A stretch of DNA of 64,000 nucleotides from the human T2T-CHM13v2.0 reference genome, Homo sapiens, in the NCBI RefSeq assembly GCF_009914755.1, contig NC_060925.1; one strand, written 5' to 3'. The position numbers and the translations under genes were made by a program. Shown piece after piece: positions 1-64,000 of the stretch; within the stretch, counting starts at the first letter, position 1, and each line of letters starts with the position of its first letter. The notes below the pieces were generated by a model. It was given only the letters and a program-made list of their open reading frames with translations, did no database searches and was not told where the DNA came from.

Positions 1-65
1 CATAATATATTCAATTCTTACCACTTTCCTTGGCCACTGAAAGTGGTGGAAAACAAAACAGATCA

Positions 66-1514
<1,449 letters not shown>

Positions 1515-1933
1515 TAACTCAGTTCACTGAGAAACTTGTTTCCACCAATACTGGGACATTTCTGTTGTTGTTGGTAAGATTCCTATGGTACTTTTCTTCT
1601 AAAAAACTTTTCAATCTACTCTCTCATTTATCTTTGCAGCAAACTTCAAGGTTAAAGATGAAGGAAAGTAGGTGATGATGATGGGATAATATGAGATGGA
1701 AAAGAGAATTTATTTTATTTGAGAATGGGAAAATTCAGCCCTAGACAAGCTGAGTAATTACTCACGGTCATAGAGTGAAGTCTGGTGGTGATACCTTTAC
1801 CCCCTAAGATTCTTTCTTAGTTTCTATTATACTCTGTCACTGTAGGGATCTCTCTGCTGCCCTAGGAGCAATGCTTCATATGGCATCTCCATGGCATAAA
1901 GGCAAATGCCTGCATTGGCCAAGATAAATAAAC

Positions 1934-1943
1934 CCATATATGG
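1934..1943. promoter_or_regulatory. Palindromic CArG box CCATATATGG in TPM3 intron 2 (candidate enhancer)
   Basis: Perfect SRF consensus in non-repetitive intronic DNA; E-box CAGTTG at 2000-2005 and an A/T-rich MEF2-like CTATTAATAC nearby. Confidence 0.5.
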
Positions 1944-2376
1944 CCAGGGTCAGTGTGACCTCCATTTCCCATTGTGAAATCCGAGCTGGTTTTGTTGGAC
2001 AGTTGAGAGATGAGAGGTTCCCTATTAATACACATATCCACATGCCAAGACTTGGACATAAAAGCTAAGAATGTGGCATGGGGGAGGAGGTAGGATAAGT
2101 GACAGCATTCTGAACTTAGAGTCCCCTCTCTTTGTCCAGGTCCTGGGAAAGATAATTAAATTCCTGGGTTGGTGATAGGAGATAAATGAGACCTTTACAT
2201 GTATTAAAAAAAAACTTTTAACATGTTGGAGATGTCTTTAAGAAAGAAAATACATGCCATTATGAGAATATACCAGCATGTGGTTATATGCAAAAATGTA
2301 TGTGAGTATATATGTCTGTGTTCCATGAACCCACAAGTGTGTTTGGAATTTCGTCATACATTAACATAAAGATCTA

Positions 2377-2544
<168 letters not shown>

Positions 2545-2909
2545 CTATAGGAGCCCAGAGAGTCACACACAAAAACACACAAACACAACAATGCAGGGTT
2601 GGACCCTGGGCTCTTGGAGCCCTGAGTGTAACCTCCATGTTACCATCCCTAGTGAGACACACTTTCTCCCCAGCCACTTCCAGCCCACTGCCTCAGGAGT
2701 TATGCCGTAGCTTGGCCTGTGACCCTGTAATCTCTGATCCTAAGATGACCAAGCCATCCTGGGTTTTCATCCAAGACCCCTGGATGATAAATATCTAAAG
2801 TGTAGATGCCCGTGATGCTATTTGAGTGAAAAGAGATGCTCTTTCCCTCTAGAACTCTTACCTTTTCCTCTAGAAGTCAAGGGTTCTTCCAAAACATGGT
2901 CCATTTCTA

Positions 2910-3272
<363 letters not shown>

Positions 3273-3354
3273 TCACCTGTGAACACTGGAGAACTGGAGA
3301 CTGGGGCAAGAAAGAAGGGGCTGCTGCCTGAGTGACCAGGAGGTCCCCAGACTT

Positions 3355-3510
3355 GAGTCTTTATCTGTGCTCATAGCTCCACCTTTTGTTCCTAATATGG
3401 TCTTTCCAGCTCCCTCCACCCCATCATTGTTCTCCTGGGGGAACACAGGGTGAGACGCTTTGATGAACTGACATCACCAGCAAAAAAAATATCTAGCAAC
3501 AGCTGAGGCT
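3355..3510 (-). promoter_or_regulatory. TPM3 muscle proximal promoter: CArG box CCTAATATGG (3391-3400), E-box CAGCTG (3500-3505), GATAAA TATA/GATA-like element (~3360-3365)
   Basis: Perfect CC(A/T)6GG and a myogenic-type AACAGCTG about 140-255 bp upstream of the muscle ATG. Confidence 0.7.
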
Positions 3511-4897
3511 GATTTTAGACAATGGAAAGTGGGGGAGGGAAGAGGTTCTCCCTGACCCTGAAACTTTCCACTCATTCTGGGCAGCTCTATGGATGTTTTA
3601 AAAGAAGAGGAAGAGGGGAGGGAAGAACATTGAAATAGAGAAGTGTACTTTGGCAATTCTAGGTTGGCAGTTTGCATCCAGGGGGTCCTGGTTGCCTTTC
3701 AGCTTCCCGTTTCACTCTCCCCCAGACTGTGTTGAATGCTGGTCAAACTCCGTTAGTTGAGTTTTAGCTTTTGATTCCTGGTATTCAAGGAGCTTGGGCA
3801 CAGGGAAGAGGGGAGGTCACTCATGATCCTTAACAATTCTCCCAGATCCCCAGATCAAATTGCTGTGCTATTCTGGGAGTCTCCGATTGGCAGGGAGACG
3901 TTTTTCCTCCCCACCAAGAGCCACAAGAGTAGAGTAAGAGGTAGGGTTGGAATCTCCAACCCTATCCTTGAAGGCTATCCCAGAGCTTCAAGTGGGGTGG
4001 GGAGAGAAACAGGGGAGGGTCAGAACAATCCAGACAGGATCATACCCTTTGTTTTCCCACAGTAATCTTAAAATAGAACTGTTGTACCCACACAGACTTT
4101 GGTCTGTGTGGCTCTCTCCTCTTCTTCCCTTTATCTTCTCCCTTCTTAATTCTCCCCAACGCTGCCACTCACCACATCATCGTAATCATCATTATCAGCT
4201 CTATTCTTTCCAGTTTAGTTCCAGACCATGTTTATTCTTCCATTGGGAGCCTTGTTACTAACAGGTGGCAAGGATACCAGTCCACTGGCACCATACACCT
4301 GAAAATATGCCAAGGGAGAGGTGGGCACTGTTCAAGGTGACCAGATATATTGGACAAATATAAATGGCTCTAGTTAGTCATTTATGTCAGGATACTGAGA
4401 GTTAATGCTAAGCCCCAGCAATGGGGGAACGGAGACACCCACCAGGCCAGTGGGTAGAGCAGAGCTGGAGTCCACTATTGAGAGCTTCCAGTCACTAGAG
4501 GTAGATAGGCAGATAGACCATCAGCTGACTCTCGACAGAGAGAGGAGAAACCAAGTCTCCTTTCTCTGGAGATTAGCCAGGGAAAGGGGTTAGGGAACAG
4601 GGAGAGGAAGGAGTGGAAAATGGGGGGGGGGTGGGCAAGTGAATAAGGGGGAGAAAAATACGAGGACAAGAAAAGGCAAAGAAATGTCCCTTCTAGTATA
4701 AGGGGACAAGAAATAGAAAGATTCTATCCTCAAATTCCAACTCTCTCCCATTCCCACACCAGCCCTCTTAGGTTAAGATTGAAATGCACATAGGTTGCAG
4801 CTACTGGACTTTTGGGGGGGTCCTGGAGAGAAGAGGTTCAGTAAAAGAGACAGGAGCCCCAGAGATTGAAGTATGAAAGAGGGTGGTGCTGAATCAC

Positions 4898-4976
4898 CTG
4901 CTGCTGTAAGAATATGTTTGACATTTAGTTGGTTCCTAATTAAACAACCCAATATCAAACATATCACACAGAAGCA
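4898..4976 (-). ncRNA. MIR190B: pre-miR-190b hairpin; mature 5p UGAUAUGUUUGAUAUUGGGUU(G) at ~4945-4966
   Basis: Reverse complement contains the miR-190 family seed GAUAUGU; arms pair (AUAUGUUUGA with UCAAACAUAU). Confidence 0.97.
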
Positions 4977-7270
4977 GGCAGGAGAGCTTTGGGGGTCATC
5001 TGCCTTCCTTCCAGTTGCAAAGAAAGAATAGAGCAGACACCAGGCACCAATCATGTCTAGGTGGAGAGCCATCTCCTTGAGGAAGGGTACTGGCTCCTGC
5101 TCTTCACCTCCCAAGACAGCCAGCTCTTGCTTATTGTCCTACGTGTCATCCCTGCCTCAGCTCCTCCTCTACAAGCTCCTGGCCTTTGCTGGATCACGTT
5201 GGCCTAAACCAGGAAGAATACCTGGCAGGGCTCCACATCCGGGCAACTATCGTTCCCTAGAGCTCCCACACAGAGCTTCTCACCCTGATGTCACGGCCCC
5301 AGCGCCCAGAGGATCAGCCGTGTCAGCAGCTCCTCATCAAAATTGCCACCTGCTCTCTTCAATGCCATTCCAGCTGCCCTGAGGCTTTCCGGGGTGGGGG
5401 CAGAGGACTTGTACACCCTGCTTTACCTTTCCAACAGAACTCCTAACCTTCCCAGATCACCCCCACAAGACTACTGAGGTCCGTTCAGGAGGCACCATCC
5501 TGGCACCGTCCTGCTCTTAAGTGCTGCAGATGCTTGGCTTCCCCTTTCTGCCAGCTTAACCCTTCTCACCTTCTCCCCATGTCCTCCAGGCATCCTCCTT
5601 AAAGTCACCCTTGGATGTCCAGAACAGAAGAATAACTTGTCTCCCTGGCAGGCTCCATCGTGGGCTCCAGAAGAGAAGACTTATAGTTCCCCACCTTGCC
5701 TGGCAGAATTGAAACTAAGGCTTTAGACTGAGGGTAAGAGAGGAAACTTCTGCCAGGAAGCAGCCTGCAGTCCACAGGAGTCCTCTCCTCTTCTAGGGCT
5801 TTTTACCAGAACTCCAGGCTGCGTTCTCCAAGGGTCTTCCCTCACAGGGATCCAGCCGGATTCCCACATGGGAAATTTCTCTTTTGGAGAGAATCAGGTC
5901 TGTTGAATGTCATGTGGCAGGCAGATGCTTCTCTCCACTGTGGCAGAAAAGAGCCCAAGTTATAGCTGCATTGGGGGCTGGGGGGCTTGAGTGGAAGTGT
6001 GGGGGTGGGAGGAGGACACTCTGCTTCAGCCCCTAGGCCTGTTCCATGTGTCCTTGTTCCCATTCCAGACACCCACCCCAAACCCCAGCATATACCAACT
6101 CCACAGTGTCCTTGATCTAGATCAATAGCTTGTCCCAAGCCCCAGTCAATTCCTGTTGTGTGGCTCTTGCCTTTCAGGGGAAGACTAACAAATCGGCATA
6201 TACAGGCCCCAAGGTAGGCATCTGTGATGTTGTCTTATGTCTTTGTTCCTTTTTGGCTCCTAAAGGGGATGTGTATGTAATTTGTACTTTCTTGCTCTCC
6301 CTTCTTACCCTTAACCCCTCAAGTTCTAGTTCCCTTCTCTGAGAAGCTTACCCACATTCAAGAATCAGAAGCTGGAGGAAGAGAGGCTGGGAAAGAGACT
6401 AGCAGGAATGAAAGGACTTTAATGTTTGGGGCACTAGAGGAACAGAGAGGCAGACTGGGAATATGGATGCAGGGGAGAAGCAGCTGTCTTGGAAGGAGAG
6501 TTTGTATGGCATACCTAGGCAGAAACATCAGATGGCCTTTGATACAAGCCGTTTAGCTCTCCTGGAAATATCTACTATGTAGCCATTTCAAACAGGACTG
6601 AGCCCCTCTGAGCCAGAGGAGCTGGTTATAGCATTCGCCACAGAGGGAAGAGGGGCTGAATGGGTATGATGGGGTGATGTTATGAGAGCAGACAGAATAG
6701 ATAGAGAGGATCAGAAGAGATGGGCTCTGTAGGGGGCCAACCTGCCAATACTGGAGCCAGCCTGGCACTGACAAGCCCTGGGGGAAGAGGCCAAGGTCAG
6801 GGATCAAGGCAGAGGGGATGGGGCATTCTGTGGGTTCAGATGAACAGAGGAAAGAAGAATAGCAAAATAGAAGGAGTTGGTGAGGGAGTCTGGTTGGAGG
6901 TAAGGGGAGCCCATGTAATGGAAAGGAATGAAGGAAAAAAACTATCATAGGAGCAAGAAAACATCATTATGGGTTACCATTTATTGGACATTTTGTGCTA
7001 CTTGCTGCTAAGTGCTTTATTTAATCCCCACAGCAACCCAATGAATTAGGCATTATCTCCCTTTTTACATACAGCATAAAGAACTGTAACCCAGAAAATT
7101 AAAATAATTTGCACAAGGCCACACAGTCAGTGACAGAGCCAGCACTGAAACCCAGATCTGTCCAGTGTTAAAGCCTGTTCTCCTAACGCCAAAATATACT
7201 GCCTGTGTAAAAGAAGCAATAAGCGGCCTGGGAGACAAATATGGGGGAAGATTTAAAAAGTGAAGGTGCA

Positions 7271-9813
<2,543 letters not shown>

Positions 9814-10337
9814 CTGTAAAGTGAACCCTTGTAAGTAAAGTTGTCTATGGCCTTCATATGATGCACATGGTCAATCAGTACTTTTCAGTATTTTTCAGAA
9901 TTTTGAGTGCCTTTATTTTGACTGCTCTTTCCAGCCCCCTACAAATCCCACCACTCCTTATTTCCTTACAACTGTAACATTACCTGCCTGACCCCTGGAG
10001 ACATTTAAGTTTGGAATCCTCTCTCTTGGCATAGGTGGGAATTCAGGCCCAGTGGAAAGAGACTTGTCCAAAGTTTCACAATAACTAGCTGACTCAAAAC
10101 CCAAAATGCAGGCCTCCTCACTCAAGCACTACGGTGTCTGTAGATTAATAGCCACATTCAGAACAATTTGTCCAAATATAAATAAAAGATAAGTGAAAGT
10201 GATATCTGAGAGATGGCAAGTGAAATCCAGGAGGTTAAGATTACAGTAGCTGAAAAATAAGCACTTTTGAAACAAATCAAGATTTAGACATGAAAGAATG
10301 AGCCCAGTGGTCTAAGTTTGAGCCTTTAGGAAGTAAA

Positions 10338-10343
10338 TTTATT
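10338..10343 (-). terminator. Probable AATAAA polyadenylation signal of CFAP141
   Basis: TTTATT on + strand about 315 nt downstream of the CFAP141 stop. Confidence 0.65.
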
Positions 10344-10658
10344 TGTTATACCAAATCAGGATTCTCAACTCTCATTGTCCACCCCTCCCCACCCCTGCCC
10401 CCTTACATCAACATAGTAAATCCCACTATGACCACAAGGCGTCACTCTTGTTGTTACTGTTGTTTCATAGATTGTTTCCCAAATAGCGGCAAAGGATTAA
10501 CGAGAGAGTGGAGAAGTGAGAGTGGAAGTGCTGTCTTAAGTCCCTGACAGATAGCAAGATCCAGGTATGTTTTGGGAAGGAGGTTCAAGGTGGTAGAGGT
10601 TCTAGAAGGCTAGGTTAGCAGGCATGTTGAGAATGGAAGAGCAGTGTTTTGGATGCCA

Positions 10659-10814
<156 letters not shown>

Positions 10815-11669
10815 TTATTCTTTCTTCCTAGTTGTTTTCCCATTATTTGTGTTCTCTTGGAGCTGGACTTAGCTGTGACATAAAGCTGGGTGGTAGCAGA
10901 GAGGCTGAACCAGCAGAGGGAAGCCTATCCAATTTTTTTCTCCACAGGCAAAGCCCTATGTTCAGCAAATATTTGCTGAGAACAGACCATGAAACAGGAA
11001 CTCTACTAAGTAACTGGGATACAAAGATGGTTACATGGCACCAAGTGGGGACCCCGGGAGAGAGAGAGGTACCGAGAGGCAAGTGATACGCACTAAGAGG
11101 CAGTTTTTTTTGTTTTTTGTTTTTTTGAGACCAAGTCTTACGTTGTAGCCCAGGCTGGAGTGCAGTGGCACAATTTCAGCTCACTGCAACCTCTGCCCTC
11201 GTTTCAAGTGATTCTCGTGCCTCGGCCTCCCAAGTAGCTGGGATTATAGGCAAGTGCCACCATGCCCGGCCAATTTTTGTGTTTTTAGTAGAGAGGTGGT
11301 TTTGGCATGTTGGTCAAGCTGGTCTTGAACTCCTGGGCTCAAGCGATCTGCCCGTCTTGGCCCCCCAAAGTGCTGGGATTACAGGCCTGAGCCACCACAC
11401 CCGATCTAAGAGGCAGTTTTGAGTCTCACCAAGATGAAAGGAGCAGGAACTAGAGTATACTTTGGGACTTTAACATGTGCCTGCCGCCTGTAAGGTGGAT
11501 GCAAAGAATCACTTAATGAAAAAGAGTTTTGGCAATGGAGTTAGAGTTGTGTTGCTCTGGTGTAATGCTGAAAACCTAGAGGCAAACAAGATAAATGTGC
11601 AATGACACACACTAAGAGCTTGGAAAACTCAATGGGCAAAGGCACACAGCAGTAGTGAATGAGACTTCA

Positions 11670-11820
<151 letters not shown>

Positions 11821-11933
11821 CTGCTCCAGGTACAGAGGTGGGGGTTGAATGGGTGGGTTAGAGTTAGGAGTAGAGACAAAAAACCCATAGAGTGAGGCTG
11901 TTTCTTTTTTCTTTTTCTTTTCTTTTTTTTTGA

Positions 11934-12285
<352 letters not shown>

Positions 12286-12381
12286 TAGAACCTAGTATGT
12301 ATTAAGTACATAATATCATTTAATCATTACAGTAACTATGTGGCATAGGTGTTATTTTATTTATTTATTTATTTATTTTGA

Positions 12382-12486
<105 letters not shown>

Positions 12487-13029
12487 TGAGTAGCTGGGAT
12501 TACAGGCATGCGCCACCGCGCCTGGCCCATAGGCATTAATTTTTACATGATACAGGTAAGGAAACTAAAAGTTGTGAGATGCCCAAGGTCACTTAATGGC
12601 AGACCTGGGACTCAAATCCAGCTTTTTTTTTTTTTTTTAGACAGAGTCTCACTCTGTCACCCAGGCTGGAGTGCAGTGAGGCAATCTTGGCTCACTGCAA
12701 TCTCTGCCTCCAGGGTTCAAGTGATCCTCCTGCCTCAGCCTCCTGAGTCGCTGGGACTACAGGCATGTGCCACCACACCTGGCTAATTTTTGTATTTTTA
12801 GTAGAGACGAGGTTTCACCGTGTTGGCCACGCTGGTGTCGAACTCCTGACCTCAGGTGATCCGCCTGACTCAGCATCCCAAAGTGCTGGGATTACAGGTA
12901 TGAGCCACCGCGCCTGGCCCCAAATCCAATTTCTCTAAAGTTAATATCCCTTCCCTCATACTAGTGATTCTCAGCCCTGGCTAGACTGGAATCTTCATTG
13001 AAGTTTTAATTTTTTTTTTTGAGAAATAG

Positions 13030-13296
<267 letters not shown>

Positions 13297-13869
13297 TAGC
13301 TGGGATTATTGGTGCATGCCACCACGCCCAGCTAATTTTCATATTTTTAGTAGAGACAGAGGTTTCACCATGTTGGCCAGGCTGGTCTTGAACTCCTGAC
13401 CTCATGTAATCCACCTGTCTCAGTCTCCCAAAGTGCTGGGATTACAGGCGTAAGCCACCATGCCTGGCTGCTAATTTTTAAATTTTTAGTAGAGGTGGGG
13501 TTTTGCCATGTTGGCCAGGCTGGTCTCGAACTCCAGACCTCAAGTGATCAGCCTGCCTCAGCCTCCCAAAGTGCTGGGATTACAGGAGTGAGCCACCATG
13601 CCAGGCCAGTTTTAAGTTTTTTAATATATAGAAAGAATATAAATATACATCATGCATGTACATATATCTACTGTTGGCATTTTTAAAAAATCAAAAGTAC
13701 ATTTTCCACATGTTGAAAAAATTGAATCTACACAGAAATACATTAAGTGAGGCCGGCCGCGGTGACTCATGCCTGTAATCCCAGCACTTTGGGAGGCCCA
13801 GGCGGGCAGATCACGAGGTCAGGAGATCGAGACCATCCTCACTAACACGGTGAAACCCCGTCTCTACTA

Positions 13870-14700
<831 letters not shown>

Positions 14701-15194
14701 TGATTATGGATCACTACAATGTCAACCTCTTAGGCTCAAGCAATCCTTCTACCTCAGCTGTCTAAATAGCCAGGACAACAGGTGTGTGCCTGGCTAATTT
14801 TTATTTTTTTGTAGAGACGGAGTCTCACTGTTACCCAGGCTGGTCTCAAACTCCTGCACTCAAGTGATCCTCTGCCTTGGTCTCCCAAAGTGCTGGGATT
14901 ACAAGTATGAGCCACCACACCCAGCTACTTGTGAATGTTTTCAGAAAATGTTTCTATCATAAACTGGGAAGTACATCTTCTTTTTTAAAAAACATGTAAT
15001 CAGGCCGGGCGTGGTGGCTCACGCCTATAATTCCAGCACTTTGGGAGGCCAAGGCAGGCCGATTACTTGAGGTCAGGGGTTTGAGAACAGCCTGGCCAAC
15101 ATGGCGAAACCCCAACGTGGTGAAACTCCGACTCTACTGAAAATACAAAAATTAGCCAGGTGTGGTGGCGGGCACCTGTAATCCCAACTACTCA

Positions 15195-15299
<105 letters not shown>

Positions 15300-15906
15300 T
15301 CAATAAATAAATAAATAAATAAATAAATAAAAGCAATAGTCATGAACATTCTTGTGTATGTACCTTCTAGTGCTTTTCCAAGTATGTATATTTAAGATAA
15401 ATTCCTATTTTTGCCAGTTCAATGGATATGTAAATTTAAATTTTGATAGATTTTATCAAACTGCCTTTGTAAACATGGCTGTATCAACCTAGACTCCTAT
15501 TAAAATCATATATGTTCTTGTTTCTTCACATCCTTGCTAGCTCTGGATATAACCCGTGAAACCTTAAAAAAAGGCTTCTCCTATCCCATTTCAGACCACT
15601 TTTATCAGAATCTCCTAGGGTTAAGAACTAGGCATCAGTGCTTATTTATTTATTTAAATTAAGTTTTTTGGTAGAGATGGGGGTCTTGCCATGTTGCCCA
15701 GGCTGGTCTCGAACTCCTGAGCTCAAGCAATCCACCTGCCTTGCCCTCCCAAAGTGCTGGGATTACAGACATGAGCCAATGTGCCCAGCTCATTTTGTTT
15801 TGTTTTGAGACAGGGTTTTCCTCTCTCACCCAGGCTAGAATGCAGTGGTGGCATCACTTGACCTGAGCTCAACTGATCCTCCTGCTTCAGTCTCCTGAGT
15901 GGCTGA

Positions 15907-16301
<395 letters not shown>

Positions 16302-16807
16302 TAGGCTGGTCTTGAACTCCTGAGCTCAGGCAATCCTCCTGCCTCAGCCTCCCAAAGTGCTAGGATTACAGGCGTGAGCCACCGCGCCCGGCTGCATCAG
16401 TTTTTTCAAAAGTTCATCAGGGTGAAAAGGATACGTAGCCCAGTCTTGTGAATCTTCTCATTCACTGGTTCAACAAATACTGCACTACCAACCACATAAT
16501 TAGTACAAAGCCAGGCAACAAATACTTGAATTCTTGATAAAAAAAGAAAATAAAAACATGCTTCAATTTTTCTCCAGAGAATGAGGCAGGGGACAATAAA
16601 AACCAATCTATATCACCTAACCTAGTAGGCACTAAGAGGCTGATCTCATTTGCTTTGAGGACAAGGCTGCTTCTCACCCCTTCCGCATCTGTTTTCCTCT
16701 TGATGAGCCCCTAAAGAGATGCAGCAGAGTTGGGAGGTGGCTCAGGGAAGACAGCAGAGTGGAAAGGTCAAGCTCAAAGGTAAAGGGAGGGGATAGAAGC
16801 AGATTAC

Positions 16808-16848
16808 CTGTCGACCGTCTTCTTAAGTCCCATGGCCTTTTGAAAACT
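16808..16848 (-). CDS. CFAP141: CFAP141 exon 2: [13 protein letters not shown](R)
   Basis: Acceptor TTTTCTTGCAG|AGT, donor AG|GTAAT, 41 nt. Confidence 0.9.
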
Positions 16849-16933
16849 CTGCAAGAAAAGGTAGTTCTGTTGATCTGCCTCAGTCTCCAGAACCTCTATT
16901 CTAATGAGAGACATAGACCTTTTTTTTTTTTGA

Positions 16934-17041
<108 letters not shown>

Positions 17042-17484
17042 TAGCTGAGATTATAGGAATGCACCACCATGCCGGGCTAATTTTGTATTTTTAGTAGAGA
17101 TGGGGTTTCTCCATGTTGGTCAGGCTAGTCTCGAACTCCTGACCTCAGGTGATCCGCCCACCTCAGCCTCCCAAAGTGATAGGATTACAGGCGTGAGTCA
17201 CCGCACCCAGCCACATAGACCTTTTTGAGAAAGCAATTTCCTGGGGGGAAATAGGGAGAGGAAAGCTCTACTTTCAGAATGGATCAAAGAAAACACGCAG
17301 GGGTTGGATAGAACACATATTTGAATACCTACTGTGTACTAGACACAGCCTCCCACTCCTGTTACTAACTACATTATACCCTTGTTACATCAAAAGCCTT
17401 TCCCAGTAAAAGATGCACTTATAGTAAATTGATCTGGAAACTTCATCAAACTTCAACCCAGCCCCTCCTTCCAACTCTGCATAC

Positions 17485-17517
17485 CTCTTCTACTTTTGTC
17501 ATCTTTTCCACAGACAT
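17485..17517 (-). CDS. CFAP141: CFAP141 exon 1 coding part: MSVEKMTKVEE
   Basis: ATG at 17517, donor GAG|GTATG; the four exons sum to 101 codons plus stop. Confidence 0.9.
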
Positions 17518-17590
17518 GTCTATAGATTTGCTTGATACAGTCTGAGGAGACTGACAGGCTCCTCTGTTTAGTTCAGTAACCAAGGTTTCA

Positions 17591-17672
17591 GTAGTCATAG
17601 TAACATTTACACCTCCAACAATAACCCTGGGCCTAGGAGTTGATTGGCCACCTGGCCTGTTGCCCCAGAAAC
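17591..17672 (-). promoter_or_regulatory. CFAP141 promoter: RFX X-box-like sites GTTACTATGACTAC (17604-17591) and GTTGCCCCAGAAAC (17659-17672), CCAAT box (17643-17647)
   Basis: Matches to the GTNRCY-N-RGNAAC-type X-box typical of ciliary genes, 75-155 bp upstream of the ATG. Confidence 0.6.
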
Positions 17673-17950
17673 CTTGAGAGAATCCTTGTTCTGCAGCCTT
17701 CTGTTGGTGACACAGGCATCTATGAGCAAGGGCCACAGTCCTGATTTTAGGATTTCTTGTGCTAGGGTCCCAAGGAGTATGTGTATGGTCGTAGGTCCAG
17801 GGTATGCACACAGTCCCACCAATTCTCTGGAGGCAAATCCTCATGCCCTATACCCTGTTAGAAATGTGCAGATAACATTATCAAATGCCTGTTTTATTAA
17901 AAGACAACTATAAAGGACTGATTCATACGTTTTATTTGATAATAGTTCAT

Positions 17951-17956
17951 TTTATT
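17951..17956 (-). terminator. AATAAA polyadenylation signal of C1orf43 (others at 17893, 17931, 18063, 18072)
   Basis: Cluster of TTTATT on + strand about 0.6-0.8 kb downstream of the C1orf43 stop. Confidence 0.7.
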
Positions 17957-18662
17957 AAATAATTTATAAAGTCAGACCAGTGCATTGGGCTTGTTAGGGG
18001 AAACCATTCCTTCCTACTGTCACATAGCCTGGCAGATTATATCAGGTGCCAAAACATTCCCTTTTATTCAATTTATTAATGAGAGTGTGGAATTAAAGTA
18101 GATCCTTGCATGTCAGGAAAGCTGCAACACATCTGGTTTAAGTGGAGCACAAAGGTAAGTTATTCCACATTCACCAACTTCCCCACTTGACCTCCCACCA
18201 GTTCCTGTCTGCTTTTTCCATCAATCAACTCTAAGATGCCCTAAACCCAAACAGTTCCCATTCAACTGTGCACAAAGGTATAGATATGGAAGACATCTCA
18301 CTCCAACTCTCACCTTTGGAATTAAATAAACCTGGAACAGGGAAGGTGAACTATGGCTGAAACCAAGTGAAGATTTTTAAGAAGCTTTGACAGAAACATT
18401 AAGAATAACACCTGAATGCAAATCCAGAAAAAAGCGCTACTGGGGGAAAATAGTCTTAGCCAATGTTCTAAAAATGCTCATAAGGAAGGGTTGGGGAATT
18501 ACCCTTTAGACACAAGCTCTAAGAACTCTGGATACAACGGGAACTTGGATGGATACAGTCTGGGCCTGCTGGGCCAGATGTTCCGAGGGCGGCCCGGCAA
18601 GCAGCCTGTCTTGCACATTGCAACTGACTGGCTTAATCTACGGCAAGAGTCCTTCAGCTCCG

Positions 18663-18858
18663 TCACAGAGTACTCTCCAATGTGTTATAGTTATCCTTAA
18701 AGCTCTTCAATTCAAGGAAGTGCTTGGCACGTTTACTCTTCTGACTGGAGGGGAGGTATGTCACCTGGATGGTTGTTGGGGAGACCTCAGGGGACTGAGT
18801 TAGGTCTTTGGCTGCTGACTGGTGATGTCGCTGAGAGCTCCCAATTCGTGCTTTAACC
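18663..18858 (-). CDS. C1orf43: C1orf43 (NICE-3) exon 7: (A)VKARIGSSQRHHQS...KDNYNTLESTL*
   Basis: Acceptor TTCTTCAG|G, 196 nt to TGA; seven exons total 762 nt = 253 aa + stop. Confidence 0.95.
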
Positions 18859-20761
18859 CTGAAGAACAGAGAGGGGAGGTCATTGACAGAATGAGGACTA
18901 ATCAAAGAAATCAGGGCTTATCCCAGGCCATAAATGCAGCAATAGTCACAAATAGTTATTTGTGTCCTATCTGTCCTATTTTGTAAACTAGTTACTAAAA
19001 CCCCATCTAGTAGCTTAGAAATACAAGAGGCTGAGCGCGGTGGCTCACGCCTGTAATCCCAGCACTTTGGGAGGCCCAGGCAGGTGGATTGTTTGAGGTC
19101 AGGAGTTCGAGACCAGCCTGGCCAACATGGTGAAACCCTGTCTCTACTAAAAATACAAAAATTAGCTGGGAGTGGTGGCGGGTGCCTGTAATCCCAGCTA
19201 CTCGGGAGGCTGAGGCAAGAGAATCACTTGAACCCAGGAGGCAGAGGTTGCAAGCCAAGATTGCGCCACTGCACTTCAGCCTGGGTGACAGAGCAAGACT
19301 CCATCTCAAAAAAAAAAAAAGTAGCAGAGAGGCTGGGCATGGTCACTTATACCTGTAATCCCAGCACTTCAGGAGGCAGAGGCCAGAGATCGCTTGAGCC
19401 CAGGGGAGTTTGAGACCAGTCTGGGAAACAAAGTGAGACCCTATCTCTGCAAAAAATTAGCCAGGTATGGTGGCAAGCACCTGTAGTCCTGGTTCCTCAG
19501 GAGGCTGAGGCAGGAGGATCGCTTGAACCCAGAATTCGAGGCTGCAGTGAGCCATGAATGTGCCACTGCACTCCAGTCTGGGCGACAGACTGAGACCCTG
19601 TCTCTCTCTCTCACACACACCCTAAAAAAGTAGCAGCACTCCAGCCTGGGTGACAGAATAAAGGCCCTGTTTGGGTACCCTGACACACACCTACTCATAC
19701 CAAAAACAACTAGCAGCAGAGAAACCAATTTCCCAGAGTTCTTGCCTCTGGCTCAAGCTTTTTTTTCAGAGACAGGTATCCCCAATATAGGTATCACCTT
19801 GTTTTGCAGATTAGGAAACTAAGGGTCCAATAATTAGCTTGTATGAGGTCACAAAACTAGTTAAGTGACAGACCTGGGATTCAAACCTAAGTTTGTCAGA
19901 TTTCAAAGCCTATACTCTTCACTAAACCCAATGAACATTCCTAGAAACTACAAATCAAACATAATTTTTTGTTTTTGAGATGGAGTCTTTTTCTCTGTTG
20001 CTCAGGCTGGAGTGCAGTGGCACAATCTTGGCTCACTGCAACCTCTGCCTCCTAGGTTGAAGCGACCTGTCTCGGCCTCCCGAGTAGCTGGGGATTGCAG
20101 GTGCATACCACAATGCCCAGCCAATTTTTCTATTTTTAGTAGAGACAGGGTTTCACCATGTTGGCCAGGCTGGTCTTGAACTCCTGACCTCAGGTGATCC
20201 ACCCGCCTCAGCCTCCCAAAGTGCTGGGATTACAGCCGTGAGCCACCATGCCTGGCCTTCAGAAATAATTTTTAAAAAGATTGTGGTAAAATACATGTAA
20301 CATAAAATTTACCATCTTAAGAATTTTTAAATGTATGGTTCAGTAGTGTTAAGTATATTCACAGTGTTGTGCAACCAACCTCCACATTTTCATCTTGCAA
20401 AACTGAAACTATACCCAGTGAACAACTCCCTATTTCCCCCACTCTCCAGCCCCTGCAACCATCATTCTACTTTCTGTCTCTGAGTTTGACTACCTAGGTA
20501 TCTCATATAACTGGAATCATCTAGTATTTATCTTTCAAAGAAAGTGAATTTTGAACAGGCTTCTGCTGACTTCTAGACCAAATGCCCTTTTCCAGCCTTT
20601 CTACATGTTCATTTTCATCAGTGCTCTAAGCAGTTTTTTTTTTTTTTTTTTTTGAGACAGTGTCTCACTCTGTTGCCCAGGTTAGAGGGCAGTGGCATGA
20701 TCTTGGCTCACTGCAACCTCTGCCTCCCAGGCACAAGTGGTACACGCACCTCAGCTCCTGA

Positions 20762-20983
<222 letters not shown>

Positions 20984-21255
20984 TAGTAGAGACTGGTTTT
21001 CACGTTAGCCAGGATGTTCCCGCTCTCCTGATTTCATGAACCGCCCGCCTCGGCCTCTCCAAGTGTTGGGATTACAGGCGTGAGCCACCACACCTGGCCT
21101 AATTTTTTTATTTTTAGTAGAGACAGGGTTACACTATGATGCCCAGGTTGGTCTCAATCTCCTGGGCTCAAGTAATCCACCCATCTCAGCCTCCCAAAGT
21201 GTTGGGATTACAAGTACGAACCACTGCAGCTGGCCTTCTAAGCAGTTTTTACTAG

Positions 21256-21621
<366 letters not shown>

Positions 21622-21688
21622 TAAGCTCTTGAAAAAGAGCAATATTCAACATAGCAGAAAACAGATTATTTTTATGGCTGGTAACTAA

Positions 21689-21811
<123 letters not shown>

Positions 21812-22531
21812 TGAGTGGCTGGCATTACAGGTGCGCACATCATCATGCCCGGCTAATTTTTGTATTTTTGTAGAGATGGGGTTTCACCATGTTGGTTAAG
21901 CTGGTCTTGAACTCCTGACCTTAGATGATCCACCTGCCTCGGCCTCCCAGTGTTGGGATTACAGGTGTGAGCCACTGCGCCCGGCCTAAGTTTTTACTCT
22001 AGATTGGCTTTCCTTTCTCGCCAAGAACTTTGATTTTAACATTTGCATGAAAATACGAGACTATGTTTAGTGTGTATTAAAAACATTCCCAAACAAAAGC
22101 CATGAATCCTCTCCTGTGACACAAATGCTCAACAGCTGACTCTATAGCGATGGCCTTTGTTTCAGACATGGTTACTAATACTTTAAGTGGTAGTAAAAAT
22201 AGATTTTTTTAATTTTTAATTTTTATTTTTTTTTTGAGACAGTCATGCTCTTGTCACCCCAGCTGAAGTGCAATGGCATGATATCGGCTCATTGCAACCT
22301 CCACCTCCCGGGTTCAAGTGATTTCTGCCTCAGCCTCCCGAGTAGCTGGTATTACAGGAGCCCGCCAGCATGCCCAGCTAATTTTTGTATTTTCAGTAAA
22401 GACGAGGTTTCACCATGTTGGCCAGGCTGGTCTTGAACTCCTGACCTTGTGATCCACCCTCCTCGGCCTCCCAAAGTGCTGGGATTATAGGCGTGAGCCA
22501 CCGCGCCCGGCCAAAAATAGATGTTATTTAA

Positions 22532-22741
<210 letters not shown>

Positions 22742-22938
22742 TAGGATGGTCTTGATCTCTTGACCTCATGATTCGCCTGCCTCGGCCTCCCAAAGTGCTG
22801 GGATTACAGGCGTGAGCCACCGCGCCCGGCCCAATGTTATTTAATTCTTACTTTTATTGGGCCAAGACACAAAAGGGACGCTGAGACTCTGAAGAGAAGG
22901 AATCCCTGTGTGTGCTGAAAAACTATTCCCTTTGCTAG

Positions 22939-23231
<293 letters not shown>

Positions 23232-23516
23232 TAGTAGAGAACGGGGTTTCTCCATGTTGGTCAGGCTGGTCTCGGATTCCCAACCTCAGATGATCCTCCC
23301 GCCTCGGCCTCCCAAAGTGCTGGGATTATAGGCGTGAACCACTGTGCCCGGCCGCATCTGCTTTCTAATGTAAGAGACTGATCTAATAGTCTAGAACCTG
23401 ACAACTCTTATGGTATCATGGATTTTGTTTATATGCTTTATGAAGGTCACTGCACTGTGGCAACAGTCCAACACTACTGTACCAGCTCCCTCTGACACGT
23501 TCCCCTCCAAACTCAC

Positions 23517-23575
23517 GCAGTGGCCAGCTCACTCAGGGCCTCCTGATAGCGTAGGTACTCATTCTGGCCAAAGAC
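23517..23575 (-). CDS. C1orf43: C1orf43 exon 6: VFGQNEYLRYQEALSELAT(A)
   Basis: AG|GTC acceptor, GC|GTGAGT donor, 59 nt; only a 79-nt intron separates it from exon 5. Confidence 0.95.
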
Positions 23576-23654
23576 CTTAGGAAAGAGAAAGGAAGAGTGA
23601 GGATCTCTCAGTCTGAGGGATCTCTTTAGTGCCCCGAAGAAAAAACTGGCTTAC

Positions 23655-23821
23655 CCCTGTCCCATAGCGGGCTGTTTCATAGCCATCCAAAAGGGTATCA
23701 ATGAGTGCTTTGCGTACACCCTTGAAAGGCGTACTAGTGTTTCGCAGATCCAGCAGGTAGGAGCGGAAATTCTTGCCCATTAAGGAACGGGGATGCCGGC
23801 CTTCAGAATGAAATGGGATCT
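23655..23821 (-). CDS. C1orf43: C1orf43 exon 5: (E)IPFHSEGRHPRSLMGKNFRSYLL...ARYGTG
   Basis: CACAG|AG acceptor, GGG|GTAAG donor, 167 nt. Confidence 0.95.
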
Positions 23822-24217
23822 CTGTGGAGAAAACAGCACAATGATATCTCTTCTCATTCTTTAGTCTTTTTTTTTGAGATGGAGTCTCGCTCTGTCACCC
23901 GGGCTGGAGTGCAGTGGCAGTGATCTTGGCTCACTGCAACCTCCACCTCCTAGGTTTGAGCAATTCTCTAGTCTCAGCCTCCTGATTAGCTGGGATTACA
24001 GATGTGCACCACCATGCCAGGCTTATTTTTGTATTTTTAGTAGAGACAAAAATACAAAAGGGTTTCACCTTGTTGGCTAGGTTGGTCTTGAACTCCTGGC
24101 CTCCTGTGATCTGTCTGCCTCGCCCTCCCAAAGCGTTGGGATTACAGGCATGAGCCACTGCGCCTGCCCCATTCTTTAGTCTTTCTAGTTAATTCCCCAA
24201 ACTTAGAAGTAGGTCTA

Positions 24218-24523
<306 letters not shown>

Positions 24524-25089
24524 CTAATGAAATGAGCAAGTTGAGTTAGAGGGAGATTCTGATTGAGACCAAAGGTATAAAGCTGTGCCTGAGTGGTCAT
24601 TTGGTGGTAACACCACAGTTGTAAGCTACATCTATGACACATGATAGTGTCATCACACATTTTACCATCCTGCTTACTCATCCATCCTAGGTTTAAGATA
24701 TAAACTGTTTTCATAGAGATAAAGCATATATGACAAGTGTTGACAGAATGGAAAAAATTCAAGAACAATCTATCTTGGGCTTAGTGAAAAAGCAGGTGCC
24801 ACCTGTCCTTTGTGGAAAAACAAGCAAATTACTATCATCTACTTCATGAAACTAAAGGTCTCAAGAGAAGAACTTTAAAAAACAAAACACCCAGACTCTT
24901 TGGAGAATAACCTGCTTATATCATTTCCTTCAGCAAAATCTCTAATCTAGTACTTTCAAAACTCTAGAATTTCCTACTAGCCAGGGATGTGCAGAAAGGA
25001 CAAATCCTAACATACAAAGTGGGTTCATTACTCTGTTCCCTAGGTGGGCTTTCAGGATCCTAGAATGGACCCTGTCAGGTAGCCCTTAC

Positions 25090-25143
25090 CAGAGGTACGA
25101 ATGGCATCCAGAGCTTTCATCCTATACAGATAGTTGTAGCAAC
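25090..25143 (-). CDS. C1orf43: C1orf43 exon 4: (S)[17 protein letters not shown](E)
   Basis: ACAG|GT acceptor, G|GTAAG donor, symmetric 54-nt exon. Confidence 0.93.
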
Positions 25144-25363
25144 CTGTTGAGGAAAAGACTGGTGTTAGGCATAACCCTAAAAATATTCCCCAGGCTGGGC
25201 GTGGTGGCTCATGCCTGTAATCCCAACACTTTGGGAGGCTGAGGTGGGTGGATCACCTGAGGTCAGGAGTTTGAGACCAGCCTGACCAACATGGAGAAAC
25301 CCCGTCTCTAGTAAAAACACAAAATTAGCCAGGCGTGGTGGCGCATGCCTGTAATCCCAGCTA

Positions 25364-25471
<108 letters not shown>

Positions 25472-25653
25472 TCAAAAAAGAAAAAAAAAATTCCCCAAAC
25501 TCCAGCAAGCTAATAAATGGGCTCTGCATCTAACATATATCCAATAACAGGAATAACTAAGGCTTTGCCAGCAGCTTTTGACAACTCTGAGAGAAAAGGA
25601 ATTCTGGACTTGTGGGACTCCTCACTGAAGCATTCCAAGAGCTTGCCACATAC

Positions 25654-25771
25654 TTTGATTTCCCTGGGTTTCCAGTTGTAGTAGTCTAGCATCATCATCT
25701 GCAAGGAGCTGGGGCTCATACTTGATATCCTGAACCCTGGAGAGTCGAATATCAATCTCCTCTTTCAAGTC
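25654..25771 (-). CDS. C1orf43: C1orf43 exon 3: DLKEEIDIRLSRVQDIKYEPQLLADDDARLLQLETQGNQ(S)
   Basis: ACAG|GAC acceptor, A|GTATG donor, 118 nt. Confidence 0.95.
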
Positions 25772-25979
25772 CTGTTCACATAAAAAAAGAATACACAATC
25801 ATTTACCCTGCACTCTGCTTTCCACCAATGTGAAAATGGGGCAGAGTTAATGAATAACTAAGACAACAGAAATAGAGACCATGCTCATGTAGTTAATAAA
25901 ATTACCAGATAAGAGGTAAGAATTTAGGAAAGAACGGGATTGGGTTTTCCAATAACCTCTCCAAGCTGCACATCTCTAA

Positions 25980-26387
<408 letters not shown>

Positions 26388-26575
26388 TAGCTAGAGGCTA
26401 CTTTAAAAAAAAATTAACACATATTTCTTTTAAAATAGCCAAGTCAAATTCATGGTATACAAATTTTAAAGATAGTAAAGGGGCCGGGTGCTGTGGCTCA
26501 CGCCTGTAATCCCAACACTTTGGGAGGCCGAGGTGGGTGGATCACAAGGTCAGGAGATCGAGACCATCCTGGCTA

Positions 26576-26795
<220 letters not shown>

Positions 26796-26995
26796 TCAGT
26801 TACCCAGCAGCAACTACTATTTTCAGTTTCATATTAATCTCTCTTACCTAAGAGGGTTACCAGAGCCCCAGGAAATAAATTTTTTGTTGTAACTTTTTAC
26901 AAACTCCCATTGTGAAACATAAGATACACAAAATACAGGTAACATAGATGTACATTTTAAATAATTATAAAAAGCATAATAATGAACACCTATAA

Positions 26996-27333
<338 letters not shown>

Positions 27334-27705
27334 CTACCACTAACTTTCAAGTCTTGTGTGCCCATCCCTCATTGAATGCTCCGCACCCCAAACCTTAACT
27401 TGTCAATAGTCCTCATACACTTCTTCACTGTTTTATCGTGTCACCCTAAAAAAGATGCTTAGCTTTGCCTGGTTTTCAACTTGATACAAATGGAAAAATA
27501 CTTTAAGAATCCCTCTGCAACTTGTTTAAAAAAAAAATTTTTTTTTTTTGAGACAGGGTCACACTCTGTCACCCAGGCTGGAGTGCAATGGCACAATCTC
27601 AGCTCACTATAACCTCCACCTCCTGAGCTCAGATGATCCTCCTGCCTTAGCCTCCTGAGTAGCTGGGGTTACAGGCACACACCACCATGCATGGCTAATT
27701 ATTAA

Positions 27706-27894
<189 letters not shown>

Positions 27895-28570
27895 TAGAGA
27901 TGGGGTCTCACCATGCTCGCCAGGCTGGTCTCAAACTCCTGACCTTGTGATCTTCTCATGTGGGCCTCCCAAAGTGCTGGGATTACAGGCGTGAACCACC
28001 GCGCCTGGCCCATTTTTAAACTTTTTATAGAGACAGGGTTTCCCCATATTGCCTACGCTGGTCTCGAACTCCTGAGCTGACGTGATCAGCCTGCCTCGGC
28101 CTCCCAAAGTGCTAGGATTACAGGTGTAAACCACCTCGCCTGGCCTTAAATTTTTTTTTTTTTTGATACAGAGACTCACTCTGTCACCCAGGCTGGAGTG
28201 CAATGGTGTGATCTCTGCTCACTGCAACCTCCGCCGGGGCTCAAGTGATTCTCCTGCCTCAGCCTCCTGAGTAGCTGGGATTACAGGCACACACCGCCAC
28301 GCCCAGCTAATTTTTTTGCATTTTTAGTACAGTCGGGGTTTCACCGTGTTGGCCAGGCTGGTCTTGAACTCCTGACCTCAGGTGATCCACCTGCCTCAGC
28401 CTCCCAAAGTGCTGGGATTACAGGCGTTAGCCACCGCACCCAGCAAAATTTTTCAAATATACTTTATTGAGGTTGAATTTACATACAATAAATGCATTCA
28501 TTTTATGTATATAAATTGATGAGTTTGACAAATGAACATACCCCCTTCACCACCACGTCAATCAAAGTAA

Positions 28571-28861
<291 letters not shown>

Positions 28862-29809
28862 TAGGATTTTTTTCTTGTATTTTTAGTAGAGATTGGGTTT
28901 CACCATGTTGGCTGGTCTGGTCTCGAACTCCTGACCTCAAGTGTTATCTGCCCAACTCGGCCTCCCTAAGTGCTGGGATTACCGGCATGAGCTACCATGC
29001 CCGGCCCACTCAGCATGTTTTTGAGATTCATGTTTGCAATTTTTTTCATTCAGAAGTATTTTGAGGACTTGTCTTCATATATTTATCTTCAGTTTTTCAT
29101 TTTTTACACTATTCCAGAATATGAATATACCACTACCTATTTTTTAGAAACAAGGTCTTGCTCTTGCCCATGCTGGAGTGCATCAGTGCAATCATAGCTC
29201 ACTGCAGTCTGTAACTCCTGGGCTCACATGATCTTCTGGCCTCAGCCTCCCAAAGTGCTAGGACTACAGGTATGAGCCACTGCACTCAGCCTATATAATA
29301 ATTGAAAAGTGGACATTTGAATTAAGTTTCTTCTTCAAATATTATGAACAATGCCCCTATAAATAATCTTGCACATGTTTCTTGGTACACATGAGCAAAA
29401 CTTAATTTCTCTATGGTAGGAGAGAAACTGTTGGACCATGGATTAGGTACATGTGCAATCTTACCAGACAATGACCAGTTATTTTCCAAAGTGGTTTTAC
29501 TAATTTATACTTTCACTAGCAATGGTTGAGAATTTAGAAAAAATTTTTAAGCAAAAGGAATATTGCTCTGAACTAGACCAAGGGACCCCTGAATAGCCAA
29601 AGTATTGATTGGTTCATGATGTGCTAGAAACTAACCCTATGTCTTTCTCATGAGGCAGGCAGGACTGTTAAGGTTTCAAGCCAGGACATCCTCCTAGAGC
29701 CTTTTCATGTACTATGTCAGCAAAGAACAAAGAGGGGAAGGTTAATAGCACTTGTTAATGAAAGTACAGTGCTCTAGGAGTTGAGGGAGTCATGAGCTCT
29801 AGCTCTACA

Positions 29810-30540
29810 ACTAACCTGTTTTTCATTCAGCAACAAATTACAGAGTACCTGCTATGTGTAGGCCCTGGCACTAACCTGTTTTTCATTCAACAAGAAATTA
29901 CTGAGTACCTACTATGTGTAGGTCCTGGCTTTATAGTCGTGAACAAAACTGGCATGGTGCCTGCATTCTTGAAGCTTACGGTCTAGCGGAAGAGAGAGGC
30001 ATGTTTTAAACAAATGGACAAACATAAAAATTATGGTAAATGCTATGAAGGAAAAATCAGGGTACCATGTGAAAATAAAGAGAGGGGGAACCTACTTTAA
30101 AATAGGTAATAAGCATTCCTTTTTTGGAAGTAACATTTAAGCTAAGATCAAAAGAATGAATGAGCTAGCCAATTGAAGACCATTCCAGATCACAGGAGCA
30201 AAAAGGGTGGAAAATTCAGCCAGTGGAGCTGGGTCCCAGTGATCTGGGGAGAGCCACACAAAAGGGGGTTGGTAAGGGAAGCAGGTGTCTTTTACTTAGA
30301 AGCGAAAGACTAAAGAAGCAGAATGAGAGTGGCAGTGGGATAGCAATAATTCTGATTCACATATGTTGGGTTTGAGATGTCTACTACAAATCTAAGTGGA
30401 AATGTCAGGTAATCAGTTGGCAATATATGTAAGGAACTCAGGAAAGAGTTCTAGGATAGAGATAAAATTTCATCTGTAGCTAAAGCCAAGGAAAGGAAGA
30501 CAGTCACCTAAGGAGAAAGTACAGACAAAGATAAAAGACC
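29810..30540 (-). mobile_element. Degenerate L2 element with its 3' end duplicated (2 x 60 bp)
   Basis: L2 3'-end motif CATTCAACAA..ATT.ACTGAG.ACCTACTATGTG; further L2-like sequence to ~30540. Confidence 0.7.
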
Positions 30541-31032
30541 ACTGGGTTATTCACTTCCTATACGTCTTCTGGTAAACTGCCTCCTTTTCTTGGGCTTCTT
30601 GGTAACATGAATGGTGGAATTAGATGATTTATGGAGCTCCTCTTAAGTCTAAAATTATGTAAAGGTAACCCTTCTCATTGCTCTTGGGTTAACCTTAATG
30701 ATCTCAACCCCATCCTAATCAAACAAAAAACACTGGGTAGTTTAAGATGAGCTGGGAAATATTTTACTACAAACAGTTGGGAACTTCGACCCAAGCCCTT
30801 CATTCTGCAGATACAAAAACAGAAGTTCCAGGATGAGCCACATGCTTGCCACAGCACTGAGCAGGTAAGCCAAGTTCCAAAGCGCACAGTGCCTGCTCAA
30901 CTTAGTAAGTACAAGGACAAGTGCACGCAAAGAAACATGAGAATTAAAGTCATCACTAAAGGCAGAGGAAATCTCATTCTTGACCCTAAAAGATCTGGAG
31001 AAGTATGTTTAACTTGTGCCCTAAGGACCTAC

Positions 31033-31134
31033 CTTGGGGGCATTGTGTCCCACAGGGACATGAGGTCCCCTTCGAGATTTCATTGCAAAGCGCATGATTT
31101 GCCTCTTCACAAAAATAAATAGCAGTACAAACAC
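31033..31134 (-). CDS. C1orf43: C1orf43 exon 2: VFVLLFIFVKRQIMRFAMKSRRGPHVPVGHNAPK
   Basis: ACAG|GTG acceptor, AAG|GTAGG donor, symmetric 102 nt; completes an N-terminal hydrophobic (transmembrane-like) segment. Confidence 0.95.
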
Positions 31135-31538
31135 CTGTCCAAAAAGATGTAAAAATCCTTTAATAAAAAGTCAGTTTTGTTTTGTTTTTTTTTTAAAAAA
31201 GCATGCCTTCATTCCAAATCCCCAGATTCCGGCTCTCAGGAATGTTTCAGGGTAAAACTTGGGGCAAAGCAAGGCCGTTATGATGGGGGTGGATCTAAGA
31301 AGCCAGCAGCAGGGAGGCGTGGGGTCTGTGCTCTAGCGTTAAAGGGAGGGTTCTAGACTAACGAGGGCGGGTCGGCCCGACTAAGTGACTTAAACTCCCA
31401 CCTACTCCTGGAATAAGGAGTCAAAGCCCGGATAGGCGCAGGTGAGTGGGTGGAGAATGCAGACGGGGTACAGCTCAAAAGGAGGGTCTCTACTGGGTAA
31501 GATGCGACAGCAGGAATGGGGTGGGGTAATCTCCTCAC

Positions 31539-31604
31539 CAGGCTCCCGTAGGCCATCACCAGCACGACATTCACCCCGGAGAGCCAGTTACTGCCGGACG
31601 CCAT
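31539..31604 (-). CDS. C1orf43: C1orf43 exon 1 coding part: MASGSNWLSGVNVVLVMAYGSL
   Basis: Strong Kozak GCCATGG at 31604, donor CTG|GTGAG. Confidence 0.95.
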
Positions 31605-32099
31605 GGCCTCCCTACCTCGCGCAGAATTGTTCGGGTTTACCCCGCTGTCCTGGCTGGTCAGCCCAGGCTCCGCCGAAGCGACGGCGCCTGGGTCCCCTGG
31701 AGCTCCCCGGCCGTTTCCTTACGGGGGAAGACCAAGCCAGACCCGGCCTGAAAACATGGCGGACAGGCAGGAGAGCTGGGAAAGGAGAACGACGCCTTCC
31801 AGCTTCCCCCTGACACGTGACTCAGGCAGGCAATGGCACCCAGGAGCGTCGAGCGCTCAGACGCGGAACTACGACAGTAAGAGGAAGCGGCGGCCATCCG
31901 TGCGTCACGTGGTGGAGGCAGGGCCGCCGTGAAGGAGGCGGGGTGGACTCGCGGAGCCGGAAAGAGGTGTCTCGTGGCGAGGCGGCACGCGCACGCTTGC
32001 GTGCGCGCCCCTTTTAGCGTCACGCGCTGAGGGACGCAGGAAGGCAAGTGGGCGGGGGAAGGCGCGAGAGCGAGCGCGAGAGGGAAAAGGAGGGAGGGG

Positions 32100-32172
32100 G
32101 TGGGGAAGAGGGAATCTTATATCACGTGACAGGGGCGGCGCGGCCCGGGGTGTCAGTGTGGAGGAGACTGAG
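32100..32172 (+). other. UBAP2L: UBAP2L non-coding first exon (start approximate)
   Basis: Donor GAG|GTAAAG at 32172/32173 inside the CpG island; ...GGAGACTGAG joins TATTCTACC of exon 2 as recalled. Confidence 0.75.
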
Positions 32173-32197
32173 GTAAAGTTGGGAGCGCAGCGGCGTT

Positions 32198-32215
32198 GGC
32201 GGCGGCGGCGGCGGC
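32198..32215 (+). repeat. (GGC)6 within a longer imperfect GCG/GCA tract at the start of UBAP2L intron 1
   Basis: Direct read. Confidence 0.9.
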
Positions 32216-32499
32216 AGCGGCAGCGCGGCGGGGCCGGGTATTGTCCGCGGCCCCTTTAAATCCGCGATCCCCCTTTTACCCTCCCTCTTTTCTCCCCTGC
32301 CCCCGCCGTATCCCCTCCCTCGGTAGGCCCCCCCACACCGTGTGTTCCCCCACTGTACACCCCCCCCCGAGTCATGCGAGCCCTGGCGCCCCCCACCTCG
32401 AGTCGGCCCCCGGAGGTTTTGTTTATGGTTGGGTTCGCGGCCTAGTGGGCCGCGCCAGAGCCGGGGCCTCGATTTGGGAGCGTGGCCGGGGCGGGGCTT

Positions 32500-32593
32500 G
32501 GAGCAGCCGTAGGAAGGGGGGGCCATGCGGCTAGAGCCTGAGAGGGGAGAGCGAGAAAGAGCGCGAGCGAGCGAGGCCTGGGCCTTGCCTGAG
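32500..32593 (+). other. UBAP2L: UBAP2L alternative non-coding first exon (start approximate)
   Basis: Donor GAG|GTAGGG at 32593/32594 downstream of GC boxes. Confidence 0.55.
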
Positions 32594-33460
32594 GTAGGGC
32601 TCTCTCTTCACCCCGGCCGGTGCCTGCGGAGGAGAGGGCCTCCTCCCTTTCCACCCACTGCGGGCCTCCTCTGATCCGGATCCGGCCTGGTTTGGGGGTG
32701 GCGTGGGGGAGGGAGGGCGATGGGGTGGAGCTCCCCCAAACTCCCCCATGTGGCCCTCAGTTTGGTGTGCGAAGGATTAATTTGTTCCGGCTGGGAGGTA
32801 GGGAGGAGATTGGCCCCGTGGGCTCTCGATGTGGCGCTGAGGGGGGTGAGCCTCCCATCCTCCACCCGTGGGCTTGCGTCCCCTCTCCGTTTCCAGGCTC
32901 TTTGTCAGCTCCTCTTATTACCCTCCCTTCTTTCTCACCAACCCAGTTCTTGGAATATGTTTTTGCTGCTGTCTTTAGCTTCCTGTTTATACTGTAGTTT
33001 GGGTACCCCAAACAATTGTGTTATTTGGGAAGCTGGACATGGAGGCCCCCATAGGGTGTATTTACGCTTAAGGGACGTCACTAGAGCACTGGGGTATTTG
33101 TTCACTCTTCTCATAATGGTACAGGAATGCCCAGTTTCTTCAAACCCTTAACCTTGTGGACAGCCCTTAAATTGCTTTGCAAACTGATGTCACAAACTGG
33201 AGACTGCTCCTTTTCCACCATTCTTGAAATGTAGCCACCTCTGGTGTAGGATGTTGTGGAAAGAAAAACACCACAGTAACAGGCGTTTTTGTTATTATTG
33301 TTAACGTTTTTGCCTTTGACTCTCCCTGATTATTAAATGGAGAAATCCTTTTTTTTTGTCTTCTCTCCCATCCTACCTTCCTCCGCCGCATATCCTGTTT
33401 TGGGGATACCTGATGTGACTTGCTGGGAGGTGATGGACATTACTAGTAACCAGCGTTTCT

Positions 33461-33648
33461 AGAGAATTAAAACATTTTGGCTGTGTATCAGTTGATAAAA
33501 CTGCTTTGAGATCTGTCTCCATTGTACTTAAAGATTAGACTATCCCAATGATTACAGAGAATTAAAACATTTTGGCTGTGTATCAGTTGATAAAACTGCT
33601 TTGAGATCTGACACCATTGTCCTTAAAGATTAGACTATCTCAATGATT
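33461..33648. repeat. Tandem duplication, 95-bp period (33461-33553 and 33556-33648), 4 mismatches
   Basis: Direct alignment of the two copies. Confidence 0.95.
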
Positions 33649-36320
33649 GTTTCCTTTGTGAATGGGAAATATTGCTGGCACATAAACTAGTGATGAAAGG
33701 CCTAAAAATGTCCTGTTTTGTTTTTCATCTTTAAAGCTCCTCCTTGCTATGTCCTAACTGGGAAGTACTCTTACTAACTAGATATCAAGGTGGTGGGGAA
33801 GGGGATGCAGGGGCCATTTCAACAAAGCATCTACAGAAATTAGTTGTTCTGTTAGAGGTAGCAAATTTTACCCAACTCAGTCTAGCTTCAGTTTCTGAAT
33901 TGTTTCTTAAATTAGATTGTAAGCTCCCTGAGGGCAGCTACTAAGTCATACTGCTTTTGTATTTTCCTGAAGTATTGGACACATAGTAGATTCTCAATAA
34001 ATATTTGTTATTTAGTTTTTTCAGTGAAATTTCTCTGGCTATTTTTTTAAGTAGCTAGTTTTCAAAAAAGAGTCAAGGGCACTCCTGTGTTGAAACCTCT
34101 GTTTACTCTCGCACGATTTCCTTGGTCTCCAATACTTCTCACCCTACTTCCTTTAAATCTTTTTATTTTCTAAGAAAGAGCAAGTAAGTAACAAGATTCT
34201 TCATCTCCAGTGTGATAGCTGGGAATGGGTCTGCTTGCTACTAATTCTGTGCCCTCAAGTGATCCATTCCAGATCACTTACTTTTGACCTGTTGCTCAGT
34301 GTTGTCACTACTAGGTGGTAAAAATTTTCTTAGTCACATTTCGAAGCACTTGTAAGAGGGAAATGTTACTAGCAAGAGTGATTAGGAGAATTTTTTTCTT
34401 TCTTGGTTAATTATATCTTTCAAGATGACTTTTTAATATGTTTACATCTGACTGGTACAGTATATGCAATAGTGTATAGCTAGTCATGCAGTTTATACCT
34501 GCAATATAACTTATCCTCACAAATAGATATCACATGTGGAGTAGAAAACAGTCAATATTTGTAAGTTACAGTAGTGGGTTGGAAATGACTATGCCATATT
34601 AGAAACTTCATCTTAGAGCCAATTTTAAAACAAAATAGTTTTCCTCTCGTCTTTATATATATACGTATATATGTGTATATGTAGTCTTGTTGATTTGGAT
34701 TCGGGGTACTTGGTTAAACATTTTTTTTTTTTGTAAAGTTGAAACGACTATAATGCTAACCTGGGAAAATGGGCTACTGTGTAGCAAATAATCCTTTCTA
34801 GCTTGAAATACTTATGGGCTTTTGTGTGCCAATATGTGTAGGGGGAAGAGGTAATGGGTTAAAAATTACCTGAGAAGCTACCTTAAAAAAATCTTTCTTG
34901 ATACAAAGACCTATGCAACCTATTGACGCAACTTGGTGAAGAATTTATGCACAGAAAAAGTCAGCTTTCTCTGTGACATCCAAGAAAGTCAGATGAAATT
35001 CACTTCCCTAATAGTTAATCCTTGCATATTTCTTTAGAAGTCCTTCCTCCCACTCAAATCCAGTAATATCTCTGGGCAGTCTAGAATTACGTTGTATAAG
35101 GTTTCATTAACAAGAAAAATTAAATATAGAGCAGAAAAGTATAAACTTACCCTCTTTGGAAGGGAATAAATGCAGAGTAACCTATTATTTTGAACACTCT
35201 ATCATATGATTAATGTTTTCTTTTTTACTAAATGCAGCAGCTGAGATTGTATTATAAAACAAAGTATGAACTAAAGGAACTTGAATTCAGTAGAATCCTT
35301 CCTTGTTAGAAGTCTTGTAACAAAAACTATATTCTGGTTTGGGGAAGGCCCTGTGTGTTCTGTGTCTCTTTAAAGACTCAACTAAGTCATCTTGCCAGCA
35401 TTAAGGTCTCAAGTTTAAAATGATTTCTTAGAAGCACTTTCTTCCAAATAAAACTTTGTGCTAGATGCTTTTGGTTTGAGACAAATTTGAGATTCCCTGT
35501 ATATTAAGGTGAGTGGTGGAGGGTAATTGCCATTTTGGTTTCTTGAAAATGTGGACTAGGAGACCAAGAGAAGCACCTGTAAAAGCAGTGTGTTGGAATT
35601 ATTTTCCAGAGAACAGAGATTCTGGACAAAGTCATTGGGGCTAATACGTACCCTGTTGAAGGCTGTGGTTTAAAAAAACAAAAAACCCCCACAAACACAA
35701 AACAAACCCATAGCATACTGAGAGAGATGAAACTTGAGGGACAAAGAAGAGTCTAGACTTGAACTTGTCCTTTCCCAAGCAATGGAGGTCACATGCAGCT
35801 TACATAAAAAAGGTTGTAAGGCAGGTAAGGCTGTTTTCTTAGGTGATTGAATACAGTATTTAAAATTATTTCTCTGGAGTGTAGACTAATCTCCTTCCTG
35901 GAAGGTTTTTGTTTCCAGACTTTACTGATTATCTTTCCTTCTGTCAAAGGTACTTCAGATACTTGCATCTATGTAAAAGGCTTTTGATTATTAGTTAAAT
36001 GTAAAGTCTGCTTATGGGGGACTAGTAACCAAACTGCTGTAACTTCTTAAAAAAATCCATCACTTACACATGCTTTATACATTTCTTGTTACATAAAAAT
36101 GGATTAACAGCCATAGCTCCTTAAGGAATTTATCAAGCTAATTATGTTGTAAGAATAAATGAATCTTATTGATTTGTTCCTTTGAAGAAGTGAAAGTGTT
36201 TGGTGGTGAAGGTGCTGATGAGAGAGTTAAAAACATATTTTGCCCACATTTAATACCTAATTTTCTTTTAAATCTTTCAGTATTCTACCTTGTAAATACT
36301 GTTATTTGTATATACTGTAA

Positions 36321-36410
36321 ATGATGACATCGGTGGGCACTAACCGAGCCCGGGGAAACTGGGAACAACCTCAAAACCAAAACCAGACACAGCACAAGCA
36401 GCGGCCACAG
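36321..36410 (+). CDS. UBAP2L: UBAP2L exon 2 coding part (exon starts 36281): MMTSVGTNRARGNWEQPQNQNQTQHKQRPQ
   Basis: Acceptor TTTCAG|TAT at 36280, ATG at 36321, donor CAG|GTAAAT; recognised N-terminus. Confidence 0.96.
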
Positions 36411-37008
36411 GTAAATAATCCAAGGCATACGGATTCATGGATAGCGTTGCCTGCTGATACTGGTTTCCATGCAGTACAGCATCATTCTGTGCTTTGAACT
36501 GTTGGTTTAGGTTCCTTATTTTTGTTTTCTAGTCCTTGGCTCTTTTTTTACTTAGGTCCTGATAACTGTTCATGACATGCTGTAAGGCAAGATGCTTACT
36601 TTTTTGTTGTTTAATACTGTATTATGAGGCTTAGCACTTTATTATGGGTCCTGTGCTTTTTATCTTTTTTTTTTTTGTTTTGTTTTAAGATAGGAGCTCC
36701 CTTTGCCTAGGTCAAAGTGCAGTGGCACAGTCACCATTCATTTGTAGCCTCAACCTCTGGGGCTTAAGTGATCCTCCCGCCTCAGCCTCCTGAGTAGCTG
36801 GGACTACCAGTGCACACTACCATGCCAGGCTAATTTTAAAATTCTTGTAGAGATGGTAGTCTTGCTGCATTGCCCAGGCTGGTCTTGAACTCATGGGATT
36901 ATAGGTGTGAGTCACTGCCCGGCTCTATAACTCTTAAGATAGCATTTCCCTTCTCTTACCTGGGCCATTTTAGCAATACCTTTCTATTTCTTAGACCTTC
37001 CACCTTGA

Positions 37009-37134
<126 letters not shown>

Positions 37135-37137
37135 TGA

Positions 37138-37437
<300 letters not shown>

Positions 37438-38023
37438 TGAGGAGCTGGCAACTTCACTATGTTTCTTCAAAATTAAATGAAACACCTTAGAGCATTGCTC
37501 AATTTTAAGTTTTAAAGAGTAAATTAACCTCTTGGATATTAACTTTGATGTAGATATATTCTGTTTCTCATACCAGGTTGATGTTAGTTGGTATGTAATG
37601 TGAATGAATTACTTATATTTGATTATGGTCAGATAAATCGAATATGTAAGATTAGGACATCCCCCTTACGCATTTTTCTTTCATCTGTGTTTTCAAGTGG
37701 ATTTCTAGTAGAATTATAATACTTAGTTGGGGCAGTAAAATTCCTAGTATCTGAACATACACTGGATATATAGAAGATGTGTTGAGTCTATTGTCAGACT
37801 TGTATTCTAAGCTCTAGGAATAAGAGGATGGCGTTGGTTATTACAGAAATAAGAATAGAGTTTACACATGGCTTTGTGACTTAATATGAATTAAGGGGCA
37901 GATGTTTCAGAGCGGTTCTGTGATTCTAAGACGGAAGTCCCTTTAACTGTGAAGATTGGTGAATGAGTTCCTTACTCTTTCTGTAACAGTTTCACTCAAT
38001 TTTTTGTCATTTTACTGATTTAA

Positions 38024-38299
<276 letters not shown>

Positions 38300-38478
38300 T
38301 GAGCCACCACCCGCACCTATCCCTGATCCCCCATTAAGCGTCCTAAATGGTGCTTTATTACTTGCTCATTTGTTACAAGGAAAAGAAAATTGGGGCAGTG
38401 GAGGCTGACGAAATAGGTTCCTGTTCTCTAAACTGTTGCCTCATGATTATGCTTTCTTGATCTCATCTCAATTCCTAG

Positions 38479-38556
38479 GCCACTGCAGAACAAATTAGAC
38501 TTGCACAGATGATTTCGGACCATAATGATGCTGACTTTGAGGAGAAGGTGAAACAA
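38479..38556 (+). CDS. UBAP2L: UBAP2L exon 3: ATAEQIRLAQMISDHNDADFEEKVKQ
   Basis: CCTAG|GCC, CAA|GTGAGT, 78 nt. Confidence 0.96.
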
Positions 38557-38689
38557 GTGAGTGTATCACTAATTTACTGTACACTATGAGAAAAGATACC
38601 AGTATTAAGGCATAATCAAATACTGTAGATGGATGCCAGGATACTTTCTACTATAGGTATTGAAAGAATTTTGACCTGAAATATAATAG

Positions 38690-38981
<292 letters not shown>

Positions 38982-39262
38982 TGATCTGCCTGCCTCAGCC
39001 TCCCAAAGTGCTGGGATTACAGGTGTGAGCCACTGCACCCAGCCTATTGTAGCCCTTTGGATAGATACTTTGTTTGGAAATTTTATCTTAATTTTAACCT
39101 CTTGCCTGTTGCTGATGCCATTTTGTAGAAACTGAGCAGTTGTGGGTATAGGAAATGTGGAAATTCATGCTGAAGCCTGTGTGTTTCAGAGTTTGATTCT
39201 GTATTTGATGCTTAATTGCTTTGTAAATACTTTTGACCTCATCCCTGAACCACAGATGTTAA

Positions 39263-39610
<348 letters not shown>

Positions 39611-39811
39611 TGACCTCAGGTGATCCGCCCACCTCAGCCTTGCAAAGTGCTGGGATTATAGGCGTGAGCCACTGTGCCCAGCCCTCATCTTTTGCTTTTT
39701 AAACTTGTTTTTTTCAAACTCAACTGATAGCGTTTCCCTTCACCTAGTTTCCTTTCATTGGGAGTGTGAGCATAAGCCTGTTCATGATGGTTGCTGTTTT
39801 TTCTCTTTCAG

Positions 39812-39922
39812 TTGATTGATATTACAGGCAAGAACCAGGATGAATGTGTGATTGCTTTGCATGACTGCAATGGAGATGTCAACAGAGCTATCAATGTTCT
39901 TCTGGAAGGAAACCCAGACACG
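39812..39922 (+). CDS. UBAP2L: UBAP2L exon 4 (UBA domain): LIDITGKNQDECVIALHDCNGDVNRAINVLLEGNPDT
   Basis: TTTCAG|TTG, ACG|GTAGAG, 111 nt; UBA-type AL..NGDVNRAINVLL motif. Confidence 0.96.
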
Positions 39923-41218
39923 GTAGAGTGCTTATAGAGTGTTCTAGGACATGGGTCCTCAATTGGGAGGCTAGTAATGTTCTAAAAGTAGCAAATGGCA
40001 ACATACCTTAAAGCAGAGCACCTTTTTCTTGAAGTAAAGTTGGGAACTTTCTTGGAGATTGTTCACCACAGGTTATAAATACTTAAAATTTATGTGTACT
40101 ACATCCTTTTTATGAGGATAATGCTCATAGGAGAAAACAGTGAAATCAGTCTCTGCTAATTGGCCTGGAATAAATTATTTATTCCAGGCTAGTGACTGTT
40201 TTCAGGCTGTGGGGTTAGGCTGAATTAGAGGTGCGATTTGATAGCCTTGGATATTGCTGTTGAACAAAGTCACACACTATACTTGATTCTGTTTTTTTTT
40301 CTTTTTATTTTATTTTATTTTATTTATTTTACATATTTGATTCTGAATTCAGGACATTCCCCTCAATATCAGCTTCGCATTGCACACTACTGTTTCATTG
40401 CCTGAACTTCCTTCTGTTGAGGTAGCAGAGAAACAAGCTTTGTAGCCTGCTGACCATCCCTGGAGATGATAGGGGATATCTTGGAGGATCTCTTGCCCTG
40501 GAATTTAGACAAGTCGCTTTCACTTCTCCTTCCCACTTCATGAGAATTCTGTTTTTATGCTTGTCTTATGTTTGTACCAAATTGTAATCCTCTGACTGCC
40601 TTATTGATCTTCAGAATGTTCCTGCAGTGCTTACTAGAGAAATTTTGTTTTTTTAATGAGCAGTGTATTATTATTATTATTATTATTTTGAGCCAGGGTC
40701 TTACTCTGTGGCCCTGGCTGGAGTACACTGACATGCTGCAACCTCCTCGTCCTGGGCTTAGGTGATCCTCCTACTTCAGCCTCCTGAGTAGCTGGGACCA
40801 CAGGCATGGGCCACCATGTCCAGCTGATTTTCCCATTTTTAGTAGAGCCAGGGTTTCTCCATGTTGCTCAGGCTGATTTCAAACTCCTGGACTCAAGCTA
40901 GCTGCCCGCCTCGTCCTCCCAAAGTGCTGGGATTATGGGCATGAGCCACCGCACCTGGCCCAGTGTATTATTTTGAAATCATTTTCATTTATTGGGTCTT
41001 ATACTGGGGCTCTTTGGTTGGAATAGATATCAAAATTCATCCTTACAGATAACAACTTGTTTTTTTTCTTGAGTCAGAGTCTTGCTCTTGTTGCCCAGGC
41101 TGGAGTGCAGTGGCGTGAACCTGCTCTCTGCAGCCTCCACCTCCCAGGTTCAAGTGATCCTGTGCCTCAGCCTCCAGAGTAGCTGGGATTACAGGCATTC
41201 ACCACCATACCCAGCTAA

Positions 41219-41422
<204 letters not shown>

Positions 41423-42393
41423 TGAACTCCTGAGCTCAGGCAATCCTCCTGCCTCGGCCTTCCAAAATGTTAGGATTACAGGCGTGAGCCATGAAACCTG
41501 GCCTCAGATACAACAGCTTTCTGATACTACAGAGTCACTCCAGCTAAATGCAGGAGGTTTGTCAATTTCTTTGAGACAATGGGAAATAATAATGGAAAAC
41601 TTTTAAAAACAATTGAATTTAAATTGGTGGGTTTTTTCTTCAAAAGTGTTATCCTGGATTAAATTTTACACTGTTGACCTTATTTGAATATTTACTATCT
41701 GGCCAATCAAGATATGCTTTTGATTTGTTTTGGGTTTACTCTAGAATAATTGTCTCCAGATTTTATGGGGGGAATCAGGTGGGGCTATTTATGTTTTTTT
41801 AAAAGTCTGAATGTTTTTTCGCAAATCACATTTTATCTTACCTTCCAGCATCTTCTGTCTAGTGCTATAAGGCTGATGTTATACAGTATCAAAAAGGAAA
41901 ATAAGCTGGAGAATATAGGTTTATGTTACGAATAAACTAGCTACTAGTGAAACCAATGGGAAGCAAAGTCAGCTCCCAGGGATATTGGATGTATTTGGGT
42001 GGGTGAGATCATTTCAGAAAACTGAAGTCGCCTTTGGGAAGATAATAGTAATTCTTTCTCCTGACCCATCTTGTGCCAGCAACAGATGTGCATACAGAGG
42101 AGGGAGAAAGGTTACAGTTTCCTGAAACTTGCCAGGTTTTGAGATAGCAGCATAAATTCTAAAAGCTGTTTTGAGTCTAGCTTCCAGAGTGTTCCTGGTG
42201 TATATTTAGCTACAGGGTTGTTCTAACTTACTGTGAGCATAAAATGACCCACTAACTGTAATGTATAATAGGCTTGGGTTGGAAGAGTAGGCAGCAACAA
42301 ACTACCAAGTCTTGGGTAGGTAATCTTTTTAAAACAAATGAATTAAGAGATGGGGTCTTGCCCTGTCACCCAGGCTGGAGTGCAGTAGCATGA

Positions 42394-42705
<312 letters not shown>

Positions 42706-44172
42706 TAGGATGGTCTCTAACTCCTGGCCTCAAGTGATCCACCCTCCTTGGCCTCGGAAAGTGCTGGGATTATAGGTGTGAGCCACCATCCCCGGCCCTG
42801 TTTTCTATTTCTATGAATTTGCCTGTTTTAGAGATCTCATGTAAGTGAAATCATGTAATATTTGACCTTGTATGTCTAACTTACTTCACTTAGTGTAATG
42901 TTTCAAGGTTCGTCCATATTGTGGCATGGGTCAGAATTTCATTCCTTTTTAAGGCTAATATTCCGTTGTACATATATGTGGCATTTTGTTTACTCATCAG
43001 TGGACACTTGGAATTATCTGGAAGTTGTAGACATAATACTTGATACCCTTAAGTTCTTCAACATGCTTCCCTTAAAGGAGGATACTCTTACATTACCATA
43101 ATACTATTATCAATCCTGATAAGGTTAATAATTTTGTATTATCTAATACTCAGCCCATATTCTGAAAGTGATTAGACATTAGGTAGCTGTTACTGAGCAC
43201 TAGGGCCATGATTGAGTTTGATGGTAAGATAATAAAGATCTGAGGCTGTGCACAGTGGCTCACACCTGTAATCCCAGCACTTTGGGAGGCCATGGCGGGC
43301 GGATCACGAGGTCAAGTGATCAAGACCATCCTGGCCAACATGGTGAAACCCCATCTCTACTAAAAATGCAAAAATTAGCTGGGCCTGGTGGTGCCCTGTA
43401 GTCCCAGTTGCTTGGGAGGCTGAGGCAGGAGAATCACTTCAACCTGGGAGGCGGAGGTTGCAGTGAGCCGAGATCGCACCACTGCACTCCAGCATGGTGA
43501 CAAAGTGAGACTAAGTTTCCAAAAAAAAAAAAAGGAAAGAAATCTGATAGTGTTGGTGTTTGTCCTGGAAGTTCCATTTGTACAGGTTTTTTACAAAAAT
43601 ATGTGTAAATCAAGGTATGCATTTTTTTAAAAACTTTTAAGTTTACAATGCTCATTTTCCTGAGGAAGAGTGTTTTGCAAGGGTGTTAAGCTTATTTTCC
43701 TTACCACAGACTTTCCCTCTTGCAGTTAGGAATGTATCATAGATATGTATTTTTCACTGGGGAAAGTTAAATTGGCTGATACCAATTTAGGAAATATAGG
43801 GAGAACACTGCAAGTAAAACCTGGATGGAAGGCTTTGTATAATCAGTATCTCTTGGGGTCAGGGCTGCGACTGTCGTTTGGTCTTCTTTTATTTTTATTT
43901 TTATATACTTTTTGAGACAGGGTCTTACTCTGTCACCTAGACTGAGTACAGTCACATAACCACGACTCACCGCAGCCTCAATCTCCTGGGCTCAAGTGAT
44001 CATTCTGCCTCAGCCTTCAAGTGGTTTGGGTGACAGGAGTGTACCACCATACTTGGCTAATTTTTAAATTTTTAGTAGAGACCAGAGTCTCATTTGGTTG
44101 CCTGGGCTGGTCTCAGATTCCTGGCCTGAAATGATCCTCCTGCCTTGATCTCTCGACCTCCCAAAGTGCTGA

Positions 44173-44649
<477 letters not shown>

Positions 44650-44848
44650 TAGCTGGGATTACAGGTGCGCACCACCACACCTGGCTGATTTTTGTATTTT
44701 TAGTAGAGACGGGGTTTCACCGTGTTGGCCAGGCTGGTCTCAAACTCCTGCCCTTGTGATCTGCCCGCCTTGGCCTCCCAAAGTGCTGGGATTACAGGTG
44801 TGAGCCACCGCACCTGGCCACCCAGCCTGATCTTTTAAATGAAATTGC

Positions 44849-44874
44849 TGTGTGTGTGTGTGTGTGTGTGTGTG
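44849..44874. repeat. (TG)13 microsatellite
   Basis: Direct read. Confidence 0.95.
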
Positions 44875-45316
44875 TCTGTAGGTAGGTAGCTCTAGTTGTT
44901 TTCCTCCTAAATTTATGGGTGAGATTAGAGAACGTGCCCAAGAGTAGAATGCTGCTCATTCATTCTGAATTCATAGGTAACTTTTAGAAACATTTTCTTT
45001 TTTGCTTTATTTGGTATGAATGATGCTATAAAAAGTTGTGGGTCACTGACTCCGAAGGAAATTAGTTTTTTCTTTTTTTTTTTTAGCCCAGGAAATAACA
45101 CTTGAAAGATAGGGACCAATAACTTGGTCCTTTGACTAATATGCTAAGTGACTGAATTAGATAGAGGTCTTTGTAATCCTCTTGGAAGTGATCCCTGCAA
45201 TGTTTCCTATAAGTACCTTCCCTACAAAAAAGACTTTATGGCTGGGCTTGGTGGCTCACGTCTGTAATCCCAGCACTTTGGGTGCAGTGGCTCACATCTG
45301 TAATCCCAGCACTTTA

Positions 45317-45712
<396 letters not shown>

Positions 45713-45787
45713 TCATCCCAGCTTTCATCTCTAGTGTCCTGATAGCACTCCATATTGATTAGATATGAATGCTCTACCCTTCTATAG

Positions 45788-45956
45788 CATTCCTGGGAGA
45801 TGGTCGGGAAGAAGAAGGGAGTCTCAGGCCAGAAGGATGGTGGCCAGACGGAATCCAATGAGGAAGGCAAAGAAAATCGAGACCGGGACAGAGACTATAG
45901 TCGGCGACGTGGTGGGCCACCAAGACGGGGGAGAGGTGCCAGCCGTGGACGAGAGT
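45788..45956 (+). CDS. UBAP2L: UBAP2L exon 5: HSWEMVGKKKG...RRRGGPPRRGRGASRGRE(F); alternative donor at 45989 adds 33 nt
   Basis: TATAG|CAT, T|GTATGC, 169 nt; start of the RGG region. Confidence 0.95.
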
Positions 45957-46322
45957 GTATGCATGGGGCTTTATCAAAACCAGCTGTGGGTCAGTAATGT
46001 CTAGACTCTAGGGATGTGCCAGGGCCCTGCTAGTCAGGACCTAGGAACCATTATATTATCCTTTTGCTTTTCTTGCCGTCGTCTGTTCTGAGACCTTGAC
46101 ATCTCTTGCATGTGGCCTTTTCTACCAACTGCCACCAGTCTGGCATGAGATTACCCTGTAGTCATTTATAAAGTTAAATTTGACTTGCAGCTCTCCATTA
46201 AGGCACATTACCATTCCCTGAGAAACATGTTCCCATCCTTCCAGCTCATTTTCTCTTCGTTGTTTTTTTAATTCCCAATACCATATTACATACCATTTAT
46301 ATATTTGTATATATCCTGTTGA

Positions 46323-46943
<621 letters not shown>

Positions 46944-47762
46944 TGATGCGCCCGCCTCGCTAATTTTTAAATGCTTTTGTAGAGATGGAGTCTCAATATG
47001 TTGCCCAGGGTGGTCTCAAACTCCTGGCTTCAAGAGATCTTCCTGCTTGGCCTCTCCAAGTGCTGAGGTTATAGGTGTGAGAGACAGCACTTGGCTCCAG
47101 GGTCTACTTTGTTTAAAAACAAATTAACATGAAGTCTAGTTAGTTAATTCCTGAGGTGTCATGCATATACTAGAGATTGCAGAAGGGGAGAGTGAGAAAG
47201 AAGGTAGATGTCATTTCCTCTAGTCTTTATTGCTAGTATTGTATTTGCTTGAGGACATGGTAGTCTGAGAGCAAAAGAAAAATCTCTCAACAGTAATGAT
47301 TGTCCTACTCTATTACTGATGTGTAACATGGGACAGAGAGAAAGAACATCTGATAGTATCAACCACTTTTTATTCCAGAGCTGCCTCAGCTGGCAGGGTA
47401 GTTTTTTGTATTTTTGAGGCAAGGTTTCACTGTCACCCAGGCTGGAGTGCAGTAGTGCGGTCTTAGCTCACTGTAGCCTCTGCCTCCTGGATTCAAGTGA
47501 TCCTCCTGCCTCAGCCCCTCAAGGAGCTGGGACTATAGGTGTGTGCCACCACACTCAGCAAATTTTTGTACTTTTTATAGAGATAGGGTTTTGCTCTATT
47601 GCCTAGGCTGGTCTCGAACTTCTGGATGCAACCAATCCGCCCGCCCTCAGCCTTTCAAAGTGCTGGGATTACCACCGGGAGCCACTGTGCCTGCCTGGCA
47701 AGGAAGTTTTATATCAACTTCTAAAATACATCTCTCTTCTCTTTTTCTCATTCTTTCTTTAG

Positions 47763-47808
47763 GTGGCTCTGGTAGGCGAGGAGGAAGGTTTTCTGCTCAA
47801 GGAATGGG
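47763..47808 (+). CDS. UBAP2L: UBAP2L exon 7: (G)[14 protein letters not shown](G)
   Basis: TTTAG|GT, GG|GTAAGT, 46 nt. Confidence 0.95.
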
Positions 47809-48220
47809 GTAAGTTTCATTGATCTAGTGTCTTAATTTTTTTTCCCTTAAAAATTACTGTAGGCAGCCTTAACCAAAATGATCAGAATGATTTCTAGACT
47901 GGTCAGAAAGATATGGGGACTTAGGGCTCATTTCTTAGGGATAAACCTTTACCACCTGGATCATTACCTATATTTTATATATCTTTATTTGAATCAATAT
48001 ACCTGTTCTTTTCTCAGAATATCTTAGATATATGTTGAGATTATACCATGAAATTTTGGGTAGAGTGATAAGTGAGAAAAAGTAGATGACACACAGGATT
48101 ATAGAATGGGGCCATGACAGATTTGTACTAGGAAGGATGCAGTCAAGATTTTGATTCTTTGAGTTAATATTTGCCAAAGCTGCTTAGAGGTCAGAGACTC
48201 TTAAGTTTTATTTTTTCCAG

Positions 48221-48333
48221 AACCTTTAACCCAGCTGATTATGCAGAGCCAGCCAATACTGATGATAACTATGGCAATAGCAGCGGCAATACGTGGAACA
48301 ACACTGGCCACTTTGAACCAGATGATGGGACGA
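48221..48333 (+). CDS. UBAP2L: UBAP2L exon 8: (G)TFNPADYAEPANTDDNYGNSSGNTWNNTGHFEPDDGT(S)
   Basis: TTCCAG|A, A|GTGAGT, 113 nt. Confidence 0.95.
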
Positions 48334-49925
48334 GTGAGTGACCATTTATCATTCATTTCTTGTCTCTGGGAATCTAAGGAAATAGTTTTTTCTGATTATA
48401 CTTACATTAAAACGTGGAAGAATAGTGTTTGGTTATGGAGATAGGGTGAGAAAGGGCTGGCAGTTGTATTACTGTGTGTACTGTTTATGTAACGTGCATA
48501 TGGGCACATTACACATGTTATTTCGCTTAATGCTGCTTGATATTGTATGAAATAATCATTATTTATCATCACTTTCCAGATGACAAAACTAAGGCCGAAA
48601 GAGAGGTTATAAATTTGCTAGTATTTGAACTCAGCATTGTTTGACCCTGAAAGTCCATGCCCTTTCAACTATGCTATGTCACTGCTATTAGGTCCAAGTG
48701 TATTTTCTAGTGTTTATGTTAGGGTAGTGTTGCCTTTTGAAAAGATAGCCAGAATTAATCAAGCCACTGCTTGTAAAGATGAACAAGGCCTAGAATCAAA
48801 GTCCACACTATCCATTTATTTGTTTTCTGTTACTGAGATAAGAATATCCTTTTTTTCCCTTTATTTTTGGGACATGTCAGTATCTGAACAAGAAGATTTC
48901 GAAATCTCTCTAGCCTTTCTGGTGCCCTGTTGAACAGCCTTCTTGGTGTGATGGAGTATTCAGGGTTTGAATAAGATTACTTTTTTGTTAACTGACTTTG
49001 GTGCCTGCGTCTGGGCTGGATATAAATGTTTAAGGATATGTTAAGCTGTGGTATACACCTAAGATGTGTTTGGGGGTGGATACGTGTGCCACTTTCAATA
49101 AGAGCAGTTCATTTTAGTAAGAAAACTCTGGAGTGCTTTCTTGAACAGCTGCCTCATTCTGGCTGAGCTAACACATGAGAGCCTAAGGCTTTTTTTCCTC
49201 TTACAAAGGGGGATGAGTAGGGCCTGAAATGTTTGACTCCTTACCTGTTTAAATTTGCCTTGTCACCTTTCACAGATACGTGATCTCTGGGCCTTTAGGA
49301 GAGCCTTTGGCACAAATAGTTTTCCACCTTTTTCCTACAATATATTATTCCTGAGGCTCTGAATGTCGTCTGCTTTTTGTTCGCCAAGTTGCTATCTTAT
49401 AAATTCATTTTTAACACATTTCATGGGTGGAGGCTGAAGTTGAGTTACAAGATAGGTATCTTTGAATTTCTGCATCATTTAGTTACGAAATGTCCTGTTA
49501 TAGTTTAACTTACTATACTTCGGAGGCATTAGAACTGTTCTTCATTCATCTCTTGATGGCTTTGTAGAGGCAGTGGTAGCAGTCTCAATAACAAATAAGT
49601 TACTGTTTTTGAGCTGTAGCTTATTCCTGGGTATTTGGCTTTTTATCTTTGGCAGGTAAGATGGCAGAAGTTGAAAAGTTTGTTTTTAGTTGTGAATAGA
49701 AATTCAGGCATGGGGTCCCAGTCCTTAGCCTTCGCTGTCTTCAGTAAGGATCTGGTTGGAAAAACAGCGAAAGGTAGTGTGTGTGTTAATTTCTACTGAG
49801 TAGAAAAGGGAGCAGATGTGCAAGGCTGGAATTGGAAATCTGATTTGTAGCTGAATGTGACGCCACTATCGTCTTGTTAGTGCAAAAGTGTTGGTTATAG
49901 CTTCATGAATTCCCATTGTCATTAA

Positions 49926-50250
<325 letters not shown>

Positions 50251-50459
50251 TGATATGAACATACCTTCATGCATGGTTTCTTTTTGTGTTTTCCTGATAG
50301 CAAACTTGAGTTTCCCCTTTAAATTAAAAAAAAAATCCAAACCTACCTTTAAAATATCCACAGGTACAATGGGGATTATGTATTGGGGCAGACTTTCTCA
50401 TTTACAAGCAAAATTTCACTGGTTGTTTTTTCTTTTCTTTTCTTTTTTTTTTGTTTCAG

Positions 50460-50524
50460 GACTTGATTTCATTGGGGTTGAGGGGTCAAATTATCCCCCA
50501 AAATTATCCCCCAGACTGCTCCTG
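50460..50524 (+). pseudogene. UBAP2L: Frameshifted UBAP2L cassette exon, 65 nt: (R)LDFIGVEGSNYP then out of frame; alternative donor at 50539
   Basis: Long polypyrimidine tract and TTTCAG|GA acceptor, CTG|GTATGA donor; resembles the recalled mouse insert RLDFIGVEGSNYPRKFETAPG but is 5 nt longer. Confidence 0.75.
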
Positions 50525-52202
50525 GTATGATACATCCAGGTGCCTAACTGCCCCAGATATTTTTGTAGATTTTTATGAGCTGAAATATCTGTGGATATGT
50601 CATTTTTATGTCTTTCTGCTTTTTCTCTTTCTGCCTTTTTCTCTCATTTTTCTGTGTCCACTTACCTTTCTGTTCATTTAATGAATATTTGACAGTTACA
50701 CTGATTGCTTTCTGCTAATGGAATGGAAACCCTAGTCTGTTGTTTAGAGCATTTCCATCTATTCTGTTCCTTAATGCTTCCTCAGCTCTCTCTCTTCCTC
50801 AGCCATGACCGTATATCCTGAATAGGAACATACCAGTTAGGTGTCTACGTTCCTCCTTTCCATCCCAGTTGAAGTCATCAGTGTGCAGAAAAAAATTCTT
50901 GCATCAAGAGCCTAGATTAAATAACCTGTTAGATCATGTCTAACTCTAGGATTGTGTATAAGTGCTAATGCAACTTGGATTCCATCGAGCCAGGATAAGA
51001 TGGATGTCAATGAGAAGAAAGTGTGGTATCAATGAAGGAGAAAAGAATGTGGTTTGTAACTTGTCTGTACTGAGATTGGACTTTGGTTTTGAGAATATTG
51101 TCATTATTAAGTGGTTTAGGATTTCCCTGGTGCAATTTTAATATTTTCCTGGGAAAGTCTTTACAATGAATATATTTTCCTCTAAGAAAGAAGATTTTTG
51201 CATTATTAAATGTTTAGAAGAATTTTAGATGGGCTTTGTATTAGAATACTTCTAATGTGGTGTTAGAATACTTCTCTTCAGTGGCACAGCATCTGAATGT
51301 CAGACTTTTCATTTCATTCTTATAAGCTTTTTTCCAGTAGGAGGGAAGGATTGAAGAGTTATTTAATATATATTATTCTAGCAAGAAAATAAGGGTGCTC
51401 TTGTCCCTTCTTCAGACAGGTTCTTGTTTTTACTGTGCCTTTGGCTGAAGGGAAGAATCCTGGTTCTTGTTAGAAATTCTCACCCTTATTTTTTAAGAAA
51501 GGACATTTTTTTTTTTCTGAAAATATATGTATACATGAAGCACAAAAAAGGAATGTGGAAGGTGGTTTGATTGCTTTTGGATTTCTCCAGTAGAAACTGT
51601 ATCCCAGCTTCCGTATTACCAACAAACACAAGGACAGTGTATACTCCCGTTGTCTGTGCCATGACCATAGCAGGTCAGGTTTCAAGTTCTATATGAGTAA
51701 GGTTAGGACAGTAACTATCATTCATACCTGATTTTTCAGTCTTGTTCATTGTCTTTTGAAGAGGACAGCTCTATAGGGGCTTTTCTTATACAGTTAAACC
51801 AATAAGATCTATAAACTTGACTTCTGCTGAGTATGCATTTTTAATCTAATTCTCATAGCAGATAGTTTTCAATGCCCTCAGTTCGGGTTTCAAACCCACC
51901 CTTCTTCACTGCTCTTTCACTAACCATTATGTGGTAACCATTTGTGTTTCTCTATCAGTGCTACTATCCTTCTTCAGACTGCCTACAGTATTTTTTGTCT
52001 TATACTAGATAAATAGGTGTAGTTTGCATGTTATGGTTTAAATTGGCTGCTGCCATTTCACTGAATTGACCACTAAATCAACCTGAGGACCTTAAAGATA
52101 CTGCTTTGAGCATTGGGTGGTTGTCTGTCTGTCCCCCCCCCCACCCCCATTCCTGCTTTGTAACAAAAACTGAAAGTAGCTATGAAATCATAATCTTATT
52201 AA

Positions 52203-52594
<392 letters not shown>

Positions 52595-52709
52595 TAAATT
52601 TTAGTCATACTTTTGGCTGCCAAAAAAATTAATACATTGATGTTTTCTATACATGCTTTGTACTGGCATTTAATAGTGAAGTTACTTCACTATTTTTCTT
52701 TATTCTCAG

Positions 52710-52762
52710 GTGCATGGAGGACTGCAACAGAGGAGTGGGGGACTGAAGATTGGAATGAAGAT
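52710..52762 (+). CDS. UBAP2L: UBAP2L exon 9: (S)AWRTATEEWGTEDWNED
   Basis: TCTCAG|GT, GAT|GTAGGT, 53 nt. Confidence 0.95.
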
Positions 52763-54413
52763 GTAGGTATTCCCAGGTCATTCCTCACTAATGCCTTCTA
52801 TCCCTAAGTGTTGTTTAGGGATAGAAAATGGGTATGTTTCTACCCCTCAAAATTCACCCTTAAGATTCTGACCCAAAACTTTTACATCCAAAATAGTGTT
52901 CTGAGCCAGAACATTTCACATATGTTATATGAAGGAGACTGGGCATGAACAGGACTCTGTGGAACCACACTATGGAAAGGGCAAGTGCACTTGTGTAAGT
53001 CCAATATCTGATTGTCGGATTTATCCCAGGAAGAGATTGGTGGTTGGGTAGGGCACCAGAAGTGGAGTTAGGCAGGTAGTGCATTGAGTAACAGCTGCTG
53101 GTGGTACATGACTACTTGGTGCATTTAAGTATTTGCTATAAGGTCCTGTAATGGATTGGCAGTGGATCCAAAGCGAGTGTTGTGGTACCAAATCCTCAAA
53201 CTTGTAATCTGGTTGACTCTGGAACCCTTGTATTTATTTGAAGCCCAACTGTATAATTGTGATTGAGATGAATATCTGTAGAATTGGCTATCTGCCAGCT
53301 TGACTTAACTTGGAAACCTCATAGATGGGTGGCACGTAAACAAGCTCTGTGAATTCATTTGAGTACTACCTGAGTAAGAATTTTGCTGATTCCTGGTCAC
53401 AGTCAAGCTTCTGCTGTGAATTATGGTTTTCAGTGATCATGGATAAACTCTTGTTTTAACATTTTTAATCTATGTACTTTTCTATACTTTCATGTAGTTA
53501 GGCAAGACAGCTTTTGTGATAAGAGGAAATGACATGTGAAGACTGTTTTGGTTGCCAATTCTGGGTTTTTTAAATTTCAGAGGCATCAGCATCACAGGGT
53601 GATTATTTTCTATTGTATAATCAATGAACTAGACTGCTTTGTGAAAATGGGCAAATTATGTTCCTTTCTGAGATTTGGCTTGTCCGCTTAAGCAACTTTC
53701 AGAGAATGATAAATGGTGTTGGGCATTGAGGGGAGAGTGGATTTTCTGTGCTTTAGCGATTTTAATCAAGAAATAAAACTGAAACCCAAATCAACTTTTG
53801 AATAGTAGGAAAAGTTAATCCCTGCATTTGCTTACCTAAGTTTGATGCCTTAATAGTGGAAGGACTAGATGTCACAAAGTCAAATATTAAGGCAAAAATA
53901 ACATCTAGTTAAAACGATCTCCCATAAAAACCTTAATTCAGCAGCACTTGGGCCCTTACTGCTCAAAAGCTAAAAATGAACTTCTTTTATTTATTTCTTC
54001 ATCTTGGTTATGATCTTTCTTTGGGAGGGGTGGGGCTGTGAAGGGAGTAGTAGAAGACAAATGTGGTTTGGGAAGAGGTGGGAGTTGGGAACTGTAATGG
54101 GAAAATATAGAGGGATTTTCTTTCTTTTATTTTTTTTTTTTTATGTCTAGCATGCCTGTAAGTTCAGTATGCATATGATCATGTGACTCCACTATATTTT
54201 ATTGGGTTCCTTGCTTCTACTCTTTCTTTGGCTAAAACTATTGAGCATATATTGAAGGGCTTGAAAGTCAATCCATTCAGGATTCCTCAGGGTAGATAGT
54301 TTTCTCTTTATAGGGCTTTCACTTTTTCTTGATGTTGAATTCCCCTTACCTATGCCAAGTTTCTGACTGTAGCATCCCTGACACCAAGAGTGACTAATCC
54401 CTCTGTTTTCCAG

Positions 54414-54499
54414 CTTTCTGAGACCAAGATCTTCACTGCCTCTAATGTGTCTTCAGTGCCTCTGCCTGCGGAGAATGTGACAATCACTGCTGGTCAGAG
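54414..54499 (+). CDS. UBAP2L: UBAP2L exon 10: LSETKIFTASNVSSVPLPAENVTITAGQ(R); ends at a GC donor
   Basis: TTCCAG|CTT; AG|GCAAGT gives the phase needed for exon 11; 86 nt. Confidence 0.93.
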
Positions 54500-54558
54500 G
54501 CAAGTGTGCAGTAAAATTTAGTACCATTTCTTAAACACATCTGCTGAGATTACTGTAA

Positions 54559-54955
<397 letters not shown>

Positions 54956-55369
54956 TGATGGAGAGACTTCTAAGAGTTAGTACTAGTTAATCTGCTGAAT
55001 GGAAGTTGATATGTTACAATTTTAAAGTTGATTCTCCCTGCAAATAGCACTTTAATTACAAAGATCAGCCTTTCATATCACCAGCATTGAGTATATAACT
55101 TGTTTTGAAGTAAGTCAGGGAAAGAAGAGCCAAAAGTGGAAATGTTTTCATTTATTTCTGAATCTTTTAGAACTGTTCAGCAGTTTATTCTCCTGTTCTC
55201 TGAGCCCACTGAGTATAACAGTTGTTTTTTTCCTTTGGATCAGCAGGATCCAGCTAATAAACGTTTTAGAATTTAAATCTCTAGGGATCAGTGGTAGGAG
55301 ATACACTCTTCAGGGAATATTTTTAATTCGCTGGAAACCTCTTGGATTTTTTCTAGACCTGAGCCTGAT

Positions 55370-56617
<1,248 letters not shown>

Positions 56618-56799
56618 GGTAACTTTTGAAATTTTACGAAAATTGTGGGAAAAAATATCTCTCAGACTGCCCCTGTTCTAAAGCCATTTGAAGATTCCAG
56701 TGTTCTGGTATATGATTTTCTGTTTTAGGAATTGGTAATGACAGGTATTCAGTATTAAAATCATGGATAAGTACTTGTAAGTTTTGGCTGAGTTATTGA

Positions 56800-56907
<108 letters not shown>

Positions 56908-57400
56908 TGAGACCATCCTGGCTAACACGTGAAACCCCTTCTCTATTAAAAATACAAAAAAAAAAAATTAGCCGGGCGTGGTGGCAGGCACCTGTAGTCC
57001 CAGCTACAGGCTGAGGCAGGAGAATGGCGTGAACCCAGGAGGCAGAGCTAGCAGTGAGCCAAGATTGCACCACTGCACTCCAGCCTGGGTGACAGAGCGA
57101 GACTTTCTCGAAACAAACAAACAAACAAAAACTAGCATTTGATATTTCATTAAATTAATAACTTCACTTAAAAAATTAACCATTATTATTGGCAACATCA
57201 GTGGAATTCAGCTATATACTGTAGTGACTCTTATGCATCAGTTATTTTGGGACATTTAAGCATTTCAAGGCTTTTGTGTTTGAACCCTTTTAGAAGAAGC
57301 CCCAGCAAGTGGCTTCATTTTGATCTAATCTGATTTGAGTGTTGGGGAATGTTAGCGTGTTCAGTCATTCTTCATGAAGATCCCTTCCCTTCCCCATTAG

Positions 57401-57572
57401 AATTGACCTTGCTGTTCTGCTGGGGAAGACACCATCTACAATGGAGAATGATTCATCTAATCTGGATCCGTCTCAGGCTCCTTCTCTGGCCCAGCCTCTG
57501 GTGTTCAGTAATTCGAAGCAGACTGCCATATCACAGCCTGCTTCAGGGAACACATTTTCTCATCACAGTATG
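57401..57572 (+). CDS. UBAP2L: UBAP2L exon 11: (R)IDLAVLLGKTPSTMEND...GNTFSHHSM
   Basis: CATTAG|A, ATG|GTGAGT, 172 nt. Confidence 0.95.
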
Positions 57573-59145
57573 GTGAGTAGGAAACGTGGTTTATCCTAAT
57601 CAAACCTTCCTGCTAATCCTAGCACACATACACAGTTCCTTCCAAAGACAGTCAGGTTTTTGGCAGGTGAAGCATCCTCTTTGTCTTCTTAAGCAGACTT
57701 GGTTGTAGAAATGTTTGAGTTGGGTAATAGGGGGTAGCTCTAAGAGAGGACTTAGTTCTGGACAGACTGAATATTCTTATAAGAATAAGTTAACATTATT
57801 TATTGACTACTCATTGTGCTGAATGAACACCATTTGCCATTACTCTTGAGAGAAAATCAATGACATAAACTTGTCAATACATTTTAATCCTTTTGCAGCC
57901 CTCATTAAACTATGATGGGAGATTGTAGCAGTTCCCCATTTCTTGATGGATCAGAATTGTCTTGTATATTTACTTAAACCAGGTATTTGTAGACAAGGCC
58001 TCCAGAAACCTATGGTCTTCCCATTTCTGCCACTTACTAGCTGTGTCTCCATTTCTATGTAAATAGGGATAAAAGTGCTAGTCCTTCCCATCTTCCCAAA
58101 GGTGGCTATACAAGTGTGGTTTCAGTAGTGATATTATAAATAACTTAGAACTTATGACATATTACTTGTTGACTCAGAGCATTTAAAACATCCAAGGTCA
58201 TTAACGACATCAAAGGAATCATTTAAACTAAACAAAGATGCTACAAGTACCAGTTTTCTCATAGTCATTGAGTCCTGAGAAGTACTGTTTTTTCTTTTTT
58301 TCTCTTTTTCTCTCCTATTTTTTGATGGAGGGATACTAAAGTTGTAAGCAGACCATGTGTGTGCATATAATTTTATTTTTCCAGTTAGAGTAATTAGTTT
58401 AACTAGAAAACTGCCAAGCTAGCTACTAATTCAGAACTCGGTCAGTTTTTAATTGTTGTCTTAAAATGTTTTTTGTGTGTGTTAAGTTAGTAATTTGGTG
58501 GTCGATGTCCTGCCACATAGGAAAGGTAACAGGTGAGAAGAGGTGGGAGGAGAAGGGAAATGGAGAGAAGTGTTGGGATTAAATAGAAAAAGAAGAAAGA
58601 AAATAGGACAAAGGTTGTAAGAAGGTGTAATGAAGATCAAGAAGTAACTACCAACCCTTAAAGATAAATGACTGGAAAATGTGATTATGTGATCTATGTC
58701 TCTTAATTGCCCTCTTAATGTCTGGAATTGTGAAAATTTACAACGAAATCAGACTTTTGATATCAAAAAGATGTTTTCAGCTGGGGACAGTGACACGTTC
58801 CTGTAGTCTCAGCTACTCTGGAGGCTGAAGTGGGAGGATTGCTTGAGACTAGGAGTTCAAGACTATAGTGAGCTTTGAGCTCACCACTGTACTCCAGCCT
58901 GGGTGACAGAATGAAACCCTTTCTCTAAAAAAAAATTTTTTTTAAATAAAAATGTGAAAACTAAGTATAAATACTATTCTGTTTTTTTGTTGCCTGTACT
59001 AATCAATATGTTAGATAATGTAATTTCCTTTCTATTGAGAATAAATGTTAGAGGATTAATTTCACTTAAAATTTAATAGAGCTAAATAACATGGGAGTTT
59101 CTTTATATTTTTATGTATAATACAGTGAACACTAGGTAATTTTAA

Positions 59146-59395
<250 letters not shown>

Positions 59396-59825
59396 TAAGG
59401 TGAGCTGCCCGCCTCAGCCTCCCAAAGTGCTGGGATTACAGGCGTGAGCCACCGCATTCGGCCCAGTGATTACCCTATAGAACTTGTATGTACATGGAGA
59501 AAACAATCAAATCATACTGACTTGCTACTTGATTGTCTAGTGCAGAAGTTGGGATGCCCTTTAACTTTTCCTTTTTGCCTCTGTGCTAGTTATTAGCAGC
59601 ATCGAGATGAGGCTCCAGTTAATTGTTGTTTCTTTTGAGTTTTTTTAATGAGAAGGGCAAGGACCTTAATGGCAAAAGTAAAATCTTATATTACATTTAT
59701 GTTAATTGTATTGGTTGATTTAAAAATTCTCGGCTGGGTGTGATGGCTCACGCCTCTAATCCCAGCACTTTGGGAGGCCGAGGCGGGTGGATCACGAGGT
59801 CAGGAGATCGAGACCATCCTGGCTA

Positions 59826-60239
<414 letters not shown>

Positions 60240-60435
60240 TTACATAGCCAGGATTTCAATCTAAGACAGTCTGACTCTAGGTCCTATACTCTAGTGGACT
60301 ATGCTGTATACTCAGTGTGACAGTATTCTTTACTTGCCTGATCTATACTGGCTCTCGGTCTGGATAAGTGTCTTTATGAGTAGCTGAACAAGGTTACTGG
60401 CTGTAGGTTTCTCTCATCTCTTTGTTGATCTACAG

Positions 60436-60634
60436 GTGAGCATGTTAGGGAAAGGATTTGGTGATGTCGGTGAAGCTAAAGGCGGCAGTACTACAGGCTC
60501 CCAGTTCTTGGAGCAATTCAAGACTGCCCAAGCCCTGGCTCAGTTGGCAGCTCAGCATTCTCAGTCTGGAAGCACCACCACCTCCTCTTGGGACATGGGC
60601 TCGACGACACAATCCCCATCACTGGTGCAGTATG
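60436..60634 (+). CDS. UBAP2L: UBAP2L exon 12: VSMLGKGFGDVGEAKGG...QSPSLVQY(D)
   Basis: CTACAG|GTG, G|GTGAGA, 199 nt. Confidence 0.95.
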
Positions 60635-62237
60635 GTGAGAAGATGGAAAGTGACTTGAATCTTTAAAGCATTGGAGCATTACTGTCAAGAGGCTAGCAGG
60701 GGGAGGGGGTGGAGAATGTGTCCTGAAGTGAAGAAAAGGGGCAGCTAGTTGGTTACCTTCCCACATGTATTTCCCCTAATCAAATAAGCTGAATTCAAGA
60801 AGTTGGGGAATAATAAAATTTGAGGCTATGTATTTCTCATCACATTTAGAGGCTGGGCATGGTAGCTTACACCTGTAATCCTAGCACTTTGGGAGGTTGA
60901 AGTGGGAGGACAGCCTGAGCCTTAGGAGTTCAAGAACAGCCTGAGCAACATATCAAGACTCCATTTCTAAAAAAATTGTTTTCAATTAGCTGAGTGCGGT
61001 GGTGTGCACCTGTGGTCCCAGCCCCTAGTGAGGGTGAGCTAGTGTGAAGCTAGCTTTCCGCAAAAAAAAAAAAAAAAAGAAAAATTTTTAACCATATACA
61101 TAGTTGCAGTCTTCTGTTGATTGGGGTTTTAATTATTATTATTATTCTCCTTAGATTTATCTTCAGTGTTTGAAAATAACATATTGCCTCCAGGTTCTTA
61201 GGCTTAGCCATCTTAAGACCTTATACAGTAAGTCTTCACTTAATGTCATTGATAGGTTCTTGCGACTTTATGCGAAACATAAGACAAGGTCTAGTTCTGT
61301 CATCCAGACCGGAGTACAGTGGCACTATCTTGGCTCACTCATCTTCCTGGGCTCAAGCAATCCTCCCACCTGAGCCTCCTGAGTAGCTGGGACCACAGGC
61401 TTGTACCACCATGCCTGGCTAATTTTTAATTTTTTGTAGAGATGGGTTTTCACCGTGTTGCCCAGGTGTGTCTCTTGGGCTCAGGCGATCTGCTGGTCTT
61501 GGCCTCCCAAAGTGATGGGATTGCAGGCGTGAGCCATTGCACCTGGCCATTTTTTTTTCCTCATCAACATTATAATGAAATCATGTTGAAGGAAACAACG
61601 TTATGCCAAGATATGCCATGCCTTGTTTTTGCTTAAAGCCAGTTTCCAAGCACCTATGGATGTTAAATGAGAACTTGCGGTACTTTAAACTTGGACAATT
61701 TGTGCATTCCTGTCTTACACAGACAGGGTAATGTTGATTTAGTTAGGCTTTATTTAAGGATGGTTGTAGGCCAGGTGCGGCAGCTCATGCCTGTAATCCT
61801 AGCACTTCGAGAAGCCGAGGCGGACGGATCACTTGAGGTCAGGAGTTCGAGACCAGCCTGGCCAACATGACAAAACCCCGTGTCTACTAAAAACACAAAA
61901 ATTAGCCAGGCATGGTGGCGCGCGCCTGTAGTCCCAGCTACTCTGAGGCAAGAGAATTGCTTTAACCCAGGAGTCGGATGTTGAAGTGGGCTGAGATTGC
62001 ACCATTGCATTCCAGCCTGGGTGACAGAGCAAGACTCCCATCTCAAAAAAAAAAAAAAAAAAAAGATGTAATCCAGTGATTGTCACCTATAGAAATGAGA
62101 TTAAGCCCCAAAAGAGGGCCTGCTTATATGAGTTTCTGATTTTTACAGTCCTCATTCATGGTGCTAGTGCAGGACAATAGCATTTCCTTGAGATTCATTA
62201 GCATCTCTGGCTTCATATACTGGGTTTCCTCTTGCAG

Positions 62238-62515
62238 ATTTGAAGAACCCAAGTGATTCAGCAGTGCACAGCCCCTTTACAAAGCGCCAGGCTTTTACCC
62301 CATCTTCAACCATGATGGAGGTGTTCCTTCAGGAGAAGTCACCTGCAGTGGCTACCTCCACAGCTGCACCTCCACCTCCGTCTTCTCCTCTGCCAAGCAA
62401 ATCCACATCGGCTCCACAGATGTCGCCTGGATCTTCAGACAACCAGTCCTCTAGCCCTCAGCCGGCTCAGCAGAAACTGAAACAGCAGAAGAAAAAAGCC
62501 TCCTTGACTTCTAAG
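62238..62515 (+). CDS. UBAP2L: UBAP2L exon 13: (D)LKNPSDSAVHSPFTKR...KKKASLTSK
   Basis: TTGCAG|AT, AAG|GTACT, 278 nt; S/P-rich. Confidence 0.95.
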
Positions 62516-62677
62516 GTACTTAAACTTTTAGGTAGATACCATTTTATGGCAAGGGGTGTGGGGCTTGAGAATTGAGATTAAAAGGGTAAGTTTGGAAATT
62601 TAAAGGGAAGGGTTTTTTTTAGTCTTTAGTAAGGTTGTATTAAAGCCATTACTTTCTCTTCTCCTTCAACTTTATAG

Positions 62678-62850
62678 ATTCCTGCTCTGGCTGTGGAGAT
62701 GCCTGGCTCAGCAGATATCTCAGGGCTAAACCTGCAGTTTGGGGCATTGCAGTTTGGGTCAGAGCCTGTCCTTTCTGATTATGAGTCCACCCCCACCACG
62801 AGCGCCTCTTCAAGCCAGGCTCCAAGTAGCCTGTATACCAGCACGGCCAG
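62678..62850 (+). CDS. UBAP2L: UBAP2L exon 14: IPALAVEMPGSADISGLNLQFGALQFGSEP...LYTSTA(S) (DUF3697 / G3BP-binding FG motifs); gene continues past the window
   Basis: TATAG|ATT, AG|GTAGAG, 173 nt. Confidence 0.95.
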
Positions 62851-63026
62851 GTAGAGGAAACATTAACCATAAGACCTCTCTTATTAACCTTTACTACTTT
62901 TTTAATCTGTGGGAGATTTCTAGAACTCTGGAGAGGCCAAGCCCCTCTGCATGGCTGAGGGGGAAAGTAGTCAGTCATAGCATTTTTAGTGCTTTAAAAT
63001 ATTGTTATTAGGGTTATCTGTAACTA

Positions 63027-63601
<575 letters not shown>

Positions 63602-63604
63602 TGA

Positions 63605-63934
<330 letters not shown>

Positions 63935-64000
63935 TAGTAGACATGGGGTTTCACCATGTTGTTCAGGCCAGTCTTGAACTCCTGAATGGAGATGATCTGC

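What the first reader, a model, noticed from the sequence alone, without database searches (positions are those of the whole stretch)
50460..50539. UBAP2L cassette exon frameshifted by a 13-bp tandem repeat: a coding exon turned candidate poison exon
Seen: a strong acceptor (about 35-nt U-rich tract + CAG), an open frame (R)LDFIGVEGSNYP in phase with exon 8, then an exact tandem 13-mer AAATTATCCCCCA x2 (50488-50500, 50501-50513). The sequence then resumes ACT GCT CCT G|GTATGA in a different frame. Recalled: the mouse protein carries a 20-aa insert RLDFIGVEGSNYPRKFETAPG here, i.e. a 60-nt exon. This copy is 65 nt (+5), as if 'TG' had been overwritten by a slipped copy 'ATCCCCC'. Inclusion shifts the frame to a TGA at 54478-54480. 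The distal donor (CAG|GTGCC, 50539) includes an in-frame TGA at 50528-50530. Both routes predict NMD. Inference: lineage-specific loss of an isoform of a stress-granule nucleator, with splice sites retained and possibly reused for autoregulation.
Basis: partly seen in the sequence, partly recalled or inferred. Interest (0 to 1): 0.85.

Follow-up and report, generated by a model that had tools for sequence, protein, structure and literature searches.

The report
Broken ancient UBAP2L cassette exon
A 65-base stretch inside the human UBAP2L gene is the frame-broken remnant of a small optional coding exon that sharks, fish, birds, rodents and a New World monkey still carry intact, so this human genome can no longer make that version of the protein.

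Summary
Window 50460-50524 is a 65-nt exon-like unit with a very strong acceptor, a GTATGA donor and an exact 13-mer x2 at 50488-50513.

Orthologue proteins show it was a real exon. A 20-21 aa insert sits at exactly this junction in shark, teleosts, birds, a snake, a squirrel (RLDFIGVEGSNYPRKFETAPG) and in retrocopies of hamster and cotton-top tamarin. Skipped forms are also annotated, sometimes in the same species, so it is an ancient alternative cassette.

The human copy matches the start of the insert in one frame and its end (TAPG) in another, offset by +5 nt inside the repeat. Human has no UBAP2L retrocopy. The tamarin retrocopies are therefore post-split, which places the lesion on the catarrhine side. 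I could not date it more finely.

None of 52 RefSeq transcripts uses the exon, and no RNA data were available. "Lost coding exon" is supported. "Poison exon" and "autoregulation" remain untested.

The insert would lie 8 residues upstream of the mapped FXR1/FMRP-binding peptide of UBAP2L (PMC10897489).

The parts
48221..48333 (+). Upstream constitutive UBAP2L coding exon. It ends ...DDGT plus one base (A) that starts the junction codon.
   Evidence: RefSeq annotation. A+GA gives R with the cassette; A+GT gives S when it is skipped.
50415..50459 (+). Acceptor region: a TTCAC branch-point-like motif (A at 50418), a pyrimidine tract with a 27-nt uninterrupted run (50426-50452), and CAG.
   Evidence: In one search the pyrimidine fraction is 0.95 and the run is 27, longer than in all 23 annotated acceptors of the window (maximum 19). 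In one search, 8 of 1656 intronic AG sites are as strong. The branch-point consensus is recalled, not tested.
50460..50524 (+). The 65-nt relic of the ancestral 60-nt alternative cassette exon (proximal-donor form).
   Evidence: Homology to the inserts of P0039, P0007, P0002, P0004 and others at the same junction.
50460..50505 (+). First collinear piece. In frame 0 it reads (R)LDFIGVEGSNYPPK plus TT. Its 15 complete codons match the squirrel insert at 14 of 15 residues (R to P at residue 14).
   Evidence: One search compared with P0039. P at that position also occurs in 2 of 4 tamarin copies and in many fish.
50488..50513 (+). Exact tandem 13-mer AAATTATCCCCCA x2. The second copy carries the extra bases.
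   Evidence: TRF: 100% matches, score 52.
50506..50512 (+). ATCCCCC: seven bases where the intact exon needs two (the last base of the F codon and the first base of the E/K codon). Net change +5 nt.
   Evidence: Inferred from the two-frame match and the orthologue peptides ...KF[E/D/K][T/S]APG.
50513..50524 (+). Second collinear piece. With the preceding C it reads Q-T-A-P-G in frame 2, matching (E/K)TAPG of the orthologues.
50525..50539 (+). Proximal donor GTATGA and the 15-nt extension to the distal donor. In the ancestral frame it reads (G)MIHP(G). In the shifted human frame it holds TGA 50528-50530.
   Evidence: Merops P0002 has TIHPG and Nothoprocta P0028 has TIYPG at this place.
50540..50545 (+). 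Distal donor intron bases GTGCCT.
   Evidence: 7 of 9 consensus matches, but no +4A and no +5G. The annotated UBAP2L donor at 45935 (GAG|GTGCCA) is of the same type.
52710..52762 (+). Downstream constitutive 53-nt exon (S/G)AWRTATEEWGTEDWNED. It begins the FXR1/FMRP-binding segment.
   Evidence: PMC10897489 passages.
54478..54480 (+). TGA reached when the 65-nt form is included.
   Evidence: It lies 19 nt before the 54499 junction, and the select transcript has further coding exons and junctions downstream.

Best explanation
Window 50460-50524 is the human remnant of an ancient, conserved, alternatively spliced coding cassette exon of UBAP2L. The intact exon is 60 nt, or 75 nt with a second in-frame donor.

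In jawed vertebrates it adds about 20 residues (R-L-D/E-F/Y-x-G-x-E-G-S/T-N-Y-P-R/P/Q-K-F-D/E-S/T-A-P-G) between T234 and S235 of the human protein, 8 residues before the peptide that binds FXR1/FMRP.

On the human side of the split from New World monkeys, a change tied to an exact 13-nt tandem copy replaced two bases with seven. It was either one templated slippage or a 13-nt duplication followed by an 8-nt deletion. The exon is now 65 or 80 nt and breaks the frame.

Any mRNA that includes it meets a stop at 54478-80 or 50528-30 with many exon junctions downstream. By the standard rule such an mRNA should be removed by nonsense-mediated decay.

Shown: the homology, the age, the alternative use elsewhere, the +5 offset and the stops. 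Inferred: the mutational path, the date and the fate of the RNA.

My reading is that this is exon death. Productive human UBAP2L mRNA always skips it, and residual inclusion is a passive, unproductive by-product rather than an evolved control device.
For: Anatomy and frames.

Orthologues with an in-frame insert at exactly this junction:
- Shark P0004 and bird P0002.
- Quail, cobra, teleosts, hamster and 4 tamarin models.
- Squirrel P0039 with RLDFIGVEGSNYPRKFETAPG, plus tinamou and many teleosts.

Script tally of all 85 retrieved proteins: 35 insert, 2 insert+5 aa, 1 insert+6 aa, 1 insert+33, 2 insert without a downstream anchor, 20 skip. The rest are UBAP2-type, other, or do not cover the junction. 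Shark P0004 and mole-rat P0017 were misfiled by the regex and carry the insert by eye.

Both forms are annotated in the same species in at least six fish.

Two-frame collinearity of the human exon is shown.

The tamarin models P0011, P0012 and P0005 translate the +1 frame of the spliced mRNA; for P0011 the match runs across three exon junctions. They are therefore processed pseudogenes.

The human genome shows no retrocopy. All 24 matches of P0076 fall in UBAP2L (18) or UBAP2 (6).

0 of 52 RefSeq transcripts use the exon, and the human protein P0076 has the skip junction.
Against: - No RNA data were available, so the real inclusion level in human tissues is unknown.
- The splice signals look fully intact. 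The acceptor is stronger than all 23 annotated acceptors of the window, and the donors fall within the annotated range. A truly silenced exon would more likely show some decay.
- Outside the lesion, the relic differs from the squirrel peptide only by R to P. This fits either a recent lesion or continued constraint.
- The dating rests on retrocopy logic and on a genome search that used a stricter first look. Closed regions are not shown.
- Orthologue DNA was not seen, so the '2 bases replaced by 7' is inferred from peptides.
- Many orthologue rows are automatic gene models.
Confidence: 0.65

Rival explanations
1. Regulated poison exon. After losing its frame, the exon was kept with its splice sites. 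It is included in a controlled way to send part of the UBAP2L pre-mRNA to nonsense-mediated decay, possibly under control of UBAP2L itself.
For: - Premature stops with downstream junctions for both donors.
- Acceptor stronger than all 23 annotated acceptors, and usable donors.
- No visible decay outside the lesion.
- CU-rich tracts on both sides: pyrimidine fraction 0.73 upstream and 0.77 at 50600-50699, against 0.55 for the whole intron. These could bind repressors such as PTB, but that protein is a recalled lead only.
Against: - 0 of 52 RefSeq transcripts contain it, and no non-coding or NMD-type record exists for the gene.
- No paper linking UBAP2L to a poison or cryptic exon at this site appeared in the searches.
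- Intact signals are equally expected if the lesion is young.
- Nothing supports autoregulation.
Confidence: 0.2
2. The +5 allele is private to this assembly or polymorphic in people (or is an assembly error), and an intact 60-nt exon exists in other human genomes.
For: Only one human genome was examined. A short tandem copy is the kind of change that can be polymorphic.
Against: None of the 52 RefSeq transcripts, curated NM_ records included, has an in-frame form. The only human protein retrieved (P0076) skips it. No human protein with the insert appeared among the 85 retrieved, although length limits and 90% clustering weaken that point.
Confidence: 0.08
3. Frame-preserving swap. Because 65 and 53 leave the same remainder on division by 3, a transcript that includes the 65-nt relic and skips exon 52710-52762 stays in frame. 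It would replace SAWRTATEEWGTEDWNED with RLDFIGVEGSNYPPKLSPRLLL and give a new human isoform lacking part of the FXR1-binding segment.
For: Arithmetic. Frame 0 of the relic is open for all 22 codons, and exon 54414 starts in phase 0.
Against: All 52 RefSeq transcripts contain exon 52710-52762. No such protein was retrieved. It would remove residues the paper found critical (W249, E251, D252).
Confidence: 0.03
4. Chance pseudo-exon: intronic sequence that merely looks like an exon.
For: Strong pyrimidine tract plus AG is not unique: 8 of 1656 intronic AG sites qualify, and about five of them look like antisense Alu heads.
Against: The peptide matches orthologue inserts at the same junction from shark to squirrel.
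Confidence: 0.01

Closest known systems
The orthologous UBAP2L cassette exon of other vertebrates (e.g. squirrel P0039, quail P0007, shark P0004)
   Same: Same intron, same phase (R...G junction codons), same peptide for the 15 complete codons (14 of 15 residues) and for the last four residues, same proximal GTATG-type donor, and the same optional 15-nt extension as in two birds.
   Different: The human copy is 65/80 nt instead of 60/75 nt. It cannot be translated through, and no human transcript record uses it.
Poison exons / alternative splicing coupled to NMD, as in SR-protein and hnRNP genes (recalled from general knowledge)
   Same: A cassette whose inclusion brings a premature stop upstream of exon junctions, in a gene for an RNA-binding protein.
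   Different: Classic poison exons are conserved as such, often ultraconserved, and are shown to be included and NMD-sensitive. Here the conserved state is coding. The stop-causing state is a recent lesion, and inclusion is undocumented.
Lineage-specific exon loss in primates, e.g. the elastin exons 34/35
   Same: An exon conserved in other vertebrates is no longer part of the mature mRNA in the human lineage, while the gene stays functional through the skipped form.
   Different: Here the disabling change is a small templated indel inside the exon, the splice sites look untouched, and the lost exon was already alternative.

Membership tests
Conserved UBAP2L alternative cassette exon | Lies in the intron between the ...DDGT exon and the AWRTATEEW exon, entered in phase 1 | tested here: met
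.
Conserved UBAP2L alternative cassette exon | Encodes the conserved insert R-L-D/E-F/Y-..-E-G-S/T-N-Y-P-x-K-F-D/E-S/T-A-P-G | tested here: met
   Frame 0 gives RLDFIGVEGSNYPPK and frame 2 gives QTAPG. Squirrel P0039 has RLDFIGVEGSNYPRKFETAPG. The match is in two pieces only.
Conserved UBAP2L alternative cassette exon | Length a multiple of three, open through to the next exon | tested here: not met
   65 nt and 80 nt; stops at 54478-80 and 50528-30.
Poison exon (AS-NMD) | Inclusion creates a stop codon upstream of at least one exon junction by more than about 50 nt | tested here: met
   The select transcript has further coding exons and junctions downstream.
Poison exon (AS-NMD) | The exon is actually included in a fraction of transcripts | not testable with these tools
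   No read data were available. 0 of 52 RefSeq transcripts use it. Splice signals are adequate.
Poison exon (AS-NMD) | Inclusion isoform rises when NMD is blocked; inclusion is regulated or fed back by the protein | not testable with these tools
   No data. The paper searches found nothing on this exon. Supplements are closed.
Poison exon (AS-NMD) | Conserved in its stop-causing state across species | tested here: not met
   All non-human sequences retrieved that carry the exon have it in frame. Catarrhines other than human were not available.
Tandem duplication / slippage product | Head-to-tail exact copies | tested here: met
   TRF: period 13, 2.0 copies, 100%.
Tandem duplication / slippage product | Length gain equals the repeat unit | tested here: not met
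   The gain is +5, not +13 (65 against 60 nt). It was either a templated replacement or a duplication plus an 8-nt loss.

The most novel reading that the evidence does not exclude
In the human (catarrhine) lineage a roughly 450-million-year-old coding cassette next to the FMRP/FXR1-binding motif of UBAP2L was converted by a 5-nt gain into a still-spliced, regulated poison exon that sets UBAP2L dosage. If so, humans both lack an isoform that mice and most model vertebrates make and have a new brake on a dosage-sensitive neurodevelopmental gene. Splice-blocking oligonucleotides could release that brake.
Probability: 0.15. Interest if true: 0.75.

Novelty: new member of a known kind. Interest (0 to 1): 0.55.

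Why it matters
UBAP2L nucleates stress granules. De novo disruptive variants cause a neurodevelopmental disorder, and mouse haploinsufficiency gives behavioural deficits (PMC9385150; abstract seen in the listing).

The lost insert sits between T234 and S235. That is 8 residues before the 243-274 peptide that binds the KH domains of FXR1/FMRP (PMC10897489; passages read).

Consequences:
1. Rodent and other models can make an isoform that this human genome cannot. This matters when mouse results on UBAP2L-FMRP biology are carried over to people.
2. The relic keeps strong splice signals. Variants that raise its inclusion would lower UBAP2L output, and blocking it could raise output if inclusion is appreciable.
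3. It is a clean, datable example of how an old alternative exon dies through a small templated indel while the skipped form carries on.

Tried and rejected
- Copies of the exon elsewhere in the genome. A 161-nt DNA search gave 5 matches. Only the locus itself covers the exon; the other 4 cover the pyrimidine tract alone. A degenerate pattern for DFIGVEG gave 1 forward and 1 reverse hit against 3 and 2 for the control, so the chr18 hit is chance.
- Paralogue route. I mapped the UBAP2 exons and searched its homologous 11-kb intron with the human peptide and DNA. Nothing beyond pyrimidine tracts and 4-residue chance hits appeared. A bird UBAP2 insert did find a weak candidate; see 'noticed in passing'.
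- Human retrocopies that might preserve the old state: none.
- Splice-site weight matrix. I dropped the plan and compared with the window's own 23 acceptors and 31 donors using simple measures.
- Papers. I found no paper on this exon. The peptide search gave 0 papers. UBAP2L with 'poison exon', NMD and exon inclusion, alternative exon and mouse, cryptic exon and NMD/PTC gave only unrelated mentions. One search was badly framed (any 2 of 6 terms), and none of the 25 listed papers mentions UBAP2L.
- Papers I read passages of, which concern other things: PMC12035866 (exon 27); PMC6408762 and PMC7521338 (the 33-nt alternative donor of exon 45788-45989); PMC12337383 (rat 'mutually exclusive exons', exons not named).
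- Supplementary tables are closed. They are where splicing-event lists would sit, so they may hold this exon.
- Pfam. The insert lies in no Pfam domain.
- Finer dating within catarrhines, population frequency and RNA usage could not be addressed with these tools.

Full report
1. What is in the sequence

One search shows, inside the 4.4-kb UBAP2L intron between exons 48221-48333 and 52710-52762, a long pyrimidine tract ending in CAG at 50459. Sixty-five bases follow (50460-50524), then GTATGA. Fifteen bases further on there is a second CAG|GTGCCT at 50539|50540.

TRF reports an exact two-copy 13-mer, AAATTATCCCCCA, at 50488-50513. Of the 26 TRF rows for the whole window, it is the only short exact two-copy array made of complex sequence.

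I spliced the annotated coding exons in a script. Exon 48221-48333 leaves one base. With the 65-nt unit included the protein reads ...FEPDDGT RLDFIGVEGSNYPPKLSPRLLL..., and the first stop is TGA 54478-54480. With the 80-nt form the stop is TGA 50528-50530.

None of the 52 RefSeq UBAP2L transcripts uses this unit. All 52 splice 48333 to 52710. The stretch is not in a masked repeat; the nearest is 49915-50239.

2. Are the splice signals good?

I compared the unit with the window's own annotated sites.
- Acceptor: pyrimidine fraction 0.95 over -25..-4 and an uninterrupted run of 27 nt. The longest run among the 23 annotated acceptors is 19.
- Proximal donor CTG|GTATGA: 6 of 9 consensus positions.
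- Distal donor CAG|GTGCCT: 7 of 9, but it lacks +4A and +5G.
- The 31 annotated donors score 5 to 9.

Such an acceptor is rare but not unique. 8 of 1656 intronic AG sites in the UBAP2L introns of the window are as strong, and about five of these have the look of antisense Alu heads. Signals alone would not prove an exon. The next section does.

3. It was a real coding exon, and an old one

No primate or mouse genome was available, so I looked for orthologue proteins.

The first search (6 hits of 7 scored, 24 unnamed candidates left out) gave two informative proteins.
- Bird fragment (Merops, P0002): ...FEPDDGT RLDFIGGEGSNYPRKFDTAPG TIHPG AWRAATEEW...
- Shark isoform (Mustelus, P0004): ...FEPDDGT RLHFTGGERANSSPKFETVPG ML-end.

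The second search (23 of 26 scored, 17 left out) and the third (70 of 75 scored, 18 left out) brought the total to 85 proteins. The junction segments are listed.

The grey squirrel protein P0039 reads ...DDGT RLDFIGVEGSNYPRKFETAPG AWRTATEEW... The one human protein retrieved, P0076, reads ...DDGTSAWRTATEEW....

A regex tally of all 85 proteins gave, for UBAP2L-type proteins:
- 35 with the insert
- 2 with the insert plus 5 residues
- 1 with the insert plus 6 residues
- 1 with the insert plus 33 residues
- 2 with the insert but no downstream anchor
- 20 with the skip junction

The remainder are UBAP2-type, odd models, or do not reach the junction. The regex misfiled two rows that carry the insert by eye: the shark P0004, and the mole-rat P0017, whose insert is partly deleted.

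Insert and skip forms are annotated in the same species in at least six fish: Cyprinus carpio, Sparus aurata, Oncorhynchus mykiss, Pygocentrus nattereri, Anabas testudineus and Sinocyclocheilus anshuiensis. Birds also show both states: quail, tinamou, bee-eater and hummingbird have the insert, while sparrowhawk and burrowing owl skip it.

The unit is therefore an alternative cassette exon shared by cartilaginous fish, teleosts, reptiles, birds and mammals. Many of these rows are automatic gene models. They show what the genomes can encode more reliably than what is expressed.

4. The human lesion

One search translates the junction base, the exon and the next two bases in all three frames.
- Frame 0 gives R L D F I G V E G S N Y P P K, identical to squirrel for 14 of 15 residues. 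The R to P change at residue 14 also occurs in 2 of 4 tamarin copies and in many fish.
- After that point frame 0 departs (L S P R L L L).
- Frame 2 ends in Q T A P G, matching (E/K)TAPG.

The human exon is thus two collinear pieces offset by +5 nt. The offset lies at 50506-50512, inside the second copy of the 13-mer. Seven bases stand where the intact exon needs two: the last base of the F codon and the first base of the E/K codon. The nucleotides themselves could not be checked without orthologue DNA.

A plain 13-nt duplication would add 13 bases, not 5. The change was therefore either a single templated slippage with two realignments or a duplication followed by loss of 8 nt. I cannot tell which.

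5. The distal donor is also old

In the ancestral frame the 15 bases between the two donors read (G)MIHP(G) in human. Two birds carry TIHPG (Merops) and TIYPG (Nothoprocta) at exactly this place. The cassette therefore had two in-frame forms, 60 and 75 nt. The TGA at 50528-50530 is in frame only because of the human shift.

6. When did it happen?

Four cotton-top tamarin models (P0011, P0012, P0014, P0015) carry the insert intact: M/T-RLDFIGVEGSNYP-R/P-KFKTAP.

They are not the functional gene. P0011, P0012 and P0005 begin with a translation of the +1 frame of the spliced UBAP2L mRNA, and for P0011 that match runs across three exon junctions before switching to frame 0. P0014 and P0015 share a different garbled stretch. 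They are at least two families of processed pseudogenes.

The human genome has none. The 904-aa human protein finds 24 matches, 18 in UBAP2L and 6 in UBAP2. That search used a stricter first look, and closed regions are hidden. Single-exon searches found only the parent locus.

The simplest reading is that the tamarin copies arose after the split of New World monkeys from catarrhines. The parent mRNA then still had an intact, included exon, so the human lesion arose on the catarrhine side. Whether it is shared with Old World monkeys or apes, or is younger, is open. Whether it is fixed in people is also untested here.

Hamster (P0016) and mole-rat (P0017) models also look like decayed retrocopies carrying the insert. 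A guinea-pig model (P0058) looks like one made from the skipped form.

7. What it does now

Shown: inclusion of either form gives a premature stop, and more coding exons and junctions follow. By the established rule for nonsense-mediated decay such mRNAs should be degraded. That is inference, not observation.

The absence of any RefSeq transcript with the unit (0 of 52) suggests low inclusion. However, annotation pipelines tend to omit unproductive forms.

I rank the readings as follows.
- Passive exon death, with residual inclusion being unproductive: about 0.65.
- Regulated poison exon: about 0.2. The intact, very strong splice signals and the CU-rich flanks keep this alive.
- Private or polymorphic allele: about 0.08.
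- Frame-preserving swap with the 53-nt exon (65 and 53 are equal modulo 3): about 0.03.
- Chance pseudo-exon: refuted.

8. Functional context

In PMC10897489 (passages read) the FXR1/FMRP-binding site of human UBAP2L was mapped to residues 243-274. W249, L253, K257, I258 and F259 are critical, and phosphorylation at T246, S254 and S262 modulates binding. In the numbering the cassette would insert between T234 and S235, 8 residues upstream of that peptide.

The insert lies in no Pfam domain. Whether it changes FMRP-family binding is unknown, but it is the obvious test.

UBAP2L loss-of-function variants cause a neurodevelopmental disorder (PMC9385150, abstract seen in the listing). Dosage effects of any unproductive splicing would therefore matter.

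9. Novelty

My searches found no paper on this exon. Supplementary tables, transcript databases and multi-species alignments were not available, and they may already record it.

In kind it is a new example of two known things: lineage-specific loss of an alternative exon, and a potential source of unproductive splicing.

Noticed in passing
L014 (G000:C9:33980001-33990000), about chr9:33982324-33982389, minus strand: The human paralogue UBAP2 has, in the homologous intron and same phase, an open 66-nt candidate cassette (cag|AACTGG...CAAAG|gtatga). It is weakly similar (tblastn E 0.14 in an 11-kb search) to the insert EPTQSGCYLAQDLPNNFGFR of swan UBAP2 (P0018). Another bird UBAP2 (P0075) has a different insert. 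The cassette may predate the UBAP2/UBAP2L duplication.
   Followed up: partly
window 54494-54505: The donor of UBAP2L exon 54414-54499 is GC, not GT (GAG|GCAAGT). This makes it a GC-AG intron.
   Followed up: no
window 45935-45989: Three alternative donors are annotated for one exon (45935, 45956, 45989). The 33-nt choice is the alternative 5' splice site reported in a circular UBAP2L RNA (PMC6408762).
   Followed up: partly
window 46323-46943: A 207-codon stop-free frame runs from exon 46393-46488 through the intron into Alu-derived sequence. It is probably chance, but it would extend the protein if the donor at 46488 were missed.
   Followed up: no
window 49915-50239 and 50600-50700: A masked repeat lies about 220 nt upstream of the relic's acceptor; an acceptor-like site at 49959 has the look of an antisense Alu head. 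Downstream there is a CU-rich tract with a 16-mer x2.2 at 50611-50644. Either could influence skipping of the cassette in primates.
   Followed up: no
proteins P0011, P0012, P0005, P0014, P0015 (Saguinus oedipus); P0016 (Cricetulus); P0017 (Nannospalax); P0058 (Cavia): Several public 'UBAP2L' protein records are translations of decayed processed pseudogenes. They show frame-shifted stretches across exon junctions and deletions. They are useful as fossils of past mRNA isoforms but misleading as protein entries.
   Followed up: partly
protein P0004 (Mustelus asterias isoform X2): The shark record ends two residues after the cassette (..FETVPGML). It reads past the proximal donor into the intron, which would be a truncated UBA+RGG-only isoform if real.
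   Followed up: no
outside the window (UBAP2L 3' part): RPL22 gain or loss changes splicing of UBAP2L 'exon 27' and binds its 3' UTR (PMC12035866, passages read). A rat study lists a large 'mutually exclusive exons' change in Ubap2l without naming the exons (PMC12337383).
   Followed up: no
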